A stretch of 64,000 nt of DNA from the NCBI GenBank assembly GCA_963706385.1, contig OY970153.1:943578-1007577 (forward strand). Direction: 5' to 3'. The notes beneath the pieces were generated by a model. The model worked only from the letters and a program-made list of their open reading frames with translations, searched no databases and had not been told where the DNA came from. The translations under genes were made by a program, and so were the position numbers. This stretch comes from an uncultured Alphaproteobacteria bacterium (GTDB lineage: Bacteria > Pseudomonadota > Alphaproteobacteria > Caulobacterales > Caulobacteraceae). This document shows positions 1-64,000 of the stretch, piece after piece (positions within the stretch are counted from its first letter, which is position 1; the number at the start of each line of letters is the position of its first letter).

Positions 1-707
1 GTCTGGGCCAGGGTGGCCTCGCGCCGCGGCGGGCGATGCAGGTGGGGAATGCGCTCGTGGGTCCCGAGGCTGGAGGCCAGGATGGCGACCAGGATGACGA
101 GCGCGCCCACCAGGCCGAATTGGGCGTATCCGACCCGGTTCAACAGGCCGAGCGGGTGGCTCGCATCCTTGCGCAGGAACACGCCGTTGAGCAGATAGCT
201 CATCATCGCCGCGCCGAACACGAAGAAGAAGAAACGGATGCTGGACAGCACCGTGCGCTGGTCATAGTCGGGCGCCAGCTCCGGCGCGAGGGCGTTGTTC
301 GGCACGTCGAACAGGCTGACCGATATCCGCACCGCCACCAGCAACGCGAGCACATAGCCGAGCAGCGGCAGACCCGAGAGCGCCCGCGGCGCGTGCCAGA
401 GGGCGTAGAACGAGACCGAGGCGAGGACGGCCGAGGCGTACATGAACGGATGCCGCCGCCCCCAACGCGAATGCAGGTTGTCGGACCATTGGCCCAGCAG
501 CGGGTCGATCACCGCATCGACGATCAGCGAGACCATGATCGTCGCGCCCACCAGGATCGCCGACAACCGCATGACCTGGTTCAGGTAATACTGCAGCACC
601 GCGCCCGACAGAGCCGCATAGGCCACCCCCGAGGCGGTCGCGCCGAGGCCGTAGTAGAGCCTGGTTCCCAGTCGCAGTGGCGGCGTTGCCGCGGTCGAAC
701 TCGCCAT
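1..707 (-). CDS. MFS/GPH-family (MelB-like) transporter, N-terminal part; gene continues past the left window edge
   Basis: Absent from the ORF track because it is open to the window edge. My reverse-strand translation from the ATG (complement of 705-707) reads MASSTAATPPLRLGTRLYYGLGATASGVAYAALSGAVLQYYLNQVMRLSAILVGATIMVSLIVDAVIDPLLGQWSDNLHSRWGRRHPFMY... It shows hydrophobic helices and the D-x3-DP-x2-G-x2-SD...GRRxP loop typical of GPH symporters. The + ORF 36..791 is its antisense shadow. Confidence 0.6.
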   Translation of the reverse strand, partial: MASSTAATPPLRLGTRLYYGLGATASGVAYAALSGAVLQYYLNQVMRLSAILVGATIMVSLIVDAVIDPLLGQWSDNLHSRWGRRHPFMYASAVLASVSFYALWHAPRALSGLPLLGYVLALLVAVRISVSLFDVPNNALAPELAPDYDQRTVLSSIRFFFFVFGAAMMSYLLNGVFLRKDASHPLGLLNRVGYAQFGLVGALVILVAILASSLGTHERIPHLHRPPRREATLAQ

Positions 708-787
708 CAAGCGTCCTCCCGAGCGCGCCAAGCCACGCGCCGTCACTCGCGCCCGCTCTCGCGGCGGGCTCGTGCTCGGAAAATGAC

Positions 788-2224
788 CTAGGCGGCGCTG
801 AACGGATAGGGCGAAACCGACTTGTTGAAGTCGTCGACCATCAAGGTGCGGTTGATCGGCTCGGCGGCGCGCTGCGGACAGTTCGGGCGCTCGCAGATCC
901 GGCAGGCCGGACCGATGCCCACCGCCAGGGGCGAGGTCAGATCCAGGCCGCGTGAATAGACCAGACGCGGAGCGTATTTCAGCTCGCAGCCCAGCCCGAT
1001 CGCCAGTTCGGAGTCCTCGCTGGCATAGGCCGCCGCGGTCCGCCGCACCGTGCGCGCGATGGTGAAATAGCGCGCCGCGTCGGGGGTCTCGACCACCTGG
1101 GTGACGACGCGGCCGGGCGTCTTGAAACAGGTGTGGATGTTCCAGCGCGGACAGGTGCCCCCGAAGCGCGAGAACGGAAAGGCGGAGCTGGCGAAACGCT
1201 TGGAGATGTTGCCGGCCGCGTCCACCCGCAACATGAAGAAGGGCACGCCCCGCGCGCCGGGCCGCGCCAGGGTGGTCAGCCGATGGCAAGCCTGCTCGAA
1301 ACTGACCCCGAACCGGGCGCGCATCAGTTCGATGTCATAGGCCGAACGCTCGGCCACCTCGTGGAAGGCGCCGTAGGGCATCAGCATGGCCGCGGCGAGA
1401 TAGTTGGCCAGCGAGACGCGCAGCAGGGACTGGGTCGGCCGGTCGGGCGCGCGCGCGCGGCCGACGATGCCGGCGAGGGTCTCGGCGTGCTCCAACAGGG
1501 CGAGCTGATAGGCCAGCGCGAACGAGCGGCCCGAGGCGGTCAGCACCTCGGACAGGAACAGACGCTTCCTGTGGTGGTCGTAGCGGCGCAGCGAATCCGG
1601 CAGTACGTCCAGCGGCATCACCCGCACCTCGATGCGGTGGCGCTGGGCCAGCCGCTCGCGCGCGCTCACCGCGAAGTCCTGGGGCTCGGGATGCAGCTCT
1701 CCGGCCAGCGCCTCGCCCGCCTCCTCCAGCTCGGCGAAGTAGTTCTTCTGGCCCTGGATGAAGTCGCGCACCCAGTCGGACGGGGTGACCACTCCGCCCC
1801 CGCCGGCCGAATCCTCCGGCCGCTGCAAGACGCCGAGGTCGACCGAGCGACGGGCGTCGAGATAGGCCTGGTAGAGCCGGACCATCGCCTCGGCGACGCC
1901 GGGTGCGTTCTCGGCCACCTCGGTCAGTTCGTGCCGCGCCACGCCCAGGTCGCGGAACATCTGGTCGGCGAACACTTCGCCCAGACCGGCGCCGCCGCCG
2001 CCTTCGGCGTCCGACGACAGGCCGCGCAGGTCCAGGTCATAGGCCTCGGCCAGGCGCAGCAGCACCTGGGCCGTCACCGGCCGCTGGTTGCGCTCCAGAA
2101 GGTTGAGATAGCTGGGCGAGACGCCGAGATCCTCGGCCATCCGGGTCTGGGTGACGCCCAGGTCGCGGCGCAGCCGTTTGAGCCGCGCGCCCAAGAACAG
2201 CTTCTTCTGGTCGCCGATCGCCAT
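788..2224 (-). CDS. XRE-family HTH regulator with ImmA/IrrE-like metallopeptidase-type C-terminal region (RamB / ScfR / short-chain fatty acyl-CoA regulator family)
   Basis: N-terminus LGARLKRLRRDLGVTQTRMAEDLGVSPSYLNLLERNQRPVT is a classic XRE HTH. The protein is about 478 aa and divergent from isocitrate lyase, the arrangement known for RamB-type regulators. Confidence 0.8.
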   Translation of the reverse strand: MAIGDQKKLFLGARLKRLRRDLGVTQTRMAEDLGVSPSYLNLLERNQRPVTAQVLLRLAEAYDLDLRGLSSDAEGGGGAGLGEVFADQMFRDLGVARHELTEVAENAPGVAEAMVRLYQAYLDARRSVDLGVLQRPEDSAGGGGVVTPSDWVRDFIQGQKNYFAELEEAGEALAGELHPEPQDFAVSARERLAQRHRIEVRVMPLDVLPDSLRRYDHHRKRLFLSEVLTASGRSFALAYQLALLEHAETLAGIVGRARAPDRPTQSLLRVSLANYLAAAMLMPYGAFHEVAERSAYDIELMRARFGVSFEQACHRLTTLARPGARGVPFFMLRVDAAGNISKRFASSAFPFSRFGGTCPRWNIHTCFKTPGRVVTQVVETPDAARYFTIARTVRRTAAAYASEDSELAIGLGCELKYAPRLVYSRGLDLTSPLAVGIGPACRICERPNCPQRAAEPINRTLMVDDFNKSVSPYPFSAA

Positions 2225-2375
2225 GGCTGTATATTGTCACAATTTTACAAAACATATCAAGTCTGATTTCGACAAAACGGCCTTTTCCATGCCGTTCGCG
2301 GGTGCGAAAAGCCCGCACAAGGTTTAATGACACCACGAAATGGCCCTGGTTTTCGATCGATCAAGGAACTCGCAG
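2225..2375. promoter_or_regulatory. Divergent control region between the regulator and aceA; contains an AT-rich stretch
   Basis: tgtatattgtcacaattttacaaaacatatcaagtctgatttcgacaaaa is strikingly AT-rich for this genome. It contains TTGT...ACAA symmetric elements. No promoter could be assigned precisely. Confidence 0.35.
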
Positions 2376-3974
2376 ATGTCCTATTCCGAACAAACCGCCA
2401 AGCTCGGTCAGCTCATTAGGAGCAAGGGCGGCGCGTGGGACGGCATCCACGCTGATTCCGTCGCCCGGATGCGTCTGCAGAACCGGTTCCTGACCGGACT
2501 GGACATCGCTCGCCACACCGCCTCCATCATGCGCAAGGACATGGCGGCCTATGACGCCGATCCCGCCAACTACACCCAGTCTCTGGGCTGCTGGCATGGC
2601 TTCATCGCCCAGCAAAAGCTGATCGCCATCAAGAAGCATTTCGGCACGACCGAGCGCCGGTACATCTATCTGTCCGGCTGGATGGTCGCGGCGCTGCGCT
2701 CCCAGTTCGGCCCCCTGCCCGACCAGTCGATGCACGAGAAGACCTCGGTGCCGGCGCTGATCGAGGAGATCTACACCTTCCTGCGCCAGGCGGACGCCCG
2801 TGAGCTCGGCCTGCTGTTCCGCGACCTCGACGCGGCGCGCGCGGAAGGCGACGCGGTCAAGGAAAGGAAGGTTCAGTCGGCGATCGACCACTTCCAGACC
2901 CACGTCGTGCCAATCATCGCCGACATCGACGCCGGTTTCGGCAACGCCGAAGCGACCTATCTGCTCGCCAAGAAGATGATCCAGGCGGGCGCCTGCGCGT
3001 TGCAGATCGAAAACCAGGTCTCGGACGAAAAGCAGTGCGGTCACCAGGACGGCAAGGTGACCGTCCCGCACGACGTGTTCCTGGCCAAGGTCCGCGCCTG
3101 CCGTTACGCCTTCCTCGAACTGGGCGTCGAAGAGGGGGTCATCGTCACCCGCACGGACTCTCTCGGCGCCGGCCTGACGCAGCAGATCGCAGTCAGCCAT
3201 GAACCGGGCGACATCGGCGACCAGTACAACGGCTTCCTGGACTGCGAAGAGGTTACGGCCGACGCGGCGCACAACGGCGACGTGATCATCAACCGGAACG
3301 GCAAGCTGCTCCGGCCCAAGCGCCTGGCCTCGAACCTCTATCAGTTCCGCCCCGGCACCGGCGAAGACCGCTGCGTGCTTGACTGCGTCACCTCGCTGCA
3401 GAACGGCGCGGACCTGCTGTGGATCGAGACGGAAAAGCCGAACATCGAGCAGATCGCCGGCATGGTGGACCGCATCCGCGCGGTCGTTCCGAACGCCAAG
3501 CTGGCCTACAACAACTCGCCGTCGTTCAACTGGACGCTCAACTTCCGCCAGCAGGTCTACGACGCCTGGAAGGCGGTCGGCCGGGATGTGTCCGCCTACA
3601 GCCGCGACGCGCTGATGAGCATCGACTACGACGCGACCGAGCTGGGGGCCGAGGCCGACGAACGCATCCGCACCTTCCAGGCGGACGCGGCCAAGCGGGC
3701 GGGCATCTTCCACCACCTGATCACGCTGCCGACCTACCACACGGCCGCGCTGTCCACCGACAATCTGGCGAAGGACTACTTTGGTGATCAGGGCATGCTC
3801 GGCTACGTGGCTAAGGTCCAGCGCGAGGAGATCCGCCAAGGCATCGCCACGGTGAAGCACCAGAACATGTCGGGCTCCGACATCGGCGACGACCACAAGG
3901 AGTATTTCGCCGGCGAGGCGGCCTTGAAGGCGGGCGGCGCGAACAACACGATGAACCAGTTCGCCGCAGAATAG
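2376..3974 (+). CDS. aceA: Isocitrate lyase (long, about 530-aa form)
   Basis: MSYSEQTAKLG...RMRLQNRFLTGLDIARHTASIMRKDMAAYDAD...QSLGCWHGF and the catalytic K-x-CGHQDGK-type motif (EKQCGHQDGK). AAGGAA lies 8 nt upstream of the ATG at 2376. The track ORF starts 12 codons earlier, at 2340. Confidence 0.92.
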   Translation: MSYSEQTAKLGQLIRSKGGAWDGIHADSVARMRLQNRFLTGLDIARHTASIMRKDMAAYDADPANYTQSLGCWHGFIAQQKLIAIKKHFGTTERRYIYLSGWMVAALRSQFGPLPDQSMHEKTSVPALIEEIYTFLRQADARELGLLFRDLDAARAEGDAVKERKVQSAIDHFQTHVVPIIADIDAGFGNAEATYLLAKKMIQAGACALQIENQVSDEKQCGHQDGKVTVPHDVFLAKVRACRYAFLELGVEEGVIVTRTDSLGAGLTQQIAVSHEPGDIGDQYNGFLDCEEVTADAAHNGDVIINRNGKLLRPKRLASNLYQFRPGTGEDRCVLDCVTSLQNGADLLWIETEKPNIEQIAGMVDRIRAVVPNAKLAYNNSPSFNWTLNFRQQVYDAWKAVGRDVSAYSRDALMSIDYDATELGAEADERIRTFQADAAKRAGIFHHLITLPTYHTAALSTDNLAKDYFGDQGMLGYVAKVQREEIRQGIATVKHQNMSGSDIGDDHKEYFAGEAALKAGGANNTMNQFAAE

Positions 3975-4043
3975 GGCGTTTGCGACCGCTGGAAGCGCGA
4001 AGGCGAGACGCTGGAGCGGCGGCGACAATCATGGAGGCCCGCG

Positions 4044-5648
4044 ATGGCGGCAGACGATGTCTCGACCCTCTCCGCCGTTCAGCTCACCGGTCCGGCCGTC
4101 GCTCGCTCCGATGATATCCTGACGCCCGACGCCCTGACCTTTCTCGCCGCGCTGCATCGCCGGTTCGACCAGCGTCGGCGCGAACTGCTGGCGGCCCGTC
4201 AGACGCGCCAGGTAGCGTTCGACGCCGGCGAACGGCCCGATTTTCTGCCCCAGACCAAGGCCATCCGCGACGGCGACTGGCGCGTCGCGCCGATCCCCGC
4301 CGATCTGCTCGATCGCCGGGTCGAGATCACCGGCCCGGTCGACCGCAAGATGATCATCAACGCCCTGAACTCGGGCGCGCGGGTGTTCATGGCCGATTTC
4401 GAGGACGCCACCTCCCCGACCTGGGCCAATATCGTCGAGGGCCAGCTCAATCTGAAGGACCGCTGGGCCGGCCGGCTGAGCCATGTCGATCCCGGCTCGG
4501 GCAAGGCCTACCGGCTGAACGACAAGACCGCCGTGCTGATGGTCCGCCCGCGCGGCTGGCACCTGCCCGAAGCCCATGCGCGGGTCGACGGCGAGGTGAT
4601 GTCGGGCGCGCTGTTCGACTTCGGCCTGTATTTCTTCCACAACGCCAAGGCGGCCATCGCCCAGGGCTCGGGACCCTATTTCTACCTGCCGAAGATGGAG
4701 AGCCATCTGGAGGCGCGGCTATGGAACGACGTCTTCGTCCACGCCGAGGACGCGCTCGGGGTGAAGCCGGGGACGATCAAGGCCACCGTGCTGATCGAGA
4801 CCCTGCCCGCCGCGTTCGAGATGGACGAGATCATCTACGAGCTGCGCGAGCACATGGCCGGGCTGAACTGCGGGCGGTGGGACTATATCTTCTCGTTCAT
4901 CAAGCGCCTGCGCCGCCATCCCGAGGCGCTGACCCCCGACCGGGCGGTGATGGGCATGGGCTCGGCGTTCCTGGCCGCCTATTCGCTGAAGCTGATCCAG
5001 ACCTGCCACCGGCGCGGGGCCTTCGCCATGGGCGGCATGGCCGCGCAGATCCCGGTCAAGGGCGATCCCGCCGCCAACGAGGCGGCCTTCGCCAAGGTCC
5101 GCGCCGACAAGGAACGCGAGGCGGTCAACGGCCATGACGGCACCTGGGTCGCCCACCCGGACCTGGTCCCGGTGGCGATGGAGATCTTCGACCGGCTGAT
5201 GCCCGGACCGAACCAGTTGGACAGGCTGCGCGCGGACGTCGAGGTCTCCCGCGAGGACCTGTTGAAAGTGCACGAGGGCGCGCGCACCGAGCACGGCCTG
5301 CGCGAGAACATCCGCGTCGGCGTGCAGTACATCGAAGCTTGGCTACGCGGCCGCGGGGCCGTGCCGCTGTACAACCTGATGGAGGACGCCGCGACCGCCG
5401 AGATCAGCCGTGCCCAGCTCTGGCAATGGATCAAGCTGGCCGCCAGGCTGGACGACGGGCGCACGGTGAGCGCCGAACTGTTCGAGGCCCTGTTGGACCA
5501 GGAAATGACCGCGCTGCGCGGGGCGCTGACGCCGGAGGTCTACGACGCCGGCCGCTTCGCCGAGGCGATCGCCCTGTTCCGCGACATGACCTTGTCGGAG
5601 CGGTTCGAGGAATTCCTCACCCTGCCGGCCTACGCGATCCTGGAGTAG
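4044..5648 (+). CDS. aceB: Malate synthase A
   Basis: 534 aa, the size of the A-type enzyme, and conserved throughout (…FMADFEDATSPTW…, …GLNCGRWDYIFS…, …THDGTWVAHP…). GGAGG lies upstream of the ATG. The gene sits immediately after aceA. Confidence 0.92.
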   Translation: MAADDVSTLSAVQLTGPAVARSDDILTPDALTFLAALHRRFDQRRRELLAARQTRQVAFDAGERPDFLPQTKAIRDGDWRVAPIPADLLDRRVEITGPVDRKMIINALNSGARVFMADFEDATSPTWANIVEGQLNLKDRWAGRLSHVDPGSGKAYRLNDKTAVLMVRPRGWHLPEAHARVDGEVMSGALFDFGLYFFHNAKAAIAQGSGPYFYLPKMESHLEARLWNDVFVHAEDALGVKPGTIKATVLIETLPAAFEMDEIIYELREHMAGLNCGRWDYIFSFIKRLRRHPEALTPDRAVMGMGSAFLAAYSLKLIQTCHRRGAFAMGGMAAQIPVKGDPAANEAAFAKVRADKEREAVNGHDGTWVAHPDLVPVAMEIFDRLMPGPNQLDRLRADVEVSREDLLKVHEGARTEHGLRENIRVGVQYIEAWLRGRGAVPLYNLMEDAATAEISRAQLWQWIKLAARLDDGRTVSAELFEALLDQEMTALRGALTPEVYDAGRFAEAIALFRDMTLSERFEEFLTLPAYAILE

Positions 5649-5799
5649 GCCCCGTCGGCGCGATCAGGGACCGGTTGGAGACGCGGGGGCGGCGGCCGGC
5701 TTGACGCCGCGCCCTTGGTCGGGGCCTATGGCAACCGTTTAAATCAAAGCGCCGGTCGAACCGGCCGCTGCTGCAAAAGCCTTTCGAGGAAACCCCATT

Positions 5800-7878
<2,079 letters not shown>

Positions 7879-7894
7879 ATGAAAGCACTCCTCC

Positions 7895-8006
7895 TAGAGC
7901 ACGATGCGATCAGGCGGAATCGCCTGATCGTTGAATCGTGCTCTAAATTCGAAAGTTTGAGCGCGTTCTGGTCGCAAAACCGGGTCCACTTTTGCGGAAC
8001 GCGCTC
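7895..8006. repeat. Intergenic double stem-loop element (two tandem hairpins, each ending in GCTCTA)
   Basis: Hairpin 1 spans 7895-7945: TAGAGCACGAT..GATCAGGCG gaat CGCCTGATC..ATCGTGCTCTA. Hairpin 2 spans 7959-8006: GAGCGCGTTC (28 nt) GAACGCGCTC. It resembles, from memory, a dispersed alphaproteobacterial intergenic repeat class. Confidence 0.6.
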
Positions 8007-8024
8007 TAGGGGAAGAGCTCGCGC

Positions 8025-8456
8025 TTAGAGCCCGGCCGCCGTCGCACCGTCCTGGTCGGTTGAAGCATCACGGGCCCCTGGCACCAACGGCGACTCGTCG
8101 GCGTTCATCGGCGGATCGAGCGTCTCCAGCAGTTCGAGGTGCTCGCGCCTTCGAACGGCGGCGGCGAAGTTGAGCCGCGTATAGAGCCCTTCGGCGCCGA
8201 ACCTGGCCTGGGCCTCGGCCCAGCGCGCCCGAGCGTGCAGGGCCAGGTTGTCGGTCATGCCGATGCAGACCACGCGAGGACCGTCCTCGGCATCCTTCAC
8301 GTACAGATAGTTGCCGCCCATCGGCGAGAGGGGGCGGCCCTCCTTGAACAGGATGAACCTCAGGTGCCCGCCCGACGCCACCCGACAGTCGATGTGGTCC
8401 CGCACAAGACCCTCCCTCGCGGCGCAAAATCCAATCGATGCGCCAATCGACGCCAC
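8025..8456 (-). CDS. Hypothetical protein with a possible degenerate GIY-YIG-like core
   Basis: GNYLYVKDAEDGPRVVCIGMTDNLALHARARW...RREHLELLETLDPPMN loosely follows GIY(x9-11)YIG...R...E..LI...P..N. The start is uncertain (M1 or M46). Confidence 0.35.
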   Translation of the reverse strand: MASIGASIGFCAAREGLVRDHIDCRVASGGHLRFILFKEGRPLSPMGGNYLYVKDAEDGPRVVCIGMTDNLALHARARWAEAQARFGAEGLYTRLNFAAAVRRREHLELLETLDPPMNADESPLVPGARDASTDQDGATAAGL

Positions 8457-8600
8457 GAACGTGACGCGGTTGCGTCCGAACTGCGGCGAATGACGAGGTC
8501 GGAGCCACGATCACGGCGTCGTGATGCCCTGTCGGCCAAACGAACGCCGGTTTGGCGATCCCCGGCGCGGATGCGACACTGAGCCGATGAGGAGTCCCCG

Positions 8601-10088
8601 ATGAAGATGCCCACGCCCGATCCGGAGGTCTTGCGCCGCAAGGCCGAGATCGTCGCGGCCCTGGCGGCGATCGTGCCGGGCGAAGGGGTGATCGCCGATG
8701 TCGAGCGGCTGGCCGCCTATGAGAGCGACGGCCTCACCGCCTATCGCCAGACGCCGATGGTGGTGGTGCTCCCCGCGAGCGCCGAGGAGGTCTCCAGGGT
8801 GCTGGCCTGGTGCGCGGCCAACCGGGTCAAGGTGGTGCCGCGCGGGTCGGGCACCTCGCTGTCCGGCGGCGCCCTGCCGCTGGAGGACGGAGTGGTGCTG
8901 GGCCTCTCGCGGCTGAATCGGATCCTGGAGATCGACTACGACAATCGCGTCGTGGTGGTTCAGCCGGGCGTGACCAACCTGGCCATCACCCAGGCGGTCG
9001 AGGCGCGGGGCTTCTTCTACGCCCCCGATCCGTCGAGCCAGATCGCCTGTTCGATCGGCGGCAACGTGGCGGAGAACTCCGGCGGGGTGCACTGCCTGAA
9101 ATACGGCCTGACCACCAACAATGTGCTGGGGGTCGAGATGGTGCTGATGGACGGCGAGATCATCCGCGTCGGCGGCAAGCACCTGGACGCCGGCGGCTAC
9201 GACCTCCTGGGCGTGATCGTCGGTTCGGAAGGCCTCTTGGGCGTGGTCACCGAGGTCACCGTGCGCATCCTGCGCGCGCCGCGGACCGCCCGCGCGGTGC
9301 TGGTGGGTTTCGCCGAGGTGGAGGACGCCGGCCGCTGCGTCGCCGAGATCATCTCCGCGGGGATCATCCCGGCGGGCATGGAGATGATGGATCGGCCCGC
9401 GATCCACGCCGCCGAGGCCTTCGTCCACGCCGGCTATCCGCTGGACGTCGAGGCGCTGCTGATCGTCGAGCTGGACGGGGTGGAGGCGGAATGCGGCCAC
9501 TTGCTGGACCAAGTCCTGGCCATCGCCCGGGAATGCGGGGCCAGCATGACCCGCACCGCCGCCGATGAGGCCGAACGCGCCGTCTTCTGGGCCGGGCGCA
9601 AGGCCGCCTTCCCGGCGATGGGGCGTGTCTCACCAGACTATTATTGTATGGACGGCACCATTCCCCGCGCCCAACTGCCCAGGGTGCTGCGCCGGATGCG
9701 CGAGCTGTCCGACACCTATGGCCTCGGCGTCGCCAACGTCTTCCACGCCGGCGACGGCAACCTGCATCCCTTGATCCTCTACGACGCCAACCAGCCCGGC
9801 GAGTTGGAGCGGGCCGAGGCGTTCGGGGCCGACATCCTGCGCCTCTGCGTCGAGGTCGGGGGCGTCTTGACCGGCGAGCACGGGGTGGGGGTCGAAAAGC
9901 GCGATCTGATGCCGGAGATGTTCAACGCGGTCGACCTGGCCCACCAGCAGCGGCTGAAATGCGCCTTCGACCCCGACCTGCTGCTCAATCCCGGCAAGGT
10001 GTTTCCCACCCTGCATCGCTGCGCCGAGCTTGGGCGGATGCATGTGCACCAGGGCGCCCTGCCCTTCCCGGACCTGCCGCGGTTCTGA
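8601..10088 (+). CDS. glcD: Glycolate oxidase subunit GlcD (FAD-linked oxidase)
   Basis: 495 aa with an FAD_binding_4 type N-terminus (VVPRGSGTSLSGGALP). GAGGAG RBS. Followed by glcE and glcF. Confidence 0.9.
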   Translation: MKMPTPDPEVLRRKAEIVAALAAIVPGEGVIADVERLAAYESDGLTAYRQTPMVVVLPASAEEVSRVLAWCAANRVKVVPRGSGTSLSGGALPLEDGVVLGLSRLNRILEIDYDNRVVVVQPGVTNLAITQAVEARGFFYAPDPSSQIACSIGGNVAENSGGVHCLKYGLTTNNVLGVEMVLMDGEIIRVGGKHLDAGGYDLLGVIVGSEGLLGVVTEVTVRILRAPRTARAVLVGFAEVEDAGRCVAEIISAGIIPAGMEMMDRPAIHAAEAFVHAGYPLDVEALLIVELDGVEAECGHLLDQVLAIARECGASMTRTAADEAERAVFWAGRKAAFPAMGRVSPDYYCMDGTIPRAQLPRVLRRMRELSDTYGLGVANVFHAGDGNLHPLILYDANQPGELERAEAFGADILRLCVEVGGVLTGEHGVGVEKRDLMPEMFNAVDLAHQQRLKCAFDPDLLLNPGKVFPTLHRCAELGRMHVHQGALPFPDLPRF

Positions 10089-10090
10089 CG

Positions 10091-11329
10091 ATGGGCGGGG
10101 TGGTCCAGCGGATCGAGCCGCGCGAGGCGCGCGAGGTCGAGGCGGCCCTCGCCTGGGCCAACGCCGAGCGCAAGGCCGTCGCGGTCGAGGGCGCGGGAAG
10201 CAAGGCGCGGATCGGCTGTCCGTTCGAGGCGGACCTGGTGCTGTCGCTGGCCGGCCTGACCGGGGTCCTGAGCTATGAGCCGTCGGAGCTGGTGCTGACC
10301 GCCCTGCCCGGCACAAAGGTCGCGGAGATCGAGGCGCTGCTGGGCGCGCGCGGCCAGCGGCTGGCTTTCGAGCCAATGGACCACGGCCCGCTGTTCGGCG
10401 CCGAGCCGGGCCGAACCACGCTGGGCGGGACCATCGCCGCCAACGCCTCGGGTCCCCGGCGGATCAAGTTCGGCGCCGCGCGCGACCATTTCCTGGGCTT
10501 TGCCGCCGTGTCCGGCCGCGGCGAGGCGTTCAAGGCCGGCGGCAAGGTGGTCAAGAACGTCACTGGCTATGACCTGTCAAAGCTGATGGCCGGCTCCTGG
10601 GGAACCTTGGCGGTGCTGACCGAGGTGACGGTGAAGGTCATGCCGCGGCCGCCCGAGGCGGCGAGCCTGCTGATCGCCGGCGCGCCGGACGGCCTCGCCG
10701 TCCGGGCGATGAGCGCGGCGCTGAGCGCGCCCGCCGAGGTGACGGGCGCGGCCCATCTGCCGGCCAGCGTCGCGGCCCGCGCGCCGGTCGCGCAGGTCGC
10801 CGGCGTCGGCGGCGCCGTCACCGCCATCCGCATCGAGGGCGTCGGCCCGGCGATGACTCCCAGCGCCTGGTCGGTCGGCGGCGCGCTGCCCGGTCTGACG
10901 ATCATCGAACAGCTGGACGCGGAAACAACCGCGCGGCTGTGGCGCTGGATCCGCGACGCCGAGGCGTTCGCGGGCGATGCGCGTCAGGTCTGGCGGCTGT
11001 CGCTGGCCCCGATGGCCGGGCCGGCCGCGGTCGAGGCGATCGGGGCGGTGATCGACATCGAGGCCTTCTACGACTGGGGCGGCGGTTTGGTGTGGCTGGC
11101 CTGCGCCGACGATCCCGGCGCCGGATCGGTGGTGCGCGGCGCGGTCGCGCGGCTTGGCGGGCACGCCACCCTGGTTCGCGCCCACCCGTTGATCCGCGGC
11201 GCGATCGGCGCCTTCCAACCCGAGCCCCGGGCGCTGGCGGCGCTGTCGCGGCGGATCAAGGCTGGCTTCGACCCCAACGGCGTGCTCAATCCCGGCCGGA
11301 TGTGGCCGCTTCGCACCGACGAGGGCTGA
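10091..11329 (+). CDS. glcE: Glycolate oxidase FAD-binding subunit GlcE
   Basis: Starts MGGVVQRIEPREAREVEAALAWA..., 3 nt after the glcD stop. The track ORF 9644..11329 is an upstream extension overlapping glcD. Contains KNVTGYDLSKLMAGSWGTLAVLTEVTVKV. Confidence 0.85.
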   Translation: MGGVVQRIEPREAREVEAALAWANAERKAVAVEGAGSKARIGCPFEADLVLSLAGLTGVLSYEPSELVLTALPGTKVAEIEALLGARGQRLAFEPMDHGPLFGAEPGRTTLGGTIAANASGPRRIKFGAARDHFLGFAAVSGRGEAFKAGGKVVKNVTGYDLSKLMAGSWGTLAVLTEVTVKVMPRPPEAASLLIAGAPDGLAVRAMSAALSAPAEVTGAAHLPASVAARAPVAQVAGVGGAVTAIRIEGVGPAMTPSAWSVGGALPGLTIIEQLDAETTARLWRWIRDAEAFAGDARQVWRLSLAPMAGPAAVEAIGAVIDIEAFYDWGGGLVWLACADDPGAGSVVRGAVARLGGHATLVRAHPLIRGAIGAFQPEPRALAALSRRIKAGFDPNGVLNPGRMWPLRTDEG

Positions 11330-11331
11330 GA

Positions 11332-12630
11332 GTGCAGACCCGGTTTTCCACAGGCCAGCTCGCCGACCCCGCCACCGCCGCCGCCGAGACGGTGATCCGA
11401 ACTTGCGTCCACTGCGGCTTCTGCCTGGCGACCTGCCCGACCTATGCGCTGCGGGGCGACGAGTTGGACAGCCCGCGCGGACGGATCTATCTGATCAAGG
11501 AGATGCTGGAGAACCAGCGCCGGCCGAGCGCCCAGGTGGTCAAGCACGTCGACCGCTGCCTCTCCTGCCTGTCCTGCATGACCACCTGCCCCTCCGGAGT
11601 CGACTACCGCCGCCTGGTCGACCACGCCCGCGCCTATATCGAGGCCAACCACACCCGGCCGCTGGCCGATCGGTTGATCCGTACACTGATCGTATGGGCG
11701 CTGCCTCACCCGATGCGGTTCGGGCTCGCCGCCGCGCTGGGCCGCCTGGCGCGGCCGCTGACGCCCCTGCTGCGCCGCATCCGGCCGCTGAAGCCGCTGG
11801 CCGCCATGCTCGACATGGCCCCGGCCGCCGCCGCGCGGCCAGCCTCCAGCCAGGCCAAGCGCCACCCGGCGAGCGGTCCCAGGCGCGGGCGGGTGATTTT
11901 GTTGAAAGGCTGCGTCGAGGCGCAGATCGCGCCGCAGATCCGCGCCGCCAGCATCCGTCTGCTGAACCGCGCCGGCTTCGACGTCAGCCTGATCGCCGAG
12001 GAAGGCTGCTGCGGCGCCCTGGTCCATCACATGGGCCGCGAAGGCGCCGCCCTGGCCCAGGCCCGGCGCAACGTCATCGCCTGGCGCCCGCTGATCGAGG
12101 CCGGCGAAGTCGACGCCATCGTGGTCACCGCCTCGGGCTGCGGAAGCATGGTCAAGGACTATGGCGCCCTGCTCGCCCACGATCCGGCGCTGGCCGAGCC
12201 GGCCGCGCGCGTGGCGGCGTTGGCCCGCGACATCACCGAGCTGCTGGCCGATGTTTCACCGGTCCCCACCGGCGCGGCCAAGGGCCTGAAGGTCGCCTAC
12301 CAGTCGCCTTGCTCGCTGCAGCACGGCCAGCGCATCAGCCGCCAGCCTCGCGCGCTGCTGGAGGCGGCCGGCTTTCGCGTGTCCGAACCAGCCGGCGCCC
12401 ACCTCTGCTGCGGCTCGGCCGGGGTCTACAACATCCTGCAGCCCGACATCTCGGCCCAACTGCTGGAGCGCAAGGTCGAAAGCCTGGCGGCGCTGGAGAG
12501 CGAGGTGATCGCCACCAGCAACATCGGCTGCCAGACCCAGATCGCCCGCGGCGCGAAGGTCCCGGTGGTGCACATCGCCGAACTGCTGGACTGGGCGAGC
12601 GGGGGACCGAAGCCGGAGGCGATGGGGTAA
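11332..12630 (+). CDS. glcF: Glycolate oxidase iron-sulfur subunit GlcF
   Basis: GTG start directly after the glcE stop. Two 4Fe-4S motifs, CVHCGFCLATCP and CLSCLSCMTTCP, plus CCG-type C-terminal repeats. Track ORF 10939..12630 is over-extended. Confidence 0.88.
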   Translation: MQTRFSTGQLADPATAAAETVIRTCVHCGFCLATCPTYALRGDELDSPRGRIYLIKEMLENQRRPSAQVVKHVDRCLSCLSCMTTCPSGVDYRRLVDHARAYIEANHTRPLADRLIRTLIVWALPHPMRFGLAAALGRLARPLTPLLRRIRPLKPLAAMLDMAPAAAARPASSQAKRHPASGPRRGRVILLKGCVEAQIAPQIRAASIRLLNRAGFDVSLIAEEGCCGALVHHMGREGAALAQARRNVIAWRPLIEAGEVDAIVVTASGCGSMVKDYGALLAHDPALAEPAARVAALARDITELLADVSPVPTGAAKGLKVAYQSPCSLQHGQRISRQPRALLEAAGFRVSEPAGAHLCCGSAGVYNILQPDISAQLLERKVESLAALESEVIATSNIGCQTQIARGAKVPVVHIAELLDWASGGPKPEAMG

Positions 12631-12701
12631 GGCCTGGCCCTACCGCCGCGGATTCCCCTTGCGCCGCAGGGGCCGTCCACACATGTCCCTACCTTCGCAG
12701 A

Positions 12702-13076
12702 GGCGGCAAGGGCGCGAAAGTCGGCACAGCGGAGAAGGATGCGGCGGAAAAGCGCGGACCGGCCGACGCCCCGCCGCGCGCCGGGCCCGGAACGGCCGCC
12801 TCTTCCGGCGCGCTCTGGGGCCAGATCCAGCCCTGCTGGGACCGCCTGCCCCCGGTCGCCACCGTGCCGGTGACGCTGGAGATCGCGCTCGACGCCCGCG
12901 GCATGATCGCCAGTCCGCCGAAGATCGTGCGACACGGCGGGATCCCGGACGAGCGGCGGCTGATCTCGGAAGCGCGGGCGCTGGCGGCGATCACGGCGTG
13001 TGTGCCGTATCAGGCGGCGGCGGGGTCAGGGGCGCGGGGGACGTACAAGGTGGAGTTCGCGGCGCGGGGAAACTAG
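12702..13076 (+). pseudogene. TolA/TonB-like C-terminal domain remnant without an identifiable start codon
   Basis: The in-frame translation is ...KGAKVGTAEKDAAEKRGPADAPPRAGPGTAASSGALWGQIQPCWDRLPPVATVPVTLEIALDARGMIASPPKIVRHGG...ARALAAITACVPYQ. It resembles alphaproteobacterial TolA/TonB C-termini. Between the glcF stop and this domain there is no ATG/GTG/TTG in frame, no TM segment and no signal peptide. Confidence 0.35.
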
Positions 13077-13104
13077 GGACACGCACCACATCAAGCCCTC
13101 CTCG
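13076..13104. repeat. Left imperfect inverted repeat flanking the RAYT gene
   Basis: GGGACACGCACCACATCAAGCCCTCCTCG compared with the reverse complement of 13921-13948 (GGGACACACAATACTTTCAAACCCCTCG). The shared pattern is GGGACAC..CA..AC.T..CAA.CCC.CTCG. Confidence 0.45.
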
Positions 13105-13209
13105 CGCCCGCTCCGCCGCGACTCGCCCGAAGGAAGGCCGCCCGACGCCCGTTGACCGTTCTGAACAAATAGGGAACATTGGCCGCCCCTTCACGCGCGG
13201 GAGCCGATC

Positions 13210-13902
13210 ATGGCAAGAATGTCGCGGGTCGTCATCCCTGGCGCGCCGCATCACGTGACCCAGAGGGGCAACCGGCGGCAGAAGACCTTCTTCCGCGAGG
13301 CCGACTACCTGTCCTATCTGCATCTGGCCGCCGAAGCCTGCAAAGCGGCCGAGGTCGAGATATGGGCCTACTGCCTGATGCCCAATCATGTTCACCTTAT
13401 CGCGGCGCCCGCGCGGGCCGACGCCCTGGCCCAGGCGGTGGGCGCGACCCATCTGCGCTACACCCGCCAGATCAACCGGCGCGAGCGCTGGAGCGGCTAT
13501 CTTTGGCAGGGACGATTCGCCTCCTTCGCCATGGACGAGGACTATCTGATCGCCTGCGCGCGTTATGTGGGCCTCAACCCGGTGCGCGCCGGACTGACAG
13601 CTCGGGCGATCGACTGGCCCTGGTCCAGCGTGCGCGCGCATGTCGAGGGGCGCGCCGATCCGCTACTGACGCCGGGACCGCTGGCCGCGCGGCTGGGTGA
13701 GCGCCTGCCGGGTTTCTTCGAGACGGATGTGCAAGAGGAAGGTCGCGAGGCCATCCGCCGCGCCTCATCCACCGGCCGTCCCCTGGGCGCCGCGGCCTGG
13801 ATCAAGGCCCTGGAAGCCTCGACCGGGCGGGCGCTGGCGGCTCCGCCCATGGGCCGGCCCGCGCGGAGGTCAAGCGATCCCGGCGCCGGGATCGGGGCCT
13901 GA
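13210..13902 (+). CDS. REP-associated tyrosine transposase (RAYT; IS200/IS605-like Y1 HUH transposase family)
   Basis: MARMSRVVIPGAPHHVTQRGNRRQKTFF...WAYCLMPNHVHLIA (HUH = HVH)...GYLWQGRFAS...ARYVGLNPVRAGL...WPWSS. These are characteristic RAYT/TnpA_REP motifs. Confidence 0.85.
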   Translation: MARMSRVVIPGAPHHVTQRGNRRQKTFFREADYLSYLHLAAEACKAAEVEIWAYCLMPNHVHLIAAPARADALAQAVGATHLRYTRQINRRERWSGYLWQGRFASFAMDEDYLIACARYVGLNPVRAGLTARAIDWPWSSVRAHVEGRADPLLTPGPLAARLGERLPGFFETDVQEEGREAIRRASSTGRPLGAAAWIKALEASTGRALAAPPMGRPARRSSDPGAGIGA

Positions 13903-13920
13903 GCGCGTGTCGCAGGGTTC

Positions 13921-13948
13921 GAGGGGTTTGAAAGTATTGTGTGTCCCC
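13921..13948. repeat. Right imperfect inverted repeat flanking the RAYT gene
   Basis: CGAGGGGTTTGAAAGTATTGTGTGTCCC is the inverted partner of 13076-13104. Confidence 0.45.
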
Positions 13949-13963
13949 ACTTTTCGCGCGCCC

Positions 13964-14212
13964 CTACCCGCCCCCGATCTTGGGGATCAGATAAACCTCG
14001 CTGTCCGCCCGCAGTTCCGCGCCATAGGCGTCCTGGTGGATCTCGCCGTCGATGGCGATGGCCATGCGGCGCTCCACATAGTCGCCCAGGCCCGGGAACC
14101 GCTGGTCCAGCTCCAGGATCAGCCGCCGCACGGTGGTGGCTTCGACGTCGAATTCCGCCGCCCCGCCGGTGAACTCGCGGCCGTTCGAGCCGGCGATCAC
14201 CACATGCGCCAC
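13964..14212 (-). CDS. MoaD/ThiS-family ubiquitin-like small protein (C-terminal GGG)
   Basis: 82 aa ending ...VYLIPKIGGG, with size and pattern of sulfur-carrier beta-grasp proteins. It lies 7 nt downstream of the Mo-subunit gene on the same strand. Confidence 0.7.
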   Translation of the reverse strand: MAHVVIAGSNGREFTGGAAEFDVEATTVRRLILELDQRFPGLGDYVERRMAIAIDGEIHQDAYGAELRADSEVYLIPKIGGG

Positions 14213-14219
14213 GACTGGG

Positions 14220-16490
14220 TCAGCCCTTGGCGTCGATCACGGCGCGTATCTTCGGCGGCGACAGCGGCAGGTCATGCATCCGCACGCCCAGGGCGCCGCG
14301 CACGGCGTTGGCCACGGCGGCGAGCGGCGGCACGATCGGCACCTCGCCCACGCCCTTGGCCCCGAACGGGTGACGCGGATTGGGCACCTCGACCAGGACG
14401 GTGTCGATCATCGGCAGGTCCGAGGCCACCGGCACGCGGTAGTCGAGGAAGCCGGGATTCTCCATCGTCCCCTGGCGGTCGAAGATGTATTCCTCGTTCA
14501 GCGCCCAGCCGACGCCCTGGGCGACGCCGCCCTGGATCTGGCCCTCGACATAGGCGGGGTGGATCGCCTTGCCGACGTCCTGGGCCGCGGTGTAGCGCAC
14601 GACGGTGACATGGCCGGTCTCGCGGTCGATCTCGACGTCGCAGATGTGCGCGCCGAAGCCGGGGCCGGCGCCCTGGGCGTTGAGCGAGACCTCGGCGCCG
14701 ATCGGCCCGCCGGTGCGGCCGGCGTGTTCGGCGATCGCGGCCAGCGACAACGGCGGGACCGACTTGCTGGCGTCCAGGCAGACGGCCGCGCCGCCTTCCC
14801 AGGCGACCTTCTCCGCCGGAACATCCCAGGTCATCGCCGCGCGGCGCTTGAGGTCCTCGACCACCTTCTCGGCGGCCTGGATCACGGCCATGCCGGTGGC
14901 GAAGGTCGTGCGGCTGCCGCCGGTCAGCATGGAATAGCCGATCGAGGCGGTGTCGCCGACGATCGGGCGGACCTTCTCGACCGGCAGGCCCAGCACCTCG
15001 GCCGCCATCATCGCCATCGAGGCGCGCGAGCCGCCGATGTCGGGATTGCCGGAGACCACCACCGCCGTGCCGTCCTCGTTGATGTGGACCGCGCCGGAGG
15101 ATTCGCCGCCGATGTTGAACCAGAAGCCGACCGCGACGCCCCGGCCCTGGTTCGGACCCAGCGGCGCCGAATAATGGGGATGGTTCTTGATCGCCGCCAG
15201 CGTCTCCAGATAGCCGATGTTCTGGTAGGTCGGGCCGTAGACCGCCTTGGCGCCGCTGACGACGCCATTCTTCTCGCGAAGCGCGATCGGGTCCATGCCC
15301 AGCTCGCGGGCCAGCTCGTCGATCGCGCTTTCGACTCCAAAGGCCGAGATCGGCGCGCCCGGCGCGCGGTAGGCCGCCACCTTGGGCGTGTTGGTCACCA
15401 CGTCATAGCCGGTGATGGCGCAGTTGGGGATGTCGTAGCAGGCGAGCGCGGTCATCGCGCCGGGGCCGGCCGGCGAGCCGGGAAAGCCGCCGGCCTGGTA
15501 CTTCAGCACCACCTCGGCGGCGGTGATGGTCCCGTCGCGCTTGGCGCCCAGCTTGACCTCGATCACCGCGCCCGAGGTCGGGCCGGTGGCGCGGAACACC
15601 TCGTCGCGGGTCATCACCATCTTCACCGGGTGGCCGGACTGGCGCGACAGCGTCAGCGCCAGGGGTTCGAGATAGACCGTGGTCTTGCCGCCGAAGCCGC
15701 CGCCGATCTCGGCCGGGGTGACCCGGACGTTGGCGATGTCCAGCGCCAGGAGCTTGGCGCAATAGGTGCGGATCATGAACTGGCCCTGGCTGGAGCTCCA
15801 GACCTGGCACTGGCCGTCCTGCGAGACCTGGACGACGCAGGCATGCGGCTCGATATAGCCCTGGTGCACCGCCTGGGTGGTGTAGCGGCCCTCGACCACC
15901 ACGTCGGCGTCGGCGAAGCCCTTGGCCACGTCCCCGCGCCCCAGCTTGACGACCGAGGCGATGTTGGACGGCTTGGCCGGTTTGGGGTCCATGCCCGCGG
16001 TGAAGATGTGGGCGTGCAGCAGCGGCGCGTCGGGGGCCATGGCCGCCTCGACGTCGATCACGTGCGGCAGCACCTCGTAAACCACCTCGATCAGGTCCAG
16101 CGCCTCGTCGGCGATCGCGGCCGAGGTCGCGGCCACGGCGGCCACGGCGTGGCCCTCGTACAGCACCTTATTGCGGGCCATCACGTTCTGCGACAGGTCG
16201 CGCAGATCGCCCGCACTCTCGCCGGCCTCGAATTCCTGGGAGGCCAGGTCGGGCAGGTCGGCGGCGGTGATCACCGCCTTGACCCCCGGCAGGGCGCGAG
16301 CCTTGCGTGTGTCGATCGAGACGATCTTGGCGTGGGCGTGCGGGCTGCGCTTGATCTTGCCCACCAGCATGCCGGGCAGGGCCAGGTCCGCGCCGAACTG
16401 CGCGCGGCCGGTGACCTTGTCCACGCCGTCGGGGCGGATCGGCCGGGTGCCGACGACCTTCAGCGGCCGCTTGTCCATCACGTCGGTCAT
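14220..16490 (-). CDS. Xanthine dehydrogenase-family molybdopterin-binding large subunit (CoxL/aldehyde oxidoreductase-like)
   Basis: 756 aa. [36 protein letters not shown] is a typical N-terminus, and the Ald_Xan_dh_C/C2-type sequence runs throughout. Confidence 0.88.
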   Translation of the reverse strand: MTDVMDKRPLKVVGTRPIRPDGVDKVTGRAQFGADLALPGMLVGKIKRSPHAHAKIVSIDTRKARALPGVKAVITAADLPDLASQEFEAGESAGDLRDLSQNVMARNKVLYEGHAVAAVAATSAAIADEALDLIEVVYEVLPHVIDVEAAMAPDAPLLHAHIFTAGMDPKPAKPSNIASVVKLGRGDVAKGFADADVVVEGRYTTQAVHQGYIEPHACVVQVSQDGQCQVWSSSQGQFMIRTYCAKLLALDIANVRVTPAEIGGGFGGKTTVYLEPLALTLSRQSGHPVKMVMTRDEVFRATGPTSGAVIEVKLGAKRDGTITAAEVVLKYQAGGFPGSPAGPGAMTALACYDIPNCAITGYDVVTNTPKVAAYRAPGAPISAFGVESAIDELARELGMDPIALREKNGVVSGAKAVYGPTYQNIGYLETLAAIKNHPHYSAPLGPNQGRGVAVGFWFNIGGESSGAVHINEDGTAVVVSGNPDIGGSRASMAMMAAEVLGLPVEKVRPIVGDTASIGYSMLTGGSRTTFATGMAVIQAAEKVVEDLKRRAAMTWDVPAEKVAWEGGAAVCLDASKSVPPLSLAAIAEHAGRTGGPIGAEVSLNAQGAGPGFGAHICDVEIDRETGHVTVVRYTAAQDVGKAIHPAYVEGQIQGGVAQGVGWALNEEYIFDRQGTMENPGFLDYRVPVASDLPMIDTVLVEVPNPRHPFGAKGVGEVPIVPPLAAVANAVRGALGVRMHDLPLSPPKIRAVIDAKG

Positions 16491-16975
16491 TATGCCCTCC
16501 GGACTTGTCTGAGTTCGGCGGCGGCGTCCATCACCGCCCGCACCACCTTGTCATAGCCGGTGCACCGGCAGAGGTTGCCCGCCAGCCAGTAGCGGACCTC
16601 GGTCTCGCTCGGGTCGGGGTTTTCGTCGAGCAGGGCCTTGGCCGCGACCAAGAGGCCGGGCGTGCAGAAGCCGCACTGCAGGGCCGCGTGCTCGAGGAAC
16701 TTCTGCTGCAGCGGATGCAGCGTCCCGCCCCGGGCCATGCCCTCGATGGTCTCGATCCGCCGGCCCTCGGCCTCGGGGGCCAGCATCAGGCAGGCGCAGA
16801 CCAGCCGCCCGTCGACGATGATGCTGCAGGCGCCGCAGTCACCGGAGCCGCAGCCCTCCTTGGCCCCGGTCAGGCCCAGATCGTCGCGCAGCGCGTCCAG
16901 CAGGCTCGCGCCGGGCTCGGCCAGAAACTCGGCCGGGTCGCCGTTGACGGTGGTGGTGATGTGCCGCTTGCTCAT
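16490..16975 (-). CDS. (2Fe-2S)-binding small subunit (CoxS-like)
   Basis: [14 protein letters not shown]...[16 protein letters not shown]...CGFCTPG...CRCTGY. 161 aa. Track ORF 16490..17503 is an upstream extension into the FAD-subunit gene. The stop overlaps the large-subunit start. Confidence 0.9.
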
Positions 16976-17844
16976 GCGCGCCCTTCCGCCCGCTGGTATG
17001 CGATCGTGGCCGCGCGCCGGGCGAGCACGCCCGCGATCTTGATCCGGTAGTCGACGGTGCCGCGCTTGTCGCTGATCGGCTTGGCGGCCGCTCGGGCCGC
17101 CGCGTCCAGCGCCGCCAGCGCCGGCTCGTCCAGCTTGGTTCCGACGATGGCCGCGCCGGCCTCGGCAACCAGCAGCGCCGTCGGCGCCACCGCGCCCAGC
17201 GCCACCCGCGCGGCGGTGATCACGCCGACCGCGTCCAGCGTCAGGCTGACGCCCGCACCCACGACGGCGATGTCCATCTCGGTGCGCGGGATCGAGCGCA
17301 GATAGGCGTCGCCCGAGCGCGCCGGCCGGGCCGGCAGCTTGATCTCGAGCACGAACTCGTCGGCGGCCAGCGAGGTGCGGCCGGGGGCCGTGGCGACCTG
17401 TTCGACTGGAATCTCGCGCTTGCCCTTCGGGCCGACGATGACGCAGGTCGCGCCCGCGGCGATCATCGCCGGAACGCTGTCGGCGGCCGGCGAGGCGTTG
17501 CACAGATTTCCGGCCAGCGAGGCGCGCCCCTGCACCTGAGTCGAGCCGATCAGGTTCACCGCCTCCACCACGCCCGGCCAGGCATGGGCGAGGGCCGCGT
17601 GCTCGCCGATCTCGGCGCCCGGGGTCGCCGCCCCGATGACGAAGCCGCCGGCCTCGCCACGGATGCCGATGGCGCCGGCAATGCGCTTGAGGTCGACGAT
17701 GAGGCTCGGCTTGACGCGGCCGGCGCGAAGCTGAACCAGAAGGTCGGTCCCCCCGCTCAGCACCTTGGCCGAGCCGCCGCCCGCGGCCAGGGCGCGCACC
17801 GCTTCATCGACCGTCGATGGCGAAAGATAATCGAGCTGAGACAA
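16972..17844 (-). CDS. FAD-binding subunit M of the xanthine dehydrogenase family (CoxM-like)
   Basis: 290 aa. MSQLDYLSPSTVDEAVRALAAGGGSAKVLSGGTDLLVQL is the typical FAD_binding_5 N-terminus. ATGA overlap with the 2Fe-2S subunit gene. Confidence 0.88.
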   Translation of the reverse strand: MSQLDYLSPSTVDEAVRALAAGGGSAKVLSGGTDLLVQLRAGRVKPSLIVDLKRIAGAIGIRGEAGGFVIGAATPGAEIGEHAALAHAWPGVVEAVNLIGSTQVQGRASLAGNLCNASPAADSVPAMIAAGATCVIVGPKGKREIPVEQVATAPGRTSLAADEFVLEIKLPARPARSGDAYLRSIPRTEMDIAVVGAGVSLTLDAVGVITAARVALGAVAPTALLVAEAGAAIVGTKLDEPALAALDAAARAAAKPISDKRGTVDYRIKIAGVLARRAATIAYQRAEGRA

Positions 17845-18102
17845 GCGTCCTCCTCTTCGTCGGGCGGCGGCGGGACCCCATTGCGCGGCGCGGGCCGCGC
17901 CGACGTACGGCCCTCATCAAAACGCGCCCGCCTGGAACAGCCGGGCCGCGCAGCCAACCTTCCCCCTAACGATGGGCGGGCGGCCGCACGGGGTCAAGGC
18001 TTCAACGCCCGGAAACCCGCCCGCGCGGGCGTTATCGCGCGCCCTCTGGCCGCGCGGCGCGACTCGCGTCCCTGTTTGCGCCGAGTGTCCTCTGGCGCCC
18101 CG

Positions 18103-19515
18103 ATGACCGATGCCGCCCTGCTCGCCGAGATCGAAGCCCGCCTGACCGGCGAGCCCGACGATGTCGATCTGCGCTACCTGCGCGCCGGCCTGTTGGCGCG
18201 GCTGGGCCGCGGCGAGGCGGCCAGGGACGCCTATCTGGCGGTGCTGGCGCTGGCCCCGACCCATTTCGGCGCGCTCAACGATCTGGGGACCCTGCTGCAC
18301 AATTCCGATTTCCGCGCCGCCGCGCGGCTGGCCTACGCCGAGGCGGTCAAGCATCACCCGGACAACCCGATCGGCCGGATCAACCTGGCCAACGCCCTCC
18401 TGGCCGAAGGCCAGACCGACGCGGCCCGCCTTCATTACCAAGCCGCCCTGGCGCTGGCGCCGGAGCATCCGGACGCGCACCAGGGCATGGCCAACCTGCT
18501 GCAGGATCTGGGCGAGACGGGCGCCGCCGAGGCGCATCGTCAGCAAAGCTATCGGGCGCGGGCGATCACCACCCTGCCCTACCGCGGCGCGGGAGCGGGC
18601 GTGCCGGTGCTGCTGCTGGTCTCCGCCGCCGGAGGCAACGTGCCGACGCGGTTCCTGCTGGACGAAACGGTGTTCGCCACCTCGGTCCTGGTGGCGGAGG
18701 CTCACACGGCGCAAACGGTCTTGCCGCCGCATGAACTGGTGTTCAACGCCATCGGCGACGCCGACCTGTGCGCCGCGGGCCTGGACGCCGCCGAGGCGGT
18801 GCTGGCGCGCACCGGCGCGCCGGTGATCAACCCGCCGGAGCGAATCCGCCGCACCGGACGCGCCCGGATCGCCCGCGACCTGGCCGGCCTGGAGGGCGTG
18901 AGGGCGCCGAGGATCGAGACGGCGCCGCGCGAGGCGGTGGCGTCCGCCGCCGAGGCCCTGGGCTATCCGCTGCTGCTGCGCAGCCCCGGCCATCACACCG
19001 GACGCCATTTCCTCAAAGTGGACCGGCCGGGTGATCTGGCGCGGAGCCTGGCGGCCCTGCCGGGCGCCGAGCTGCTGGCGATCGAATGGCTCGACGCGCG
19101 CGGCGCGGACGGGCTTTCGCGCAAGTACCGGGCGATGATGATCGGCGAGGCGCTCTATCCTCTGCATCTGGCGCTCTCGCGCGAGTGGAAGGTGCACTAT
19201 TTCACCGCCGACATGGCCGAGCATCCCGAGCATCGCGCCGAGGAGGCCGCGTTCCTGGCCGACATGCCCGGGGTGCTGGGGCCGCGCGCCATGGTCGGTC
19301 TCGCCGCGATCCGCGCGCGCCTGGGCCTGGATTATGGCGGGATCGACTTCGGCCTCGGACCCGGCGGCGAGGTGCTGCTGTTCGAGGCCAACGCCACCAT
19401 GGTGGTCAACCCGCCCGACGGCGATCCGCGCTGGGACCACCGGCGCGAGCCGGTCCAGACCATCCTGGACGCCGCCCGCGCGATGCTGATCGCGCGGGCG
19501 AGGACGGAGCCATGA
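18103..19515 (+). CDS. TPR-repeat protein fused to an ATP-grasp (RimK-like) C-terminal domain
   Basis: Start MTDAALLAEIEARL (the track ORF is over-extended from 17584). Residues about 20-150 are TPR-like (AYLAVLALAPTHFGALNDLG..., HYQAALALAPEHPDAHQGMANLL). The C-terminus (GYPLLLRSPGHHTGRHFLKV...YGGIDFGLGPGGEVLLFEANATM) looks like an ATP-grasp fold. Confidence 0.6.
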   Translation: MTDAALLAEIEARLTGEPDDVDLRYLRAGLLARLGRGEAARDAYLAVLALAPTHFGALNDLGTLLHNSDFRAAARLAYAEAVKHHPDNPIGRINLANALLAEGQTDAARLHYQAALALAPEHPDAHQGMANLLQDLGETGAAEAHRQQSYRARAITTLPYRGAGAGVPVLLLVSAAGGNVPTRFLLDETVFATSVLVAEAHTAQTVLPPHELVFNAIGDADLCAAGLDAAEAVLARTGAPVINPPERIRRTGRARIARDLAGLEGVRAPRIETAPREAVASAAEALGYPLLLRSPGHHTGRHFLKVDRPGDLARSLAALPGAELLAIEWLDARGADGLSRKYRAMMIGEALYPLHLALSREWKVHYFTADMAEHPEHRAEEAAFLADMPGVLGPRAMVGLAAIRARLGLDYGGIDFGLGPGGEVLLFEANATMVVNPPDGDPRWDHRREPVQTILDAARAMLIARARTEP

Positions 19516-19540
19516 TCGAACCCCCTTGGCTGGGCCGTAT

Positions 19541-19582
19541 ATAAAAATTTTCTAAATTAGCATAATATGATATATTGGGACC
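19541..19582. promoter_or_regulatory. AT-rich segment upstream of the TauE/SafE gene; candidate promoter/operator
   Basis: tatataaaaattttctaaattagcataatatgatatattggg is extremely AT-rich for this genome, with TATAT/ATATA symmetric ends. Confidence 0.3.
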
Positions 19583-19684
19583 ATGGATCTCGCGACCTTC
19601 GACATCACTCGGCTCGAAGCCAGCGCCGCGGCGGCGGCCCGCACGATCGCGCTCATGCCCTGGAACCGAACGCTAAAGGCCTAA
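19583..19684 (+). pseudogene. 33-codon ORF resembling the N-terminus of an ArsR/SmtB (BigR-like) regulator; probable remnant
   Basis: MDLATFDITRLEASAAAAARTIALMPWNRTLKA*. The LEASAAAAARTIALM segment resembles the LE.NA..AA.LLKAM helix that precedes the wHTH of ArsR-family proteins. The ORF ends 3 nt before the TauE GTG start. Confidence 0.25.
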
Positions 19685-19687
19685 GCC

Positions 19688-20476
19688 GTGGATCTCACCC
19701 TCTGGTCCTATGGCGCGGCGCTGGTTGGCGGGGCGTTGATCGGCCTTTTGCTCACCGTGTTCGGCGGCGGCGGCTCGGTGCTGGCCACGCCGCTGCTGGT
19801 CTATGTCGTCGGCGTCGGCGACGCGCACGTGGCGATCGGCACCTCGGCCGCGGCGGTCGCGGTGAACGCGGCGGCGGGACTGGGCGTCCAGGCCCACGCC
19901 GGACGGGTCAAATGGCCCTGCGCCCTGGTGTTCGGCGCCGCGGGCCTGGCCGGCTCCCTGGTCGGCGCGCATTTCGCCAAACAGGTCGAGGGCGGACGGC
20001 TGCTGGCCTGGTTCGCGCTGGCCATGGCCCTGGTCGGCGGCTCGATGCTGCCGCCCAAGCGGACCGAGGGCGATCCCGGCGTGCGGCTGACGGCCCCGCT
20101 GGCCGCCCGGCTGGCCCCAGCGGGGCTGGTCACCGGACTGGCCGCCGGCTTCTTCGGCATCGGCGGCGGCTTCCTCATCGTCCCCGGACTGATGGCCGCC
20201 ACCGGCATGACCTTGGCCAACGCGGGCGCCTCCTCGCTGGTCTCGGTGGTGCTGTTCGGGGCCGCCACCAGCGCCAGCTACGCGGTGTCCGGTCTGGTGG
20301 ACGCAAAGGTCTTCCTGGCCCTGGTCATCGGCGGCGTGCTCGGCGCCGGCGCCGGCCGGCCGGCGGCCAAGGCGCTCGCCCCGCACCAGGCGCTGGCCCG
20401 GCGGGCGTTCGCCCTGATGGTGTTGGCCACCGCCGGCTACGTCGCCTGGCGGGCGTTGGGGGTAGGATCGCGGTGA
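19688..20476 (+). CDS. Sulfite exporter TauE/SafE-family (DUF81) membrane protein
   Basis: 262 aa and polytopic. Two internal repeats carry the G-G-G-x-(V/L/I) signature: LLLTVFGGGGSVLATPLL and GFFGIGGGFLIVPGLM. Confidence 0.85.
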   Translation: MDLTLWSYGAALVGGALIGLLLTVFGGGGSVLATPLLVYVVGVGDAHVAIGTSAAAVAVNAAAGLGVQAHAGRVKWPCALVFGAAGLAGSLVGAHFAKQVEGGRLLAWFALAMALVGGSMLPPKRTEGDPGVRLTAPLAARLAPAGLVTGLAAGFFGIGGGFLIVPGLMAATGMTLANAGASSLVSVVLFGAATSASYAVSGLVDAKVFLALVIGGVLGAGAGRPAAKALAPHQALARRAFALMVLATAGYVAWRALGVGSR

Positions 20477-20520
20477 CGCCGCGGGAATCATGGGGGCGGG
20501 GATCGCCATCGCCCGCGCCC

Positions 20521-20528
20521 CGGCATTG
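20521..20528. repeat. Left copy of the 8-bp target-site duplication (CGGCATTG)
   Basis: Identical octamer at 23141-23148, immediately outside the two terminal inverted repeats. Confidence 0.85.
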
Positions 20529-20592
20529 GGGAATTATCCCTTTGACAAAGTGACCACAAGCGCTAGTATGGCCCCATTGAATGAGGCCAGCC

Positions 20593-21531
20593 ATGAGCGA
20601 CTTTTCAAACCCGATCTTCCACGACGAGACCAAGGCCCGCGCATGGCTTGAAGCGCATCTGTGGCCGTATGGTCCGGTATGTCCGCATTGCACCGTCGTC
20701 GGCCACGCCACGGTGATCAAGGGCAAGACGGCGCGTGCTGGCCTGTATCAGTGTCAGGCGTGCGAGGAACAGTTCACGGTCACGGTCGGCACGATCTACG
20801 AGCGCAGCCACGTTCCGTTGAACAAATGGCTAGGCGCAACGCACCTCATGATGGCGTCGAAGAAAGGCATGAGCGCCCTTCAGATCGGTCGCATGATCGG
20901 CGTGACGTACAAAACCGCTTGGTTCATGTGCCATCGCATCCGCGAAAGCCTGCGCGAGACCAGTCCGACGCCGCTTGGCGGAAAGGGCAAGATCGTCGAG
21001 GCCGATGAAACCTATGTGGGCGGCAAGGACAAGAACCGTCACGCCTGGAAACGCAAGCACGTTCCAGGCCCCGGCGCGAAGGAAGCGGTGGTGTCGTTGG
21101 TTGAACGCGGCGGCCGTGTCCGCAGCGCCCACGTCAGCGACGTGAACAGCAAGAACCTGCGCTTGGTCCTGACCGAGGAAATCCACGCCGCCACCCACGT
21201 CATGACCGACACGGCCCGCGCCTATCCCGCGATCGGCGCCAAGTTCGCCCAGCACTCGATGGTCAATCACAGCATTGACGAATACGTGCGCGGCGAGGTT
21301 TCGACAAACACCGTAGAGAGCTATTTCGCCATCCTGAAACGCGGGATCGTCGGGACGTTCCATCATGTCTCGCCCCAGCACTTGAAGCGCTACGTCGGCG
21401 AGTTCGACTATCGCTACAACACTCGCACCGCGCTCGGTTACAGCGACGCCGAGCGCTTCGCTGAAGCCATCCCCGGCATCGTCGGCAAGAGGCTCACCTA
21501 TCGGCGGACTGGTGGACGCGCCGAAGCCTAA
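20593..21531 (+). CDS. IS1595-family transposase (N-terminal zinc ribbon plus DDE domain)
   Basis: MSDFSNPIFHDETKARAWLEAHLWPYGPVCPHCTVVGHATVIKGKTARAGLYQCQACEEQFTVTVGTIYERSHVPLNKW...VEADETYVGGK...TDTARAYPAI...HSMVNHS...EYVRGEVSTNTVESYFAILKRG. This is the classic ISXO2-like/IS1595 pattern. Confidence 0.9.
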   Translation: MSDFSNPIFHDETKARAWLEAHLWPYGPVCPHCTVVGHATVIKGKTARAGLYQCQACEEQFTVTVGTIYERSHVPLNKWLGATHLMMASKKGMSALQIGRMIGVTYKTAWFMCHRIRESLRETSPTPLGGKGKIVEADETYVGGKDKNRHAWKRKHVPGPGAKEAVVSLVERGGRVRSAHVSDVNSKNLRLVLTEEIHAATHVMTDTARAYPAIGAKFAQHSMVNHSIDEYVRGEVSTNTVESYFAILKRGIVGTFHHVSPQHLKRYVGEFDYRYNTRTALGYSDAERFAEAIPGIVGKRLTYRRTGGRAEA

Positions 21532-21555
21532 ACCGAAGCGAGGGAGGAAGAAGCC

Positions 21556-21786
21556 GTGTCCATCGAAATCCGAGAAACCATCGTAACGCCCATGGAAAAC
21601 GGTTACGGCGTTCAGCTTCGTATTTCTGACGTGACCAGCGAAGACGAATCCGCCGCATTTGTTCTTCGCCTGAGCGTTCAAATTCCAAAGACCGCGACAG
21701 ACCAGCTTTTCCTGATTGAACGCGAGGCGTTGGCGGCTGGAAATCGGGTTCTGCGCGACTTGATAGATGCTCGGAAAACGACATGA
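21556..21786 (+). CDS. Hypothetical 76-aa protein (transposon cargo)
   Basis: GTG start, 8 nt after GGAGG and 24 nt after the transposase stop. No recognisable motif. Confidence 0.45.
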   Translation: MSIEIRETIVTPMENGYGVQLRISDVTSEDESAAFVLRLSVQIPKTATDQLFLIEREALAAGNRVLRDLIDARKTT

Positions 21787-21881
21787 CGCAGGCTCTCTCA
21801 TCCGCTATTGTGTGAGCGGGTTGAGCGGCTGTGGCGGCCGGAACCTATCGACAGCGGCGGGGCTGCAACCCCGCCCGTCGT

Positions 21882-22217
21882 CTACCGCCCTATAATCTTT
21901 CCTGTCTTAGCGTCGTGCAAGGGGTCGTTTCCCCAATTCTGATTCTGCGGCGAATTTAGAAATTCGTCTGCTGTTGGGAGTTCTTTGGCGCCAACCGGAT
22001 TGCTGCAAAGTATCGAACCGGGGCCGCTTGAATAGCAATATTGCAGCGTTCCAGTGCGGGTATCGACCCGCCATACAGCGCCAGAATTTCCGGCCGGCGC
22101 AATCGCCCACGATCCCGCCGTGGGCAGTGATTTCGGGGGGGAAGGCATAGGCGCTGAAACGGGCGCCTTGTTGCAGGCCGCCAACAATAGAGCCGCCAAG
22201 AAAACGGGCGCTCTCAT
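21882..22217 (-). CDS. Hypothetical lipoprotein (transposon cargo)
   Basis: MRAPVFLAALLLAAC|NKAP has a signal peptide with an L-A-A-C lipobox. ATGA overlap with the upstream small ORF. Confidence 0.6.
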   Translation of the reverse strand: MRAPVFLAALLLAACNKAPVSAPMPSPPKSLPTAGSWAIAPAGNSGAVWRVDTRTGTLQYCYSSGPGSILCSNPVGAKELPTADEFLNSPQNQNWGNDPLHDAKTGKIIGR

Positions 22218-22378
22218 TTATCCCTCGGTCGCTTAGCTGGACTCGACTCCGCCTTCGGTTTGGCCTTCCGATGTATCGGGCCGTGCTTGGCGGCGGCGTC
22301 AATGGCGCGCTCGAACCGCTCCCAGCCATCCGGGCGCAGTTCGGGGGGCGCGTCGGTCCGATTGGGGGTGTTTGCCAT
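22214..22378 (-). CDS. Hypothetical small basic protein, about 54 aa (transposon cargo)
   Basis: MANTPNRTDAPPELRPDGWERFERAIDAAAKHGPIHRKAKPKAESSPAKRPRDK. Translationally coupled to the lipoprotein gene. The start is uncertain; alternatives go up to 22426. Confidence 0.4.
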   Translation of the reverse strand: MANTPNRTDAPPELRPDGWERFERAIDAAAKHGPIHRKAKPKAESSPAKRPRDK

Positions 22379-23054
22379 GGCTCGCGCACCTAAAGGGCGC
22401 CACACGTTCATGCCGACGCGGCGCATTGATCCTGTGCTCCAGAATGCCGTGAAACGACACGCGCGTCACGCCGGGGAAATCATCTGGTGCTGGAACATTC
22501 TCGCGGACCAACTCTACGAGCTGCTGGTCTCGTTGCTGATCGAAAAGAGCGCAGACCGGGCATGGGGGATCGCGTACGGAATCTGGACGCCGCTGCAAAG
22601 TGACGCCGCGAAGCGACAGATAATCCAAACCATCGCCGACGCGGTTCTAGCCAAGAATCCAGATCGCCTTGAAGCGGTGACGTGGCTCTTGCGCCAGACA
22701 AAAGACCTCGCCCAGCATCGGAACGATGTCGCCCACGTCGCGATTAAGTTCGCGAATGTAGGTGGCATCACCGGCAAGCCGCCCAAGATCATGCTGGTCC
22801 CCGCTGGCGCCTCTGCCAGCAAAGAGAGGGTGGAGCGCTTGCAAGATCACCCGACCGCGACGGTCTGGCGCCGCGCACGCGGCGATCTCATGGCGTTGTC
22901 GCGGTACGCCTTTCTTTTGTCGGCGAACATTCGAGGCGACGCTGCCGCTCCATGGCCTCGTAAGCCACGGTTGCTAGCCACTCCACCGAAGTCGAAGAAA
23001 GCCAGCCGAAAAGGTCGTCGTCGGCTGCCCAAAGCGCCGCCGCCCCCGCCTTAG
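22377..23054 (+). CDS. Hypothetical all-alpha protein with HEPN-like R-x4-H motif and Lys/Arg/Pro-rich tail (transposon cargo)
   Basis: Sequence ...LLRQTKDLAQHRNDVAHVAIKF... (R115-N-D-V-A-H120, nt 22719-22736), preceded and followed by predicted helices. C-terminus PRKPRLLATPPKSKKASRKGRRRLPKAPPPPP. The track start at 22260 would overlap the opposite-strand genes. ATG 22377 forms CCATGG with the divergent ORF start. Confidence 0.5.
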   Translation: MARAPKGRHTFMPTRRIDPVLQNAVKRHARHAGEIIWCWNILADQLYELLVSLLIEKSADRAWGIAYGIWTPLQSDAAKRQIIQTIADAVLAKNPDRLEAVTWLLRQTKDLAQHRNDVAHVAIKFANVGGITGKPPKIMLVPAGASASKERVERLQDHPTATVWRRARGDLMALSRYAFLLSANIRGDAAAPWPRKPRLLATPPKSKKASRKGRRRLPKAPPPPP

Positions 23055-23140
23055 CCATAGCTGCCGTTACTTTAGTCGCCGGCCTGTCACGCCCGCTCTG
23101 ATCTAGCTGTTGACGTGACTTTGTCAAAGGGATAATTCCC

Positions 23141-23148
23141 CGGCATTG
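23141..23148. repeat. Right copy of the 8-bp target-site duplication (CGGCATTG)
   Basis: Identical to 20521-20528. Confidence 0.85.
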
Positions 23149-23174
23149 ACAAGAACAAATCATGAACATATAGT
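23147..23174 (+). promoter_or_regulatory. Sigma-70-like promoter (TTGACA-16 nt-TATAGT) with a LexA box in the spacer
   Basis: TTGACA at 23147-23152 and TATAGT at 23169-23174. The spacer contains GAACaaatcatGAAC. The TTG of the -35 element is part of the transposon target duplication. Confidence 0.55.
23153..23167 (+). promoter_or_regulatory. Alphaproteobacterial LexA (SOS) box, copy 1: GAAC-N7-GAAC
   Basis: GAACAAATCATGAAC matches the GAAC-N7-GAAC / GTTC-N7-GTTC direct-repeat consensus described for alphaproteobacterial LexA. Confidence 0.65.
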
Positions 23175-23200
23175 GCCGATCTCACCATAAGGAGATCGCC

Positions 23201-23363
23201 TTGGCGCTGATCGAAAGAAGGTTCCAACTTGAGAACAAGGCTGGGGATGACCATCAGCGGCTGCCAGCACGGCAAACTGGAGTTGAAGCGTTGAGACGCG
23301 CCCGTTTGCCCCGGGTATCTACGACGACAACGATTCGCACAGTGAGGCGGTTACGTATTACCC
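23201..23363 (+). pseudogene. Truncated 5-prime fragment of a paralogue of the 23706..24464 gene
   Basis: It has the same GGAGATCG-N2-TTG translation start context as copy 2. The N-terminus LALIERRFQLENKAG resembles LPQNDQTFRLTNDVG. The reading frame runs straight into the antisense tRNA-Leu gene. Confidence 0.45.
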
Positions 23364-23450
23364 TGGTGCGGGCGGCCGGGGTCGAACCGGCACGGGGTTT
23401 CCCCCAACGGATTTTAAGTCCGTTGCGTCTACCAGTTTCGCCACGCCCGC
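23364..23450 (-). tRNA. tRNA-Leu (anticodon UAA), class II with long variable arm, CCA encoded
   Basis: Reverse complement: GCGGGCG TG GCGAAACTGGTAGACGC A ACGGA CTTAAAA TCCGT TGGGGGAAACCCCGTG CCGG TTCGACC CCGG C CGCCCGC ACCA. There is a 7-bp acceptor stem, a TTCGA T-loop and anticodon TAA. Confidence 0.93.
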
Positions 23451-23483
23451 ACTGTCGGCAGACATACCCCGCCCGCGCCGAAC

Positions 23484-23522
23484 TTTTAAGTCCGCTGCGT
23501 CCACCAATTCCGCCCCGTCCAC
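23484..23522 (-). pseudogene. tRNA-Leu 5-prime-half pseudo-copy
   Basis: TTTTAAGTCCGCTGCGTCCACCAATTCCGCCCCGTCCAC matches 23412-23450 of the intact tRNA at 32 of 39 positions. Similarity stops at the 3-prime side of the anticodon loop. The acceptor half (GTGGACG) does not match the intact gene. Confidence 0.6.
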
Positions 23523-23656
23523 CTGAAGCGGGCAGGGTTACAGGCGGAGCGCGCCCACTTCCAGCCCCGCCGCGCCGCCGCGTCCAGCGGGTCCGGCGTG
23601 ATGCGCTCGACCCCGGCCGCGGTCAGGGCGGTCCGGCGATCGAACAACCTCTATAA

Positions 23657-23671
23657 GAACAAATCACGAAC
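23657..23671 (+). promoter_or_regulatory. Alphaproteobacterial LexA (SOS) box, copy 2: GAAC-N7-GAAC, followed by TATAAT
   Basis: GAACAAATCACGAAC, then TATAAT at 23673-23678. The 26-nt core AAGAACAAATCA(T/C)GAACATATA(G/A)TGC is shared with copy 1. Confidence 0.65.
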
Positions 23672-23705
23672 ATATAATGCGTCAACATACCGCCAGGAGA
23701 TCGAT

Positions 23706-24464
23706 TTGCCCCAGAACGATCAGACTTTTCGGCTGACGAACGATGTTGGAAGCTTGGGATTGAGGTGCGCGGCGACGGGCGTTTCGCTCGCGGGCGTGCC
23801 GCTGCTACGTAAGACCCTCGTGGGATTGGAACCCCGGCCGACCGAAGAAATCGGCGCGCTGTTGGAAGAGGCCTATGGCCAGCCCGTCGATCCCGCCAAT
23901 GTGTCGCCCGGACTCGATGTCATCGCTCAGGCGCTCAATCGGGGAGATCTCGGACGGGCGATGATCGCCGCGGTACACCTAAGACTTCCCGAATTGAGCT
24001 GGGACGGTGCGGCGCGCATCGCCAAGGCGCACGGCGGCTTGACCAAATATGACCCCGACGAACCGCGGGACGAGCGCGGACGATGGACGACCGATGGGGC
24101 TTCGGGCCCGAACATGGCAAGTTCGCCCGGAGCCTTCCGTCACGACTCCCGGCCTGACGTCATGACGCCGATCCCGGTCGCCAACCGCCGTCTGCCCGAC
24201 GACGATCCCGCCTCCATCGTGTGCAACGTGGCGACCAGGCAATGTCAACTCAGCGCCCTGGACGACAAGACCAGACCATACTTCGACAGCTGCTGGAAGG
24301 CGGAAAACGCTTGCGAGCTTGTCGTATCCGCAAGTCGATCAAGCCCAGAACAACCGTTCTACGTTATATATCCAGACAGGACGGTTGTATCCATTTTGGA
24401 CGGAACCGCCATCATAACGCACATCGCCGGCACGAGACTGCAGCGTCCCTTTAGCGGGCGGTGA
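23706..24464 (+). CDS. Hypothetical protein (about 252 aa) downstream of LexA box 2
   Basis: TTG start, 5 nt after AGGAGA. The track ORF start at 23598 lies upstream of the putative promoter. It contains the motif YDPDEPRDERGRWT and a C-terminal region with four Cys. The composition looks AT-richer by eye. Confidence 0.55.
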   Translation: MPQNDQTFRLTNDVGSLGLRCAATGVSLAGVPLLRKTLVGLEPRPTEEIGALLEEAYGQPVDPANVSPGLDVIAQALNRGDLGRAMIAAVHLRLPELSWDGAARIAKAHGGLTKYDPDEPRDERGRWTTDGASGPNMASSPGAFRHDSRPDVMTPIPVANRRLPDDDPASIVCNVATRQCQLSALDDKTRPYFDSCWKAENACELVVSASRSSPEQPFYVIYPDRTVVSILDGTAIITHIAGTRLQRPFSGR

Positions 24465-24514
24465 TACTACGCATATACGGCAATCCACAATCATACGATG
24501 ACTGAAAATACGCC

Positions 24515-24913
24515 ATGATTTATCGCAACTTTCTCACGTTCACGATGTCGATCGCGATAGCATTTCTCGCCGCATCAGGAGGGTTTACAATGAACAACGA
24601 CGTAGAGAACGGCAATGATTTTCCGCCGATCTCACCAGCCGGGGAAACGGCTGCACCGAGCAACCCCGCATTTGTAAATCAATGTCTGTCACAACTGAAT
24701 TCCTTGTCCGGGATGGGAAAAATCACACCCGGCCCCAACCTGCTGACCAAGAACAATCGATGGGGATCCGTTTTCCGCGCCGATTTTTCGATTGGAAATG
24801 AAAAAACCGGTCCACTTAGAAATAGATTGGTCTGCTGGAAGCAGAAAGATGGGCAAATCAGCATCATGCTTGCAATTGGTCAAGCTGTGCCGGCCCTGAA
24901 TAGGGCCAACTGA
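24515..24913 (+). CDS. Hypothetical small exported or membrane-anchored protein (132 aa)
   Basis: N-terminal hydrophobic segment MSIAIAFLAASGGF. AT-rich codon usage compared with its surroundings. No family recognised. No clear RBS. Confidence 0.4.
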   Translation: MIYRNFLTFTMSIAIAFLAASGGFTMNNDVENGNDFPPISPAGETAAPSNPAFVNQCLSQLNSLSGMGKITPGPNLLTKNNRWGSVFRADFSIGNEKTGPLRNRLVCWKQKDGQISIMLAIGQAVPALNRAN

Positions 24914-25074
24914 TTTGAACTCGGGCGGATAGAGTCGAATTGGCGTTATGGCCAATAACTGATCGGCGCGCGGCTGGCTCAGCTCGATGATTCGTCCGAA
25001 TTCAGAAGTTCAAACGTTTAGGGCGTATTGGGCGCCGAAACCGCGTACGCTTTCGGCCAACACGCCTTGGTGGC

Positions 25075-25857
25075 CTAGATCGCCACCGGGGGGGCGCCCG
25101 GCTCGTCCGGAGTGATGTTGGCCACCCCCGCGGCGGTCAGGACGGCGACCAGCTCGGCCACCGCCCTTTCGACCTCGACCGGATCGCGGCCGCGGATCAC
25201 CAGGTTGGAGCCGTAACCCGCCGGGCCGAAGAACGGATAGCTGCCCAGCGAAAGCGCCGGGTGGGCCTTGGCCACGGCCTCCAGCGGCTCGGCCAGCACC
25301 CCCTCGCCCGTGCCGTCGACGCGCACGTTGCGGGCGACCACCACCGCCCCGCCCTTCAGCCGCCAGCCCACGTCCTCCAACATGCCGCGCATGATCTGCG
25401 GCACCCCGGCCAGCACGAAGACGTTGCCGATCATGAAGCCCGGCGGGCCGGCCACCGGGTTGCGCACCAGCTCGCCGCCCTCGGGCACGCGCGCCATGCG
25501 CCGGCGCGCGGCGTTCAGCTCGACGCCCGGCCGGGCCAGCATCATGGCGATGATCTCGGGGTTCTCGTACAGCGGCACGCCGAACGCCTCGGCCACACAG
25601 TCGGCGGTGATGTCGTCGTGGGTCGGGCCGATGCCGCCGGTGGTGATAACGTAATCGTAGCGCGCCCGCAGCGCGTCGAGCGCCGTGATGATCTCGTCCT
25701 TGACGTCGCCCACCACCCGCGCCTCGGCCAGGTCCACCCCGTGGGCGCCAAGATATTTGGCGATGACGTTGAGGTTGGTGTCCTGGGTGCGGCCGGACAG
25801 GATCTCGTCGCCGATGATCATCACCGCGGCGGTCACTCGATCTTTGCTCGCGTTCAC
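25075..25857 (-). CDS. CinA-like molybdopterin-binding (MoCF_BD) domain protein (competence/damage-inducible protein A family)
   Basis: [29 protein letters not shown]...[23 protein letters not shown] is the typical CinA N-terminal domain. Confidence 0.85.
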
Positions 25858-25912
25858 GCCCGTCCCTTCCTATCTCCGCCCATCCTTGGGTCCCGTTTCG
25901 AGTAGGCCGTCG

Positions 25913-26695
25913 ATGCAATTCCCGCAACCGCTGGCGCGCGGCGTTCTCGTCCGGCGCTACAAGCGTTTCTTCGCCGAAGTGGCGCTGGAGGGCGGCGGCG
26001 AGGCCACCGCCCATTGTCCCAACCCCGGCGCCATGCTCGGGCTGAACATGCCGGGCGTAACCGTATGGCTTTCCAAGTCGCCCGACCTGAAACGCAAGCT
26101 CCCCTACACATGGGAATTGGTGGAAGTCCCCGGTGATGGGCCGGATGGTTTTGTAACGTGTGGTATCAACACCATGCACCCCAACAGGATCGCCGCCGAG
26201 GCCATCGCCGAGGGGCTGATCCCGGAGCTGGCCGGCTATCCGATCCTGAAGCGCGAGGTGAGGTACGGCGAAAACAGCCGCGTCGACCTGGTGCTCGAGG
26301 CGCCGGACCGGCCGGCCTGTTTCGTCGAGGTGAAGAGTGACAAGTCCTTTTTACAACGCGACCTGAGGCCGGATCATAGTCTTTGGCTCGAAGTGAAAAA
26401 CTGCCACCTTTCAAGGACTAAAGGGGTCGCAGAATTTCCCGACTGCGTGGCGGCGCGGTCGCTGAAGCATCTGCGGGAGCTTCAAACGATGGTGGCGGAG
26501 GGCGACCGAGCCGTTGTGCTCTTCGTCGTCCAGCGCACCGATTGCGAAGCGTTTTCGGCTTGCCGCGAACTTGACCCGGCCTTCGCGCGCGGACTCGATG
26601 AAGCGGCCGACGCAGGCGTTGAGGTGTTAGTCTATGCCTGCGACGTGACTGTCGAGGAGATCAAGATTTCACGGAAGATGGCTTGGCACCGCTAA
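25913..26695 (+). CDS. sfsA: SfsA (sugar fermentation stimulation protein A / DNA-binding nuclease-fold protein); hybrid gene with an AT-richer 3-prime third
   Basis: [28 protein letters not shown]...AHCPNPGAM...NSRVDLVLE...CFVEVK...[18 protein letters not shown]...[13 protein letters not shown]. It is 260 aa. From about 26336 the codon usage becomes AT-richer. Confidence 0.8.
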
Positions 26696-26741
26696 GTGGC
26701 TCAGGATCGATTTGTTTAGTCCTCGCTGGTCACAACCAGAA

Positions 26742-27332
26742 TTACCCCGGTGGATTGAGCTGGGGCGCAAGAATGCTTCGACCAAAATCTGTGTCCAATA
26801 GGAGCACTTCGCCAAGAACCTTTGGCTGAGGTCTACCTGCTGGGTCCAGCAGCGCCTGCCGTTTGACGACTGTGAAAACCTCGGTGTGCCCGTCAGCCAT
26901 CAGCCGAAATGTTTCAATCCTATCATTAGGCGTGTCATATCGAACGATATGGCAGTGGCCGCCCTCGGCGCACGACGCCACCGAGAATGGCGCAACTGAA
27001 ATGACTTCGCGCTTTGGCTCGACCCACTCGCGCCCAACGAAGTCGGAAGCCTTCGTCCCTTCCGGTAGCGGTAACCCCAAATCCTGCGAACCGAGAAAGC
27101 GAATATCGCCTTTGCGACCCGAAGGTGAAGACAGCAGGTCCAAGTGGGCCTTCTGAAGGGTTAGTTCGAGCGCTTGAAGAGCGTCCACGCCCCACCCCGC
27201 CGATTGGCGCTCTCCCGATGGCCATGCGATTATGTATTCGCAACGGTAGTTATCATCGACGGCGACAGGCGCGTGGATGGTGAGCGAAACAAATTCACCT
27301 CGCATATCGAATGCCCGCTCGGCGATGATCAT
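26742..27332 (-). CDS. Hypothetical 196-aa protein (orphan cargo between the two sfsA 3-prime copies)
   Basis: MIIAERAFDMRGEFVSLTIHAPVAVDDNYRCEYIIAWPSGERQSAGWGVDALQALELTLQKAHLDLL... The N-terminal half resembles, from memory, an uncharacterised family with the G.D.LQAL..L motif. The track ORF 26742..28511 beyond 27332 is antisense to map and to the sfsA fragment. Confidence 0.5.
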   Translation of the reverse strand: MIIAERAFDMRGEFVSLTIHAPVAVDDNYRCEYIIAWPSGERQSAGWGVDALQALELTLQKAHLDLLSSPSGRKGDIRFLGSQDLGLPLPEGTKASDFVGREWVEPKREVISVAPFSVASCAEGGHCHIVRYDTPNDRIETFRLMADGHTEVFTVVKRQALLDPAGRPQPKVLGEVLLLDTDFGRSILAPQLNPPG

Positions 27333-27380
27333 GACCTGCCTCAAAAGTGATGGTTGCAAGGTTGATCGGGTTGGTGGGCG

Positions 27381-27752
27381 GAGGTCAAGCTGGACGACGG
27401 CCTGTGCCGATAAGGTCCCGACGGGCCGTGACTCGAGGTCAAGAACTGCCACCTCTCGCGCGGCGCGGGCCTCGCCGAATTTCCCGACAGCGTGACCAGC
27501 CGGGGGCTGAAGCACTTGGGCGACCTCACCCGCGAGGCGCGGGCCGGCTCGCGCGCGGTGATGCTGTTCGTGGTCCAGCGCACCGATTGTGTGGCCTTCG
27601 AGGCCGCCGCCGACCTCGACGGCGCCTATGCGGCGGGCCTCTTCGCCGCGGCGCAAGCGGGCGTTGAAGTTCTGTGCTATGATTGCCACATAGACCCGAC
27701 CCGCATCCGCCTGAATCGCCGCCTGCCCTGGCGGTCCGGGCCGCAACGCTAG
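27381..27752 (+). pseudogene. Displaced, decaying second copy of the sfsA 3-prime third
   Basis: [100 protein letters not shown]... is collinear with 26327-26695 and G+C-rich like the backbone. There are two in-frame stops near its beginning and no upstream half. Confidence 0.75.
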
Positions 27753-27764
27753 AGACCGCGCTTG

Positions 27765-28589
27765 ATGACCGAGACCGACGCCCTGGAAACCGCCATCCGC
27801 CGGCGCGGCTCGGCGATCAAGATCCATGGACCCGAGGACTTCGAGGGCATGCGCCGCGCCGGCAGGCTGGCGGCCGAGTGTCTGGACATGCTGACCGCGC
27901 ACGTCACGCCGGGGGTGATCACCGACGAGCTGGACCGGCTGGCCCGCGAGTTCATCCTGGACCATGGCGCGGTCCCGTCCTGCCTCTACTATCGCGGCTA
28001 TCCCAAGACCCTGTGCATCTCGCCCAACCACGTGGTCTGCCACGGCATCCCGGGCCCGCGTCCCTTGCGCGACGGCGAGATCGCCAACATCGACGTGACC
28101 GTGACGCTGGACGGCTGGTACGGCGACACCAGCCGCATGTATCTGGTGGGCGAGGTTCCGACCCGCGCGCGCCGGCTGGTCGAGGTGACCTATGAGGCGC
28201 TGGAGCGCGGCATAGCCGCCGTGAAGCCCGGCGCGCGGCTGGGCGACATCGGCCACGCCATCCAGTCCTATGTCGAGGCCCAGCGCTGTTCGGTGGTGCG
28301 CGACTTCTGCGGCCACGGGGTCGGCCGGGTGTTTCATGACGCCCCCAATGTCCTGCACTTCGGCCGCCCAGGCGAAGGCGAGGTGCTGCGGGCCGGCATG
28401 TTCTTCACCATCGAACCGATGGTGAACCTCGGCAAGCACCAGGTGAAACTGCTGGCCGACGGCTGGACGGCGGTGACCCGCGACAAGTCGCTGTCGGCCC
28501 AGTGCGAACACGCGATCGGCGTGACCGAGACCGGCGCGGAGGTCTTCACCCTCTCTCCCGCGGGCCTGTTCCGGCCCGTCACGGCCTGA
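27765..28589 (+). CDS. map: Type I methionine aminopeptidase
   Basis: …VCHGIP…DGEIANIDVTV…DGWYGDTSRMY…HGVGRVFHD…FTIEPM… are the metal-ligand motifs of Map. Confidence 0.92.
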   Translation: MTETDALETAIRRRGSAIKIHGPEDFEGMRRAGRLAAECLDMLTAHVTPGVITDELDRLAREFILDHGAVPSCLYYRGYPKTLCISPNHVVCHGIPGPRPLRDGEIANIDVTVTLDGWYGDTSRMYLVGEVPTRARRLVEVTYEALERGIAAVKPGARLGDIGHAIQSYVEAQRCSVVRDFCGHGVGRVFHDAPNVLHFGRPGEGEVLRAGMFFTIEPMVNLGKHQVKLLADGWTAVTRDKSLSAQCEHAIGVTETGAEVFTLSPAGLFRPVTA

Positions 28590-28609
28590 GTTCGGCGGCG
28601 GCGTCGGGC

Positions 28610-29296
28610 GTGAGCGGCGCGCAGCAGCCCCACCACCTCGGCCACCGCGACCGGCTGCGCGAGCGCGCCCGATCCGCCGGGCTGGAGGGGTTGCCCGACT
28701 ACGAGCTGCTCGAACTCTACCTGTTCCGCTCGGTTCCCCGCGCCGACGTCAAGCCGCTGGCCAAGGCGCTGCTGGCCCGCTTCGGCGGCCTGTCGGGGGT
28801 GCTGGGCGCGTCGGAAGCCGAACTGCGCACGGTCAAGGGGATCGGCGAGCAAGTCGCCCAGGACCTCAAACTGGCGCATGAGGCGGCGATCCGCATCGGC
28901 CGCGAGGCCGTCGGCAAGCGGCCGGTGATCTCCTCCTGGACCGCGCTGCTGGAATACGTCCGCCTCGCCCTGGCGCATGAGACCCGCGAGCAGTTCCGCG
29001 TGCTCTACCTCGACAAGAAGAACCAGCTGATCGCCGACGAGGTGATGAACCGCGGCACCATCGACCACGCTCCGGTCTATCCGCGCGAAGTGATGCGCCG
29101 GGCGCTGGAGATCGGGGCCGGGGCGGTGATCCTGGTCCACAACCACCCCTCGGGCGATCCCAGCCCCTCCGCCGCCGACATCGAGATGACCCGCCAAGTG
29201 GTCGAGGCGGGCAAGGCCCTGCGCATCTCGGTCCACGACCACCTGATCGTCGGCCGCGAGGGCGTGGCGAGCCTGAAGGCGCTGGGGCTGTTTTGA
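28610..29296 (+). CDS. radC: RadC-family JAMM-motif protein
   Basis: …LPDYELLELYLFR…GIGEQVAQDLK…VILVHNHPSGDPSPSAADIEMT…. A GTG start at 28610 is proposed. Track ORF 28502 overlaps the map 3-prime end. Confidence 0.85.
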   Translation: MSGAQQPHHLGHRDRLRERARSAGLEGLPDYELLELYLFRSVPRADVKPLAKALLARFGGLSGVLGASEAELRTVKGIGEQVAQDLKLAHEAAIRIGREAVGKRPVISSWTALLEYVRLALAHETREQFRVLYLDKKNQLIADEVMNRGTIDHAPVYPREVMRRALEIGAGAVILVHNHPSGDPSPSAADIEMTRQVVEAGKALRISVHDHLIVGREGVASLKALGLF

Positions 29297-29306
29297 GATG
29301 CGCGGC

Positions 29307-29723
29307 CTAGCTGAACGCCTCGACCATGGCGCTCGTCACCCGGCTCGGGCGGCCGCTCGCCGCGTCGATCAGGCACCATTCGGTGACCGCCTGGGCGCAC
29401 ATCTCCCCATCCGGGCCGTCGATGCGCACGAAGCGGATGAAGCGGGGGCCCCGGTGCTCGCCGACCCAGGTGCGCGCCCTGGCGGCCTCGCCGGGCAGCA
29501 GCGGGCGGCGGTAGTCGATCTCATGGCGCAGCACCACCCAGGTCCAGCGTCCGGTCTCGGCCTCGCCGTCCATCCGCGCGCGCCAGTGGGCGGTGGCGAT
29601 GTCCTGGATCCAGCGGACATAGACCACGTTGTTGACGTGGCCGTTCTCGTCGAAATCGGCGGGACCGGGCGTGAACGCCAGGGAGAAGACCTGTCGGGTC
29701 TCGGGTGGTTCGAGCGGCGCCAC
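29307..29723 (-). CDS. Acyl-CoA thioesterase (4HBT/hotdog fold)
   Basis: 138 aa. …FDENGHVNNVVYVRWIQD…LRHEIDYRRP… is the typical YbgC-like pattern. Confidence 0.75.
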   Translation of the reverse strand: MAPLEPPETRQVFSLAFTPGPADFDENGHVNNVVYVRWIQDIATAHWRARMDGEAETGRWTWVVLRHEIDYRRPLLPGEAARARTWVGEHRGPRFIRFVRIDGPDGEMCAQAVTEWCLIDAASGRPSRVTSAMVEAFS

Positions 29724-29732
29724 CGGGCCCGA

Positions 29733-30092
<360 letters not shown>

Positions 30093-30149
30093 GCTCGGGC
30101 TCCGCCGCACGGGGTTGCAGCCCTCAGCTAGGAACACCGGGCCACGAGG

Positions 30150-31064
30150 TCAAGCTCTGCGGGCCTTCTGGGTGGGGTCGTTCGGCGTGAAGCGCGCCAT
30201 TTCGATCTGCGCCGCCACGCCCGGCGGCAGATCGCGTTCGGGCACCGCGGACAAGGCTTCGATCCGCTCGACGCGTTCGGCGGTGATCTGCACCGTCGCC
30301 AGCGACGGCTCGGTCAGGGCGTAGGCCAGGCATAGCTCCTCGCCGGTCCAGTTGAGCGTGCGATCGAGGAAGGCGTAGGTGCCGACCCCAGCCAATGGAT
30401 TATCGGCGGTTCCCCACCACGACTTCTTCTCCGGCGACGCGCCGCCGACGTTATGAAACCGCTCGGGATAGTAGTCGTAGCCGATCACCGCCATGTTGCG
30501 TTCGATCGCCGCCTTCAGGCGCAGGCGATCCTTCCAGCCGGAGACCAGATTGAACGGCGTACACAGAATGTCGAACGCACCGGTCGAGATATAGGCGTCA
30601 ATCACCTCGTCCGCGCCGGCCACGCCCAGCATCCGCGCCCGTCCGGCCGCGCGCATCGCCTTCAGCGCTTCCAGCGCCGGGGGCGAAAGCTCCTCGGCCT
30701 GCGGATCGTCGAGGATCACCGCGTCGACATAGTCGAGCCCACTGCGCGCGAGGAAGGATTCCACCGACACCAGCATGCCTTCCGGCGAAAAGTCGCGCGT
30801 TACGGCGCCGGATGGTGAAACCATCGGCCCCAGGCGCAAGGCGATGAGCACCAGCCGCCGCTCGACCGCCTGGACCGCCTGGCTTAGGCCCTCGATCAGC
30901 GCCGGCTGGCGGCCAACCACCTCGAAGGCGTTGATGCCGTTCTCGAACGCGGCGTAGATCAGTTGGCGCCAAGCCTGGGGCGTGGTCCGCGCGCCGGCGT
31001 CGACCAGCTTCAGCGACACCACCGAGATCGCCACGCCCGTGTCGCCAAGGGGTCGAAACCGCAT
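30150..31064 (-). CDS. Aldo/keto reductase family oxidoreductase
   Basis: MRFRPLGDTGVAISVVSLKL…ENGINAFEV… with size and overall pattern of the AKR superfamily, though divergent. Confidence 0.6.
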   Translation of the reverse strand: MRFRPLGDTGVAISVVSLKLVDAGARTTPQAWRQLIYAAFENGINAFEVVGRQPALIEGLSQAVQAVERRLVLIALRLGPMVSPSGAVTRDFSPEGMLVSVESFLARSGLDYVDAVILDDPQAEELSPPALEALKAMRAAGRARMLGVAGADEVIDAYISTGAFDILCTPFNLVSGWKDRLRLKAAIERNMAVIGYDYYPERFHNVGGASPEKKSWWGTADNPLAGVGTYAFLDRTLNWTGEELCLAYALTEPSLATVQITAERVERIEALSAVPERDLPPGVAAQIEMARFTPNDPTQKARRA

Positions 31065-31066
31065 CC

Positions 31067-31312
31067 CTATCGCCCCACGCCGGTCGGCGCGCCCGTCTCC
31101 AGCGCCAGGGCGTGCAGTTCACCGCCCACCTTGCCCTTCAGCGCCGCATAGACCAGCTGATGCTGACGCACCCGGGTCAGGCCCGCGAAGGCTCGCGAGG
31201 TGATCCGCGCACGATAGTGGTCGCCGTCGCCCGCCAGATCGTCGATCGCGATCTCCGCATCCGGAAACGCGGCCCGGAGTTCGGCTTCAAGAACGGTGGC
31301 GGACATGGGCAT
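31067..31312 (-). CDS. BolA/IbaG-family protein
   Basis: 81 aa. …GDGDHYRARITSRAFAGLTRVRQHQLVYAALK…LHALAL… is the BolA signature. It is adjacent to grxD, as is common. Confidence 0.8.
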   Translation of the reverse strand: MPMSATVLEAELRAAFPDAEIAIDDLAGDGDHYRARITSRAFAGLTRVRQHQLVYAALKGKVGGELHALALETGAPTGVGR

Positions 31313-31458
31313 CGGAATCAGTGGCGTCCCAGGCGGCTAAACTGCGTCATTTCAGCACGTCAAATGCTTAATATTTGCAAACGAAATGGGCGGTCGTGGT
31401 TCGCGGGGGTCTGGCGCTAGTGTGCGTCCATATAAGCTGGCAACCAGGCTTCGTTGGC

Positions 31459-33622
31459 TTAAGTCAGCGCTTCCAACGGCACGCTGAACAGGCCGGCCTC
31501 CGAGGCGAAATCGGTCCCGCCCGCGCGGCCGGCGAGGTTGGCGTGGACGCCGGCGGCCCGGGCCTTGGCGATCAGGGCGTCGGGATCGGAGCTGGCGATC
31601 AGGTAGCGAGCCTGGTCCTCGCCGAACAGGTAGTAGTGGGCGTGCGGATGGGAGGTGGCGTTCAGCGTCACCCCGACGCGTGCGGCCATCGCCATCTCGG
31701 CGGCGGCGGCGGCCAGGCCCCCGTCCGACAGGTCGTGGACGACGCTCACCTCGCCCGCGCGGATCAGGCCGCGCACGAAATCGCCGGTCTTGCGCTCCAG
31801 CGCCAGATCCACCGGCGGCGGCGCCCCTTCCTCCCGGCCGAACAGCTCGCGCAGATAGAGACTAGAGCCCATCTCGCCACGGGTCTCGCCGATCAGCACC
31901 AGGCTGTCGCCGTCCCGCATCCCGCCGAAGCTGGCCCGCCGCGCGTAGTCCGGGATCAGCCCGACCGCGCCGACCGTGGGGGTGGGGGGAATGGCCGCGC
32001 CGTTGGTCTCGTTGTAGAGCGAGACGTTGCCGCTCACGACCGGAAAGTCCAGCGCCCGGCAGGCCTCGGCCATGCCGTCGATGGCGCGCACGATCTGGCC
32101 CATGATCTCCGGCCGCTCGGGATTGCCGAAATTCAGGTTGTCGGTGATCGCGATCGGATCGGCGCCGACGGCGGTAAGATTGCGCCAAGCCTCGGCCACC
32201 GCCTGTTTGCCACCCTCGTAAGGATCGGCCTGGACGTAGCGCGGGGTGCAGTCCGAAGTCATCGCCAAGCCCTTGCGCGCGCCATGCACCCTGACCACCC
32301 CGGCGTCGGCCGCCGTGCCGCTGTCGGCCAGGGTGTCGGCCATCACGTGACGATCGTACTGCTCCCAAAGCCAGCGCTTGGAGGCCATGTCGGGGCAACT
32401 CATCAGCTTGACGATCGCCTGGCCGTAATCGGACAACGCCGGGACGTCGTCCGGCTCCAGCCGCCTTTGCGGGGTCGGCGCCGTCCAGGGCCGGTCGTAG
32501 AGCGGCGCGTCGTCCGACAGCGGCGCCAGCGGCAGGTCGCAAACCACCTGACCCTTGTGCTTCAACACGATCCGGCCGGTGTCGGTGGTCCAGCCGATGG
32601 TGGCCGCATCCAGGCCCCATTTCTCGAAGATGCGCCGCCCGTCGGCCTCGCGGCCAGGCTTGAGGATGGCCAGCATCCGCTCCTGGCTCTCGGACAGCAT
32701 CATCTCGTAGGCGCTCATGCCCGCCTCACGCTGCGGCACCGCGTCAAGGTCGAGTTCGACGCCCACCCCGCCCTTGCCGGCCATCTCGACCGAAGAGGAG
32801 GTCAGGCCAGCCGCGCCCATGTCCTGGATCGCGGCCACCGCGCCCGAGGCCATCAGCTCCAACGTCGCCTCGATCAGCAGCTTTTCGGCGAACGGGTCGC
32901 CGACCTGGACGGTCGGCCGCTTCTCATCGGAGTCCGCGTCGAACTCGGCCGAGGCCATGGTCGCGCCGTGGATGCCGTCGCGGCCGGTCTTGGAGCCGAA
33001 ATAGACCACCGGCAGGCCGGCCGAGGGCGCGGCGGAGTAGAAGATCTTGTCCTTGTCGGCCAGGCCGACGCACATGGCGTTGACCAGAATGTTGCCGTCA
33101 TAGCCGCGGTGGAAATTGGTCTCACCCGCGACGGTGGGCACGCCCACGCAGTTGCCGTAGCCGCCAATGCCGGCCACCACGCCGGCGACCAAGCCGCCGG
33201 GTCTTGGGATGGGCGGGATCGCCGAAGCGCAGGGCGTTGAGCAGGGCGATCGGCCGCGCGCCCATGGTGAACACATCGCGCATGATGCCGCCGACGCCGG
33301 TGGCCGCGCCCTGATAGGGCTCGATGTAGCTCGGGTGGTTGTGGCTCTCCATCTTGAAGATGCAAGCTTGGCCGTCGCCGATGTCGACCACCCCGGCGTT
33401 CTCGCCCGGCCCTTGGATCACCCTCGGCCCCGTGGTCGGGAACTTGGCCAGGTGCTTGCGCGAGGACTTGTACGAACAGTGCTCGGACCACATCACGCTG
33501 AATACGCCGAGCTCGACCGCGTTGGGCGCGCGGTTCAGGCGACGGGTGATCAGGGCGTATTCGTCGGGTTTGAGGCCGTACTCCAGCGCGAGTTCGGCCA
33601 TCGATTTGGCGGCGGCGGTCAT
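31459..33622 (-). pseudogene. purL: Phosphoribosylformylglycinamidine synthase subunit PurL, with an apparent +1 frameshift near 33187-33203
   Basis: Track ORF 33122..33622 encodes the N-terminus, up to ...[16 protein letters not shown] 31459..33276, in the adjacent frame, continues with ...[23 protein letters not shown]... Removing one nucleotide within CCCGGCGGCTTGGTCGCC restores [18 protein letters not shown], the conserved PurL sequence. Confidence 0.85.
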
Positions 33623-33683
33623 GGGCGGCTTCTAGCGGGACTCGCGGCGGGGAGCGAGGGGCGGATTCGCGACGGCCGACGCG

Positions 33684-34349
33684 TCAGGCCGAGGCCAGCG
33701 CGCTCTGGAACAGGGTGGCGCCGTCGACCGATCCCAGCTCCGCTTCGAACGCCCGGTCCGGGTGGGGCATCATACCCAGCACATTGCCGCGGATATTGAT
33801 GATGCCGGCGATGTCGCGAGCCGAGCCGTTCGGATTGTCGCGATAGCGGAACACCACTTGGCCCTCGCCCTCCAGCCGGTCGAGGCTGGCCTCGTCGGCG
33901 AAGAAATTACCCTCGCCGTTGCCGACCATCATGGTCACCTCGCGCTGGGCGCCATAGCCGGCGGTGAAGCGGGTCTGGCCATTGACCACGTCCAGGCCCA
34001 CCGCCCGGCAGACGTATTTCAGCGCCGCGTTGCGCAGCAGCGCCCCAGGCAGCATCCCCGCCTCGCACAGAATCTGGAAGCCATTGCAGATGCCGACCAC
34101 CGCCACGCCGCGATCGGCGGCGGCGGCCACCGCCCGCATCACCGGCGACTGCGCCGCCATCGCCCCGCAACGCAGGTAGTCGCCATAGGAAAAGCCGCCG
34201 GGCAGCACGACCAGATCGAGGCCGGCCGGCAGCGCGGTCTCCTGGTGCCAGACCATCTCGACCTTGGCGCCGGTGGATCGCTCGATGGCGGTCTTGCAGT
34301 CGCGATCGCAGTTCGAGCCGGGAAAGACGACGACGGCGGCCTTGGCCAT
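33684..34349 (-). CDS. purQ: Phosphoribosylformylglycinamidine synthase glutaminase subunit PurQ
   Basis: [17 protein letters not shown]…[13 protein letters not shown]…GICNGFQIL…MMPHPDR. The start is at 34349; the track ORF is extended to 34406. Confidence 0.92.
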
Positions 34350-34588
34350 CAGCCGACCTCCACCCGGTAGCCTTCGATCACGGCGTTGGCCAACAGCCGC
34401 TCGCACATGGCCTTGACCTCGGCTTCAGCGGACGCGCGGTCGCCGCTGTTCAGGTCGAACTCGATGGTCTTGCCGACCCGAACGCCCGAGACCCCGGAGA
34501 AGCCCAATCCGTGCAGGGCGCCTTCGATGGCCTTGCCCTGGACGTCCAGCACGCCCGGCTTGAGGAAAACCTCGACCCTAGCCTTCAC
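34349..34588 (-). CDS. purS: Phosphoribosylformylglycinamidine synthase subunit PurS
   Basis: 79 aa from a GTG: [30 protein letters not shown]… There is a GTGA overlap with purC, and its stop overlaps the purQ start. Confidence 0.85.
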
Positions 34589-35343
34589 GGGCTCTTGCCC
34601 CCCTGGATGACGGTCGGCATCTCCTTCATGATTCCAAGGCGCCGAGCGACCTCGGTGTAACTTTCGATCACATTGCCCAGGTCGCGGCGGAAGCGGTCCT
34701 TGTCCAGCTTCTCGCTGGTCACCGTGTCCCACAGCCGGCAGCTGTCCGGGCTGATCTCGTCGGCCAGGATCACCCGCGAGAAATCGTTCTCCCACACCCG
34801 CCCGAACTCGATCTTGAAGTCCACCAGGGTGATGCCGACGGCGCTGAACACGCCGCAGAGGAAGTCGTTGATCCGCAGCGTCATCGCCATGATGTCGTCG
34901 ATCTCCTGGGGCGAGGCCCAGTTGAACGCGGTGATGTGCTCCTCGGCGACCATCGGATCGCCCAGCTTGTCGTCCTTCAGGCAGAATTCGATGATGGAGC
35001 GCGGCAGGGCCTGGCCCTCGGGCAGGCCGAACCGCTTGGAGAGCGAGCCGGCGGCGATGTTGCGGCAGATCACCTCCAGCGGGATGATCTCGACTTCCTT
35101 GATCAGCTGCTCGCGCAGGTTCAGCCGCTTGATAAAGTGGGTCTGCACGCCGATCGCGCCCAAGCGCGTCATGACGTATTCGCTGATGCGGTTGTTCAGC
35201 ACGCCCTTGCCGTCGAGCGAGGCTTTTTTCTTGCCGTCGAACGCGGTGGCGTCGTCCTTGAAATACTGGATCAAGGTGCCCGGCTCCGGTCCCTCGTAGA
35301 GGATCTTGGCCTTGCCTTCGTAGATTTTCTTGCGACGGGTCAT
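34585..35343 (-). CDS. purC: Phosphoribosylaminoimidazole-succinocarboxamide synthase
   Basis: [40 protein letters not shown]…[14 protein letters not shown]… 252 aa. The track ORF is over-extended to 35622. Confidence 0.92.
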
Positions 35344-35645
35344 GGTTCCGGTGCTTCCCCTAGGGGACCCCGGTCGGGCGAAATGCAAAGCGCGCGAATT
35401 TCGCCTTCGCGCGCCTATCCAACTCGGCCTTCGACAATGTAGGGCGTGCGCAACTCTAGCGGAATGGCCGCCTTGGCGCAAACCGGGCAAGGCGTTCGAG
35501 GCCGTCCCGGGTGTTGAAACGGTTGGCCGATGGGCATTGGATCGCCGAATGATTGACGATGTGGAGGACGCCGCGACCAAGTCGCCGCATTGATCCCGGG
35601 GCCGAGGTCGCCTATTGGACACAGCGCGTATCCACGGGGCTTTGC

Positions 35646-35969
35646 ATGTCGACCTTTGACGACCGCGAAAAGGGCTTCGAAGGCAAGTTCGCCCATGACG
35701 CCGAAATCGAGTTCAAGGCGACCGCGCGGCGTAACCGTCTTCTGGGCCTCTGGGCCGGCGGCCTGATGGGGCTGGAGGGCCAGCACCTGGAGGACTACGC
35801 CACCGCCGTCGTGCGCTCGGAGTTCACCGAGCGGGGCGACGAGGACGTGCTGCGCAAGGTCGCCAAGGACCTCTCCGGCTCTGGCCTGAAGACCACCGAG
35901 GATCAGGTCCGCGGAAAAATGGATGAATTCCTGGCTGTCGCGCGCGGCCAGATCCAGGACGGGAAGTAG
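35646..35969 (+). CDS. DUF1476-family protein (alphaproteobacterial ATPase inhibitor zeta-subunit family)
   Basis: [38 protein letters not shown]… is the typical DUF1476 N-terminus. 107 aa. Confidence 0.8.
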
Positions 35970-35974
35970 CGCTC

Positions 35975-37282
<1,308 letters not shown>

Positions 37283-37332
37283 GCGGCCGGTTCTAGCCGC
37301 TGGGACGGTGAGAGGAAAGCCGCCGAGCCGGC

Positions 37333-38769
37333 CTAGCCGCTTGCCAGCAGCGCCGCCCGCTCCATGTCCTGGCGAATATCGATGGCGGCCAGAAAGTAAT
37401 GCGCCGCGCCCCAGACCCCGGCGATGAAGGTCACCAGGATCGCCGAGCGCGTCGCCTGGGCGCTGGTCGACAGGCACAGGGCCTTCAACGCCGCGGGCGC
37501 GCCCTTGGGCCCCACCCCGCCAGGGCAGACGCTAAGAAAATGGCCGAGATGGGCCTGGGTGAAGGCGTGCTGGGCGAAGAGGTCGCTCATCAATCCGGTG
37601 AAGAACGGTCCGCCGCCCATGGCCACGAGGTTGAGCACGAAGAACAGCAGCGCCGTGGCGCTTGCACGCATCCGCGGCTCGACCAGATTGTGCATCACTC
37701 CGAAGGTCGGGCCGAGATAGGCGTAGCTGAAGATGCCCGGGATCGCGACCAGGGCCAGCGCCACGCGCCAGGATGGGATCAGATAGATCGCGGCATAAAA
37801 GGGAGTGGCGACCAGAAAACCGATGCCGGGCGCAAGCGCATACCAGCGGCGATCGTGCTTGCCGCTCCAGTCGGTTACGAACCCGCCCAACAGGGTGCCG
37901 AGCCCGGCCGAAAGCCCGCCGACCAGACCGAAGATCAGCCCGACCCGGGCCAGGCCGAGATGGAACTCGCGGATGAAATAGGGCTGGGCGAAGCCGCCGA
38001 CGCCATAGCCGGCGAACGAGATCAAGGTGACGCCAATGGTCATATGGACGAACGATGGCGCGCCCCACATCCGCTTGGCCACCGCCAGCAGCGAGGGCGG
38101 CGGCGCCTCGGCGGTTTTCCGGCCGGGCGAGCCCGCCGCCTCGGAATGACCCCGGGGGGGCTCGCGCAGCAGAAGCCGCGCCACCACGGCCAGGATCAGG
38201 CCAGGCGCGCCGACGATGAAGAAGGCGATGCGCCAGGACAGGTGTTCGGCGATCCAGCCGCCGGACATCGCCCCGATCGCACCACCCAGCGGAATGCCGA
38301 ATGCATAGACCGACAGCGCGCTGGCGCGCCTGGAGGCGGGAAAATAATCCGCGATCAGCGAGTGGGATGCTGGCGAGCAGCCCGCCTCGCCCACCCCGAC
38401 GCCGAAACGGAACACCACGAGCTGCAGATAGTTGGTGGCGACGCCGCAAAGCCCGGTCATCCCTGACCAAATCAACAGGCAGATCGAAAGGAGGTTCACA
38501 CGGCTCCTGTGTTCGGCCAGACGCCCGATCGGCAGGCCCAGGACCGTGTAGAAGACGGCGAAGGCGAAGCCTTGCAGAACGCCGAGCTGGGCGTCGCTGA
38601 TCTTCAGGTCGACCTTGATCGGCTGACCTAGGGTGTTGATGATCGTGCGGTCGATGAAGTTGGAGGCGTAGACCAGCATCAGGAGGATCAGCGCGCCGCG
38701 GGTGTAGCCTTCCGAGAACATGGGCTTCGCGGCCGCGCGTGGCGCCTGGGCCGTCACCGTTTCCGTCAT
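37333..38769 (-). CDS. MFS transporter (spinster-like subgroup)
   Basis: Start at MTETVTAQ. …ASNFIDRTIINTLGQPIK…LPIGRLAEHRSRVN… plus 12 predicted hydrophobic segments. Confidence 0.8.
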   Translation of the reverse strand: MTETVTAQAPRAAAKPMFSEGYTRGALILLMLVYASNFIDRTIINTLGQPIKVDLKISDAQLGVLQGFAFAVFYTVLGLPIGRLAEHRSRVNLLSICLLIWSGMTGLCGVATNYLQLVVFRFGVGVGEAGCSPASHSLIADYFPASRRASALSVYAFGIPLGGAIGAMSGGWIAEHLSWRIAFFIVGAPGLILAVVARLLLREPPRGHSEAAGSPGRKTAEAPPPSLLAVAKRMWGAPSFVHMTIGVTLISFAGYGVGGFAQPYFIREFHLGLARVGLIFGLVGGLSAGLGTLLGGFVTDWSGKHDRRWYALAPGIGFLVATPFYAAIYLIPSWRVALALVAIPGIFSYAYLGPTFGVMHNLVEPRMRASATALLFFVLNLVAMGGGPFFTGLMSDLFAQHAFTQAHLGHFLSVCPGGVGPKGAPAALKALCLSTSAQATRSAILVTFIAGVWGAAHYFLAAIDIRQDMERAALLASG

Positions 38770-38872
38770 CCTATCGCCCCCGCTCGTGCATTTTGTTCTG
38801 TCGATAAGGACCATCTAGCCAGACGCCGGGCCGCAAGGCCATAAGCCGCGGACATCCGCGCAAGGAGCCCCC

Positions 38873-39505
38873 ATGGAACTGGTGATCGGAACTCGCAAAT
38901 GGTCGAGTTGGTCGATGCGGCCCTGGCTGGCGCTCAAGCGATGTGGCGCGGTCTTCACCGAGACCGTGATCACCCTGCGCGAGGTGGGCGTGAGCGAGGC
39001 GATTGCGAAATATTCGCCGTCGGGCCGGGTGCCGGTGCTGAAGGACGGCGACTTGGTGATCTGGGATTCGCTGGCGATCTGCGAGTACCTGGCCGAAAGG
39101 TTTCCGGCGGCCAAGCTCTGGCCTGACGATGTCGCGGCCCGCGCGCTCGGCCGTTCGGCGGCGGCGGAGATGCATTCCAGCTTCGCCTCGCTGCGCGGCG
39201 AATGCCCGATGGATCTGACCTTGCGCACCGACATAGACCTGTCCGAGGCCACCGCCGCCGACGTGCGGCGCATCGTCGGGTTATGGAGCGATCTGCGCGG
39301 CCAGTTCTCGGCCGGCGGGCCGTTCCTCTTGGGCGGTTGGTCGATCGCCGACGCCTTCTATGCGCCGGTCGCCACGCGGTTCCGCAGCTATGGGATCAAG
39401 CTGTCGGACTTCGGCGATGCGGGTCCCGCCGGCGTCTATTGCCAGACGATCCTTGAGACGCCCGAGTTCCTGGAATGGGAGCGGGCGGCGCTGGCGGAAA
39501 CCTAG
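38873..39505 (+). CDS. Glutathione S-transferase family protein
   Basis: MELVIGTRKWSSWSMRPWLAL…SPSGRVPVLKDGDLVIWDSLAICEYL… is a YfcF-like GST N-terminal domain. Confidence 0.8.
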   Translation: MELVIGTRKWSSWSMRPWLALKRCGAVFTETVITLREVGVSEAIAKYSPSGRVPVLKDGDLVIWDSLAICEYLAERFPAAKLWPDDVAARALGRSAAAEMHSSFASLRGECPMDLTLRTDIDLSEATAADVRRIVGLWSDLRGQFSAGGPFLLGGWSIADAFYAPVATRFRSYGIKLSDFGDAGPAGVYCQTILETPEFLEWERAALAET

Positions 39506-40341
39506 GCCGCCGCCCTGGCGCGTTCCACCGCCCGCCAGATGGCCTGCGCGAAGGTCGCGAACAGCATCGGCGGCAGGTCGTGGCCCATGCCCTCGACGAT
39601 GCGCAGCTCCGCGTCCTTGATGTTGGCGGCGGTGTCCCGGCCGCCCTCGAGAGGGATCAGCGGATCGTCCGCGCCATGCAGCACCACGGTCGGGGCCGTG
39701 ATGGTCGCGAGCCTCGCCCGCCGGTCGCCCGCGGCGCCGATGGCGGCCATCTGGCGCGCGACCCCGGGCGGGTTGAAGGCCCGATCGACCTCGGCGCGGG
39801 CGCGGGCGGCCAGGACGCCGTCGGGCCAGGGATAGGCCGGGCTGCCGATCACCAGGGCGCGCGCCACGCTGTCCTCGATGAAGCCCGGATCGGCCGGATC
39901 GGCCGGGCGGCTGTTCAGCGTCGCCATCGCCGCCGGCGTCGGCTGCGGCAGATCGGGATTGCCCGAATGCGACATGATCGAAACCAGCGAGAGGGTGCGC
40001 TCCGGCCAGGCCGCCGCGAACTCCTGGGCGATCATCCCGCCCATCGACATGCCGACGATGTGCGCCGCGCGCTTGCCCACGGCGTCCAGCACCGCCGCCG
40101 CGTCGCCGGCCATGTCCAGGGCGTCATAGGTCCCGCCTTCGCCCACCCAGGTCGACAGGCCGACATCGCGGTTGTCGAAACGGAGAACGAACAGGTCCTT
40201 AGAGGCCAGCAACGCGCAGAACGGCTCGGCCCAGCGGGTCATCTGCGAGCCCAGGCCGTTGATCAGCAGCACCGCCTCGTTCGCCGGATCGCCGAAGGTC
40301 TCATATTCGATGGCGAGCTCGCCCGACGTCGCCTTGGCCAT
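39502..40341 (-). CDS. Alpha/beta-fold hydrolase
   Basis: …VLLINGLGSQ…HIVGMSMGGMIAQE… (G-x-S-x-G nucleophile elbow) …GHDLP…. Confidence 0.8.
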   Translation of the reverse strand: MAKATSGELAIEYETFGDPANEAVLLINGLGSQMTRWAEPFCALLASKDLFVLRFDNRDVGLSTWVGEGGTYDALDMAGDAAAVLDAVGKRAAHIVGMSMGGMIAQEFAAAWPERTLSLVSIMSHSGNPDLPQPTPAAMATLNSRPADPADPGFIEDSVARALVIGSPAYPWPDGVLAARARAEVDRAFNPPGVARQMAAIGAAGDRRARLATITAPTVVLHGADDPLIPLEGGRDTAANIKDAELRIVEGMGHDLPPMLFATFAQAIWRAVERARAAA

Positions 40342-40375
40342 AGTGTCTTCTCCCGCCGCGCCTTCCCTGGCCTGG

Positions 40376-41125
40376 CTAGTTCGGAACCCGCACCGTGCGG
40401 GCCTGGGCGTTCATTTGGCTATGGTAGCGGAAGGCCGCGCCGAGGCCCATGATCTCGAGAGCGGTGTTGTAGACCGTCTTCTTGTAGCGCGCGTCGACCG
40501 GACCCAGCGCCGCGGCGTCGCGGGCGATGGATTCCACGGTTTCGACCAGCTCGGCCTCGGGCACGGACAGGCTGACCAGGTCGAAGCGCTCGGCGGTCTT
40601 GCCGTCGATGATCCGCTTGGTCAGCAGCAGCAGGCGCGCCTTCTTCAGCGGCATGGCCACCTGCCACAGCGGCATCGAGGACGAGCCCACGCCGGCGGCC
40701 GGATGGCCGAAGCGGGCGGTGTCCGCCGCCACCGAGATGTCGCACAGAAGCTGCAGGTAGCAGCCCGCCGCCAGCGCGTTGCCGTGCACCTGGGCGATGG
40801 TCACCTTGGGGCAGTTCCAGATCCGCAGGTAGCGCTGCTCGATGTCGGCCATGGCCGCGAGCGCGGTGTCAGTGGTCCAGCGCCCGTCGGGGTTCGGCGG
40901 GGTGATGTAGTAGCTGCCGCCCTTCAGGTCATAGCCCGAGCAAAACGAGGGTCCGGCGCCCGACAGGATGATCGCCGCGACGCTGTCGTCCGATCCGGCC
41001 TTGGCGAACGCCGCGTCGATGTCGTCCATCATCTGGTGGTTCAAGGCGTTGTGCTTGGCCGGCCGGTTGAGCGTGATCCGCGCGACGCCCTCCGAGGCTT
41101 CATAGAGAACGGTTTCGAAGGTCAT
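40376..41125 (-). CDS. Enoyl-CoA hydratase/isomerase (crotonase) family protein
   Basis: MTFETVLYEASEGVARITLNRPAKHNALN…ILSGAGPSFCSGYDL… Start chosen after GGGAGA; the track start is at 41152. Confidence 0.85.
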   Translation of the reverse strand: MTFETVLYEASEGVARITLNRPAKHNALNHQMMDDIDAAFAKAGSDDSVAAIILSGAGPSFCSGYDLKGGSYYITPPNPDGRWTTDTALAAMADIEQRYLRIWNCPKVTIAQVHGNALAAGCYLQLLCDISVAADTARFGHPAAGVGSSSMPLWQVAMPLKKARLLLLTKRIIDGKTAERFDLVSLSVPEAELVETVESIARDAAALGPVDARYKKTVYNTALEIMGLGAAFRYHSQMNAQARTVRVPN

Positions 41126-41250
41126 CGTGTTTTCTCCCTGTCGGACCAGCACGGATCGGCCGCGAACCTTAGGAGGCGCACGGCGGGCGCGCTAGGCCGG
41201 CGATGGAACGCGAACGACGGCGTTCCGCGCCGCAGTGGAGTTTCAGGCTA

Positions 41251-41295
41251 AAGGCGTCTTCGCCCGTCCCGATCGCGGCAGGGCGAAGACGCCTT
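41251..41295 (-). terminator. Perfect 15-bp-stem hairpin downstream of the 41305..41775 gene (no clear U-tract)
   Basis: AAGGCGTCTTCGCCC (15-nt loop) GGGCGAAGACGCCTT begins 10 nt after the stop codon. Confidence 0.4.
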
Positions 41296-41304
41296 CGACG
41301 GTCG

Positions 41305-41775
41305 TCAGTCGTTCCACTGGCCCGTGCCGGAGGCCGTTCCGCTCTTGCCGTCGGCGCCCAGTTTCTGGTGCCAGGAGATGGTCCCGGTCTTGTTGGCGAC
41401 CGACCCCACCGTTCCGGTGAGCCCGCCCCAACAATCGGCCTCGGTCTGCGCCTTGTTGGTGAAGTCGCAGCCGATCACGATCGACGCCTGGTCCCCGGTC
41501 GATTCCGTATAGACGCATGCACCGTAGGTTTGGAAAATCGAGCCTGCCGTTGCGCTCCAGTTCGCGCAGTTGAACGTGTCCGTCGTTTTCTTTCCGGATG
41601 CATAAACATTCTGGCCCGAACCGGTGGCGAAGGCCGCAACGACGGGTTTGTCGTTCGCAACGGCCGCGATGATCTGGTTCGTCGCGGTCGACGTCGTCGA
41701 GAAGGTGAATGTCTCCGCTTTCGCCGCCGCGCTCGATGCGCCAAGCAGCAAAACCGCTGCCAGTAATGTCTTCAT
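41305..41775 (-). CDS. Hypothetical secreted protein (156 aa, Ser/Thr/Gly-rich, six Cys)
   Basis: Signal peptide MKTLLAAVLLLGASSAAAKA|ETF. No family recognised. Confidence 0.55.
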   Translation of the reverse strand: MKTLLAAVLLLGASSAAAKAETFTFSTTSTATNQIIAAVANDKPVVAAFATGSGQNVYASGKKTTDTFNCANWSATAGSIFQTYGACVYTESTGDQASIVIGCDFTNKAQTEADCWGGLTGTVGSVANKTGTISWHQKLGADGKSGTASGTGQWND

Positions 41776-41853
41776 AGAGGTCTCCCCTTTTTTATGGCGG
41801 GCTGAATGCGCGCCTTGAGCTGTTAAAGTTAACCTGCCAACTGAAATGCCTAT

Positions 41854-42159
41854 TTAAGCGACTTCATATATGGCCGAGTCTACTGAACCCGGAAGGAACA
41901 AGCCGGCCTCGGCTGATTTCGCGATCAGCTTTTGGAGATCCGGATCTGCTCCGATCTTGGAGCGCGTCGCCTGATAAACGCCCAGGTTCTCGGATGAACT
42001 GACAACCAAGACGCGCCCCATCGGGCCGCCGATCTGCGTAAGGATTCGTGCATCTCCACCGCCATGCGCTTTAACACGGTCAACAAGATGATGAAGAAAT
42101 TCCATAGCTTCGGTGTTTTTTCCGCCAGCAATCCTGAATGATATAGACGACATAATCAT
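41854..42159 (-). CDS. Hypothetical 101-aa protein
   Basis: AAGGAGA RBS, 7 nt upstream of the ATG. The region is AT-rich. The alternating pattern suggests a small alpha+beta fold. No family recognised. Confidence 0.5.
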   Translation of the reverse strand: MIMSSISFRIAGGKNTEAMEFLHHLVDRVKAHGGGDARILTQIGGPMGRVLVVSSSENLGVYQATRSKIGADPDLQKLIAKSAEAGLFLPGSVDSAIYEVA

Positions 42160-42621
42160 TGAGCTGTCTCCTTGATTTTATGTTGTTGGAACGCATGACC
42201 GAACCGTCTGCACAAGCTGGCGACCCAATGCGGTGACACAGCGCGTCGATGCAACTATTCAGGCGCGCGCGGGCATCAGCCTCGCCCGCGTTGGTGGCCA
42301 ACACGGGCTCGATACTTTTAGTCGGGCTAACACAGATCCGCGCGCAAAACGGTAGCGTCTTACCAGGCCGCGTGGTTGAGCTATCAACTGGTCCGGATTC
42401 AACTGAGCAAGTGCGAACGGTACTTCGAACTTTTCCGCGAGTTTAGCGATTGATTCTGATTTGCACGCGCGTGTTGGTCAGATTGCGGACGAACACCTGC
42501 CGACACCTTATGCGCCGGCCGCCTTCCAACGCCGCGATCGGGTATCGCGTCCTTCCGCGCGACCTTTAACGGACGTTCCTGCAACAGCGCCTCGCGGTCG
42601 GGCGAGCTGGGTGCGGGTCAA

Positions 42622-43135
42622 CTAACCAGCGGGTGGCAGCAGCCGGTTGGCCTGATAGCGCCGGAACCACTTGCGCAACATTTCGTCCGTGTAGAGCGTC
42701 TCGTTGAATCCGGCCTGGCGTATCTTGATGGACGACATGGCCGACGCCTGGCGGACTTCGGTGGACGTGCGGGCGAAGACGAAATCGGCGAACTGGAACG
42801 ACTGGCCGATGAAGGCGTCGAGCCCGGGCGCGGCGAGGCCGTACCTGGCGCGGACCGCTCCCACTCGGCTGCCGCCTTGGGCAGTTCCTCGGCGAAGCTG
42901 ATCGGCTTGTCGGGGCCGAGCTCCATGCCGAGCGCCTCGGCGATCACCGGCCACTGGTCCTTGAGCGAGAAGAGTTCGCCGTTGGTGATGTTGAAGGTCT
43001 GGTTGGCCGCCGCCTCGTCTTTTCCGGCCCATTCGAACGCCCGCGCCATCAGCTCGGTGTCGGTGGCCTCCAGCAGCGAGCCCACCCCGCCCGACCAGTC
43101 CCGTGGCCCCCCGCGACGAGCACGTGCTGTTCCAT
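42622..43135 (-). pseudogene. SDR/NAD-dependent epimerase-family gene remnant (internal deletion plus frameshifts)
   Basis: The pieces lie in three frames. (1) MEQHVLVAG, then GATGLVGR, a Rossmann motif that is frameshifted. (2) A direct jump to LLEATDTELMARAFEWAGKDEAAANQTFNITNGELFSLKDQWPVIAEALGMELGPDKPISFAEELPKAAAEWER. (3) After a shift near 42856-42862, VRARYGLAAPGLDAFIGQSFQFADFVFART…SSIKIRQAGFNETLYTDEMLRKWFRRYQANRLLP. About half the expected gene length is missing. Confidence 0.7.
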
Positions 43136-43238
43136 CCCGTCCTCCCTGTATAGGCTCGAGCCGCCTTGATCGCGTCAATTGCCGACAAGGCCGCCTTGGT
43201 TCAGCTAGTCTGTACGGAAAGTCGAGGAAACCAGCATC

Positions 43239-44687
43239 ATGACGCAGCTTGCCGACGCCGACGGACCGCCAGGGACGCAGAACGACATGGAGCCGACCCG
43301 CGCCGCCCTGAGCGCCGTCGTGGGGGCGGGCAACGTCTTCGTCGGCGATCAGATCGAGCCGCGCCACCGCGCGGACCTGACGAACAGCTTCCGCGCCCAG
43401 CCCGGCTTCGTCGTGCGCCCGAACAGCACCGACGAGGTCGCCGCGGTGGTCAAGATCGCGGCCGACGCCGGCTTGCCCATCACGCCATTCGGCGGCGGCA
43501 CGGGGCTGGTGGGCGGCGCGACCGCCGCGCCCGGTGGCGTCGTGCTGACGCTGGAGCGGATGAACCGGATCATCGAGATCGATCGCATCGGCATGACGAT
43601 GACGGTCGAAGCCGGTTGCGTCCTGCAGGCGGTCCAGGAAGCGGCGGAGGCGGAGGGCCTGTTAATGCCGCTGGATCTCGGCGCGCGCGGCTCGGCGACC
43701 ATCGGCGGGAATATCGCGACCAACGCCGGCGGCATGCGGGTGCTGCGCTGGGGCATGATGCGCGACATGGTGCTCGGCCTGGAGGTCGTGCTCGCCGACG
43801 GCTCCATCGTCAGTGCGCTGACCAAGGCCCTGAAGGACAACGCCGGCTATCACTGGAAGCAACTGTTCATCGGCAGCGAGGGCACCTTGGGCGTGGTGAC
43901 CAAGGCGGTGCTGCGGCTGCGGCCGGCGCCCACCACCAGCCAGACCGCCATCGTCGCCCTGGCCAGCTTCGAGGCGGCGAGCCGCTTCCTTCGCGAGAGC
44001 CAAGCCAAGCTGTCCGGGCGCCTCTCAACGTTCGAACTGATGTGGCCGGACTTCTACGACCTCATGACCGAGGCCCAGGCGCACAAGCGGCCCCGCCCGC
44101 TCGCCCGCAGGGCGCCGCTCTACGCCCTGATCGAGGCGCTGGGGAACGACGAACGACGCGACCCCGAGGTGTTCGAGGAGATCCTGGCGCAATCGATAGA
44201 GGACGGCGTCGTGCTGGACGCGGTGGTCGCCAACTCCGAGCGCCAACGGCGGGACCTGTTCGCCGTGCGCGACGAACTGTGGGAGGGCTTCGCGACGCTG
44301 CAACCGATCATCGTCTTCGACGTCAGCATGGCGCTGGCCGACATGCCGCGGTTCATCGCCCGGGCCGACGCCGGCATCCGGGCGGACTATCCGGACGCGG
44401 TCATCCTGCAATACGGCCACGCCGGGGACGGCAACCTGCATCTGACGGTCAGCGTTGGCGCCGCCGACGAGGCGATCGAGCATCAGGTCCAGACGGCGGT
44501 GTTCTCGGCGGTGCGCGAGGTCGGCGGTTCGATCTCGGCCGAACACGGCGTCGGCCTGGAGCGCCTGGCCTTCATCGGCTGGACCCGCACGCCCCAGGAG
44601 CTGGCGCTGATGCGCGCGTTCAAGACCGCCCTCGACCCGCACAACATCATGAACCCGGGCAAGGTGCTGCCCGGAACGACCGGCTAG
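43239..44687 (+). CDS. FAD-linked oxidase (D-lactate / D-2-hydroxyacid dehydrogenase-like, GlcD family)
   Basis: 482 aa. …PFGGGTGLVGGA… is FAD_binding_4. The C-terminus …HAGDGNLH…SAEHGVGL…KTALDPHNIMNPGKV is the FAD-oxidase_C signature. Confidence 0.85.
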   Translation: MTQLADADGPPGTQNDMEPTRAALSAVVGAGNVFVGDQIEPRHRADLTNSFRAQPGFVVRPNSTDEVAAVVKIAADAGLPITPFGGGTGLVGGATAAPGGVVLTLERMNRIIEIDRIGMTMTVEAGCVLQAVQEAAEAEGLLMPLDLGARGSATIGGNIATNAGGMRVLRWGMMRDMVLGLEVVLADGSIVSALTKALKDNAGYHWKQLFIGSEGTLGVVTKAVLRLRPAPTTSQTAIVALASFEAASRFLRESQAKLSGRLSTFELMWPDFYDLMTEAQAHKRPRPLARRAPLYALIEALGNDERRDPEVFEEILAQSIEDGVVLDAVVANSERQRRDLFAVRDELWEGFATLQPIIVFDVSMALADMPRFIARADAGIRADYPDAVILQYGHAGDGNLHLTVSVGAADEAIEHQVQTAVFSAVREVGGSISAEHGVGLERLAFIGWTRTPQELALMRAFKTALDPHNIMNPGKVLPGTTG

Positions 44688-45595
44688 GCGGGGCGGCGCG
44701 CCAGGGCGGCTTCCAGGGCCGCATAGTCGGCGAATCCGGCCTTCGGCGTGACAACCTCGGTCCAGACGGCGTCCATCGCCGCGGCGATCTCAGCCGGCAG
44801 TTCCCGCGCGTGGTCGCCGACGCCGCCCTTGCGCACCTTCGACGAGTCGCCGCCCGGCGGCAGATTGCAGCGTTCTTCCGACGCCCGCCGCATCATCAGG
44901 TCGTCGAACCGGTTCTTGTGCGCGAGCATGTAGGCCAGCGACGAGCGCTCGAGCGTCAGCGCCAGCAGGTCCTCGTCCAGTTCCAGCCCGCAGAAGGCGG
45001 CCAGCCGGCGCACGCTCGCCGCCGGATCGGCGTTCATCTGGGCATAGGATAGCAACAGCACGTCGGGGTTGTCGCGCTGCTCCCACCAGCTGAGCAGATG
45101 GCTCCAATAATTGGGTCTCTCGATCACACCGTGCAGCCAGGTCTGGGTGAAGGCGTCGATCGTCACCGCGCCCGGCTCTAGGAACCAGCCCTGCAGGAAG
45201 TGGTGCATCGACACCAGGGCGTCCTTCGGATCGCGGAACGACACCACGTAGCGCGCGCCCTTGGGCAGGGCGTCATACGGCAGGTGGCTCTTGAAGCCGC
45301 GCGGCTCGGCGCGCTGGGGCGCCTCCAGGTCGAGGCCGAGCACGCCGGCGGTCTCGATCCAGGGCACCACCCGCGAGATGTCGTCGAAGTCCATGTCCCC
45401 GCGCGTGCGCAAGGTATGGAACGCCTGCTGCAGCCGGGTCGTGCCGCACTTGCCGAACGGCGCGATGACGATGTCGGTCGGCCGGGGACGATAGGACTGG
45501 ATCGCGGCGCCGGCTTCTTCGGGCTGGACCATCCGGCCGAAGAGTTCGCCCAGCTCGGCCATGCTGCACGCCCGGCGCGGTGCTGTGTCGGTCAA
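44684..45595 (-). CDS. Sulfotransferase-domain protein
   Basis: …IVIAPFGKCGTTRLQQ… is the 5-prime-PSB loop (PKxGTTW-like) and …YVVSFRDPKDALVS… is the 3-prime-PB motif. The start may be the internal MAELGELF. Confidence 0.75.
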   Translation of the reverse strand: MTDTAPRRACSMAELGELFGRMVQPEEAGAAIQSYRPRPTDIVIAPFGKCGTTRLQQAFHTLRTRGDMDFDDISRVVPWIETAGVLGLDLEAPQRAEPRGFKSHLPYDALPKGARYVVSFRDPKDALVSMHHFLQGWFLEPGAVTIDAFTQTWLHGVIERPNYWSHLLSWWEQRDNPDVLLLSYAQMNADPAASVRRLAAFCGLELDEDLLALTLERSSLAYMLAHKNRFDDLMMRRASEERCNLPPGGDSSKVRKGGVGDHARELPAEIAAAMDAVWTEVVTPKAGFADYAALEAALARRPA

Positions 45596-45680
45596 CCGAT
45601 CCCCCTATGCCTTGTTCAGGCGGCATGAGCGGACATAGCCGCCGGGCGCGCGGGTTTGCAAGCAATGGCGGCCGAAGACG

Positions 45681-46388
45681 TCAAGGCGCCGCCGCGGCCT
45701 CGAATATCCTCGCGAACCCCTCGATGAGCTGGTCGTCCGAGTAGATCAACGGATCGTCCAGGCTCTCGACCATGCCCTTCATGGTCAGCAACCCGATGGC
45801 CGAAAGGTAAGCCAGGAAGGCCATCAGCCGCGGCTCGACCCGCGCGCGGCCTGGGTGTTGCTTGCGGTCTTCGGCGAGTTTCCTCGCCGCGCCGGCCAGC
45901 CACAGTTCGTTGAGCGGCCGGATGCGCGCGAACTGCGCCTCGTCGAAGTGAACCGCCCCCGGGCTGGCGACCTGACCGTGCAGGAAGGCGAGGCGGAAAT
46001 CCTCCAGGCGCGGGGCGAAGGCCTTCACCAATTCCCGGACCAGGACGCGAAGCGCGTCCGCCCCGTCCTTCGCCTGTTCGACCGCGTCGTGGACCTCACG
46101 CGCATGGGTCTCCAGGGCCCCGAAGATGAGCTCGAACAGCAGCGCGTCCTTCGACGGGAAATAATAGTAGAGCGCCGTCTTCGAGACCCCGACCTCCTTG
46201 GCCACGGCCTCGAGCGTGGTCGCGGCCACCCCGCCCCGCAACAGCACCCGCCGCGCGGCCTCGAGGATCTCCTCGCGCGACCGCTCACGGCGACGCTCAC
46301 GCCGCGCGATCCGCTTGGCGTCCCCTTCGCTCATGGGTGGAATAGGCTGGTGTTTGGCGGATGGCATTGGATTTCCGACGAAAGACAA
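45681..46388 (-). CDS. TetR/AcrR-family transcriptional regulator
   Basis: …REEILEAARRVLLRGGVAATTLEAVAKEVGVSKTALYYYFPSKDALLFEL… is the TetR HTH. Divergent from the MAPEG gene. Confidence 0.88.
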   Translation of the reverse strand: MSFVGNPMPSAKHQPIPPMSEGDAKRIARRERRRERSREEILEAARRVLLRGGVAATTLEAVAKEVGVSKTALYYYFPSKDALLFELIFGALETHAREVHDAVEQAKDGADALRVLVRELVKAFAPRLEDFRLAFLHGQVASPGAVHFDEAQFARIRPLNELWLAGAARKLAEDRKQHPGRARVEPRLMAFLAYLSAIGLLTMKGMVESLDDPLIYSDDQLIEGFARIFEAAAAP

Positions 46389-46393
46389 AGGTC

Positions 46394-46425
46394 GGACAAT
46401 TTGCCGTCAGAAGAATAATTTGTCC
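46394..46425. promoter_or_regulatory. Candidate TetR operator (imperfect palindrome) in the divergent intergenic region
   Basis: GGACAATTT-(14 nt)-AATTTGTCC lies between the TetR and MAPEG genes and is followed by a CATTGGT direct repeat. Confidence 0.35.
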
Positions 46426-46516
46426 ATTGGTTGACTTTTTGAACATTGGTAGAAAATATCATCCGCCTGCCTCGCCGACGCCTACGATTCGAAACTCCAG
46501 ACCGCCTGAGGAACCC

Positions 46517-46984
46517 ATGGACAAGCTGAGCCTGCACGACCCGCTGTTCGCCACCTACGCCATCGCCGCCACGCTGATGATCCTGAAGGCGGTGAGCATG
46601 TCCTGGCTGACCGTCGTTCGCATGATGCAGGTCAAGGGCGGCTTCCGCGCGCCCGAGGACCTCAAGAAGACGCCGTTGAATCCAGAACCCAACCCCCATC
46701 AGCTCGAACCCAACGAGCGCGTGGAGCGCGTTCGGCGCATCCAGATGAACGATCTGGAGAACCTGCCGTTCTTCCTCGCCGCCGGCTTTCTCTACGTGCT
46801 GACCCAGCCGTCGCTGCGGCTCGCGCAATGGCTGCTCTACGGCTATGTGGCCTCGCGGCTGCTGCACTTCGTCGCCTATTTCACCGGCCAGACCCACGAC
46901 GTCCGCGCCACCTTCTGGAGCGTGGGCTCGTTCATCCTGATCTTCATGACCGTCCGCACGCTGCTCGTCGCGTTCGGCTACTGA
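46517..46984 (+). CDS. MAPEG-family membrane protein (microsomal GST-like)
   Basis: MDKLSLHDPLFATYAIAATLMILK…RVERVRRIQMNDLENLPFFL…ASRLLHFVAYF… 155 aa. The track ORF is over-extended from 46361. Confidence 0.8.
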   Translation: MDKLSLHDPLFATYAIAATLMILKAVSMSWLTVVRMMQVKGGFRAPEDLKKTPLNPEPNPHQLEPNERVERVRRIQMNDLENLPFFLAAGFLYVLTQPSLRLAQWLLYGYVASRLLHFVAYFTGQTHDVRATFWSVGSFILIFMTVRTLLVAFGY

Positions 46985-47001
46985 GGCGGGGCGCGGCGGA
47001 C

Positions 47002-47027
47002 AGCAAAACGCCCCCTCGCGGGGGCGT
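47002..47027 (-). terminator. Rho-independent terminator for rpsD
   Basis: On the minus strand, ACGCCCCC gcga GGGGGCGT is followed by TTTTGCT. It lies 36 nt after the rpsD stop. Confidence 0.6.
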
Positions 47028-47062
47028 CGCCGTCTCGAATTTGAAGGCCGGTTTCGCGCCGC

Positions 47063-47680
47063 TTACGAGGCGTAGAATTCGACGATCAGGTTCGGCTCCA
47101 TCTTCACCGGATAAGGCACTTCGGCCAATTCCGGCTGGCGGATGAACTTGGCCGACAGGCCCTTGCCATCCACCTCGATATAGTCGGGCACGTCGCGTTC
47201 GGCCGACTGGATGGCTTCCAGCACCAGGGCCATGTTGCGCGAGCGCTCGCGCACCGAAACCACGTCGCCCGGCTTGACCCGATAAGAGGCGATGTTGACC
47301 CGCTTGCCGTTGACCAGCACGTGGCCGTGGTTGACGAACTGGCGGGCGGCGAACACGGTCGGCACGAACTTGGCGCGATAGATCACCGCGTCCAGCCGGC
47401 TTTCCAGGAGACCCACCAGGGTCTCGGCGGTGTTGCCCTTGCGCCGCGCGGCGTCCTCGTAGGTGCGCGCGAACTGCTTTTCGGTCAGATTGCCGTAATA
47501 ACCCTTCAGCTTCTGCTTGGCGCGCAGCTGCAGGCCGAAATCGGAAACCTTGGACTTGCGGCGCTGGCCGTGCTGGCCGGGACCGTAGGAACGCTGGTTG
47601 ATCGGCGACTTGGGCCGCCCCCAGATGTTCTCGCCCATGCGGCGGTCGATCTTGTACTTCGCCGATTGGCGCTTCGACAT
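47063..47680 (-). CDS. rpsD: 30S ribosomal protein S4
   Basis: [26 protein letters not shown]…[25 protein letters not shown]…YRVKPGDVV… 205 aa. Confidence 0.95.
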
Positions 47681-47903
47681 GCGTGACTCTCTTCACCTAC
47701 GACGCGGGCCGGCCGCTCCCCAGATGGAGCGGCGATTGCAACGGCGGCTTCGCATCACCCGTCATGTGTTTTCGCGCCGCGCGGGATCCCCGGCGGCGGA
47801 AAGGCGGCTGTATGGCGAGATAGGGCGCGAAAGTCAATCGCGCGGGCCGGTCGCTCGCCCGATAGCCGATCGATCGCCAAGGCGACTTTGCCCCGCTCTC
47901 CGC

Positions 47904-49031
47904 CTAGCGGAACCGGGCCGGCGACAGCGCCGCGGCCGTGACGCCGAAGGCCGCCACGTCGTCCGGCAACTTCCGCCGCATGGCCAGCGCGGCGGCGACC
48001 TGGGCGGCGGCCGGGACGGTCTGGACGCCATAGCCGCCCTGGCCGGCCAGCCAGAAGAAGTCCTCGACCTCGGGGTCGTATCCGATCACCAGCGAGCGGT
48101 CGGGGGCGAAGGTGCGAAGGCCGGCCCAGGAGCGGAAGACGCGGCGCACGGGAATGTCGGCCGCCCGCTGCATCCGGTCGATGCAGATCGCCACGTCGAT
48201 CTCCTCGGCGGCGGCGTCGCACGGCGGCGACGGGGTCTCGTCCGCCGGGGTGGCGAGGATCATGCCGCCCTGGGGCTTGAAGTAGAATTGCTCGTCCGCG
48301 TCGATCACCGACGGCCAGGCGCGGGCGTCGACGCCGGGCGGCGCGTCGACCAGAACCACCGTGCGCTTGAGCGGCCGCAGCCCGAGCGAGGCCGCGCCGG
48401 CGAGCGCGGCCACCTCCGTCGCCCAGGCGCCGGCCGCATCAATCACCACGCGCGCGCTGAGCGTCTCGTCGCCGGCCAGCCACGCGGTCCAGCCGGCCTT
48501 GACCCGCTCCAGCCCGATCAGGCCGGCGTTCAGCCGCACCGATCCGCCACGGGCGCGGACCTGCCTGAGGAAGCCCTGGTGCAAGGCGTCGACGTCGATG
48601 TCCATGGCGTCCGGCTCGAACGCCGCCAGCGCCACATAGCCCGGATGCAGCGCCGGACACAGACCGAGGGCCTCGGCCTCGCCGACCCGCTCGATGCGCA
48701 CGCCCGAAGCCAGCGCCCCCTCGTATACAGCCTGAAGCCGCGCTCGCTGGTCATCGCGCGCGATGTGCAAGCAGCCGCGCGGCGTGAGCAGCGGATGGGC
48801 GGCGAACGCCTCCGGCGGCGCATCGAAGAACGGGCGGCTGGCGAGGGTCAGGGCCCGGATCGGCGCCCCGCCGTAGCTGGCCGAATAGAGCGCCGCCGAC
48901 CGGCCGGTGGTGTGATAGCCGTGCGCCGTCTCTCGCTCGATCAGCGCCACCTTCGCCTCGGCGCTCAAGGCCGCCGCCGCCGAAGCGCCGGCGATGCCGG
49001 ATCCGACCACCAGGAAATCAAACTCGGCCAT
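47904..49031 (-). CDS. FAD-dependent oxidoreductase (DAO / glycine-D-amino-acid oxidase-like)
   Basis: MAEFDFLVVGSGIAGASAAAAL is a dinucleotide-binding motif. 375 aa. The track ORF is over-extended to 49247. Confidence 0.8.
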   Translation of the reverse strand: MAEFDFLVVGSGIAGASAAAALSAEAKVALIERETAHGYHTTGRSAALYSASYGGAPIRALTLASRPFFDAPPEAFAAHPLLTPRGCLHIARDDQRARLQAVYEGALASGVRIERVGEAEALGLCPALHPGYVALAAFEPDAMDIDVDALHQGFLRQVRARGGSVRLNAGLIGLERVKAGWTAWLAGDETLSARVVIDAAGAWATEVAALAGAASLGLRPLKRTVVLVDAPPGVDARAWPSVIDADEQFYFKPQGGMILATPADETPSPPCDAAAEEIDVAICIDRMQRAADIPVRRVFRSWAGLRTFAPDRSLVIGYDPEVEDFFWLAGQGGYGVQTVPAAAQVAAALAMRRKLPDDVAAFGVTAAALSPARFR

Positions 49032-49086
49032 AACGACTGGAACCCGACGACAAATCCGCCCTTCAATATCAGCTTGACGCGGATCG

Positions 49087-50790
49087 TCAGCCCATCGGGC
49101 CCTGATAGACTTCGCCGAAACGCTGCAGGCTCGCCAGCGGGACCGACATGTTCGCCGCCCTGTCGGTCCGCACGCAGACGAGCGCCGGCCCGGCCGCTTC
49201 GCGCGCCGCGTCCAACACCGTCTCGAGTTCCGCCATGCTGTCGGCATAAAAGCCGGCGCAGCCCAAGCCCTCGGCGACCTTGTCCCAGCGCACCTCGCCC
49301 ATCTCGGTCCCGAACGTGCGGCCGTAGAGCATCTGCTCGTTCGGAACCTCCATCGACCACGAGCCTTCCGCGAAGACCACCACGGTGACCTTGATCCCTT
49401 CGCGGGCCGCCGATTGCAGTTCCATGGCGTAGAAGCCCGCCGCGCCGTCGCCGGTCACGCAGACCACTTCGCGATCCGGAGAGCCGAGCTTGGCGCCGAT
49501 CGCCGCGGGGATGCCGATGCCCAGCATGCCCAGCTCCAGGATGTTGAGGTAGGATCGCGCGCGCGTCGGCGGCAGCATGAAATGCGCCCACAGGCTGGTG
49601 AAGCCGCCGTCGGCCGCATAGATGGCCTCGCGCCCGAACCGCCGGCCGACGGCCCGCATCACATGGGCGGGGTGCAGGCCGGGTCCGTTGTAGGCGTCCA
49701 CGTCCGCGAACTGCACCTCGCGCCATAGCCGCTCGGTTTCGCGGTAGCGCGCCAGATCGGACGCGGCATTGGCCCGTTTGGGGGCGCGGTCCAGCGCGCG
49801 GACGAGCCCGCCGACCGCGCTGGCCAGCTCGGAGACGATCCCGATCGTGAGCGGCCTGGACACGCCCAGATTCCGCGGATCCACGTCGATCTGGATCAAC
49901 TTCTGGCGTGCGTGGTCGCCCCAATACTTATCGTAGGGCACGTCGAGATTGCCGAGCCGGGTGCCGAGCGCGAGGATCACGTCCGCCTCGGGTCGCGCCT
50001 CGTCGGCGCCGCCGCCATATCCATAGAGATGGTTCGGATGGTCCTGTGGGGCGGCCGAGCGTCCGGCCATGGTGGTGATCACCGGGCACTCGAGCCGTCC
50101 GGCGATCTCCAGCACCGCCGCGCCCACGCCCGCCCGATCAACCCCGGAACCGACGATGATGACGGGACGTTCGGCGCTCTCGAGCAGTCTGGCCGCCGCC
50201 TCGATCTGCGCGGCGCCGGCCTGGGGCGCGGGCGCGCGGTAACGTTCGGGCGGCGCGGGCGGCCCCTCGCCCACCTCGCCGGTCGAGTACATCACCGGCC
50301 CGGGAATCTCGAGCTGGACCGGGCCCGGCCGCCCCGCCCACATTTCCCGAAACGCCATCCGCACCACCTCGGCGATGCGATCGAACGAGAAGATCGGCGC
50401 GCCCCACTTCACCGCCGGCCGGAACACGTCGAGCTGGTCCTGACCCTGAAAGGTGCTGGGCGGCGAGGGATAGACGACGCCCATGCGGTGTTGCGCGGTG
50501 ATCGCGACCAGTGGAACGCCCTCGTGGCGCGCATTGATCACGCCCGGCAAGAGGTTGGCGGTGCCCGGCCCCGGGTTGGTCAGCGTGGCCGCGACCTGGC
50601 CGGTGGTCTTGTAGAGCCCTTCAGCCATATAGGCCGCGGCGGATTCATGCCGCACGGGAACAAAACGGATGCCGTTGGCCTCCAGCGCGGCGAGGAAGGG
50701 GTCCACTTCCGGCGACGGCAGCCCGAACACGAACCGCACGCCCTCGCTCGCCAGGCATTGCGCGAGCCGTTCGCCGCCCGTCACCATCAT
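49087..50790 (-). CDS. Thiamine-pyrophosphate-dependent enzyme (acetolactate synthase large subunit-like)
   Basis: MMVTGGERLAQCLASEGVRFVFGLPS…RHESAAAYMAEG…NPGPGTANLLPG…TGDGAAGF… are the TPP N, M and C domains. Confidence 0.85.
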   Translation of the reverse strand: MMVTGGERLAQCLASEGVRFVFGLPSPEVDPFLAALEANGIRFVPVRHESAAAYMAEGLYKTTGQVAATLTNPGPGTANLLPGVINARHEGVPLVAITAQHRMGVVYPSPPSTFQGQDQLDVFRPAVKWGAPIFSFDRIAEVVRMAFREMWAGRPGPVQLEIPGPVMYSTGEVGEGPPAPPERYRAPAPQAGAAQIEAAARLLESAERPVIIVGSGVDRAGVGAAVLEIAGRLECPVITTMAGRSAAPQDHPNHLYGYGGGADEARPEADVILALGTRLGNLDVPYDKYWGDHARQKLIQIDVDPRNLGVSRPLTIGIVSELASAVGGLVRALDRAPKRANAASDLARYRETERLWREVQFADVDAYNGPGLHPAHVMRAVGRRFGREAIYAADGGFTSLWAHFMLPPTRARSYLNILELGMLGIGIPAAIGAKLGSPDREVVCVTGDGAAGFYAMELQSAAREGIKVTVVVFAEGSWSMEVPNEQMLYGRTFGTEMGEVRWDKVAEGLGCAGFYADSMAELETVLDAAREAAGPALVCVRTDRAANMSVPLASLQRFGEVYQGPMG

Positions 50791-50996
50791 GGCGTCACCT
50801 TCCCAAACTTGAGCCTTGCCCCGCCATCCGGCCTCGGCGGCGTCAACGCACTGGAGGACGACCCGGGCGCCGCCGCCTTAACCTAGCTCAATCGGGCGAG
50901 ACGGCCCGGCCCCTTGACTTCGGCGCGGCGGACGGTCGAGCTGTCGGCTCGGCCAGCCCGGGGACCCAACCCGCGGGCGGCGAGGCGGGGACGCGC

Positions 50997-51088
50997 GTGC
51001 TGTCGCTGGATTACCGCCTGGCCCCGAGTCGCCCTTCCCGGCCGCGGTGGACGACGCCGACGAATTCATCCGTGGACAGATGAAATAG
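50997..51088 (+). pseudogene. Fragment of an alpha/beta hydrolase (HSL/esterase-lipase family)
   Basis: VLSLDYRLAP(E)-SPFPAAVDDADEFIRGQMK*. The family motif vsvDYRLAPE.pfPaa.dDa is recognisable but needs a 1-nt correction in the Glu codon. Both flanking parts of the gene are absent. Confidence 0.5.
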
Positions 51089-51089
51089 T

Positions 51090-52166
51090 CTAACGGCCAA
51101 TTCGCTCGGCCAGGATGCCGACGACGGCCTTCGCCTCGTCCCACCAGCGGCGGACCAACGCCCCCGCCTCTCCCGGCTGGATCAGCTTCACCGCCTGGCC
51201 GGCCCAGAGCGAGATGACCTGCGGATCGTCCATCCGCGTGGCCGCCGCGCGCAGTGGCTGGGTCAGCCGGTTCTGCACCGGATAGCCGGGGACCTCGGCC
51301 TCGAAAGGGCGCATCCGGCGCATGAAGTCGTTCTCGATCCCCCGGGCGTGGCGGCCGGAGAAGGCGCGCGTCAGGCGCGTGGCGTCGTCTGCGGCGGCCT
51401 CCAGCGCGCACCGCCAGGGCGGGCTGACCGCGCTCTCGTCGCTGAGCAGGAAGGCGGTGCCCATCTGAACCGCCGCCGCGCCCAGCGCCAGGGCCGCCGT
51501 CACCCCGCGCCCGTCCATGATCCCGCCGGCGGCGATCACCGGGACATCCACCGCCTGCCGGACCAGCGGGATCAGGGCCATGGTTCCCACCAGGCTCTCG
51601 TCGACCGGCGCCAGGAAGCTTCCGCGGTGGCCGCCGGCCTCGGACCCTTGCGCGCAGATCGCATCGGCGCCGGCTTCGACCCAGGCCCGGGCCTCGGCCA
51701 CCGTGGTCGCCGTGCCGATCACCAGCGTGCCTTGCGCCTTGAGCGCCCTCACCTGCTCGGCCCGCAGGATCGAAAAGGTGAAAGACGCCGCCGGCGGGGC
51801 GGCGCGGATCACCGCGGCGAGTTGCGCCTCGAAGTCCGGCCCGAATTCATTCGGCGCGGCCGGGAGCGGAAGCCCGAGCGCCTCGTACCAGGGCGCCAGC
51901 CTGGCCAGCGCCGCCTCGACCACCGCCGCGTCTGGCCTCGCCGGCTCGCTCATCAGCAGGTTCACCGCGAACGGCGCCGCGCCCGCCGCCTTCAGCGTGG
52001 CGACCGCGGCCTCGATCTCGGCCGGCGAAAAGCCCGCCGCGGCCAGCGAGCCCAGGCCGCCGGCCCGGCTGACCGCCGCCGTCATCGCCAGGGTCGAGGC
52101 GCCTAGCATCGGCGCCTGGATGATCGGGATCGGCAGGTTGGCGAAAAAGGCCTCGGCGCGGGTCAT
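51090..52166 (-). CDS. Nitronate monooxygenase (NMO; 2-nitropropane dioxygenase family)
   Basis: MTRAEAFFANLPIPIIQAPMLGAST…QGSEAGGHRGSF…IAAGGIMDGRG… 358 aa. The track ORF is over-extended. Confidence 0.85.
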   Translation of the reverse strand: MTRAEAFFANLPIPIIQAPMLGASTLAMTAAVSRAGGLGSLAAAGFSPAEIEAAVATLKAAGAAPFAVNLLMSEPARPDAAVVEAALARLAPWYEALGLPLPAAPNEFGPDFEAQLAAVIRAAPPAASFTFSILRAEQVRALKAQGTLVIGTATTVAEARAWVEAGADAICAQGSEAGGHRGSFLAPVDESLVGTMALIPLVRQAVDVPVIAAGGIMDGRGVTAALALGAAAVQMGTAFLLSDESAVSPPWRCALEAAADDATRLTRAFSGRHARGIENDFMRRMRPFEAEVPGYPVQNRLTQPLRAAATRMDDPQVISLWAGQAVKLIQPGEAGALVRRWWDEAKAVVGILAERIGR

Positions 52167-52954
52167 TCGCCCTCCTTGGCCTCGGCGGCGGCCTTCTCTC
52201 GCGCCAGCCGGGCCAGCACCCGGCCGCGCCCCTTGGTCAGGGCGGTGACCACCCCGCGCAGGGTGCGAGTCTCCTGGCTGGTCAAGCCGGCGCGAGCGAA
52301 GATGGCGCGCAGATTGCGCACCATCGACGGGGTCTTTTCCGGCGGAAAGAAGAAACCCGAGGCGTCCAATTCGCGCTCCAGCTGCTCGTAGAAGCCCACC
52401 AGTTCGGCCTGGTCCGCCGGCGGATCGTCGGGACGAAAGGCCGGCGGCGGGCGGTCGCGCACGGTCATGCGCCACTCGTAGGCGTTGATCGCCACCGCCT
52501 GGGCCAAGTTCAGCGAGCGGAACCGGGAATCGATCGGCACGGTGATGATCGCCTGGCAAAGGGCGATGTCGGCGGTCTCCAGCCCCGCCCGCTCGCCGCC
52601 GAACAAGAGCCCGCTGGCCAGTCCCAGGTCGGCTGCGGCCGACAGCTCACTCGCCGCCTCGCGCGGGGTGAGCAGCGGCAGGCGCACCTCGCGCGGCCGC
52701 GCCGTGGTGGCGTAGAGCCGACGCAGATCGCCGACGGCGTCCCCCAGCCGGTCGAACACCCGCGCATTGTCCAGCGGCCAGTCCGCGCCCGAAGCGCTGG
52801 CCCAGGCGCGATCCTGCGGCCAGCCGTCGCGCGGTCGCACCAGCCTAAGGTCCGAAAGGCCGAAATTGGCCATCACCCGGGCCACCGCCCCGATGTTTTC
52901 GGCCAGTTGCGGCTCGTTGAGGATCACGCAAGGGCAGGTCGGGGAAGGCTCCAT
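52163..52954 (-). CDS. SpoU/TrmH-family RNA 2-prime-O-methyltransferase (TrmJ-like)
   Basis: …VILNEPQLAENIGAVARVMANFGLSDLRLV…LLFGGERAGL…SLNLAQAVAI… ATGA overlap with the NMO gene. Confidence 0.8.
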   Translation of the reverse strand: MEPSPTCPCVILNEPQLAENIGAVARVMANFGLSDLRLVRPRDGWPQDRAWASASGADWPLDNARVFDRLGDAVGDLRRLYATTARPREVRLPLLTPREAASELSAAADLGLASGLLFGGERAGLETADIALCQAIITVPIDSRFRSLNLAQAVAINAYEWRMTVRDRPPPAFRPDDPPADQAELVGFYEQLERELDASGFFFPPEKTPSMVRNLRAIFARAGLTSQETRTLRGVVTALTKGRGRVLARLAREKAAAEAKEGE

Positions 52955-53079
52955 CCGGCTTCGAATACCGGGTTTCGTCCGGCCTCGCGAGCGTCTATAG
53001 CGGGGCCCGCGCGCCCGCGCCGGCCCTGTGAGCCGCCGTCTGGAGCCGCGCACCGACAGGCCCTCAGGCTGGAGCGCGC

Positions 53080-54294
53080 ATGGCCAAGATTAAAGTGAAG
53101 AACCCCGTCGTCGACCTCGACGGGGACGAGATGACCCGGATCATCTGGCGGATGATCAAGGACAAGCTGATCTTTCCCTTCCTCGACCTGACCACCGATT
53201 ACTACGACCTGGGAATCGAGCACCGCGACGAAACCGACGACAAGGTCACCGTCGACGCCGCCGAGGCGATCAAGCGGCATGGCGTGGGCATCAAGTGCGC
53301 CACCATCACTCCGGACGAGGCCCGGGTGAAGGAATTTCACCTGAAGCAGATGTGGAAGTCGCCCAACGGCACCATCCGCAACATCTTGGGCGGGGTGATC
53401 TTCCGCGAGCCGATCATCTGCCGCAACGTGCCGCGCCTGGTGCCCGGCTGGACCCAACCGATCATCATCGGCCGCCACGCCTACGGCGACCAGTATCGCG
53501 CCACCGACTTCGTGGTCCCCGGACCCGGCAAACTGACCCTCAAGTTCGAGGGCGTCGACGGCAAGGTGATCGAACGTGAAGTGTTCGAGTTCCCCGGCGG
53601 CGGGGTCGCCATGGCGATGTACAACCTCGACGCGTCGATCCGCGACTTCGCCCACGCCACCTTCGTCTATGCCCTGGCGCGCAAATTCCCAGTTTACCTA
53701 TCGACCAAGAACACCATCCTCAAGGCCTACGACGGCCGGTTCAAGGACATCTTCCAGGAAGTGTTCGACGCCGAATACGCCGAGAAGTTCAAGGCCGTGG
53801 GCCTGACCTACGAGCACCGGCTGATCGACGACATGGTCGCTTCGGCGCTGAAATGGTCGGGCAACTTCGTCTGGGCCTGCAAGAACTACGACGGCGACGT
53901 GCAGTCCGACACGGTGGCGCAGGGCTATGGCTCGCTCGGCCTGATGACCTCGGTGCTGATCACCCCGGACGGCAAGATCATGGAGGCCGAGGCCGCCCAC
54001 GGCACGGTCACCCGCCACTATCGCCAGCACCAGCGCGGCGAGAGCACCTCGACCAATTCGATTGCCTCGATCTTCGCCTGGACCCAGGGGCTCAAACACC
54101 GGGGCAAGCTGGACGGCAACGCGGATTTGGAGCACTTCGCCGACACCTTGGAGAAGGTCTGCGTCTCGACCGTGGAGTCCGGTTCGATGACCAAGGACCT
54201 GGCCCTGCTGGTGGGCGACAATCAGGGCTGGCTGAGCACCGAGGGCTTCATCGACAAGGTGGCGGCGAACCTGAGCAAGGCGCTGGCGGCCTGA
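53080..54294 (+). CDS. icd: NADP-dependent isocitrate dehydrogenase (404-aa, eukaryote-like subfamily)
   Basis: [37 protein letters not shown]…[12 protein letters not shown]…[10 protein letters not shown]…. Confidence 0.95.
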
Positions 54295-54321
54295 AGCGGA
54301 GTCGGGCGCGAGCCTCTCGAT

Positions 54322-54849
54322 TCATTTCCGCGCGTATGGGGCGCCGAAGTCGGCTTGACCCGCGAAGTCCGCCAAGGCCGACAGCACGGCCTCGCGGCTT
54401 TTGAACAGGCAGTCGTGGCTCACGGAATCGTCGTCCTCCGGTCGGCCACCATGGTCGGCCGCGAGCTTGGCGTCCAGCGGATCGGCGCAGTCGGGAATCG
54501 CCAAATAGACCCGCTCGCCCTTCAGCAGCAGCACCGCGTAGACGAAACCGTCGGGGGTCTCCTCGGCCGCCGCGAAAGCCTTGAGCCCGCCCAGCGGCAA
54601 GGGGTTGAACAGCACCCGCCGGGTCTCGCCGATCGTCCCGTCGGGATTGAACTGCTCGACGCGATGCCAGCCGTCCGGATCTCGATCGATCCGCAAGCGC
54701 TCATGGTCCCCGCCGTCCCGCTGATAGACCCCATCGTCCAGCGGATGGACCGCCGCGTCGGGATCGAGCAGCAGGCCGCGCGAGGCGTAGCAGGCGCCGA
54801 GGCTGACGGCGGCGATGAGCAGGAGTGTGGCGAGGATGGCGGTTTTCAT
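54322..54849 (-). CDS. Hypothetical lipoprotein
   Basis: MKTAILATLLLIAAVSLGAC|YAS has a lipobox. Confidence 0.6.
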   Translation of the reverse strand: MKTAILATLLLIAAVSLGACYASRGLLLDPDAAVHPLDDGVYQRDGGDHERLRIDRDPDGWHRVEQFNPDGTIGETRRVLFNPLPLGGLKAFAAAEETPDGFVYAVLLLKGERVYLAIPDCADPLDAKLAADHGGRPEDDDSVSHDCLFKSREAVLSALADFAGQADFGAPYARK

Positions 54850-54958
54850 CGGAGAATCCGATTGATCGTGCGCGGGGGACGAGCGGGTTTAGGGGTGGCC
54901 CACGCCCCTCGTCCACCCCTTCCCTCACCGCCGACGAAGGACTAGACGCGCTTAGGTC

Positions 54959-55906
54959 ATGGTCATCAGCCCCCTGCCCGACGCCGCGCCGACCAACTGG
55001 GTGGACCGTCATGCGCCCGCGCGCCTGCGGCCCTGGCTGAAGCTCGGCCGACTCGACCGGCCGGCGGGGATCTGGCTGCTGATGCTGCCCGGCTGGCAGG
55101 GGATCGCGCTCGCCGCCGCCGAGCGGGGGCGCTGGCCCAGCCCCTGGCTTTTGACCGCCTTCCTGGCCGGCGCGGTGCTGATGCGGGCGGCGGGCTGCGC
55201 GTTCAACGACATCGTCGACCGCGATTTCGACGCCAAGGTCGCGCGCACGGCCTTAAGGCCCGTCGCCTCCGGCCAGATCAGCGTGCGCGGCGCCTGGGCC
55301 TTCCTGGTCGCGTGCTGCCTGCTCAGCTTCGCCATCCTGGTCAGCCTGGGCCCCCTGGCGATCGGGCTGGGCGTCGCATCGCTGGCGCTGGTCGCGGCCT
55401 ATCCGTTCATGAAGCGGATCACCTGGTGGCCGCAGGCCTGGCTCGGCTTGACCTTCAACTGGGGCGCGCTCTTGGGCTACGCCGCGGCCAGCGGGCGGCT
55501 CGATGCGGCCGCGGGCCTGCTCTACGCTTCAGGGATCTTCTGGACCCTGGGCTACGACACCATCTATGCGGTGCAGGACCTCGAGGACGACGCCCTGGCC
55601 GGGGTCAAGTCCTCGGCCCGCCGGCTGGGCGAGGCCGCGCCGCGCGGCGTGGCCGTCTTCTACATCATCGCCATCGCCCTGGCGCTCGCGGCCGCCGCCA
55701 TGGGCCGCGCGGGACCGTTGTTCCCGCCACTCTTGGCGGCCTTCGGCGCGCACCTGATGCTCCAGGCCCGCCGGCTGCGGATCGACGATCCGATGGGCGC
55801 GCTCGGCCTGTTCAAATCCAACCGCGACGCCGGCCTGATCTTGTTTCTGGCGCTGCTCGCCGGCCATTGGCGCGCGCCGGCGGCCCTGTTCGGCCTGACG
55901 TTCTGA
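54959..55906 (+). CDS. ubiA: 4-hydroxybenzoate polyprenyltransferase
   Basis: …GCAFNDIVDRDFDAKVARTALRP… (NDxxDxxxD motif) …YDTIYAVQDLEDD… Polytopic. Confidence 0.9.
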   Translation: MVISPLPDAAPTNWVDRHAPARLRPWLKLGRLDRPAGIWLLMLPGWQGIALAAAERGRWPSPWLLTAFLAGAVLMRAAGCAFNDIVDRDFDAKVARTALRPVASGQISVRGAWAFLVACCLLSFAILVSLGPLAIGLGVASLALVAAYPFMKRITWWPQAWLGLTFNWGALLGYAAASGRLDAAAGLLYASGIFWTLGYDTIYAVQDLEDDALAGVKSSARRLGEAAPRGVAVFYIIAIALALAAAAMGRAGPLFPPLLAAFGAHLMLQARRLRIDDPMGALGLFKSNRDAGLILFLALLAGHWRAPAALFGLTF

Positions 55907-55961
55907 GGGCCAAAGCCCCGCGCCAGTTGCGGCGCGGCCCCGGTAAGCGCATTTTAGGGCC

Positions 55962-56885
55962 ATGCCCGCCGTCGCCCGCCTCAATCCGAAGGACTTCTTC
56001 ACCCGAGGAGAATGGGCGGGGCTGTCCGAGCGTTCGTCCTGGAAGGGACTGGCCCTGGTCGCCCACTGCTGGGCGGTGATCGCCGCGGTCGGGGCGGTGG
56101 CGGTGATCTGGCCGATCACCATTCCGCTGGCGGTGATGATCATCGGTGCGCGGCAGCTGGGGCTGGCCATCCTGATGCACGACGCCGCCCATCGGGCGCT
56201 GCACCCCGATCCCAAGGTCAATGATTTCGTCGGTGAGTGGTTCTGCGCGCCGGGGCTGGCGCGCTACCGCGCCTATCACCTGAGCCATCACAAGCTGGCC
56301 CAGCAGGACGACGATCCCGACCTGGTGCTCTCCGCGCCGTTCCCGATCACCCGCGCCTCCCTGCGCCGCAAGATCGTGCGCGACCTGACCGGCCAGACCT
56401 TCTTCAAGCAGCGCTTCGGCCTTTTGACCGCCAAGCTGAAAGCGCGCGCGCCCGGCCAGTCGGCGCTGGCGATCCTCGGCGGCGAGATCAGGCGCCAGCG
56501 CCGCTTCCTGACCGGCAACCTCATGCTGCTGACCCTGCTCAGCGCCGCCGGCCTGTGGTGGGCCTATTTCGTCCTGTGGCTGCTGCCCCAGGCGAGCTGG
56601 CTGCCAATGGTCACCCGCCTGCGCAACATCGCCGAGCACGCCTGCATCGCCAAGAACGAACCCGATCCGATGCGCCAGGCGCGCACCACCCGCGCGGGCC
56701 TGATCGAGCGGGCGCTGATCGCGCCCTATTTCGTCCATTACCACTGCGAACATCACATGTTCATGCACCTGCCCTGCTACAGCCTGCCCAAGGCCCATCG
56801 CCTGCTGACCGCCAAGGGCGTGATCGAGCGGATGGAGGTGCGGCCGAACTACCTGACCGTGCTCGCCATGGCCGCTGGGGCGTGA
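55962..56885 (+). CDS. Fatty acid desaturase-family membrane protein
   Basis: The three His boxes are HDAAH, HLSHH and HCEHH. Confidence 0.8.
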   Translation: MPAVARLNPKDFFTRGEWAGLSERSSWKGLALVAHCWAVIAAVGAVAVIWPITIPLAVMIIGARQLGLAILMHDAAHRALHPDPKVNDFVGEWFCAPGLARYRAYHLSHHKLAQQDDDPDLVLSAPFPITRASLRRKIVRDLTGQTFFKQRFGLLTAKLKARAPGQSALAILGGEIRRQRRFLTGNLMLLTLLSAAGLWWAYFVLWLLPQASWLPMVTRLRNIAEHACIAKNEPDPMRQARTTRAGLIERALIAPYFVHYHCEHHMFMHLPCYSLPKAHRLLTAKGVIERMEVRPNYLTVLAMAAGA

Positions 56886-57170
56886 TCGCCGACCACCGCG
56901 GGTTCATCCTCGCCAACACCCGGCTGCAAAGCCCCCCGCACACCCCCGAGATCGCCCTGCGTCTCGCCGACGAGATGACTCCGATCTGGCGGATGACCGA
57001 GGAACAACTCGGCGAGATCGGCCTGCCGCCGCCGTTCTGGGCCTTCGCCTGGGTCAAGGATCAGGTTGGAACATTCCCTAGATTTGAATAGGGCACTCCT
57101 TGCGCTCATGGTCGTGTTTATGACCAGCCAAATGCATGGTAGCGTCGCCGTGGGCACGGGAGGGCGACGC

Positions 57171-57503
57171 TTGAAGTTCATTTCGATATTGGCGGCACTC
57201 GCTATCGCTGCGCCTCCGAGCGTCGTGTTCGCCCAAGATTGCTACCCGACCAACTTCGCACCCTTCGGCGCCAAGCTGGACGAAGACCTGACCGAAGCCC
57301 AAGTAATCGCTATCACCGGCTTCCAGCCCAACACCGTGTCGCTGGACACTTGCGGTCAGAAGTCCAAGGGCGGCGATTGGTCATGCAAGATCGAGACGTG
57401 GGGCGGGGCATGTAGCGGCCAACTGATCGTCTATTTCCGCAAGAACGCTGACGGCGTTTGGGTCGTTAATAATTGGGATTCGAACGCGCCGTTGGGCTTT
57501 TAG
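57171..57503 (+). CDS. Hypothetical small secreted protein (four Cys) in the insertion cassette
   Basis: A TTG start gives (M)KFISILAALAIAAPPSVVFA|QDCYPT… Mature protein about 90 aa. …LTEAQVIAITGFQPNTV…GQLIVYFRKNADGVWVVNNW suggests a BamE/BLIP-like small beta-rich fold; this is a guess. Confidence 0.45.
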   Translation: MKFISILAALAIAAPPSVVFAQDCYPTNFAPFGAKLDEDLTEAQVIAITGFQPNTVSLDTCGQKSKGGDWSCKIETWGGACSGQLIVYFRKNADGVWVVNNWDSNAPLGF

Positions 57504-57697
57504 TCCAAGAGGGTCAGGTGAACGGTCGGGTAGCCTTCGATGGCCGCGTTCTTCACGATGTCCATGGTGAAGTCGTAGGTGCGTTCGTTGTGATCCGGCG
57601 CCGAACGCGGCACTGGACGCTCCGCTACAACGGTCATCGCGTCCGACCAGAAATCCCGGTCTACGAACTTTACGCCCTTCATTTGGTCAACGGTCAT
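57500..57697 (-). CDS. Hypothetical 65-aa protein in the insertion cassette
   Basis: MTVDQMKGVKFVDRDFWSDAMTVVAERPVPRSAPDHNERTYDFTMDIVKNAAIEGYPTVHLTLLD. Its stop overlaps the stop of the convergent ORF (TTAG). Confidence 0.35.
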   Translation of the reverse strand: MTVDQMKGVKFVDRDFWSDAMTVVAERPVPRSAPDHNERTYDFTMDIVKNAAIEGYPTVHLTLLD

Positions 57698-58364
57698 CGC
57701 TGCGATCCAATCAACTGACGGGCGAGAATAACCCGAAAGCGTAGCTCGTGCAAAACGCGCCCTGTGAGCCGAAAAGATCGCCGTTCTGGGCTTTCACCCA
57801 ATCATTTCCGATAATAAATCCGCTACTGATGTTATCGCATTGATTATTATTGGTATTTTTTGAGATTCCAATCTGACCTTTCGCATGGGCCGGCGGCCAG
57901 GCCCTGGCGCGCTATCTGCTGGACCATCCGGCCGAGGTCGCCGGCAAGCGGGTGCTGGATTTCGCCGCCGGCTCGGGCTTGGTGGGCATAGCCGCGATGA
58001 AGGCTGGGGCGAAAAGCGTGCTCTGCGCCGACATCGACGGTTTCTGCGCCGCGGCGGTGGCGCTGAACGGGCAGGCGAACGGCGTCGTGCTGGACTTCAC
58101 CGACCGGGATCTGCTGGACGGCCCGCCCCCGCCCGTCGACCTGATCGCCGCCGGCGACATCTGCTACGAAAAGCCCCTGGCCGAACGGGTGCTGGCCTGG
58201 CTGGACGAGGCGAGGCGGCAAGGGACGCGCGTGCTGATCGGCGATCCGGGGCGCAGCTACTTTCCCCGCGCGGGCCTTGAAAAGCTCGCCGAATACCAGG
58301 TGCCGACCACCCGCGAACTGGAGGACATGGAGGTCAAGAAGACCGCGGTCTGGGCCCTGTCGGC

Positions 58365-58607
58365 CTAGAAGCTGTCGTTCATCTCGGCCTCGAACATCTC
58401 CAGCACCTCGCGAGCCTCGCGCTCTTCCAGCGTCAGGCCGTCGTCGGCGTCCGCCTCGGCCTCCAGGGCGGAGAAGGCGGCTTCCGGGACCAGCCGGGCG
58501 ATCACCACGCCGCCGCGGCGAACCAGGACGCCATAGCCCGCATCGATGGTCGCTATCATCTCGGCGAACCGGGCCGGGCCTTCCTCGATGTCGATCTCGA
58601 ACAGCAT
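58365..58607 (-). CDS. Small acidic protein with a Phd/YefM-antitoxin-like N-terminus (no adjacent toxin gene)
   Basis: MLFEIDIEEGPARFAEMIATIDAGYGVLVRRGGVVIARLVPE follows the pattern f.elld.v..g..v.I.r.GkpvA.LvP. The C-terminus is acidic. Confidence 0.4.
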   Translation of the reverse strand: MLFEIDIEEGPARFAEMIATIDAGYGVLVRRGGVVIARLVPEAAFSALEAEADADDGLTLEEREAREVLEMFEAEMNDSF

Positions 58608-58697
58608 GGCGCGAGTTTAGGCGCGCGATCCCCGGCCGCAAAGGCGTGACAGCGGCGAAGGCAGGCCCTAGCTTCCGCCCGCACCGTGGAGCGCGAC

Positions 58698-60227
58698 ATG
58701 GCCTATCGCTCGCTGAGGGATTTCATCGCCAAGCTGGAGGCGGCGGGCGAGCTGGCGCGGGTGAAGGAGCCCGTCTCCACGGTTCTTGAAATGACCGAAA
58801 TCTGCACCCGCCTCCTGGCCGAAGGCGGGCCGGCGGTGCTGTTCGAAAACCCCGTCCGAGCCGACGGCGAGCGCTCGACCATGCCCTGCCTGGTCAACCT
58901 GTTCGGCACGGTCAAGCGGGTGGCCATGGGCGTCACCCTGGACGGGATCGAGCGCACCACCGCGGGCGAACTGCGCGAAGTGGGCGAACTTCTGGCCTTC
59001 CTGCGCCAGCCCGAGCCGCCGAGGGGCCTGAAGGATGCCTTGGGCATGCTGCCGCTGGCCCGCACCGTGATGGGCATGCGGCCCAAGACGGTGCGAAATG
59101 CGCCGGTGCAGGAGATCGTGCTGACCGGCGAGGACATCGACCTTGGCAAGCTGCCGATCCAGACCTGCTGGCCAGGCGAGCCGGCGCCCCTGATCACCTG
59201 GCCGCTGGTGGTCACCAAGGGGCCCTCCGAGAGCCGCGAGGACGATTTCAACCTCGGCATCTACCGCATGCAGGTGGTGGGCCGGGACCGCACCCTGATG
59301 CGCTGGCTGGCCCACCGGGGCGGCGCCCAGCACCACCGGCGCTGGAAGGCGGCCGGCCGGCCCGAGCCGCTGCCCGCCTGCGTCGTCCTGGGGGCCGACC
59401 CCGGGACCATCCTGGCAGCCGTCACCCCGGTGCCCGACACCCTTTCGGAGTACCAGTTCGCCGGCCTGCTGCGCGGGGCCAAGGTCGAGCTGGTCGCGGC
59501 CAAGACCGTGCCGCTCATGGTGCCCGCCGAGGCCGAGATCGTGCTCGAAGGCCACGTGCTGTTGGACGACTACGCCGACGAGGGGCCCTATGGCGACCAC
59601 ACCGGTTATTACAATTCGGTCGAGCGGTTCCCGATCTTCCAGCTCAGCGCCATCACCATGCGGCGCGAGCCGATCTATCTGACCACCTTCACCGGCCGGC
59701 CGCCCGACGAGCCCAGCGTCCTAGGCGAGGCGCTGAACGAGGTGTTCATTCCCCTGCTCCAGCAGCAGTTCCCGGAGATCGTCGACTTCTGGCTGCCGCC
59801 CGAGGGCTGCAGCTATCGCATCGCGGTGGTGTCGATCAAGAAAGCCTACCCCGGCCACGCCAAGCGGGTGATGCTGGGGGTGTGGTCGTATCTGCGTCAG
59901 TTCACGTACACCAAATGGGTGATCGTGGTGGACGAGGACATCGACGCGCGCGACTGGAAGGACGTGATGTGGGCGGTCGCGACCCGGATGGACCCGGCCC
60001 GCGACATCACCCTGATCGAGAACACCCCGATCGACTACCTGGACTTCGCCTCGCCCGAAGCGGGCCTCGGCTCCAAGATCGGGCTGGACGCGACCAACAA
60101 ATGGCCCCCGGAGACCAAGCGCGAATGGGGCGCCAAGATCGCCATGGACCCCGAGGTGGTGCGCACGGTCAGCGAGAAGTGGGAAAGCCTCGGCTTGCCG
60201 GGCCCCGGCCGGCCGATCTGGCGCTGA
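58698..60227 (+). CDS. ubiD: UbiD-family decarboxylase (4-hydroxy-3-polyprenylbenzoate decarboxylase)
   Basis: [35 protein letters not shown]…GPAVLFENP…NLGIYRMQV… The track ORF begins 4 codons earlier, at 58686. Confidence 0.9.
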
Positions 60228-60302
60228 TCTTCGCCGTCTAGACCGCGCACGAATTTCCGCCGCCGAGTTGCGAAGCGCCCTCGCCATCGCCCATATGGCG
60301 GC

Positions 60303-61634
60303 ATGAGCGAAAATCTGTTGCATGAGGTGATCGCCGCCGCGCTGAAGGCCGGCGCCGATGCGGCTGAGGCGGTGCTGGCCGAACGCCAGTCGCTGTCGGT
60401 GGGCGTGCGCCTGAACGAACTGGAAGAGGTCGAGCGCGAGGAGGCCCGCGACCTCGGGCTTCGGGTGTTCATCGGCCGCCAGCAAGCGACGGTTTCCGCC
60501 TCGGACATTTCCGCACCCGCGCGCGCCAAGCTGATCGAGCGGGCGGTGGCCATGGCCCGGCTGGCGCCGGAGGACCGCTACGCCGGCCTCGCGCCGGAAG
60601 ACCGTCTCGCCAAGGGTCCGTTTCCTGATCTCGACCTGTTCGACCCGACCGAGCCGGCCGCCGACGCGCTGGAGGCGCAGGCCCGCGCCGCCGAGGCCGC
60701 CGCGCGCGCGGTGCCGGGGGTGACCAACAGCGACGGCGGATCGGCGAGCTGGTCGGCCTCGTCATGGCTGCTGGCCACCAGCGCCGGCTTTGTGGGCCGC
60801 CACCAAGCGTCCGGCTTTTCACTTTCGACCTCGGTGATCGCCGGCGAGGGCGCGGGCATGGAGCGTGGCGGCGAGGGCCGCAGCCAGCGCTGGCGCGCCG
60901 ACCTGCCGGCGGCGGACGTCATCGGCGCGGAGGCCGGCCATCGGGCGGTCGCCCGGCTCGGCGCGCACAAGATCGCCTCGACCACCGCGCCGGTGATCTT
61001 CGAGAACCGACTGGCCGCCTCCCTCATCTCGCCGTTGATCGGAGCCATCGCCGGCCCCTCGATCGCCCGCGGGACCTCGTTCTTGAAGGACAAGCTGGGC
61101 CAGCCGGTGTTCGCGGCCGACGTCACCCTGACCGAAGATCCGCACCGCCCCCGCGGCCTGGGCTCCAGCCCGTTCGACGACGAGGGCGTGGCCAATCGCA
61201 AGCGCGCCCTGATCGACAAGGGGATCCTGACCACCTGGCTGCTCAACTGCGCCTCGGCCCGCCAACTCGGCCTCGAGACCACCGGCCACGCCTCGCGGGG
61301 CCTGGCCGGCCCACCGGGGGTGTCGCCGACCAACCTGACGCTTGAGCCGGGAACACGCGATCTGGCCGGACTGATGGCCGACGCCAAGGCCGGGCTTCTG
61401 GTCACCTCGATGTTCGGCCCCTCGCTGAATGGCAACACCGGCGACTGGTCGGTCGGGGTCTCGGGATTCTGGTTCGAAGCCGGCGAGATCGCCTATCCGG
61501 TGACCGAGATCACCGTGGCCGGAAACTTGGTCGACATCTACCGGCGCATCGTGGTCGGCTCGGACTTGGAGCTGCGCGGGGCGGCCAATTCGCCCTCGCT
61601 GCTGATCGACGACCTCGCGATCGCGGGTCGATGA
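60303..61634 (+). CDS. pmbA: TldD/PmbA-family metalloprotease (PmbA/TldE-like)
   Basis: 443 aa. …EAVLAERQSLSVGVRLNELEEVEREEARDLGLRVFIG… and the C-terminus …GDWSVGVSGFWFEAGEIAYPV…. Confidence 0.8.
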   Translation: MSENLLHEVIAAALKAGADAAEAVLAERQSLSVGVRLNELEEVEREEARDLGLRVFIGRQQATVSASDISAPARAKLIERAVAMARLAPEDRYAGLAPEDRLAKGPFPDLDLFDPTEPAADALEAQARAAEAAARAVPGVTNSDGGSASWSASSWLLATSAGFVGRHQASGFSLSTSVIAGEGAGMERGGEGRSQRWRADLPAADVIGAEAGHRAVARLGAHKIASTTAPVIFENRLAASLISPLIGAIAGPSIARGTSFLKDKLGQPVFAADVTLTEDPHRPRGLGSSPFDDEGVANRKRALIDKGILTTWLLNCASARQLGLETTGHASRGLAGPPGVSPTNLTLEPGTRDLAGLMADAKAGLLVTSMFGPSLNGNTGDWSVGVSGFWFEAGEIAYPVTEITVAGNLVDIYRRIVVGSDLELRGAANSPSLLIDDLAIAGR

Positions 61635-62434
61635 GCCAAGCCGATCTCGAGTTGATCGGCAAGGCCGCCAAAGTCGCCGGCGAACGGGCCCAGGCCGTGC
61701 GCCACGCGGGTCTGAGCACCACTATCAAGCCCGACGGCACGCCGGTGACCAACGCCGACCTGGAAGTCGACGCTCTACTGAAGGCGCTTCTTACTTCGGC
61801 TCGTCCGGATTATGGCTGGCTGTCCGAGGAAACCGCCGACGATCCGGCGCGGCTCGGCCGCCGGCGTCTGTTCGTGGTCGATCCGATCGACGGCACCAGC
61901 GCCTATCTGAAGAACCGGCCCTGGTGGTCGGTGTCGATCGCCGTGGTCGAGGCCGGACGGCCGACCGCCGGCGTGGTGCACGCGCCCGACATGGCGGAGA
62001 CCTACCAGGCCCTAGCCGGCGCCGGCGCCACGCGCAACGGCGCGCCGATCGCCCCCAGCGACGCGACCGCCATCGAAGGCTGCGCCATGCTGGGCGACAA
62101 GCCGATGTTCGCCCATCCGGCCTGGCCCGAGCCCTGGCCGGCGATGCGGATCGAGACCCGCAACTCCATCGCCTACCGCCTCTGCCTGGTGGCCTCGGGT
62201 GCGTTCGACGCGGCGCTGGCGCTGTCGTCGAAGAGCGAATGGGACCTGGCGGCCGCCGACCTGATCGCCACCGAGGCCGGCTGTCTGGTCACCACGCACA
62301 AGGGCGCGCCGATGGCCTACAACCGCCTCGTTCCTTCCGCCGCGAGCCTGGTCTGCGCCGGCCCGGCGCTGCACCGGTTGATCTTGCGGCGCCTGGAGCC
62401 TATCGACCTACCCGGCTCAACCCAGGCGGACTGA
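61631..62434 (+). CDS. Inositol monophosphatase / CysQ-family phosphatase
   Basis: …WLSEETADD…VVDPIDGTSAY…WDLAAADLI… are the IMPase motifs. ATGA overlap with pmbA. Confidence 0.8.
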   Translation: MSQADLELIGKAAKVAGERAQAVRHAGLSTTIKPDGTPVTNADLEVDALLKALLTSARPDYGWLSEETADDPARLGRRRLFVVDPIDGTSAYLKNRPWWSVSIAVVEAGRPTAGVVHAPDMAETYQALAGAGATRNGAPIAPSDATAIEGCAMLGDKPMFAHPAWPEPWPAMRIETRNSIAYRLCLVASGAFDAALALSSKSEWDLAAADLIATEAGCLVTTHKGAPMAYNRLVPSAASLVCAGPALHRLILRRLEPIDLPGSTQAD

Positions 62435-62440
62435 TTCTTC

Positions 62441-62692
62441 ATGCCCCACCGTCAGCTGTTGCACATCGTCATCGGCGGCGAACTCAAGGACATCGGCGCC
62501 ACCGAATTCCGCGACCTCGACAAGGTCGAACTGGTCGGCGCCTACCCCAGCTACGCCGAGGCCCGCAAGGCCTGGGCCGCCCGCGCCCAGGCCACCGTGG
62601 ACAACGCACTGATGCGCTTCTTCATCATCCACGCCCACAAGCTGCTCGACCCGGCCGAACCGTCCGAACTCGGGGAGGACGACGACCACTAG
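62441..62692 (+). CDS. DUF4170-family protein
   Basis: LLHIVIGGELKDIGATEFRDLDKVELVGAYPSYAEARKAWAARAQATVDNALMRFFIIHAHKLL is the conserved alphaproteobacterial small-protein pattern. Confidence 0.75.
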   Translation: MPHRQLLHIVIGGELKDIGATEFRDLDKVELVGAYPSYAEARKAWAARAQATVDNALMRFFIIHAHKLLDPAEPSELGEDDDH

Positions 62693-62717
62693 CGGCGCCC
62701 CGTGGCCTTGGCGGGGC

Positions 62718-63170
62718 TCAGCCCCTCGCCCTGCCTTTGCCGACCGCGCCCAGGTGGGTGCGTCCGAAACCCGCCGCATATTTCAGGCCGTAGCCAAGCA
62801 GCCGGTCGAAGCCGATGTGGGCCGCCCAGATCAAGGCGAGGGCCACGAGCGTTGAATGCGAGAGCAGGACGCCGCAGGCTCCGAGACAGGCGGGGAGGAC
62901 ATAGCCGTGGCCGAGGTTGTAGGTCACCGCGCCGACCTTGCGACCCCACAGATAACCCAGCATCGACAGGTCCGGCGCGAGGAACAGCAGCGCGAACAGC
63001 GGCCAGCCGCCGCCCACCCTCGCGTAGGCCGCCGCCGCCACAGCCAGGACCACCGCGCCTTCCAGCCGCAAGATCGCCCTCGGCGCCCCCGTCACACAGC
63101 CTTCGGACGAGGCGGCCCCGAGCGGGCCGGAGACATCGTCGATGCCGCTGTGAATGGCGTGCGTGGACAT
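62718..63170 (-). CDS. DUF4260-family membrane protein
   Basis: …ILRLEGAVVLAVAAAAYA…LFLAPDLSMLGYL…YNLGHGYVLP…AHIGFDRLLGYGLKY… The start is uncertain; the track starts at 63251. Confidence 0.65.
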   Translation of the reverse strand: MSTHAIHSGIDDVSGPLGAASSEGCVTGAPRAILRLEGAVVLAVAAAAYARVGGGWPLFALLFLAPDLSMLGYLWGRKVGAVTYNLGHGYVLPACLGACGVLLSHSTLVALALIWAAHIGFDRLLGYGLKYAAGFGRTHLGAVGKGRARG

Positions 63171-63302
63171 GGCGGCGATCCGGCTCCGGCGGCGGGTCCG
63201 ATGCTGGACCGCCGTCATCCTGGCGCCGGCCGCCGTCATGCGCGATTGCATAATACCGTTTGGTCGTTCGTCAGAAACCTATAGCGAGCGCCGGCGCGGC
63301 CG

Positions 63303-63968
63303 CTACTCCCGCCTCAGCAGCCGTTCGCTCAGCAGCGTGCCCCACCAACTGGCGCGGAAGTCGGCCTTGATCTTCACCGGGTCATAAGCCGGGCTTTGCA
63401 CCCAGCTGAGGAAGCTCAATCCCTTGACCTCGCCCTCGACCAGATAGAGGTCGAAGATGTAGTCCAGCACCCCGGTCTTGCCGTGGCGCACGTGCATGTA
63501 GCGCGGCGAGAGCTGCTCCATCGCCTGGCGGATCGGCTGGCCGAGGCGGAAGTGGGCGTAGAGCACGCCCATGATCCCGGCCCGGTCCGCGCCCGACTTG
63601 CAATGCATCACCGCTGGGTATTCGACCGTCTCGAACAGCTCGCGCGCGGCCAGCACCTGGGCCTTGGACGGCACGTCGCGCGAGGTGACGGTGAAGTTCA
63701 CCAGCTTCAGCCCGAGCCGCTCGCAGGCCCGCCGCTCCAGCGCATAGAAGCTGGCGTCGAACCCGCCGCGCAGATTGATGATGGTCTTGATCCCGTCGCG
63801 CTTCCAGCGCTTGAGCTGGAACGGCCAGGGCTGGTTGGTGCGCACCAGCTCGCGGCTGATCCAGTGGGCGTTCTGGAAGCCCAGACGCAGATAGGCGTGG
63901 TCGTTCCACAGATAGTCCAGACAGGCGATGAATCGCCCGCGGGCCTTGGTCAGATCGAATGTCCGCAC
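63303..63968 (-). CDS. Protein tyrosine / dual-specificity phosphatase-domain protein
   Basis: HCKSGADRAG is the C-x5-R active-site loop. 221 aa. Confidence 0.8.
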   Translation of the reverse strand: MRTFDLTKARGRFIACLDYLWNDHAYLRLGFQNAHWISRELVRTNQPWPFQLKRWKRDGIKTIINLRGGFDASFYALERRACERLGLKLVNFTVTSRDVPSKAQVLAARELFETVEYPAVMHCKSGADRAGIMGVLYAHFRLGQPIRQAMEQLSPRYMHVRHGKTGVLDYIFDLYLVEGEVKGLSFLSWVQSPAYDPVKIKADFRASWWGTLLSERLLRRE

Positions 63969-64000
63969 GGGTGATCCTTCAAACGCGTCCCTAAGTAGGG

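Follow-up and report, generated by a model that had tools for sequence, protein, structure and literature searches.

An insertion sequence next to a LexA-type box

The 64,000-nt stretch of DNA that we analysed (the window) contains an insertion sequence (IS) that abuts a promoter, and the spacer of this promoter is filled by a GAAC-N7-GAAC box. Did the element land beside the box by accident, or was the box its target? We propose, with a probability of roughly 85%, that this is a single-copy, intact transporter IS of the IS1595 family, and that it belongs to a clade which targets LexA operators.

The first-pass annotation of this locus had described 26-bp inverted repeats with one mismatch and a perfect 8-bp duplication, and we located all of these exactly where it had placed them (Table 1). 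With up to three mismatches allowed, the 26-bp repeat has two matches in the window, IRL and IRR, and none are expected (100 shuffles). The similarity between IRL and IRR runs on imperfectly to 39 nt at 87%, reaching 20566 on the IRL side. The direct repeat can be read as 11 nt (CCCCGGCATTG) because IRR ends in CCC; the true repeat is 8 bp. As annotated, the element has one transposase gene and four further ORFs in its ~2.6 kb. Neither different ends nor a locus with the cargo ORFs and no inverted repeats turned up: terminal sequence and 8-bp duplication length are as in the window's element throughout the relatives.

The assignment to the IS1595 family is supported by the transposase's domains, by the 8-bp duplication, and by the similar ends of relatives. 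The transposase matches Zn_ribbon_IS1595 (PF12760, 4.6e-11) and DDE_Tnp_IS1595 (PF12762, 5.5e-37) in Pfam, as well as transpos_IS1595 in NCBIfam (NF033547, 1.3e-56, 191.9 bits versus a cut-off of 75). When 21 relatives are aligned, none departs from D138, D206, E242, and K249, which by position are the putative catalytic residues; the lysine lies seven residues past the glutamate, as the D, D, E + K pattern of the family requires. The ends of the element read GGGAATTAT, with the four additional ORFs between the inverted repeats. We take the ISNwi1-type subgroup, which has passenger genes, to be defined by GGnnATTAT ends and by extra ORFs inside the inverted repeats. By this consensus, the ends of the element would be of the ISNwi1 type.

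Table 1. Features of the insertion sequence and of the adjoining promoter, with coordinates in the window.
Feature	Coordinates	Strand	Notes
Left target-site duplication copy, 8 bp	20521-20528	.	CGGCATTG
Cargo-carrying IS1595-family insertion sequence	20529-23140		~2.6 kb, intact
IRL, 26 bp	20529-20554	+	GGGAATTATCCCTTTGACAAAGTGAC; terminal 18 nt common to relatives
Promoter-like TTGACA-16-TAGTAT inside IRL	20542-20569	+	Faces the transposase gene; consensus match only
IS1595-family transposase, 312 aa	20593-21531	+	Alternative start 20581; N-terminal zinc ribbon and DDE domain
76-aa ORF	21556-21786	+	Directly 3' of the transposase gene; good ribosome-binding site
Predicted lipoprotein, 111 aa	21882-22217	-	Lipobox MRAPVFLAALLLAAC; start overlaps the stop of the 54-aa gene
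Conserved 54-aa accessory protein (probable)	22214-22378	-	PDGWxRFExAVDAA..GPxHR and a basic tail
225-aa protein	22377-23054	+	Divergent from the 54-aa gene; invariant HRNDxAH (Rx4H motif); predicted all-alpha
IRR	23115-23140	-	25/26 matches to IRL
Right target-site duplication copy, 8 bp	23141-23148	.	CGGCATTG; ends in the TTG of the -35 hexamer
Sigma-70-like promoter, TTGACA-17-TATAGT	23146-23174	+	11/12 consensus positions; kept whole by the duplication
LexA-type box	23153-23167	+	GAACAAATCATGAAC; starts 4 nt past the duplication
Remnant 3' of the promoter	23175-23235	+	Shine-Dalgarno, TTG start at 23201, ~11 codons

The element is about 60% GC and the adjoining DNA is 70–75% GC. This difference suggests horizontal acquisition, and the element was probably acquired in this way by a Caulobacterales-like alphaproteobacterium. 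The 312-aa form of the transposase is found in one 3.24-Mb contig and in one short contig, at the same locus; exact look-up of the 316-aa form of the ORF gave no match. Exact look-up of the transposase also gave no second copy of the element in which cargo might be seen to travel along. The nearest relative of the transposase is 85% identical. In DNA and protein searches of a plasmid collection, relatives were at 52% identity or less, and none of them had an IS name. The element had been described as recently transposed, and judging from the perfect duplication it may be; with the element in single copy and its nearest relative this distant, there is no second copy to show recent movement. We looked for an orthologous locus without the element and did not recover one: TauE orthologues reach 75–80% identity at the nearest, and the one TauE orthologue locus that we inspected was not syntenic (TauE then yjdM, without the tRNA-Leu).

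At the right end, removing the element and one copy of the repeat restores a promoter with a LexA-type box, as the first-pass annotation had claimed, although its spacer is 17 nt and not 16 nt. The annotation was also correct that the -35 hexamer survives, with its TTG supplied by the last three bases of the duplicated octamer. The box fills the spacer and overlaps the core promoter. The ~11 codons of the remnant beyond the promoter look like the beginning of the gene at 23706. We conclude that the promoter and the remnant are a truncated duplicate of ~90 bp (about 23150–23240) with no intact gene behind it, which leaves this box heading only a truncated duplicate of a gene of unassigned function. 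We rejected a 151-aa ORF (23201–23656) as a gene: it crosses the tRNA-Leu in antisense, and past its first ~11 codons nothing in it looks like a real gene. We also considered that the box might be a look-alike of the element's inverted repeat; by eye, the similarity is limited to the TTGACA that the inverted repeat and the -35 hexamer have in common.

A fixed distance between the insertion and the box

We compared 56 related elements whose ends were both resolved. All 56 have 8-bp duplications, and they are 1.9–6.2 kb long and therefore all carry cargo. Reading outward, 10 of the 56 have an exact GAAC-N7-GAAC box at offset 4 beyond the duplication, and there was no exact box at 39 further offsets, nor any that faced the other way. 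The background density of the box (2.3e-5 per position and orientation) gives a binomial P of ~1e-33. The preference is concentrated in the clade of the window's transposase (n = 16 in the tree): 13 members have an exact box at offset 4 (P ~2e-54), two have a box with one mismatch, and one has none. A second small clade of transposases (L055 and L082) is also box-adjacent, and other clades use other targets.

A separate scan of metagenomes with the 18-nt inverted repeat added six exact and three near-exact sites at offset 4. When the prediction was tested on newly fetched relatives, with 76–77% transposase identity, the box was at offset 4 in 3 of 3. At least 23 distinct sites are box-adjacent, with both orientations of the element represented. 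The box is on the IRR side in 15 cases and on the IRL side in 6. In the aligned sites, the information content is limited to the box and the sequence of the duplication is not conserved. The site consensus of the clade is the duplication 4 bp upstream of GAAC(A/G)AA-N4-GAAC, and the targeted boxes are conserved beyond the two GAAC repeats, as GAAC(A/G)AA and a trailing AT. The first-pass annotation had the box in the right place but missed that its location is not incidental: it reflects a target preference shared across the clade, in which the register is fixed at 4 bp.

This preference is strong but not absolute, since no box adjoins L214, which is in the clade, or L017 and L194, which are outside the clade and have the same inverted repeat. 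Across 120 metagenomic loci with the 18-nt inverted repeat, a relative of the transposase is encoded in 28, and in four the inverted repeats are paired 240–520 bp apart. Most of the related sequences are from metagenome-assembled genomes, in which the flanks of an IS may be misassembled, although finding the same duplication at either end of an element argues that the junctions are correct.

Other explanations

From the window alone, chance proximity of a randomly inserted element to a LexA-box promoter could not be separated from a preference. The insertion sites of other clades in the family are unrelated sequences, and many metagenomic matches to the same 18-nt inverted repeat lie in AT-rich sites without a box, so we considered that there might be no preference beyond the IS1595 norm. 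This seems very improbable in light of at least 23 distinct sites with the same register and polarity, with no exact matches at other offsets and P values of ~1e-33 or lower. Nor do the sites look like copies of one ancestral insertion, because the duplications, the flanks, and the downstream genes differ between loci. If the box and promoter were instead part of the element, with the true right end further out, then we would expect to see the box beside many copies, and we do. But in every case an 8-bp duplication separates the inverted repeat from the box, which may be on either the IRR or the IRL side; the sequence past the box and the downstream genes vary between sites; and there are unoccupied boxes of the same type, including two elsewhere in the window (and none within the element). 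We give this explanation almost no chance. Alternatively, insertion might be nearly random, with survival only just upstream of SOS promoters, where the element is harmless. The sites are intergenic and the duplication preserves the promoter; the cost of these insertions should be low. However, harmlessness would permit many intergenic positions and distances, rather than a single 4-bp gap, always to the same side of the box, with the element in both orientations. The register is also unchanged where the distance from the -35 hexamer to the box differs (L011 and L014 versus the window), and the window's site is a promoter remnant without a gene. Selection in place of targeting thus appears quite improbable to us.

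Is the box a LexA operator? GAACAAATCATGAAC has the direct repeat, GAAC-N7-GAAC (or GTTC-N7-GTTC), that defines the alphaproteobacterial SOS box, and the SOS box of Caulobacter is GTTCN7GTTC (PMC9578287). The genes downstream of occupied sites include MmcB-like genes (at two sites), RadC, a member of the UDG superfamily, and a BrnT/BrnA toxin-antitoxin pair; mmcB is SOS-regulated (PMC9578287; bioRxiv 10.1101/2025.01.26.634973). Taking together the motif, where it sits in the promoter, and which genes lie nearby, we infer that the targeted box is an alphaproteobacterial LexA operator. The direct repeat could also be where a different regulator binds, or a sequence that matters to the transposase alone. 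This would fit with the extra conservation of the targeted boxes and with those downstream genes that are not classical SOS genes (an MmeI-like fragment and proteins of no assigned function). We consider it improbable, since the motif equals the published SOS box, the box sits between the -35 and -10 elements as a repressor's site would, and several sites have downstream of them the known SOS gene mmcB or a repair gene (radC or UDG).

A proposed mechanism

Members of the clade integrate with an 8-bp duplication that lies 4 bp upstream of the putative LexA operator. The insertion is always 5' of the asymmetric box, with the element in either orientation. The operator lies between the -35 and -10 elements, and the staggered cut falls in or just before the -35 hexamer, so that the duplication regenerates this hexamer and leaves the SOS promoter and its operator intact. 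We propose that the targeting is mechanistic, instead of arising by selection after random insertion, and because it follows the phylogeny of the transposase, it would be encoded by the element. The likely benefit would be a low-cost intergenic landing site, with many such sites per genome.

Either the N-terminal DNA-binding region of the transposase would recognize the operator DNA, or the transpososome would dock on operator-bound LexA; these seem roughly equally likely. Neither the transposase nor the cargo has a LexA DNA-binding domain or an S24 peptidase domain in Pfam or NCBIfam. More tentatively, the clade might dock on operator-bound LexA by means of the transposase or the 54-aa protein, with the SOS regulon as its landing pads and with insertion coupled to the state of DNA damage. 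We view this extended scenario as possible, at somewhat less than even odds. If it is true, then later excision might also be tied to DNA damage, and a one-protein bacterial IS would be using a global repressor as its tether, as Ty3 uses TFIIIB.

Relation to other elements

Most simple insertion sequences are thought to pick their targets loosely, and we know of no description of operator-directed target choice in the IS1595 family. Nor, to our knowledge, does the description of this family include the recurrent 54-aa gene. Otherwise, the element probably resembles the ISNwi1-type subgroup, with its single zinc-ribbon/DDE transposase, 8-bp duplication, GGnnATTAT ends, extra genes, and length of 2–6 kb.

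Other mobile elements do have preferred targets. In the TnsD pathway, Tn7 inserts at attTn7, downstream of glmS, by means of a dedicated target-selector protein, with one site per genome and a fixed orientation. Insertion by the window's clade is also at a fixed distance from one side of a recognized conserved sequence and is harmless to the host gene. Unlike Tn7, the clade has no selector protein that we could identify, there are many sites per genome (the operators of a regulon), and both orientations are used. The "res-site hunters" of the Tn5053/Tn402 family need several transposition proteins and the target's resolvase to insert within or near the res sites of plasmids. These, too, are DDE transposons, and their preferred site is marked by a regulatory or recombination protein that the target replicon supplies and that is bound to the DNA there, but our element is a one-transposase IS and its targets would be chromosomal LexA operators. 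IS1397 and ISKpn1 share with the clade a strict position at a short, scattered chromosomal motif of regulatory or structural type; they target palindromic REP hairpins (REP/BIME), whereas the clade would target the direct repeat of a repressor's operator. (A different subclade of the same family does target palindromic REP hairpins.) If LexA is the tether, then a parallel would be Ty3 and Ty1, which are tethered to Pol III factors and likewise dock on a DNA-bound host protein at a fixed, short upstream distance. However, those are eukaryotic retroelements, and tethering by LexA is one of our two candidate mechanisms.

IS1595 elements with passenger genes ("transporter IS") are already known, according to Siguier, Gagnevin & Chandler 2009 as cited in PMC4611040 and PMC3129680, and the element is ordinary in its type. 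In the openly accessible literature, we found no report of an IS or transposon that targets LexA boxes, so as far as we could find, the targeting of LexA operators by an IS1595 clade was not previously described. It appears that, in one clade of simple IS with a single transposase, the operator of a global repressor is read at base-pair precision. This would provide a compact natural system for studying site-specific targeting by a DDE transposase. It would also explain at which places in the genomes of alphaproteobacteria these elements build up along with their passenger genes, and the spread of mobile elements may be linked in this way to the SOS regulon. As a practical matter, occupied sites would flag LexA operators in uncultured bacteria.

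The other genes in the element

The first-pass annotation was correct that the element carries cargo, but not all of the additional ORFs are arbitrary passengers: the 54-aa and ~225-aa proteins recur across this group of IS. A protein of ~54 aa is found in 46 of the 56 related elements. Because it is nearly universal in the group, it is probably an accessory factor for transposition; a profile search of the PDB gave no match to it. For annotation, this implies that the recurrent 54-aa gene, like the variable genes that accompany it, belongs to the mobile element and not to the host.

In the 225-aa protein, R115-N-D-x-A-H120 is invariant across 9 homologues and fits the Rx4-6H motif of HEPN proteins, and analogous proteins in other elements have similar RNxxxH or RDxxxH motifs. 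Judging from these motifs, the cargo may include a HEPN-type RNase. Foldseek gave no PDB match with E < 1 to an AlphaFold model of the protein (pLDDT of 72.5), a profile search of the PDB returned nothing relevant, and the sole PADLOC match was a weak one to Csx1 (E = 0.024). We did not file the protein in the HEPN superfamily, since neither these searches nor Pfam, which had no hit above threshold, revealed a resemblance to known HEPN domains in sequence or fold. For the function of the cargo, there were no significant matches in Pfam, NCBIfam, PADLOC, or PHROGs.

We found no homologue of the 76-aa ORF, which is also among the predicted genes of an independent assembly. We also noticed that L014 encodes a small exported protein that is similar to the predicted lipoprotein and is in the same position. 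By eye (and unscored), the two share a motif, VWRVDTRTGTLQYC / VYRLDRWTGRIDYC.

A single-copy IS1595-family element with cargo genes

The window holds an intact, single-copy insertion sequence that was probably imported. Its ends are 26-bp inverted repeats that differ at one base and have no further copies within the window, flanked by a perfect 8-bp direct repeat, CGGCATTG; the first-pass annotation had described the same ends. It had also claimed a zinc-ribbon/DDE transposase of the IS1595 family, with which the domain matches agree, and four other ORFs, all of which were found. Residues D138, D206, E242, and K249 of the transposase are invariant among 21 relatives. By the ISfinder end consensus, the element is probably of the ISNwi1-type subgroup. 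We consider it probably imported given its GC content (about 60%, versus 70–75% in the host's TauE gene to the left) and single-copy because the exact transposase is on record from just one 3.24-Mb contig; its next relative shares 85% identity. The closest matches of the host TauE (75–80%) are proteins from Phenylobacterium, Caulobacteraceae, and Sphingomonas, and a search via the nearest TauE orthologues did not find an empty orthologous site.

Features of the element and its right flank
Feature	Position	Strand	Remarks
Element	20529-23140		26-bp terminal inverted repeats and 8-bp direct repeat
Transposase gene	20593-21531		IS1595 family; zinc ribbon and DDE domain
76-aa ORF		+	
111-aa lipoprotein (predicted)		-	
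54-aa ORF	22214-22378 region	-	Stop overlaps lipoprotein start
225-aa ORF		+	ATG overlaps start of 54-aa gene (CCATGG)
tRNA-Leu(taa)	23364-23450	Opposite to flanking promoter	
252-aa gene	23706-24464		Own box at 23657-23671

The left inverted repeat (IRL) contains a match to TTGACA-16-TAGTAT that points toward the transposase gene. The 54-aa and 225-aa genes diverge from overlapping start codons on opposite strands (22214-22379), with no intergenic space for a promoter; an inward-facing TTGACA in the right inverted repeat (IRR) could drive transcription of the 54-aa/lipoprotein pair antisense to the 225-aa gene.

From contigs with close relatives and 80 loci from a one-genome-per-species scan, we collected 56 elements with both inverted repeats and an 8-bp duplication. 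Most relatives are from metagenome-assembled genomes. With lengths of 1.9–6.2 kb, all 56 carry extra genes, in agreement with the cargo-carrying "transporter IS" already known in the IS1595 family (Siguier et al. 2009, as cited in PMC4611040 and PMC3129680), of which the window element is another member.

ORF clustering found two recurrent components among the 56 elements. The 54-aa protein is present in 46 of them, with the motif PDGWxRFExAVDAA..GPxHR and a basic tail. A library of 1.8 billion proteins contains 207 representative clusters of it; profile searches gave no annotation, and a profile search of the PDB gave no solved relative. The divergent partner of its gene is variable, often with 200–260 amino acids and an RNxxxH or RDxxxH motif; in the window's version (the 225-aa protein), HRNDxAH is invariant. 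The 225-aa protein has a weak match to Csx1 in PADLOC (E = 0.024) and an all-alpha AlphaFold model (pLDDT 72.5), and neither Foldseek nor a PDB profile search gave a match. Judging by sequence and model, it might be HEPN-like. Other cargo among the relatives includes a DUF3800 protein and a DUF1828 protein (the two that the Pfam check covered), the latter beside an unannotated partner. By eye, we also saw ORFs that resemble DNA methyltransferases and a ParB-like/Dam-like pair.

Insertion 4 nucleotides from LexA-type boxes

Directly to the right of the element is TTGACA-17-TATAGT, which matches 11 of 12 consensus positions, and GAACAAATCATGAAC, with its GAAC-N7-GAAC box, fills the 17-nt spacer. 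The promoter and box were noted in the first-pass annotation, but with a spacer of 16 nt instead of 17. The duplicated octamer, in which that annotation had already placed the TTG of the -35, ends in this TTG, so the promoter survives the insertion.

In the window and in two loci with related elements (L003 and L004), the duplication is followed by exactly 4 nt and then GAAC-N7-GAAC; L002 has the same arrangement in the opposite orientation. At this offset, reading outward, the box is exact in 10 of the 56 elements and has one mismatch in 1 more; the other 39 offsets and the GTTC orientation yielded no exact box. An unbiased search of metagenomes for the 18-nt inverted repeat gave 115 unique ends, with 6 exact and 3 near-exact boxes at offset 4, and a census of all boxes added one more case (L085). 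In a prospective test of five further relatives, all three at 76–77% identity (L211, L213, and L219) carry the exact box at this offset; the box was absent at L217 (71% identity, with a different inverted repeat) and at L214 (73%).

In a neighbor-joining tree of transposases, the window element lies in a clade of 16, of which 13 have an exact box, 2 have one mismatch, and 1 is without. A second small clade (L055 and L082) also adjoins boxes, and the other clades have other targets. Given the background density of 2.3e-5 boxes per position and orientation (in 1.64 Mb of fetched sequence), P is ~1e-33 for 10 of 56 and ~2e-54 for 13 of 16. When the sites are aligned, only GAAC(A/G)AA-N4-(G)GAAC-AT carries information; the duplicated octamer shows no conservation. 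In L011 and L014, TTGAC is several nt further upstream than in the window, yet the 4-nt spacing is kept, so the register follows the box and not the -35. In the openly accessible full-text literature that we searched, we found no description of a preference for LexA operators.

The SOS box of Caulobacter is GTTC-N7-GTTC (PMC9578287; bioRxiv 10.1101/2025.01.26.634973), and mmcB is SOS-regulated there (PMC9578287). Downstream of occupied boxes are genes for MmcB-like proteins (L011 and L014), RadC (L082), a UDG-superfamily protein (L108), and a BrnT/BrnA pair (L030). From the motif and these genes, the targeted boxes are candidate LexA operators. Some metagenome-assembled genomes have several elements at different boxes (for example, one contains L011 and L013, and another L014 and L082). 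In L219 (3536-5892), an opposite-strand gene run that includes an SOS-response-associated peptidase (SRAP) lies on the side of the element away from the box.

Two boxes of the same type in the window, at 13163 and 23657, are unoccupied. The one at 13163-13177, TTGACC-N5-GAACAAATAGGGAAC (region 13146-13902), is a good SOS-type site with no insertion sequence. The 230-aa ORF that follows resembles, by eye, IS200-like (Y1)/REP-associated tyrosine transposases (MARMSRVVIPGAPHHVTQRGN...).

Targeting or survival

We also considered that harmless insertions merely survive near boxes, without any targeting. Indeed, the consequence of the insertion for the host is mild, as the -35 is restored by the duplication and the insertion leaves the operator and -10 intact. 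However, survival would not readily account for the exact register of the insertions or for their position on one side of an asymmetric box. Furthermore, elements are found at boxes in both orientations (the box adjoins IRR in 15 cases and IRL in 6), and in the window, the occupied site is a promoter remnant without a gene: no intact gene lies behind the flanking promoter, which, with its ribosome-binding site and ~11 codons, duplicates in truncated form the promoter and 5' end of the 252-aa gene. Together, these observations argue for mechanistic targeting.

The preference agrees with the transposase phylogeny, which implies that it is encoded by the element. The transposase might read operator DNA directly, or the transposition complex might dock on operator-bound LexA. 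Profile searches detected no LexA-like domain in any protein of the element. The 54-aa protein is unlikely to be a specificity factor because it is also found in clades with other targets.

The tRNA-Leu region

The LexA-box promoter occurs twice here, each time with a ribosome-binding site and a TTG start: one copy (23141-23240) is cut off after ~11 codons, and the other (23645-23745) heads the 252-aa gene. The two copies bracket the minus-strand tRNA-Leu(taa) and an apparent 5'-half fragment of a second tRNA-Leu (about 23470-23520; the tRNA sequences span 23364-23520). The arrangement resembles a scar left when something integrated or rearranged at the tRNA. The 252-aa product has no match in Pfam, PADLOC, or PHROGs, and a homolog lies behind the occupied box in L013. 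A 132-aa ORF (24515-24913), in a stretch with 50% GC, comes next; we speculate that the two could be an SOS-induced pair of the toxin/immunity type.

Other targets and derivatives

In other clades of the group (L019, L023, L033, L036, L048, L057, L063, L066, and L084, and also L111 and L172), the duplication is CTnnnGGG or similar and covers parts of CCCTCC...GGAGGG hairpins, namely the loop and the 3' stem. Such targeting of REP- or terminator-like palindromes is a second distinct site preference in the family. A third class (L025, L026, L027, L029, L039, and L046) has AT-rich, nearly palindromic CTAnnTAG duplications.

The 18-nt inverted repeat of the metagenome scan is also found in pairs just 240–520 bp apart with no transposase gene: L098 (103-616), L103 (528-770), L144 (790-1274), and L166 (76-463). 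Most of these MITE-like derivatives lie at AT-rich sites that lack a LexA box. Finally, in L007 (2400-4965; also L008-L010), 4 nt separate the duplication from the IRL of a neighboring family member, and in the right flank of L021, the neighbor's inverted repeat abuts the duplication, which suggests that some elements are drawn to the ends of other members as well.

What the first reader, a model, noticed from the sequence alone, without database searches (positions are those of the whole stretch)
23147..24913. Duplicated LexA-box promoter/RBS cassette; copy 2 drives an orphan AT-rich two-gene module, copy 1 heads a truncated paralogue
Two about 60-nt segments share three elements: the core AAGAACAAATCA(T/C)GAACATATA(G/A)TGC (GAAC-N7-GAAC followed by TATAGT or TATAAT), the same Shine-Dalgarno context GGAGATCG-N2-TTG, and related N-terminal codons (F-Q-L-E-N-K-A-G versus F-R-L-T-N-D-V-G). 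GAAC-N7-GAAC is the alphaproteobacterial LexA operator consensus.

Copy 1 (23153-23167) precedes only about 54 codons before the frame runs into the antisense tRNA-Leu. Copy 2 (23657-23671) precedes a 252-aa protein with no recognisable family. That protein has a YDPDEPRDERGRWT motif and a four-Cys C-terminal region. A 132-aa protein with an N-terminal hydrophobic anchor follows it.

Both genes look much AT-richer than the backbone. This could be an SOS-induced, horizontally acquired effector plus an exported partner, such as a toxin/immunity or damage-induced killing module. That function is speculation. The operator duplication itself is directly visible.
Basis: partly seen in the sequence, partly recalled or inferred. 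Interest (0 to 1): 0.7.

Follow-up and report, generated by a model that had tools for sequence, protein, structure and literature searches.

The report
SOS-controlled polymorphic toxin–immunity gene pair
The repeated "LexA-box cassette" is the conserved DNA-damage-responsive promoter of a large, unannotated family of alphaproteobacterial and phage toxins with swappable killing domains and matching immunity genes; this window holds one intact toxin–immunity pair and the decayed 5' stump of a second.

Summary
A 26-nt core (24/26 identical) containing GAAC-N7-GAAC, plus GGAGATCG-N2-TTG, occurs at 23151 and 23655.

It is not a recent duplication. It is the family-wide promoter of a toxin family. 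An exact LexA box lies within 110 nt upstream of 43 of 78 homologues from diverse Alphaproteobacteria, against 0.3 expected.

The 252-aa protein has a conserved N-terminal domain of about 128 aa ending in Y-D-P-x-E-P-R-D-x-x-G-R-W-T. A disordered linker and a variable C-terminal domain follow. About 1,090 clusters at 50% identity share the N-domain. Their C-termini include CdiA-EC869-type DNases followed by CdiI immunity genes.

The downstream gene co-varies with this toxin's C-terminal type, so it is the immunity gene. It most likely starts at 24590, giving 107 aa. The "hydrophobic anchor" is then not translated.

Copy 1 is the complete promoter plus about 14 codons of a lost paralogue, which is intact at a syntenic Caulobacterales locus. 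Copy 2 has lost its -35 box.

The mechanism I favour is an SOS-derepressed, colicin/S-pyocin-like bacteriocin. How the toxin is delivered is unknown. Phage-borne members hint at release by lysis or carriage on particles.

An IS1595-family element repeatedly inserts at the same position of this promoter.

The parts
20530..23139 (.). IS1595-family element carrying passenger ORFs. Its terminal inverted repeats are GGGAATTATCCCTTTGACAAAGT. It is inserted immediately upstream of promoter copy 1, with the 8-bp target duplication CGGCATTG at 20522-20529 and 23140-23147.
   Evidence: Transposase Pfam hits are PF12762 (5e-37) and PF12760. The inverted repeats were found and read directly. The same element type, with its own perfect target duplications, sits at the same promoter position in L021, L049 and L006.
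23146..23174 (+). Promoter copy 1: -35 TTGACA (23146-23151), 17-nt spacer, -10 TATAGT (23169-23174).
   Evidence: It matches the consensus at 11 of 12 positions and is the only such site in 23000-25150. The layout is conserved in 38 aligned homologue promoters.
23153..23167 (+). LexA box 1, GAACAAATCATGAAC, lying within the promoter spacer.
   Evidence: The published motif is in PMC12700426.
23191..23245 (+). Remnant of a lost paralogue: SD GGAGATCG, TTG start at 23201, and about 14 codons (ALIERRFQLENKAG). Homology to the family ends here.
   Evidence: The stub resembles the N-terminus of P0022, AQTERRPQFENKAGGLGLSC. The family HMM does not detect it. An intact 435-aa gene stands in the same context in L021.
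23364..23450 (-). tRNA-Leu(UAA). Its 3' end faces the stub.
   Evidence: ARAGORN; Rfam 58.9 bits.
23484..23520 (-). Decayed copy of the 5' half of tRNA-Leu, 84% identical to the intact gene.
   Evidence: the repeat finder family D6.
23580..23631 (-). Fragment resembling the 3' end of the cinA-like gene, 75% identical to 25094-25145. It abuts promoter copy 2 and marks a rearrangement junction at about 23648-23654.
   Evidence: the repeat finder family D2; ORF translations.
23657..23671 (+). LexA box 2, GAACAAATCACGAAC, followed by -10 TATAAT (23673-23678). There is no TTGACA -35; TCTATA stands in its place.
23706..24464 (+). Toxin gene, 252 aa, TTG start preceded by SD GGAGATCG (23696-23703). 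The conserved N-domain is aa 1-128 (23706-24089), with the junction motif YDPDEPRDERGRWT at 24048-24089. A disordered linker spans aa about 130-165. The C-terminal domain, aa about 165-250, has four Cys.
   Evidence: 135 homologues. The motif is near-invariant. The AF2 model has mean pLDDT 84.5 with two confident domains. There is no Pfam, PHROG, NCBIfam, PADLOC or PDB match.
24590..24913 (+). Cognate immunity gene, 107 aa from ATG 24590, with AGGAGG 7 nt upstream. The longer ORF from 24515 would add an N-terminal hydrophobic segment that is probably not translated.
   Evidence: Homologues at 43-56% identity lie directly downstream of the same-type toxins P0003, P0008 and P0016, and all start at the equivalent of residue 26-30. 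The gene call in L080 starts at the equivalent of 24590.

Best explanation
The region holds members of an unannotated family of LexA-repressed polymorphic toxins.

**Shown.**
- The 252-aa protein shares a conserved N-terminal domain of about 128 aa, ending in the junction motif Y-D/N-P-x-E-P-R-D-x-x-G-R-W-T, with about 1,090 protein clusters.
- A disordered linker follows the motif, and then C-terminal domains that differ from member to member. These include CdiA-EC869-type DNases and Tox-REase-5.
- The gene immediately downstream co-varies with the C-terminal type. It is CdiI for the DNases and the 107-aa protein for the type found here.
- The promoter layout, TTGAC then 1-3 nt then GAACAAA-N4-GAAC then ATAnnT, is conserved across orders of Alphaproteobacteria.

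**Inferred.**
- LexA sits between the -35 and -10 boxes. RecA-stimulated LexA cleavage after DNA damage derepresses co-transcription of toxin and immunity.
- Both proteins lack signal peptides, so they would accumulate in the cytoplasm as a neutralised pair.
- The toxin would then be released without a dedicated secretion system, as colicins and S-pyocins are. Release would most likely come from SOS- or prophage-linked lysis. The toxin would kill neighbours that lack the immunity gene, with the N-domain providing uptake or particle attachment.

**Copy 1.** It is the intact promoter plus about 14 codons of a second family member whose body was deleted next to tRNA-Leu.

**Copy 2.** It heads the intact pair but lost its -35 box at a rearrangement junction. 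The pair may therefore be transcribed weakly from its own -10 box, or by read-through from copy 1, which lies 500 nt upstream with no predicted terminator in between.
For: **LexA box.** Exact in 43 of 78 homologue loci against 0.31 expected, and within one mismatch in 54 of 78 against 3.8 expected. Its position between -35 and -10 is conserved. Orthologues L081, L083 and L084 keep the box, the SD and the TTG start. A second box with the same layout lies at 13163 in this window. The Caulobacter consensus is GTTCN7GTTC (PMC12700426).

**Polymorphic architecture.** The motif sits at about residue 115-128 in nearly all of 120 homologues, whose total lengths run from 139 to 440 aa. There are about 20 C-terminal classes. 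The N-domain matches 1,092 clusters and is always N-terminal. PF21111 is found in 24 of 103 representatives, as a full-length match in L001 at 1e-25. CdiI (PF07262) lies immediately downstream in L001 and L033 at 1e-28 and 6e-23.

**Immunity co-variation for this type.** Found downstream of all three homologues examined, besides the window itself.

**No conserved neighbouring secretion genes** in 79 loci.

**Phage-borne members.** They sit beside tail, portal and endolysin genes and carry the same toxin domains.

**Copy 1 as a remnant.** L021 has the order IS1595, ORF, promoter, intact 435-aa toxin, tRNA-Leu.
Against: - No experiment here shows LexA binding, induction, toxicity or export.
- The C-terminal domain and the immunity protein of this particular pair match no known toxin or immunity family or fold. 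Their roles rest on position and on analogy with other family members.
- The N-domain resembles no colicin or pyocin translocation or receptor domain and no solved structure.
- No lysis gene is present.
- About a third of homologue loci lack a recognisable LexA box, and most phage-borne members lack one.
- Copy 2 lacks a -35 box, so expression of the intact pair is uncertain.
Confidence: 0.72

Rival explanations
1. Intracellular SOS-triggered suicide or abortive-infection module, similar in outcome to BapE or a toxin-antitoxin pair. The toxin would never leave the cell. After severe DNA damage or phage attack it would kill or arrest its own producer.
For: - Toxin and partner have no signal peptide, and 79 loci have no conserved secretion genes nearby.
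- The promoter is SOS-controlled.
- There is a Caulobacter precedent for an SOS-induced killing nuclease, BapE (mentioned in PMC12700426).
- Members occur in phage genomes.
Against: - The immunity gene is co-transcribed downstream from the same promoter, so it would neutralise the toxin in the producer.
- A constant N-domain with swappable C-terminal toxins and CdiI-type immunity is the signature of inter-cell competition toxins.
- A few members carry weak matches to peptidoglycan hydrolases (SLT, glucosaminidase, CHAP), which cannot reach their substrate from the cytoplasm.
- There is no PADLOC match.
- The genome scan recovered no locus from Caulobacter vibrioides, the species of BapE. Its hits in that group were a Caulobacter sp. 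S45 locus and Caulobacteraceae/Caulobacterales MAGs. BapE is therefore probably not a member, although its sequence was not compared directly.
Confidence: 0.12
2. Cargo of a phage-derived particle (prophage virion, gene transfer agent or tailocin) or of a secretion system encoded elsewhere. The N-domain and the PRDxxGRWT junction would act as the loading or attachment signal rather than as a self-translocation device.
For: - Full-length family members lie inside phage structural and lysis modules. In L088 the order is tail-fibre-like gene, endolysin-like gene, then the toxin, with the last two overlapping. In L090 and L097 the toxin is near the portal gene. In L087 it lies between tail genes.
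- The same junction motif followed by a G/S-rich linker occurs in phage portal fusions (L099, L105, L112), in a MuF-domain protein (L111) and in an ART-PolyVal polyvalent protein (L101). These are protein classes that Iyer et al. 2017 (PMC5512222) regard as packaged in capsids and injected.
Against: - The chromosomal members, including this one, have no phage or secretion genes nearby (window context).
- The function of the motif is not established in any system.
- IMG/VR contigs may include prophage-flanking host DNA.
- This reading overlaps with the favoured one and differs only in the delivery step.
Confidence: 0.12
3. Non-functional debris. Both cassettes would be decaying leftovers of horizontally acquired DNA at a tRNA hot spot, with no current regulated function.
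For: - Copy 1 is a pseudogene stump.
- Copy 2 lacks a -35 box.
- The locus is littered with fragments: a tRNA half, a cinA 3' end, an sfsA fragment and an IS element.
Against: - The toxin and immunity ORFs are intact.
- A contig from an independent sequencing run, 99.9% identical, encodes the identical protein.
- The AF2 model is confident for both domains.
- The LexA box, -10 box, SD and TTG start of copy 2 are all intact, and its core is nearly identical to the promoter core of a distant homologue, L027.
Confidence: 0.04

Closest known systems
Nuclease colicins and S-type pyocins (SOS/RecA-induced protein bacteriocins with a downstream immunity gene)
   Same: - A DNA-damage-derepressed promoter with the operator over the core promoter.
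- A toxin gene followed directly by a small cognate immunity gene.
- A modular protein with a constant delivery part and an exchangeable C-terminal killing domain.
- No signal peptide and no dedicated secretion apparatus. As with S-pyocins, no lysis gene either.
   Different: - The N-domain has no sequence or fold similarity to any colicin or pyocin translocation or receptor domain.
- The proteins are much smaller, 126-656 aa.
- The host range is Alphaproteobacteria and their phages, and the operator is the GAAC-N7-GAAC type.
- Release and uptake are untested.
Polymorphic toxin systems in the sense of Zhang et al. 2012 (PMC3482391), in particular CdiA-CT(EC869)/CdiI modules
   Same: - A conserved N-terminal part, a sharp conserved junction motif, variable C-terminal toxins, and immunity genes immediately downstream.
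- The same PF21111 DNase and PF07262 CdiI domains occur in many members.
   Different: - There is no T5SS, T6SS or T7SS trafficking domain, no repeats and no signal peptide.
- The junction motif is PRDxxGRWT, not VENN or DPxGL.
- The genes are under LexA control.
- In this window the leftover is a 5' promoter stub rather than the usual 3' orphan toxin/immunity cassettes.
MuF-type polymorphic toxins and polyvalent proteins of temperate phages (Jamet et al. 2017, recalled from memory; Iyer et al. 2017, PMC5512222)
   Same: - Phage-encoded members exist.
- The same junction motif with a G/S-rich linker occurs in portal, MuF and ART-PolyVal fusion proteins.
- The C-terminal toxin domains are shared.
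   Different: - The N-domain is not MuF or portal (no Pfam hit).
- Most members are stand-alone chromosomal two-gene modules with their own SOS promoter.
BapE, the LexA-controlled killing endonuclease of Caulobacter crescentus (Bos et al. 2012, cited in PMC12700426)
   Same: An alphaproteobacterial, SOS-induced, potentially lethal protein.
   Different: - No immunity partner or polymorphic architecture is known to me for BapE (from my own knowledge, not checked here).
- The genome scan recovered no locus from C. vibrioides. Its hits in that group were Caulobacter sp. S45 and Caulobacteraceae/Caulobacterales MAGs.
- Sequences were not compared directly.

Membership tests
Polymorphic toxin-immunity system | Conserved N-terminal region joined to C-terminal domains that vary between homologues | tested here: met
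   The N-domain is conserved in 120 of 120 hits, and there are about 20 C-terminal classes. It matches 1,092 clusters and is always N-terminal.
Polymorphic toxin-immunity system | C-terminal domains are recognised toxin domains | tested here: met
   This holds for the family: PF21111 in 24 of 103 representatives, and Tox-REase-5. The C-domain of this window's protein matches nothing known.
Polymorphic toxin-immunity system | Cognate immunity gene immediately downstream, co-varying with the toxin type | tested here: met
   CdiI (PF07262) lies downstream of the DNase members. Homologues of the 107-aa protein lie downstream of all three same-type toxins examined.
Polymorphic toxin-immunity system | N-terminal trafficking domain tied to a known secretion route | tested here: not met
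   There is no signal peptide and no Pfam, NCBIfam, PHROG or PDB match for the N-domain. No secretion genes are conserved nearby.
LexA (SOS) regulon of Alphaproteobacteria | GAAC-N7-GAAC / GTTC-N7-GTTC operator overlapping the core promoter | tested here: met
   Both boxes are present. The box is conserved across homologues far above background. The published motif is in PMC12700426.
LexA (SOS) regulon of Alphaproteobacteria | LexA binding and induction by DNA damage | not testable with these tools
   Needs EMSA or ChIP, and RNA-seq or qRT-PCR after mitomycin C or UV.
Colicin / S-pyocin-type bacteriocin | Homologous translocation or receptor-binding domains (for example the Pyocin_S, colicin T or R domains) | tested here: not met
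   No Pfam hit on 66 plus 103 family members apart from the C-terminal toxin domains. No PDB sequence or fold match.
Colicin / S-pyocin-type bacteriocin | SOS-inducible toxin gene with co-transcribed immunity gene | tested here: met
   Met at sequence level only.
Colicin / S-pyocin-type bacteriocin | Extracellular release and receptor-mediated killing of sensitive cells | not testable with these tools
   Needs killing assays with induced cultures or purified protein.
Type II toxin-antitoxin system | Small autoregulating antitoxin with a DNA-binding domain, usually upstream of a small toxin | tested here: not met
   The partner gene is downstream and has no DNA-binding domain hit. The promoter carries a LexA box instead.

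The most novel reading that the evidence does not exclude
The N-domain plus the PRDxxGRWT junction would define a previously undescribed delivery module. About 1,090 clusters of alphaproteobacterial and phage toxins would share it. It would couple toxin deployment to the SOS response or to prophage induction. Delivery would be either a new self-translocating bacteriocin class for Alphaproteobacteria or a way of loading toxins onto phage- or GTA-like particles. The junction motif, shared with portal, MuF and polyvalent proteins, would be the common handle or cleavage site.
Probability: 0.4. Interest if true: 0.75.

Novelty: new variant of a known kind. Interest (0 to 1): 0.6.

Why it matters
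- DNA-damage-induced protein bacteriocins are textbook for enterobacteria and Pseudomonas. To my knowledge, and in the literature I could search, none is described for Alphaproteobacteria.
- This would be a large, completely unannotated family with a new, confidently folding N-domain and a sharp junction motif. It is already linked to well-understood toxin/immunity cassettes (EC869 DNase and CdiI), so genetics and biochemistry could start at once.
- It adds a recurrent, non-repair member to alphaproteobacterial SOS regulons.
- It offers a handle on an unexplained linear motif that also sits in capsid-packaged phage proteins.
- It reveals an IS1595-family element with apparent homing to one promoter.

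Tried and rejected
**Family and structure searches with no result**
- Pfam, PHROGs, NCBIfam and PADLOC on the 252-aa, 132/107-aa and 264-aa proteins gave no meaningful hits.
- The PDB profile search with the N-domain gave 0 hits.
- Foldseek of the AF2 model against PDB and BFVD gave nothing at E<=0.001.

**Hypotheses tested and rejected**
- The stub as a frameshifted longer pseudogene: the family HMM against the six-frame translation found only the intact gene.
- An att-type direct repeat of the tRNA 3' end that would delimit an integrase island: nothing of 14 nt or more was found beyond the known tRNA half-copy.
- A general tRNA association of the family: only L021 has a tRNA-Leu adjacent to the toxin gene.
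- Conserved neighbours such as secretion or lysis genes in 79 loci: none was found beyond the toxin gene and type-specific immunity genes.
- A recent tandem duplication as the origin of the two cassettes: coding similarity collapses after 14 codons, while the operator core is conserved across the whole family.

**Searches that failed or were not possible**
- The first attempt at search for related loci, using the full-length alignment, failed.
- Exact-protein look-ups of the cinA-like gene and the IS transposase found nothing on record. No close relative with the ancestral arrangement was therefore obtained, and the order of the rearrangements could not be resolved.
- Literature searches for the motif and for LexA-controlled polymorphic toxins found no description of this family.
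- BapE could not be compared directly, because no sequence was at hand.
Full report

Yes. The 26-nt core AAGAACAAATCA(T/C)GAACATATA(G/A)TGC occurs twice, at 23151-23176 and 23655-23680. The copies are 24/26 identical, and shuffled sequence gave no matches. Each core is followed by AGGAGATCG-N2-TTG at the same distance apart from one indel. The two GAAC-N7-GAAC boxes are at 23153-23167 and 23657-23671. tRNA-Leu(UAA) lies between them on the minus strand at 23364-23450.

Three details need correcting:
- Only copy 1 is a full promoter: TTGACA-17-TATAGT, 11 of 12 positions, and the only such site in 23000-25150. In copy 2 the homology starts at AAGAAC. TCTATA stands where the -35 box should be, although the -10 box is a perfect TATAAT.
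- Similarity between the stub and the intact gene ends after about 14 codons, and the family profile does not see the stub.
- The 132-aa ORF most likely starts at ATG 24590 (section 3).

**2. What the 252-aa protein is**

It has no Pfam, PHROG, NCBIfam or PADLOC match, but it is not an orphan. A database search found 135 homologues. All share the first ~128 residues, which end in a nearly invariant Y-(D/N)-P-x-E-P-R-D-x-x-G-R-W-T at residues ~115-128. After the motif the sequences diverge into a G/S/P-rich linker and unrelated C-termini, with total lengths of 139-440 aa.

An exhaustive phmmer search with the N-domain alone found 1,092 clusters at 50% identity (394 at E<=1e-10). The domain is always at the N-terminus, and protein lengths run from 126 to 656 aa. 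The C-termini fall into about 20 classes.

Of 103 representatives, 24 carry the CdiA-EC869-type DNase domain PF21111 and one carries Tox-REase-5. Single members have weak hits to SLT, glucosaminidase or CHAP. In L001 the DNase match is full length (1e-25).

The AlphaFold model (mean pLDDT 84.5) has three parts:
- a confident N-domain, residues ~15-115, with four short strands and four helices;
- a disordered linker, residues ~130-165;
- a confident C-domain, residues ~165-250, with two helices carrying a twin Cx6C pattern followed by a four-stranded sheet.

Neither domain matches a solved or viral predicted structure.

**3. The partner gene**

In the DNase class the gene immediately downstream is a full-length CdiI immunity protein, PF07262, at 1e-28 and 6e-23. 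One other class is followed by a weak Imm-NTF2-2 match.

For the C-terminal class found in this window, homologues of the downstream protein (43-56% identity) lie directly after the toxin gene in all three other loci examined: L081, L083 and L084. All three begin at the equivalent of residue 26-30 of the 132-aa ORF and have no hydrophobic N-terminus. In the window an AGGAGG lies 7 nt before ATG 24590. An independent gene call on a 99.9%-identical contig from another sequencing run also starts there.

The partner is therefore a 107-aa cytoplasmic immunity protein. It is not an exported or anchored protein.

**4. The LexA box is a family trait**

I fetched 79 loci that encode the N-domain from species-representative genomes. 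All the named ones are Alphaproteobacteria: Nitrospirillum, Azospirillum sp. B4, Caulobacter sp. S45 and other Caulobacterales, Roseiarcus, Methylocystis, Xanthobacteraceae, Stellaceae, Rhizomicrobium and Aliidongia.

| LexA box in the 110 nt before the predicted start | Loci observed | Loci expected from the rest of the same loci |
|---|---|---|
| Exact GAAC-N7-GAAC or GTTC-N7-GTTC | 43 of 78 | 0.31 |
| Up to one mismatch | 54 of 78 | 3.8 |

Aligned, the promoters read ttgac-N1-3-GAACAAA-N4-GAAC-ATA...t, so the operator fills the spacer between -35 and -10. Orthologues of this toxin type keep the -35 box, the LexA box, the -10 box, a GGAG Shine-Dalgarno and a TTG start, which supports translation from TTG 23706.

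GTTCN7GTTC is the published Caulobacter LexA motif (PMC12700426). A further box with the same layout (TTGACC-N5-GAACAAATAGGGAAC) precedes a RAYT-like gene at 13210 in this window.

The promoter core of a Stellaceae homologue, L027, matches copy 2 as well as copy 1 does. The resemblance between the two window copies therefore reflects constraint on the operator and promoter, not a recent duplication.

**5. What copy 1 is**

L021, a Caulobacterales MAG, is syntenic with the left part of the window. Its gene order is:
- an IS1595 transposase, 80% nt identity to the window's;
- an ORF that shares its N-terminus with the window's 264-aa ORF;
- the same promoter region, 84% identical over 97 nt;
- an intact 435-aa family toxin;
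- a tRNA-Leu on the opposite strand.

The window has the same order, but only ~14 codons of the toxin remain. The stub reads ALIERRFQLENKAG; compare P0022, AQTERRPQFENKAGGLGLSC. Copy 1 is thus the stump of a once-complete toxin gene.

Around copy 2 there are further scars: a half copy of tRNA-Leu (23484-23520, 84% identity) and a fragment resembling the 3' end of the neighbouring cinA-like gene (23580-23631, 75% identity). The latter runs up to the point where copy 2 loses its -35 box. Further right, a full low-GC3 sfsA sits next to a native-like sfsA 3' fragment.

I read these as repeated patch replacements by foreign DNA anchored in flanking homologous genes. I could not resolve the order of events, because no close relative with the ancestral arrangement was obtained.

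**6. How it most likely works**

Shown:
- the architecture of the toxin family;
- the pairing of toxin types with immunity genes;
- the conserved operator.

Inferred:
- LexA represses the promoter, and DNA damage derepresses toxin and immunity together.
- Both proteins are cytoplasmic, since neither has a signal peptide.
- No secretion or lysis gene is conserved nearby. Release would therefore depend on lysis or on machinery encoded elsewhere.
- The N-domain would mediate entry into, or delivery to, neighbours that lack the immunity gene.

This is the logic of nuclease colicins and S-pyocins, but built from unrelated parts.

Copy 2 lacks a -35 box, and no terminator is predicted on the plus strand between the copies. 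The intact pair may therefore also be transcribed from copy 1, through the antisense tRNA-Leu, with box 2 acting as a second LexA site. That is speculation.

**7. A link to phages**

A scan of IMG/VR found full-length family members inside phage structural or lysis modules. They lie next to a tail-fibre-like gene and an endolysin-like gene in L088, near portal genes in L090 and L097, and between tail genes in L087. They carry the same toxin domains, the EC869 DNase in L086 and Tox-REase-5 in L088, and most lack LexA boxes.

The junction motif also occurs on its own, again followed by a G/S-rich linker, in large phage proteins:
- portal fusions (L099, L105, L112);
- a MuF-domain protein (L111);
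- an ART-PolyVal polyvalent protein (L101).

Iyer et al. 2017 consider these protein classes to be packaged in capsids and injected (PMC5512222). That paper does not describe the motif.

This keeps open a second delivery route, loading onto or into phage- or GTA-like particles. It also suggests the motif is a general handle or cleavage site.

**8. Rivals**

- Intracellular suicide or abortive infection fits the absence of export signals. It fits poorly with co-expressed immunity and with the polymorphic CDI-type cassettes.
- "Debris" fits copy 1, but not the intact, conserved and confidently folding pair.

**9. Novelty**

The kind of system is known: a polymorphic toxin with immunity, or an SOS-inducible bacteriocin. 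The following appear not to be described in Pfam, NCBIfam, PHROGs or the literature I could search:
- the N-domain;
- the junction motif as a family hallmark;
- the LexA control;
- the alphaproteobacterial and phage distribution.

**10. Side finding**

The IS1595-family element at 20530-23139 has perfect 8-bp target duplications. Related elements have inserted independently at exactly the same place, with the duplication ending in the TTG of the promoter's -35 TTGAC, in L021, L049 and L006. The duplications are CGGCATTG in the window, GCAACTTG in L021, AAACCTTG in L049 and AATCCTTG in L006. L033 probably has the same arrangement. This points to site-specific targeting of this promoter. The target TTGACAAG resembles the subterminal TTGACAAAG of the element's own inverted repeat.

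Noticed in passing
window 20522-23147; L021 2489-4933; L049 2725-4939; L006 2261-4939; L033 about 1-812: IS1595-family elements of 2.2-2.7 kb, carrying passenger ORFs, have inserted independently at the identical position of the toxin promoter. Each has a perfect 8-bp target duplication that ends in the TTG of the -35 TTGAC: CGGCATTG, GCAACTTG, AAACCTTG and AATCCTTG. The target TTGACAAG resembles the element's own subterminal TTGACAAAG, which suggests promoter homing.
   Followed up: partly
L092-L118 (IMG/VR contigs), e.g. L099 5379-8816, L105 1946-4048, L112 6435-8639, L101 6681-15113, L111 7569-9281: The junction motif K-(Y/F)-(D/N/S)-P-x-(E/Q)-P-R-D-E-(R/H)-G-R-W-T, followed by a G/S-rich linker, also occurs without the N-domain in phage portal fusions, a MuF-domain protein and an ART-PolyVal polyvalent protein. 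It sits between the virion-associated part and the cargo domains. Its function is not described in the paper I checked (PMC5512222).
   Followed up: partly
window 23484-23520 and 23580-23631: A decayed copy of the 5' half of tRNA-Leu (84% identity) and a fragment resembling the 3' end of the cinA-like gene (75% identity to 25094-25145) lie between the intact tRNA-Leu and promoter copy 2. They are scars of a rearrangement or a patch replacement.
   Followed up: partly
window 25685-26695 and 27492-27752 (with 26700-27490 between them): sfsA is present twice: a full copy with unusually low GC3 (0.45) and a separate native-like 3' fragment. About 0.8 kb of low-GC DNA separates them. This looks like a second foreign patch next to the toxin locus.
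   Followed up: no
window 13150-13902: A further LexA-type box, GAACAAATAGGGAAC, sits 5 nt after a TTGACC -35 box, upstream of a gene resembling REP-associated tyrosine transposases (NCBIfam NF047646, 7e-22, just under the cut-off).
   Followed up: partly
L058, L067, L072 (upstream of the toxin gene); also L051, L052, L031: Some family members have a different palindrome between -35 and -10 in place of a LexA box, for example TTGACAAAATACACAATTTGTGTATAAT, or a TACGC-N5-GCGTA-like site. This suggests that control has switched to another repressor in some lineages.
   Followed up: no
window 21882-22217 (-), inside the IS element: A passenger ORF of 111 aa has a lipoprotein-type N-terminus (MRAPVFLAALLLAAC). 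The other passenger ORFs (76, 70 and 264 aa) have no family match. The 264-aa ORF shares only its first ~44 residues with the corresponding ORF in L021.
   Followed up: no
L013 4974-5921 and 8787-9665; L014 4929-6149 and 9399-10364: Nitrospirillum genomes carry two family toxins within 5 kb of each other, plus further copies on other contigs. Such multi-copy arsenals are typical of polymorphic toxins.
   Followed up: no
window 28413-28427 and 41885-41899: Two more exact GAAC-N7-GAAC matches, both GC-rich in the spacer. They were not examined and may be chance, given 1.3 expected per window.
   Followed up: no

Follow-up and report, generated by a model that had tools for sequence, protein, structure and literature searches.

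The window analyzed here is a stretch of 64,000 nt from contig OY970153.1 of a Caulobacteraceae genome (GCA_963706385.1; positions 943,578 to 1,007,577, forward strand). Within it, sfsA stands between its two conserved neighbors, which we identified by their Pfam labels: a cinA-like gene (MoCF_biosynth) at 25075–25857 on the minus strand and map (methionine aminopeptidase, Peptidase_M24) at 27762–28589 on the plus strand. In uninterrupted loci, the end of sfsA lies 30 to 150 nt from map. Here, an intact 260-aa sfsA reading frame (25913–26695, plus strand) is followed by a 196-aa ORF on the opposite strand (26742–27332) and by a second copy of the last third of sfsA. The two copies are collinear and direct, with a spacing of 1045 nt, and both open with GAGGT(G/C)AAG, followed by 54 or 45 nt and then GA(A/G)GT(G/C)AA(A/G)AACTGCCACC; the 45-nt stretch ahead of the downstream copy contains two in-frame stops. 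From E-V-K to the stop codon, they are 64.5% identical as DNA (194/301) and 57% as protein (58/101). The downstream copy has neither a 5′ part nor a start codon and stops 9 nt before map, and the Pfam SfsA match of its segment 27435–27749 (3.5e-29) excludes a chance repeat. The first-pass annotation of this DNA had described the two diverged copies, their shared opening, the AT-richer upstream copy that completes the 260-aa frame, and the AT-rich ORF on the opposite strand between them, all of which were confirmed.

Base composition and sequence grouping tell the foreign parts of this arrangement from the host parts. Host-like values were found in the native 5′ part of sfsA (GC 0.65, GC3 0.82), in map (GC 0.69, GC3 0.91), and in the downstream copy (27443–27752, plus strand, or from about 27441 with the AA core described below; GC 0.70, GC3 0.87). 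The last 101 codons of the intact gene (26390–26695, plus strand; GC 0.60) are AT-richer and foreign, with a GC3 of 0.69 versus 0.82 to 0.94 in host parts. The linker that precedes them has a GC of 0.50, and the intervening ORF has a GC of 0.57. A comparison of the two 3′ ends, suggested in the first-pass annotation, placed the upstream copy with the surrogate ends of other linker-bearing loci and the downstream copy with the 3′ end of the uninterrupted sfsA gene of locus L075 (71% identity). We therefore refer to them as the surrogate end and the displaced end. Had the sfsA 3′ end been duplicated locally in tandem and then diverged, with an unrelated gene inserted between the copies, two collinear direct copies would likewise be left. 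This reading does not fit the foreign composition of the upstream copy, which is nearer to other species’ surrogates (73 to 81% identity) than to its own neighbor (57%), nor the presence of the unit in other sfsA backgrounds (see below), and we give it practically no chance. A search of viral contigs for relatives of the surrogate end found none.

The intact gene is a hybrid, consisting of a host part up to 26332, an AA core, an in-frame arm of an attachment (att) site, and an element-borne last third that restarts at E-V-K-N-C-H-L. Its product contains both domains that define the family (PF17746 and PF03749): an OB domain at the N-terminus and a PD-(D/E)XK domain that bears the D...E-x-K motif. 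The Pfam matches were to SfsA_N (3.2e-22) and to the SfsA RE domain (6.7e-48), the latter in two stretches split by an insert of about 18 aa. E-V-K occurs twice as a result, at residues 139–141 and 160–162. In an AF2 model built on an alignment, the core strand is the second W-L-E-V-K-N (residues 158–163; block mean pLDDT about 80), and the first E-V-K with the start of the linker (residues 135–148) has pLDDT below 50. This first copy has lost its K or is wholly degenerate in 9 of the 16 other linker-bearing loci. Taken as our basis, the preserved reading frames and the AF2 model suggest that the hybrid SfsA is active.

To place the window among its relatives, we used the sfsA loci of 80 Caulobacteraceae species representatives (L-numbered). 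An in-frame linker at the same codon, after the catalytic E-V-K, was present in 16 of the 80, and 10 of these 16 also kept a displaced 3′ fragment. The first-pass annotation had taken the 3′ end of the gene as the target; the site is instead two thirds into sfsA, in the lysine codon of the catalytic E-V-K. All 17 linkers that we listed have a length that is a multiple of 3 and no stop. The linker of the window (26335–26389, plus strand; 18 aa) is the left arm of the element, or P′ half-site, and contains a conserved motif, TCCTTTTTACAACGC, at 26345–26359. Since this motif is read in two different frames, as S-F-L-Q-R in the window and as P-F-Y-N-A in L002, L004, L084, and L090, the linker is conserved as DNA and not as protein. 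sfsA genes with an extra 13 to 18 aa, and “partial SfsA” ORFs beside map, are marks of this island family rather than sequencing errors.

In longer versions of the island (L085, L088, L089, L090/91, and L004), a serine recombinase gene adjoins the displaced fragment, and some of these versions also carry restriction-modification or SIR2-like genes. The Resolvase ORF of L085 (252 aa) has its start about 45 nt away from the displaced fragment. L088 has Resolvase and Recombinase ORFs (127 + 420 aa), then about 7 kb, and then the linker-bearing sfsA. L089 (GCA_035551675.1, DASZMV010000061.1) has the order map, sfsA fragment, and large serine recombinase (LSR), the last with Recombinase and Zn_ribbon domains. 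L090 and L091 combine a Resolvase with a type II restriction-modification pair, and L004 and L087 have a truncated resolvase at the corresponding place. Every LSR gene that we saw was disrupted by truncation or a frameshift or ran off its contig, and none was seen complete with both element ends. The related loci hold both kinds of allele that the first-pass annotation had advised looking for, uninterrupted ones and longer recombinase-bearing ones, with serine recombinases in place of a tyrosine integrase. Our literature search found no paper that links sfsA with serine recombinases.

Two of the loci, L094 and L084, are the empty and occupied alleles of one population, with flanks that are 99.8 to 99.9% identical. 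Their sites read GGTC-AA-GAAC (attB), GGTC-AA-CAAT (attL), and GGTG-AA-GAAC (attR), and the mismatches on both sides in this alignment bound the exchange to AA. As read from the aligned alleles, an exchange confined to this dinucleotide is the signature of a serine recombinase. The attB is a pseudo-palindrome, ..TGGCTGGAGGTC-AA-GAACTGCCACC.., which encodes the catalytic strand W-L-E-V-K-N, and its own arms resemble those of the element (GGCTGGA). The reconstructed attP, ..GGTTGTAAAAAGGCTGACAGGTG-AA-CAATGTCCAGCCTTTTTACAAC.., looks like an LSR site: its half-sites, of 22 nt each, form inverted repeats with a 15/15 distal match (GTTGTAAAAAGGCTG). In L004/L084, L088, and L090, the distance from AA to a motif, GTTGTAAA or GGTGTAAA, is always 22 nt. 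LSR integration is described as requiring nothing more than the integrase and a pair of short (about 40 to 50 bp) sites (PMC12286644). An attP of two inverted half-sites on this scale was found in L004/L084, L088, and L090. The family, together with its cognate LSR genes, is a natural set of attB, attP, attL, and attR sites that includes empty and occupied alleles.

These alleles also bear on two other kinds of enzyme. In L004 and L084, the element lies between 19-nt inverted ends and is bordered on each side by similar 9-mers, as expected if a DDE transposon had TGTCCAGCCTTTTTACAAC and its inverse as terminal inverted repeats and duplicated a 9-bp target, GGTSAAGAA. However, the flanking 9-mers, GGTCAACAA and GGTGAAGAA, match neither each other nor the empty site, GGTCAAGAA, in a background that is 99.9% identical, a pattern that only an AA exchange between two different sites yields. 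The element also contains no transposase, and the likeness of the target arms to the element arms is what a recombinase site would show, so we regard a transposon as extremely improbable. The other enzyme is the tyrosine integrase of e14 and phage 21, which acts on a core common to attP and the 3′ end of a gene; the window would then hold a remnant of such an element minus its integrase, as the first-pass annotation had supposed. The outcome is alike in that foreign DNA separates an intact gene with a foreign end from the displaced original end downstream. This much of the comparison stands: an integrative element in a protein-coding target that brings a replacement end. The enzyme class does not. 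Serine-family recombinases only were seen at element ends, and no tyrosine integrase was seen in any locus examined; a 2-bp exchange is too short for an overlap region of 6 to 8 bp; and the surrogate restarts after a translated arm instead of continuing from the core. We consider a tyrosine-integrase origin very unlikely.

The borders of the window copy lie at the same dinucleotide. In contigs of runs X1 and X2, identity to the window is about 99% and begins exactly at 26333, with a different sfsA to the left (..CGCTGCTGGCTGGAGATC), which sets the left crossover (attL core) at 26333–26334 on the plus strand, in the lysine codon of E-V-K and in agreement with the L094/L084 alignment. On the right, identity with other backgrounds stops at 27454 or 27460, past a conserved GAACTGCCACCT, and beyond these positions the unit is joined to two other 3′ ends in the X1 to X4 contigs. 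The displaced fragments of 10 other loci all begin at the position equivalent to 27441 (x-x-K-N-C/V-H-L). Together, these borders and starts mark the right crossover (attR core) at 27441–27442 on the plus strand, so the host fragment begins at the AA of the second AAG. The window unit is therefore 1108 bp long (26335–27440 plus one AA). It was found at about 99% identity in runs X1 to X4 in at least three other sfsA backgrounds and has thus moved recently. The first-pass annotation was right that this is a minimal version with no recombinase, but it is more than a decayed remnant.

The window copy could have arrived with no site-specific step, as a cassette swapped by homologous recombination in the conserved flanks (the sfsA 5′ part and map), as in other variable hot spots. 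The unit has no recombinase, and in most species the interval between sfsA and map varies (0.03 to 5 kb) and contains unrelated genes, often with no linker in sfsA. The locus has also been reshaped in this way elsewhere: L007 and L037 have surrogate-type ends with no linker, and L021, L037, L068, and L076 keep short 3′ remnants in linker-less loci. Against this, homologous junctions would fall anywhere in the flanks, whereas the unit joins different sfsA genes exactly at AA on the left and within 12 to 18 nt of AA on the right. Such exchange also needs flanks far more alike than those found: contigs at least 90% alike to the window gave low coverage of 25889–26332, and none of them covers 26143–26269 in X1 to X3. 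For the window copy, we judge this route improbable, though less so than the transposon or the tyrosine integrase.

The right end of the element is unusual. The segment 27333–27440 (plus strand) comprises the region upstream of the cargo gene, a fossil junction, TGGTGGGCGGAGGTCAAG, at 27372–27389, the 45 nt with the two stops, and GAGGTC. It is about 99% identical in X2, X3, and X4 contigs, where it continues into different 3′ ends, and is therefore carried along when the unit moves. The mobile unit accordingly includes the first GAGGTCAAG together with the 45 nt that contain both stops (27381–27434). The 45 nt (27390–27434) resemble a decayed linker, and we considered that they might be an older host linker left by an earlier element, but their identity of about 99% ahead of different host 3′ ends rules this out. 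The first-pass annotation had correctly given the downstream copy a backbone-like G+C and no 5′ part; the two stops it assigned to that copy sit in the element right end and not in the host fragment. The window’s own junction reads ..GTGACTCGAGGTC-AA-GAGTGACAAGTCC... Its left (P′) half-site is canonical. In the right arm, the GTTGTAAA motif of recombinase-bearing relatives was not found where expected, 22 nt from the core, and the arm looks like a host-type arm plus the fossil junction rather than a canonical attP half-site as it stands. Recombination of attL-like sites with attB is not known for canonical LSRs. Right arms are mostly degenerate in recombinase-less copies, and a search of 11 loci for inverted repeats shared by linker and right end gave a clear case in L004 only.

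No match to two resolvase sequences from L004 was found by tblastn in the 64-kb window. Because the unit contains no LSR gene and relatives with the same junctions carry one, we class the window copy as non-autonomous. Overall, we consider it very probable that 26335–27440 is a non-autonomous member of a Caulobacteraceae family of genomic islands that enter sfsA by means of an LSR. The target is the catalytic-strand codons of the SfsA PD-(D/E)XK nuclease domain, with strand exchange at AA in the lysine codon. Since the P′ half-site must come after the core, it is read in frame as a loop of 13 to 18 aa. The element then restarts the L-W-L-E-V-K-N strand and supplies its own last third of sfsA, so that the gene stays open, and the host’s last third is pushed downstream with neither promoter nor start. 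In autonomous relatives, the LSR gene lies at the right end, reading inward within about 50 nt of the core, together with cargo; the window copy has a single cargo gene and a rearranged right arm. The LSR that moved the window copy would be one that the unit does not encode. The unit was presumably helped in trans, either by a recombinase supplied from elsewhere or within a composite, in tandem with an autonomous element that has since left. Integration and excision are indicated indirectly, by the empty and occupied alleles and by the unit’s presence in at least three backgrounds; neither an excision joint nor a circular form of the unit was observed in the contigs of the X runs. The presence of a recombinase-less unit of 1.1 kb in several backgrounds makes it a testable question by what means serine recombinases mobilize non-autonomous partners.

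This arrangement combines features of several known systems. LSR elements inside protein-coding genes include skin in sigK, SPbeta in spsM, Listeria A118 in comK, and Bxb1 in groEL1. The sfsA islands resemble such prophages and islands in their recombinase family (Resolvase, Recombinase, and Zn ribbon domains), in the gene beside the att site, and in short inverted half-sites with exchange at a central dinucleotide within an ORF. The known elements split or truncate their target, which is restored on excision, whereas sfsA islands supply a third of the gene and a translated att arm and keep the gene open while integrated. SCCmec-type elements, which use the CcrAB serine recombinases at the 3′ end of rlmH (orfX), also leave an intact target and share tandem arrays and recombinase-less derivatives mobilized in trans. 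However, the SCC site is in the last few codons and few nucleotides are replaced; at sfsA, the replacement spans about 100 codons and comes with a second catalytic strand and an added loop. In e14 and phage 21 of E. coli icd, and in tRNA-gene islands, tyrosine integrases carry a surrogate 3′ end. The icd elements likewise keep the ORF intact and retain the displaced end as a pseudogene fragment, but they belong with another enzyme family, and their surrogate follows directly from the shared core, with neither the translated arm nor the strand restart of the sfsA islands. Well-studied serine-recombinase elements inside genes mostly break those genes, and tyrosine-integrase elements with surrogate ends need no translated arm. 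The sfsA element targets the most conserved DNA of a housekeeping gene and avoids the cost of breaking it because its recombination site is read as coding sequence for a loop, behind which it provides a fresh strand together with the remainder of the gene.

CIMEs, found among Streptococcus ICEs, have att sites and no recombinase and are mobilized by accretion with an autonomous element. The window unit likewise has junction sites and no recombinase, yet it occurs in several backgrounds. CIMEs use tyrosine recombinases, and accretion at sfsA is suggested by the fossil junction in the right end. Each surrogate end regenerates an attB-like site (TGGCTCGAAGTG-AA-AAACTGCCACC) that could accept a second element. 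We tentatively propose a broader scheme, which we think has a real but minority chance of being correct: that sfsA in Caulobacteraceae is a landing pad for a serine-recombinase cassette system, in which small recombinase-less units with one or a few cargo genes each are moved in trans, insertions rebuild the gene and regenerate an attB-like site where the strand restarts, units stack and leave in different registers, and the gene gradually becomes a mosaic of element-derived pieces. Under this scheme, the fossil junction in the window may be a trace of stacked units, and a second LSR lineage may act as a mirror image at ..G-I-N-T-M|H-P-N.., bringing a substitute 5′ end.

The cargo protein (26742–27332, minus strand) has an N-terminal DUF6968 domain (PF22302, 1.5e-19; 70.1 bits against a gathering cut-off of 27, residues 5–88), which bears out the first-pass impression of an uncharacterized family. 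Its C-terminal half, of about 100 aa, has very few relatives. Two full-length relatives were found (P0001 and P0002; 65 to 66% identity), and the others are stand-alone DUF6968 proteins of about 100 aa. The genes of P0001 and P0002 are not at sfsA but in unrelated contexts, one of them beside an IS110 transposase. We rejected a fused remnant of a recombinase start as the origin of the N-terminus because the DUF6968 match begins at residue 5. Of the profile and structure searches that had been advised for this protein, the former gave the DUF6968 match; the N-domain, modeled with pLDDT of about 98, gave nothing at E ≤ 0.001 against the PDB (Foldseek). PADLOC gave no hit, and our literature search found no mention of DUF6968.

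A metagenome pattern scan for the arm motif CGCGTTGTAAAAAGGMYTKKWCA gave one match, to an unrelated low-GC contig that encodes repeat-rich proteins. Two further contexts, P0025 and P0095 (one contig labeled np1212), in which sfsA is called only as a 118- or 131-aa piece beside map on long contigs, were judged to be broken gene calls, probably from long-read assembly errors. Among the linker-less loci, L037 keeps both a surrogate-type end and a short 3′ remnant. Defense-type genes seen behind sfsA include restriction-modification, SIR2-like, and TIR genes, and this interval is a place worth searching for defense genes.

A cinA-like gene (25075-25857, minus strand) is followed in the window by an intact 260-aa sfsA ORF (25913-26695, plus strand), a 196-aa ORF (26742-27332, minus strand), a second piece of sfsA ending at 27752 (plus strand; Pfam SfsA match, 3.5e-29), map (27762-28589, plus strand), and radC. 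Pfam splits the nuclease domain of the intact SfsA in two, the catalytic E-V-K being followed directly by about 18 extra residues, and the downstream piece has its stop codon 9 nt before map. Aligned from E-V-K to stop, the two copies share 64.5% of their nucleotides and 57% of their residues. Host and foreign DNA can be distinguished by composition: GC3 is 0.82 in the host 5′ part of sfsA, 0.69 in its last third (the surrogate end, 26390-26695), 0.60 on the coding strand of the 196-aa gene (the cargo), 0.87 in the downstream piece (the displaced end, 27443-27752), and 0.91 in map. Based on the ORF layout, Pfam matches, copy identities, and GC3 contrast, the first-pass annotation correctly described an sfsA with a foreign end, its original end downstream, and an ORF between them. 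In the AF2 model of this SfsA, the second W-L-E-V-K-N lies in the core sheet, and pLDDT falls below 50 in the first copy and where the linker (26335-26389) begins; the linker is the element's left att arm translated in frame.

The crossover site was read from two alleles of one population, from one set of JGI samples, whose flanks are 99.8-99.9% identical. One (L094; L-numbers denote sfsA loci of other Caulobacteraceae) is an uninterrupted, empty sfsA, and the other (L084) carries a 1.67-kb insert in sfsA with a 357-aa SIR2-like gene and without a recombinase. Their comparison gives the empty site, attB, as ..CTGGAGGTC-AA-GAACTGCC.., the left junction, attL, as ..CTGGAGGTC-AA-CAATGTCC.., and the right junction, attR, as ..GACAGGTG-AA-GAACTGCC... 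Because the sequences disagree on either side of it, exchange can only have taken place at the AA, as is typical of a serine recombinase. This confinement excludes both the duplication of a 9-bp target and an overlap region of the tyrosine type. A third locus, L085, shares its right end and displaced fragment with L084 and additionally contains the recombinase; the population therefore holds empty, recombinase-less occupied, and recombinase-remnant alleles.

Four Logan runs (metagenomes of moss and plants, one labelled organism) contain contigs that match the window at 26333-27454 with few differences per several hundred bases; these contigs leave the 5′ part of its sfsA unmatched. On the left side of 26333, the sequence in two runs is ..CGCTGCTGGCTGGAGATC, the C-W-L-E-I of another species; on the right, the sequence past 27454 is ..MRTQGLAEF.. 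in two runs, and that past 27460 is ..RRPGLAEFPDC.. in one. Given these identity borders, the unit extends from AA to AA (26335-27440 plus one AA, 1108 bp) and occurs in three or more further sfsA backgrounds. It also follows from the shared stretch that the first GAGGTCAAG belongs to the unit, as do the 45 nt that contain the two stops. The first-pass interpretation is partly supported: the idea of an element replacing the gene end holds, and the e14/phage 21 model and the placement of the stops in the downstream copy do not. The window copy is a recombinase-less unit that has moved recently. Its right arm resembles a fossil junction (host-type arm, AA, decayed linker, restart), and the distal motif of autonomous relatives is absent from it. 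This right end may be the product of past integrations, nested or in tandem, and of a later excision in a different register; the unit would now rely on a recombinase in trans or from a neighbor.

We surveyed 80 sfsA loci from Phenylobacterium, Caulobacter, and relatives, with one genome per species. The closest was only 71% identical to that of the window, so the window's own species is absent from the set. Uninterrupted loci have 30-150 nt from the sfsA end to map. An in-frame insert of 13-18 aa occupies the same place in 16 of the 80 loci; in 10 of these 16, map is preceded by an additional sfsA 3′ fragment that invariably begins x-x-K-N-C/V-H-L, and in nine of the 16 the first E-V-K lacks its lysine or is wholly degenerate, with the second intact. 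In a neighbor-joining tree of the last 97 residues, most uninterrupted genes form a large group without any surrogate end; most displaced fragments belong to this group, among them that of the window, which adjoins L075. L007 has no linker, yet its 3′ end is of surrogate type (81% to the window's), and the linker-less L037 also clusters with surrogate ends. Short 3′ remnants (last 25-50 codons) precede map in the linker-less L021, L037, L068, and L076. Recombination between the two W-L-E-V-K-N repeats can apparently remove the linker; the outcome would be a scarless allele replacement. In many species, 2-5 kb of unrelated genes lie between a linker-less sfsA and map (L012, L013, and L017, about 6470-10190; L023, L030, L065, and L078), including an ORF of ~1110 aa with a secretion-signal-like N-terminus common to three species; the interval is thus variable in general and not solely a site for this element family.

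The linker is a DNA site rather than a protein feature. It starts with a conserved motif, (T)CCTTTTTACAACGCG, translated S-F-L-Q-R in the window and P-F-Y-N-A in L002, L004, L084, and L090, a difference caused by 1-nt indels that compensate each other. All 17 listed linkers are stop-free multiples of three, so the reading frame is maintained by selection. Among these loci, the lysine codon at the restart is AAA in 16 and AAG in L088, and every intact lysine codon of the host-side first E-V-K is AAG. The AAA may merely reflect AT-richer element DNA, or it could weaken the regenerated attB-like site against re-integration.

Recombinase genes are found in relatives. L004 has a truncated resolvase ORF starting 20-40 nt inside its right end, GGTTGTAAAAAGGCTGACA, which repeats the linker motif in inverted orientation. 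L085 encodes a longer version of this recombinase, a 252-aa Resolvase ORF that lies ~45 nt away from the displaced fragment and is followed by a C5 methyltransferase; a search with it yielded further examples. L088 reads displaced fragment, Resolvase and Recombinase (127 + 420 aa, apparently split by one frameshift), ~7 kb of cargo, linker-bearing sfsA, and cinA. L089 has map, an sfsA fragment, and a large serine recombinase of at least 437 aa (Recombinase and zinc-ribbon domains) reaching the contig end. In L090 and L091, the DNA separating the displaced fragment from the linker-bearing sfsA encodes a Resolvase, an additional small resolvase, and a restriction-modification pair of SacI-like type. 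In L004/L084, L088, and L090, the distance between the core and the motif GTTGTAAA or GGTGTAAA is exactly 22 nt. Besides the right-end recombinase, several elements carry internally a second, small serine recombinase of the resolvase type (190-250 aa; L004, 7444-8322; L087, 8105-8767; L088, 6933-7688; L090, 11508-12083).

As judged from these sequence comparisons, the window locus is a gene-end-replacing island and most likely a member of a serine-recombinase-driven family that targets the catalytic codons of sfsA and keeps the gene open via a translated att arm. Our literature search found no description of an sfsA end-replacing serine-recombinase island.

The N-terminal 100 residues of the cargo protein are DUF6968 (model pLDDT ~98), and its C-terminal half was found in just two other proteins. 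PADLOC gave no match, and a PDB fold search no significant one; the two close homologues are located away from sfsA. Because restriction-modification, SIR2-like, and TIR genes are among the cargo of relatives, a role in defense or immunity is a reasonable guess. A TIR-domain gene in L037 (6718-7512; TIR_2, 7.9e-24; GC 0.52 against a background of 0.65) lies between sfsA and the short displaced 3′ remnant.

A second insertion hot spot in sfsA lies at ..G-I-N-T-M|H-P-N.. (window 26033-26182; L019, 5229-5477; L067, 887-1751; L084, 7215-7950). The working gene of L019, L067, and L084 has a substitute 5′ part, with a displaced 5′ fragment upstream; directly behind that fragment, L067 has the start of a serine recombinase ORF (MTNAHIYCRFSSSKQ..). 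Codons 41-90 of the window sfsA resemble this substitute type and are low in GC (GC3 0.70 against 0.83 and 0.94 on the flanking sides), so the gene may be a triple mosaic. Upstream of cinA, a low-GC stretch (20581-25000; 0.56-0.62) may be a second island; ORFs 23598-24464 and 24515-24913 had no Pfam match, ORF 20581-21531 has the appearance of an IS1595-family transposase, and tRNA-Leu(TAA) lies at 23364-23450 (minus strand).

Follow-up and report, generated by a model that had tools for sequence, protein, structure and literature searches.

An 827-bp recombinase-less cassette interrupts a methyltransferase gene at the same site in two bacterial hosts and may be a stranded integrative element

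How did a small piece of foreign DNA that encodes no recombination enzyme come to lie at one conserved position inside a methyltransferase gene, and how did the same piece come to occupy the same position in a different bacterium? The locus was analysed in a 64,000-nucleotide stretch of contig OY970153.1 from an uncultured member of the Caulobacteraceae, referred to below as the window, and comprises the following features.

56882..57091, plus strand: 5' fragment of the methyltransferase gene, with 57 native codons (56882-57052), a 12-codon read-through and a TAG stop
57044..57052: left 9-nt direct repeat, TTCGCCTGG, of the host type
57053..57879: inserted cassette, 827 bp, of lower GC, single copy in this genome
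57056..57071: left inverted-repeat arm, with its core at 57059-57071 and containing a TTGGAA hexamer
57171..57503, plus strand: ORF1, 110 aa, N-terminus resembling a signal peptide, four invariant Cys
57500..57697, minus strand: ORF2, 65 aa, of no family, convergent with ORF1
57779..57798, plus strand: internal target copy, corresponding to the 20 nt that adjoin the insertion point on the left
57799..57879: right arm, 81 nt, AT-rich, with a minus-strand promoter-like site facing ORF2
57866..57881: right inverted-repeat arm, extending 2 nt into the right direct repeat
57880..57888: right 9-nt direct repeat, TTCGCATGG, 8/9 identical to the left copy
57880..58368, plus strand: 3' fragment of the methyltransferase gene, 162 codons (57880-58365) and a stop (58366-58368)

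The insert at 57053-57879 divides a class I SAM methyltransferase gene into two halves. The GTG start of the gene overlaps the stop of the fatty-acid desaturase gene upstream, and its N-half reads into the insert for 12 codons (VKDQVGTFPRFE) before stopping at 57089-57091. The 3' fragment itself is still an open frame, but an in-frame stop precedes it at 57874-57876 and there is no start codon at the junction. Profile matches of the C-half to Methyltransf_16 (PF10294; 33.6 bits, cut-off 21) and PrmA (PF06325; 33.4 bits, cut-off 22), together with a match to MTS, place it among the class I SAM-dependent methyltransferases, of a Methyltransf_16 or PrmA-like kind; relatives of the protein are named 'predicted nicotinamide N-methyase' in their source records.

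The first-pass annotation had proposed that a single methyltransferase gene is split here by an AT-richer cassette flanked by a 9-nt near-repeat, and comparison with relatives bears this out. In all 11 relatives' loci the gene is uninterrupted, with its halves contiguous in one frame and overlapping by exactly the 9 nt that are duplicated in the window (57044-57052 and 57880-57888). For this reason, the segment 57053-57879 is a true insertion of foreign DNA and the 9-nt repeat is a duplicated target rather than a chance resemblance. The composition of the cassette is distinct from that of the backbone, with a GC content of about 0.57 (range 0.485-0.605) as compared with 0.70 (range 0.65-0.71) outside.

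Neither the list of open reading frames nor the family profiles revealed a transposase or recombinase gene in the cassette. A search of the genome for other copies matched only the cassette itself, and the cores of its repeats have no paired second copy there, their isolated matches falling in ordinary GC-rich sequence. The ends of the 9-copy IS5-type, the 2-copy IS110-type and the in-window IS1595 elements are unrelated to those of the cassette. The view that the element is not a standard IS, and not a simple MITE either, stands, as it is without a transposase, single-copy and unmatched at its ends by any IS of the genome.

The interruption is rare. An orthologue of the methyltransferase was found in 331 of the 400 genomes of a family sample, and no second insertion at the site was seen among the matches listed, with 15 low-scoring or multi-match genomes examined in addition. 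Of 79 short N-terminal matches, the called protein of the N-half (P0014, 69 aa) alone carries a foreign tail directly after FWAFAW (0 of the 78 others).

A near-identical cassette at the same site in a different bacterium is the new observation of this work. Contigs of the public sequencing run X1 contain an almost identical cassette across both junctions of a diverged orthologue, so that a second host carries it joined to its own, diverged gene; the contigs are short and their depth is about 4.5x. The left-junction contig (56963-57099) has eight listed differences from the window, all at 57004-57023 in the host part, whereas the right-junction contig (57524-57930) has only two listed differences inside the cassette. 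Both continue into sequence dissimilar to the window, and no X1 sequence covers the window's own flanks at 56768-56901 or 57974-58375. The host sequences of the window and X1 are identical for 29 nt at the left junction (57024-57052) and, as inferred from the listed differences, for about 34 nt at the right junction (57880-57913); these abutting blocks are also the best conserved in the relatives. At the left junction a 30-nt identical stretch is common to empty sites, where a 31-mer assembly graph could in principle misjoin. Run X2, from the same study as X1, yielded diverged empty sites with joints from 57052 to 57936, 57937 and 57949, and runs X3 and X4 yielded cassette pieces of 100% identity, accompanied in X3 by a 100%-identical piece of the C-half.

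The two cargo ORFs are real conserved genes. As described in the first-pass annotation, they comprise a secreted four-Cys protein of about 110 aa and a 65-aa ORF, their stop codons overlapping in TTAG. The overlap, within 57500-57503, amounts to 2 nt, and the signal peptide of the four-Cys protein is judged by eye. The most likely start of ORF1 is a TTG at 57171, 7 nt after GGAGGG (57158-57163). Structure prediction, suggested earlier for the secreted protein, gave a model of ORF1 (pLDDT 77.8) with a BLIP/BamE/OsmE-like predicted fold. The best Foldseek E-value was 0.056, and the VIA-align matches are all middling (Z below 8), with Z of 7.7 to 3d4e (rmsd 3.7, 75 aligned), 6.7 to 9uu1, 6.5 to 4dm5 and 6.4-5.3 to BamE chains. 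The pLDDT of the ORF2 model is only 46.8. A putative promoter for ORF2, recognized by consensus match only, lies on the minus strand in the right arm (TTGGAA at 57871-57866 and AATAAT at 57848-57843).

Relatives of the cargo are scarce. Pfam, PHROG and NCBIfam gave no match to either protein above chance level; Atlas gave no usable match for ORF2 and scores below 0.9 throughout for ORF1. The ORF2 family is very small, with five representative clusters among 1.84 billion proteins. The closest cargo homologues include the proteins P0002, P0003, P0004 and P0005 for ORF1 and P0007, P0008 and P0010-P0013 for ORF2. A scan of genome and metagenome contigs with the ORF1 alignment found one true relative (L015, 54%), without ORF2 and without the methyltransferase; another candidate, L014, was rejected as a spurious 13-residue match. 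The family sample of 400 genomes contains two distant ORF1-like genes, one at 44% (L017), flanked by ordinary genes, and one at 29%, with neither ORF2 nor the methyltransferase beside them. No cargo relatives were found in 400 genomes of a class sample or in 276 of genus g2, plasmids gave no match to the cassette DNA or to either protein, and viral contigs gave none with either cassette end or either protein alignment.

The structure of the ends is central to the origin of the cassette. At the position of the repeat, ten of the 11 relatives have TTCGCCTGG and one has TTTGCCTGG; the A of the right-hand copy (57885) is present in none of them, and the X1 contig that covers it shows no listed difference from the window. 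The 13-nt subterminal inverted repeats noted earlier are present in the sequence. The arms 57056-57071 and 57866-57881 are complementary at 13 of 16 positions, and the best 16-mer confined to the insert reaches 12/16. Shuffling the ends gave this value in 10 of 2000 trials, and of 3000 equally spaced pairs drawn at random from the genome 95 (~3%) did as well, so that the significance of the ends as a plain inverted repeat is modest. When the ends are joined, they form a dyad with 15/24 matches, which was reached by 28 of 20000 shuffles (p about 0.001) and by 0.1% of random genome sites. Its centre, between 57050 and 57051 and equivalently between 57886 and 57887, falls inside the 9-nt repeat and off its middle, and CTG occurs at 11-13 nt from the centre in all four half-sites. 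The dyad of the target itself is not significant, with 10/24 matches that 13% of genome sites reach.

The decayed copy of the target reported within the cassette is also confirmed. The segment 57779-57798 matches 57030-57049 at 18 of 20 positions and the target in L011 at 19 of 20. None of 1000 dinucleotide shuffles of the insert reached 18 against 80 nt of flank (maximum 17, twice), and on this ground the internal copy is not due to chance. It is without the central bases of the core proposed below and is not an intact att site. A surrogate N-terminus supplied through the internal copy was considered and rejected by eye: the frame is closed upstream, at 57742-57744, and downstream, and shows no further methyltransferase likeness.

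Our leading explanation, held tentatively and with somewhat less than even confidence, is that the cassette is a decayed integrative cassette without a recombinase, possibly made of two accreted remnants, and moved in trans by a site-specific recombinase that is absent here. It would be the remains of a site-specific integrative element that lost its recombinase, resembling in kind a cis-mobilizable element (CIME). The joined ends would be imperfectly palindromic about a 9-10 nt core that the target also contains, TTCGC(A/C)TGG(G), a layout of palindrome plus core that would correspond to attP facing attB. Strand exchange inside the core would be carried out by the recombinase of a larger relative, acting in trans, and the cassette would thereby enter the stretch that codes for PPPFWAFAW followed by AGGQALARY, breaking the methyltransferase gene. 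The A of the right-hand repeat would then be derived from the element rather than from a later mutation. The internal 20-nt copy would most simply be a fossil att site, left inside the cassette when elements had earlier accreted in tandem at this target, so that two remnants would be fused, one at 57053-57778 with both genes and the other being the 81-nt arm at 57799-57879. With no matching helper in the genome, the cassette would now be immobile here. The enzyme class, the crossover point, the accretion history and the role of the cargo are given in this scheme as we infer them.

Several observations favour a stranded integrative cassette of this kind. The cassette is a true insertion into one gene, it has no mobility gene, a second host carries it at the same position, and its internal target copy is not due to chance. 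At the A at 57885 the X1 contig shows no listed difference from the window, and this A is found in 0 of 11 relatives; independent staggered-cut duplications would be expected to leave two identical copies in each host. The arms begin 3 nt inside the left end and reach 2 nt beyond the right end, which fits an att core better than transposon tips, and the position of the dyad centre off the middle of the repeat also counts for an att core. Other observations count against this explanation. Neither the methyltransferase site nor any other place yielded a full-length, recombinase-bearing relative, and no parent ICE, IME or prophage was found at the site. A site-specific family would be expected to recur, and no recurrence was seen among the matches listed from the family sample, the short proteins, the plasmids or the viral contigs. 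The target dyad is not significant, the central bases of the core are missing from the internal copy, the second host is known from short contigs of about 4.5x depth with a left junction open to misjoining in principle, and the TTGGAA of both arms may merely represent promoter hexamers of the two convergent genes. The genome has no serine recombinase; tyrosine recombinases are present, and no link between them and the cassette was made.

Among the alternatives, a mobile insertion cassette (MIC), in which passenger genes lie between the inverted repeats of an IS and are moved by a DDE transposase in trans with a 9-bp duplication, is possible but unlikely. It would account well for a target duplication (8/9) that exactly flanks the insert, for inverted repeats near both ends and for cargo without a transposase, and MICs within genes are described in PMC5444012. 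On this view the repeats came to differ (C to A) through a subsequent mutation, and the target copy inside the cassette would be an unrelated relic. The same C/A asymmetry, however, appears to hold in the second host, and the internal copy is left unexplained. Moreover, no IS of this genome has matching ends, the repeat cores are without another paired copy, the arms lie off the tips and unequally so, starting 3 nt within the insert at its left end and overrunning it by 2 nt at its right end, and 3% of random genome pairs equal the plain inverted repeat.

It is also conceivable, if quite improbable in our judgement, that the cassette was inserted only once, by any mechanism, and that homologous recombination in the short conserved blocks on either side of it, after transfer by transformation or conjugation, then carried it from one species to another. 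The common site would then say nothing about site-specificity. The identity of the junction-adjoining host blocks to X1, over 29 nt at the left junction and about 34 nt at the right one, their status as the best conserved blocks in the relatives and the common right-hand A are all readily accommodated, and rarity suits a one-off event, there being no other interrupted copy among the family matches listed or the 78 short proteins. However, each of the two crossovers would need to occur in a stretch of about 30 identical nt, the flanks beyond being only about 70-90% identical, and RecA-dependent recombination is very inefficient over so short a stretch. The first entry of the cassette, the dyad of its ends and the internal copy would likewise be left without an explanation.

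A more far-reaching proposal is a new kind of enzyme-less homing element, in which att-like ends are combined with an internal half-site copy that serves as guide or decoy for a helper in trans; we consider it very unlikely. The same low probability attaches to the corollary that, by means of its own recognition module, such an element homes in different species to a single conserved motif in a gene of housekeeping type. The specific suggestion, modelled on guide-bearing insertion sequences, that the 20-nt copy acts as an RNA or DNA guide or decoy for a trans-acting enzyme is extremely improbable. The copy is not due to chance and corresponds to precisely the sequence next to the insertion point; provided that the promoter-like site is genuine, the copy would be part of the ORF2 5' leader, and the cassette lies at the same site in two hosts. 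On the other hand, no structured RNA was detected, the non-coding parts giving z = -1.18, -0.11 and -0.83, no Rfam family reached threshold, and the two IS110-type copies of the genome have nothing in common with the cassette. Finally, an assembly chimera or a pair of separate genes, either of which would overturn the interpretation, has negligible probability: nothing was found in its favour, the halves form one gene in 11 of 11 relatives, both junctions are independently present in contigs of run X1, and identical pieces of the cassette occur in X3 and X4.

Other classes of element were considered and rejected. Integron gene cassettes have a 3'-end attC with paired core sites, and their boundaries lie inside the core site; here about 800 nt separate the repeats, which occupy the two ends of the cassette, and by eye the boundaries do not fit. 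For a group I or II intron, no Rfam family reached threshold in 56800-58100 and the non-coding parts fold no better than shuffles. Self-splicing introns follow a U-ending exon and themselves end in G, and no register in the 9-nt repeat gives these boundaries, as determined by eye. An IS110/IS1111-type element with a guide RNA would be at odds with the lack of a DEDD transposase and of a structured RNA in the cassette, and the two IS110-type copies of the genome share with it only chance words of 10-15 nt. A Xer/dif module was set aside by eye.

The consequences depend on which explanation is correct. If the cassette is a stranded integrative element, then tiny cassettes without a recombinase can still pass from species to species and insert at one particular conserved codon, and this genome would hold two of them, in the methyltransferase gene and in sfsA. 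Such cassettes would represent a neglected route by which orphan genes enter bacterial chromosomes, and their att-like ends would provide a handle for finding unknown site-specific recombinases. The cargo adds two protein families with almost no relatives. If the cassette is an ordinary MIC or a one-off insertion, the locus is a minor annotation point, namely a disrupted methyltransferase gene and two hypothetical genes.

Among the closest known systems is the sfsA cassette of the same genome, to which the first-pass annotation had drawn a parallel. The parallel holds in that both cassettes have lower GC and no recombinase, interrupt a conserved gene of housekeeping type and carry sequence derived from their target. 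It fails in that sfsA is given a functional replacement for its last third by its cassette, whereas the broken methyltransferase is given none; by eye, the two cassettes have only a short GGTCAAG motif in common. Some prophages and islands that integrate inside genes carry a duplicate of the displaced gene end, as does e14 in icd. The methyltransferase cassette resembles e14 in bearing a copy of target-gene sequence and differs from it in that this copy is 20 nt long, lies 81 nt from the junction and restores nothing.

In comparison with the MIC exemplified by the qnrS2 cassette of Aeromonas plasmids (PMC5444012), the present element is likewise a small passenger-gene cassette without a transposase, situated inside a gene, with inverted repeats near its ends and a short target duplication directly abutting it. 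It departs from that example in having no known parent IS with matching ends among the ISs of this genome, in its subterminal and unequally placed repeats, in carrying a target copy and in being single-copy here, the sole other copy seen being at the same site in another host.

A close counterpart of a stranded integrative cassette is provided by CIMEs and by site-specific integrative elements that accrete in tandem (Pavlovic et al. 2004, cited in PMC5704250), as these are summarized in that citing article. Relative to that summary, the methyltransferase cassette is far smaller (0.83 kb), lies in the middle of a protein-coding gene that is not restored, and was not accompanied by any full-length element found at the same att site, its internal copy not being an intact att. 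As candidate attL and attR it has a common core of 9-10 nt with the 15/24 dyad centred there, the target dyad not being significant. In other respects the two correspond: the cassette has no integration or transfer genes and would rely on the recombinase of a related element, direct repeats with target sequence flank it, a third, internal copy of the target is the expected outcome of accretion, and the same target is occupied in different hosts, as seen in the short X1 contigs at about 4.5x depth.

The methyltransferase gene of this Caulobacteraceae host is broken by an 827-bp cassette (57053-57879), arranged as follows.

One side of the region: a UbiA prenyltransferase gene and a fatty-acid desaturase gene
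56882 to 57052: methyltransferase 5' fragment (N-half), 57 codons; its GTG start at 56882 overlaps the desaturase stop
After 57052: foreign read-through of the 5' fragment, 12 codons, then a stop at 57089-57091
57171-57503, plus strand: ORF1, 110 aa
57697-57500, minus strand: ORF2, 65 aa
57880 to 58368: methyltransferase 3' fragment (C-half), 162 codons
Other side of the region: a UbiD decarboxylase gene

The 3' fragment scores above the profile cut-offs of class I SAM-dependent methyltransferases (Methyltransf_16, 33.6 bits; PrmA, 33.4 bits), and its relatives are named in public sources as 'predicted nicotinamide N-methyase' or methyltransferase of Caulobacteraceae. In the frame of this fragment a stop lies at 57874-57876, the junction provides no start codon, and a weak paralogue (E = 5.4e-5) is the only match elsewhere in the genome. 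Neither fragment contains further stops, from which we infer that the insertion is probably recent. An 80-aa ORF without a Pfam match (58365-58607, minus strand) overlaps the methyltransferase stop from the opposite strand.

The first-pass annotation had proposed that an insertion split one gene, had listed a 9-nt near-repeat at the junctions, and had suggested looking for the uninterrupted gene in relatives. Comparison with 11 relatives' loci bears this out: in all 11 the gene is intact across the site, and the two halves used as queries match contiguously in the same frame with an overlap of exactly 9 nt (best 87% identical). The halves are one gene and the repeat (57044-57052 and 57880-57888) is its duplicated target. 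The 9-nt place reads TTCGCCTGG in ten relatives and TTTGCCTGG in one, and the right-hand copy in the window reads TTCGCATGG, with an A (57885) that is present in none of the 11.

Using an intact protein (P0009, from locus L003) as query, an orthologue was found in 331 of 400 sampled family genomes. No second insertion at the methyltransferase site was seen among the matches listed for this sample, nor in 15 low-scoring or multi-match genomes chosen from the per-genome table and inspected individually. The state of the gene in single genomes is as follows.

G414 (loci L021 and L024, G414:C13:7673-8313): frameshifted at about residue 108
G266 (locus L023, G266:C9:28956-29183): C-terminal remnant, residues 139-214
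G173, G229, G248, G293, G308, G338: copies diverged or paralogous
G151: diverged full-length copy
G128: two copies, both full-length
G004, G106, G153, G157, G313: gene cut at contig end

The G414 frameshift and the G266 remnant indicate that the gene is lost now and then in the family. In the fragmented assembly G153, the contig with the N-half (L028, G153:C108, 2215-2373) breaks off at ...TTCTGGGCC, which leaves it 9 nt short of the insertion point, and a C-half was not found in the assembly; this end could reflect chance or an assembly break from a polymorphic insertion there. Among 79 short proteins matched by the N-half in a collection of 5.8 billion, a foreign tail straight after FWAFAW is confined to P0014, the protein of the window itself. 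The native AGGQ follows the motif in 69 of the other 78, and the remaining matches have an early end, a frameshift, small substitutions or an artificial tail. The tails of P0016 and P0060 (SLIHISEPTRPY, LLYTSPSPRDRG) look like translated sequencing-adapter sequence at contig ends rather than biology.

Evidence for a second host comes from four coded public runs compared, as contigs, with window positions 56500-58500. In run X1, one contig of 203 nt spans 56963-57099; its 8 listed differences all fall within 57004-57023, and another 66 bases do not resemble the window. A contig of 242 nt (57258-57499) agrees with the window throughout. A contig of 500 nt spans 57524-57930 with 2 listed differences within the cassette (57629, 57826), and its other 93 bases, which do not resemble the window, by eye code for a diverged version of this methyltransferase. 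The differences listed for X1 include none at the right-hand A, and the window's own flanks (56768-56901 and 57974-58375) are uncovered in X1. Run X2, from the same study, contains parts of the cassette together with several diverged sites that are empty, their joints running from 57052 to 57936, 57937 and 57949. In X3 and X4, both labelled as freshwater sediment metagenome, there are 100%-identical cassette pieces, and X3 also has a 100%-identical C-half piece. The simplest reading is that a near-identical cassette would occupy the same position in the gene of a different species. The contigs are short (depth about 4.5x), and a 31-mer graph could make a false join at the left junction, where 30 bases are identical between the filled site and empty sites. 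Such a chimera is disfavored by the lack of window-type flanks and by the two differences that the cassette itself carries.

The description of the cassette as AT-richer than the backbone and transposase-less also holds, with a GC content of 0.485-0.605 versus 0.65-0.71 in the surroundings, and no transposase or recombinase gene within it by ORF list or profile search. The search for further copies found it only once in the 3.24-Mb genome. The same genome (G000:C1) harbors nine nearly identical copies of an IS5-type IS of about 856 bp (e.g. 2183291-2183725, 3053568-3054002; DDE_Tnp_1 match), whose ends begin CTAGGTTCTGTGGAC and are unrelated to the cassette ends, as well as an IS110-family element of about 1349 bp in two copies that are 99.8% identical (647209-647454 and 1342085-1342330; Transposase_20 match) and show no similarity to the cassette.

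ORF1 has four homologues (84-51% identity) with four Cys invariant throughout, and more distant relatives at 54%, 44% and 29% in other contexts. One metagenomic relative adjoins two overlapping ORFs of 202 and 163 aa (L015, 337-1255, minus strand), alike by eye and without a Pfam match. The predicted ORF1 model (pLDDT 77.8) is similar to small BLIP/BamE/OsmE-type domains of the periplasm: VIA-align scores range from Z 7.7 to Z 5.3, with an rmsd of 2.3-3.8 across 61-75 residues, and the best Foldseek E-value is 0.056. The match is consistent yet middling and gives no firm indication of function. ORF2 has two homologues of equal length at near 70% identity, only five representative clusters in 1.84 billion proteins, and a poor structure model (pLDDT 46.8). 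The contigs listed for ORF1 and ORF2 homologues differ in length; on present evidence the pair travels together only in this cassette. An exact 13-nt direct repeat, CAACGGTCATCGC, occurs at the ORF2 5' end (57628-57640 and 57688-57700, 60 nt apart), its second copy spanning the start codon.

The subterminal inverted repeats reported earlier exist, being 13/16 complementary when the right direct repeat contributes 2 nt, and are only modestly significant when confined to the insert (12/16, equalled by 0.5% of shuffles but 3% of random genome pairs). Joined around the direct repeat as a single site, the ends form a dyad with 15/24 matches, equalled by 28 of 20000 shuffles and 0.1% of genome sites. 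Its center, between 57050 and 57051 (equivalently 57886 and 57887), lies within the 9-nt repeat but off its middle, and the arms are unequally placed, the left one starting 3 nt within the insert and the right one 2 nt outside it. CTG stands 11-13 nt from the center in all four half-sites (two element, two host); taken alone, the host site gives a dyad of 10/24, which lacks significance. The decayed target copy noticed at 57779-57798 withstands scrutiny, matching its own target at 18/20 positions, a score reached by none of 1000 shuffles, and the L011 target at 19/20. It corresponds to the host half-site, stopping 2 nt short of the proposed center, and is followed by 81 AT-rich bases as right arm.

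We tentatively favor a site-specific recombinase acting in trans at an att-like site, which would yield the shared core, the off-center dyad and insertion at one site in two hosts, and would accommodate the right-hand A without a listed difference in the second host. Tandem accretion, described for CIMEs (PMC5704250), could have produced the internal target copy. Counting against a recombinase are the very rare occupation of the site, the lack of a full-length relative with a recombinase in the collections searched, and the lack of a serine recombinase in the own genome. A DDE-type mobile insertion cassette, which we consider less likely, explains why 9 nt are duplicated and why the ends carry repeats but leaves unexplained the repeat placement, the apparently shared C/A asymmetry and the internal copy, and no IS of the own genome has such ends. 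Slightly less probable still is a single insertion spread by homologous recombination through the adjoining conserved blocks (29 nt and roughly 34 nt); the rarity and the shared A are in keeping with it, but both crossovers would have to fall within very short homology, and the cassette origin is left unexplained. A guide-like role of the internal target copy, though conceivable, gains no support from RNA folding or Rfam.

Like CIMEs and MICs, the cassette is non-autonomous and reliant on the enzyme of another element. It corresponds in full to neither: for a CIME one expects a parent element that uses the same att site, and for a MIC a parent IS with matching ends, whereas the cassette was found without either. 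Its interest lies mainly in the second-host observation together with the internal target copy.
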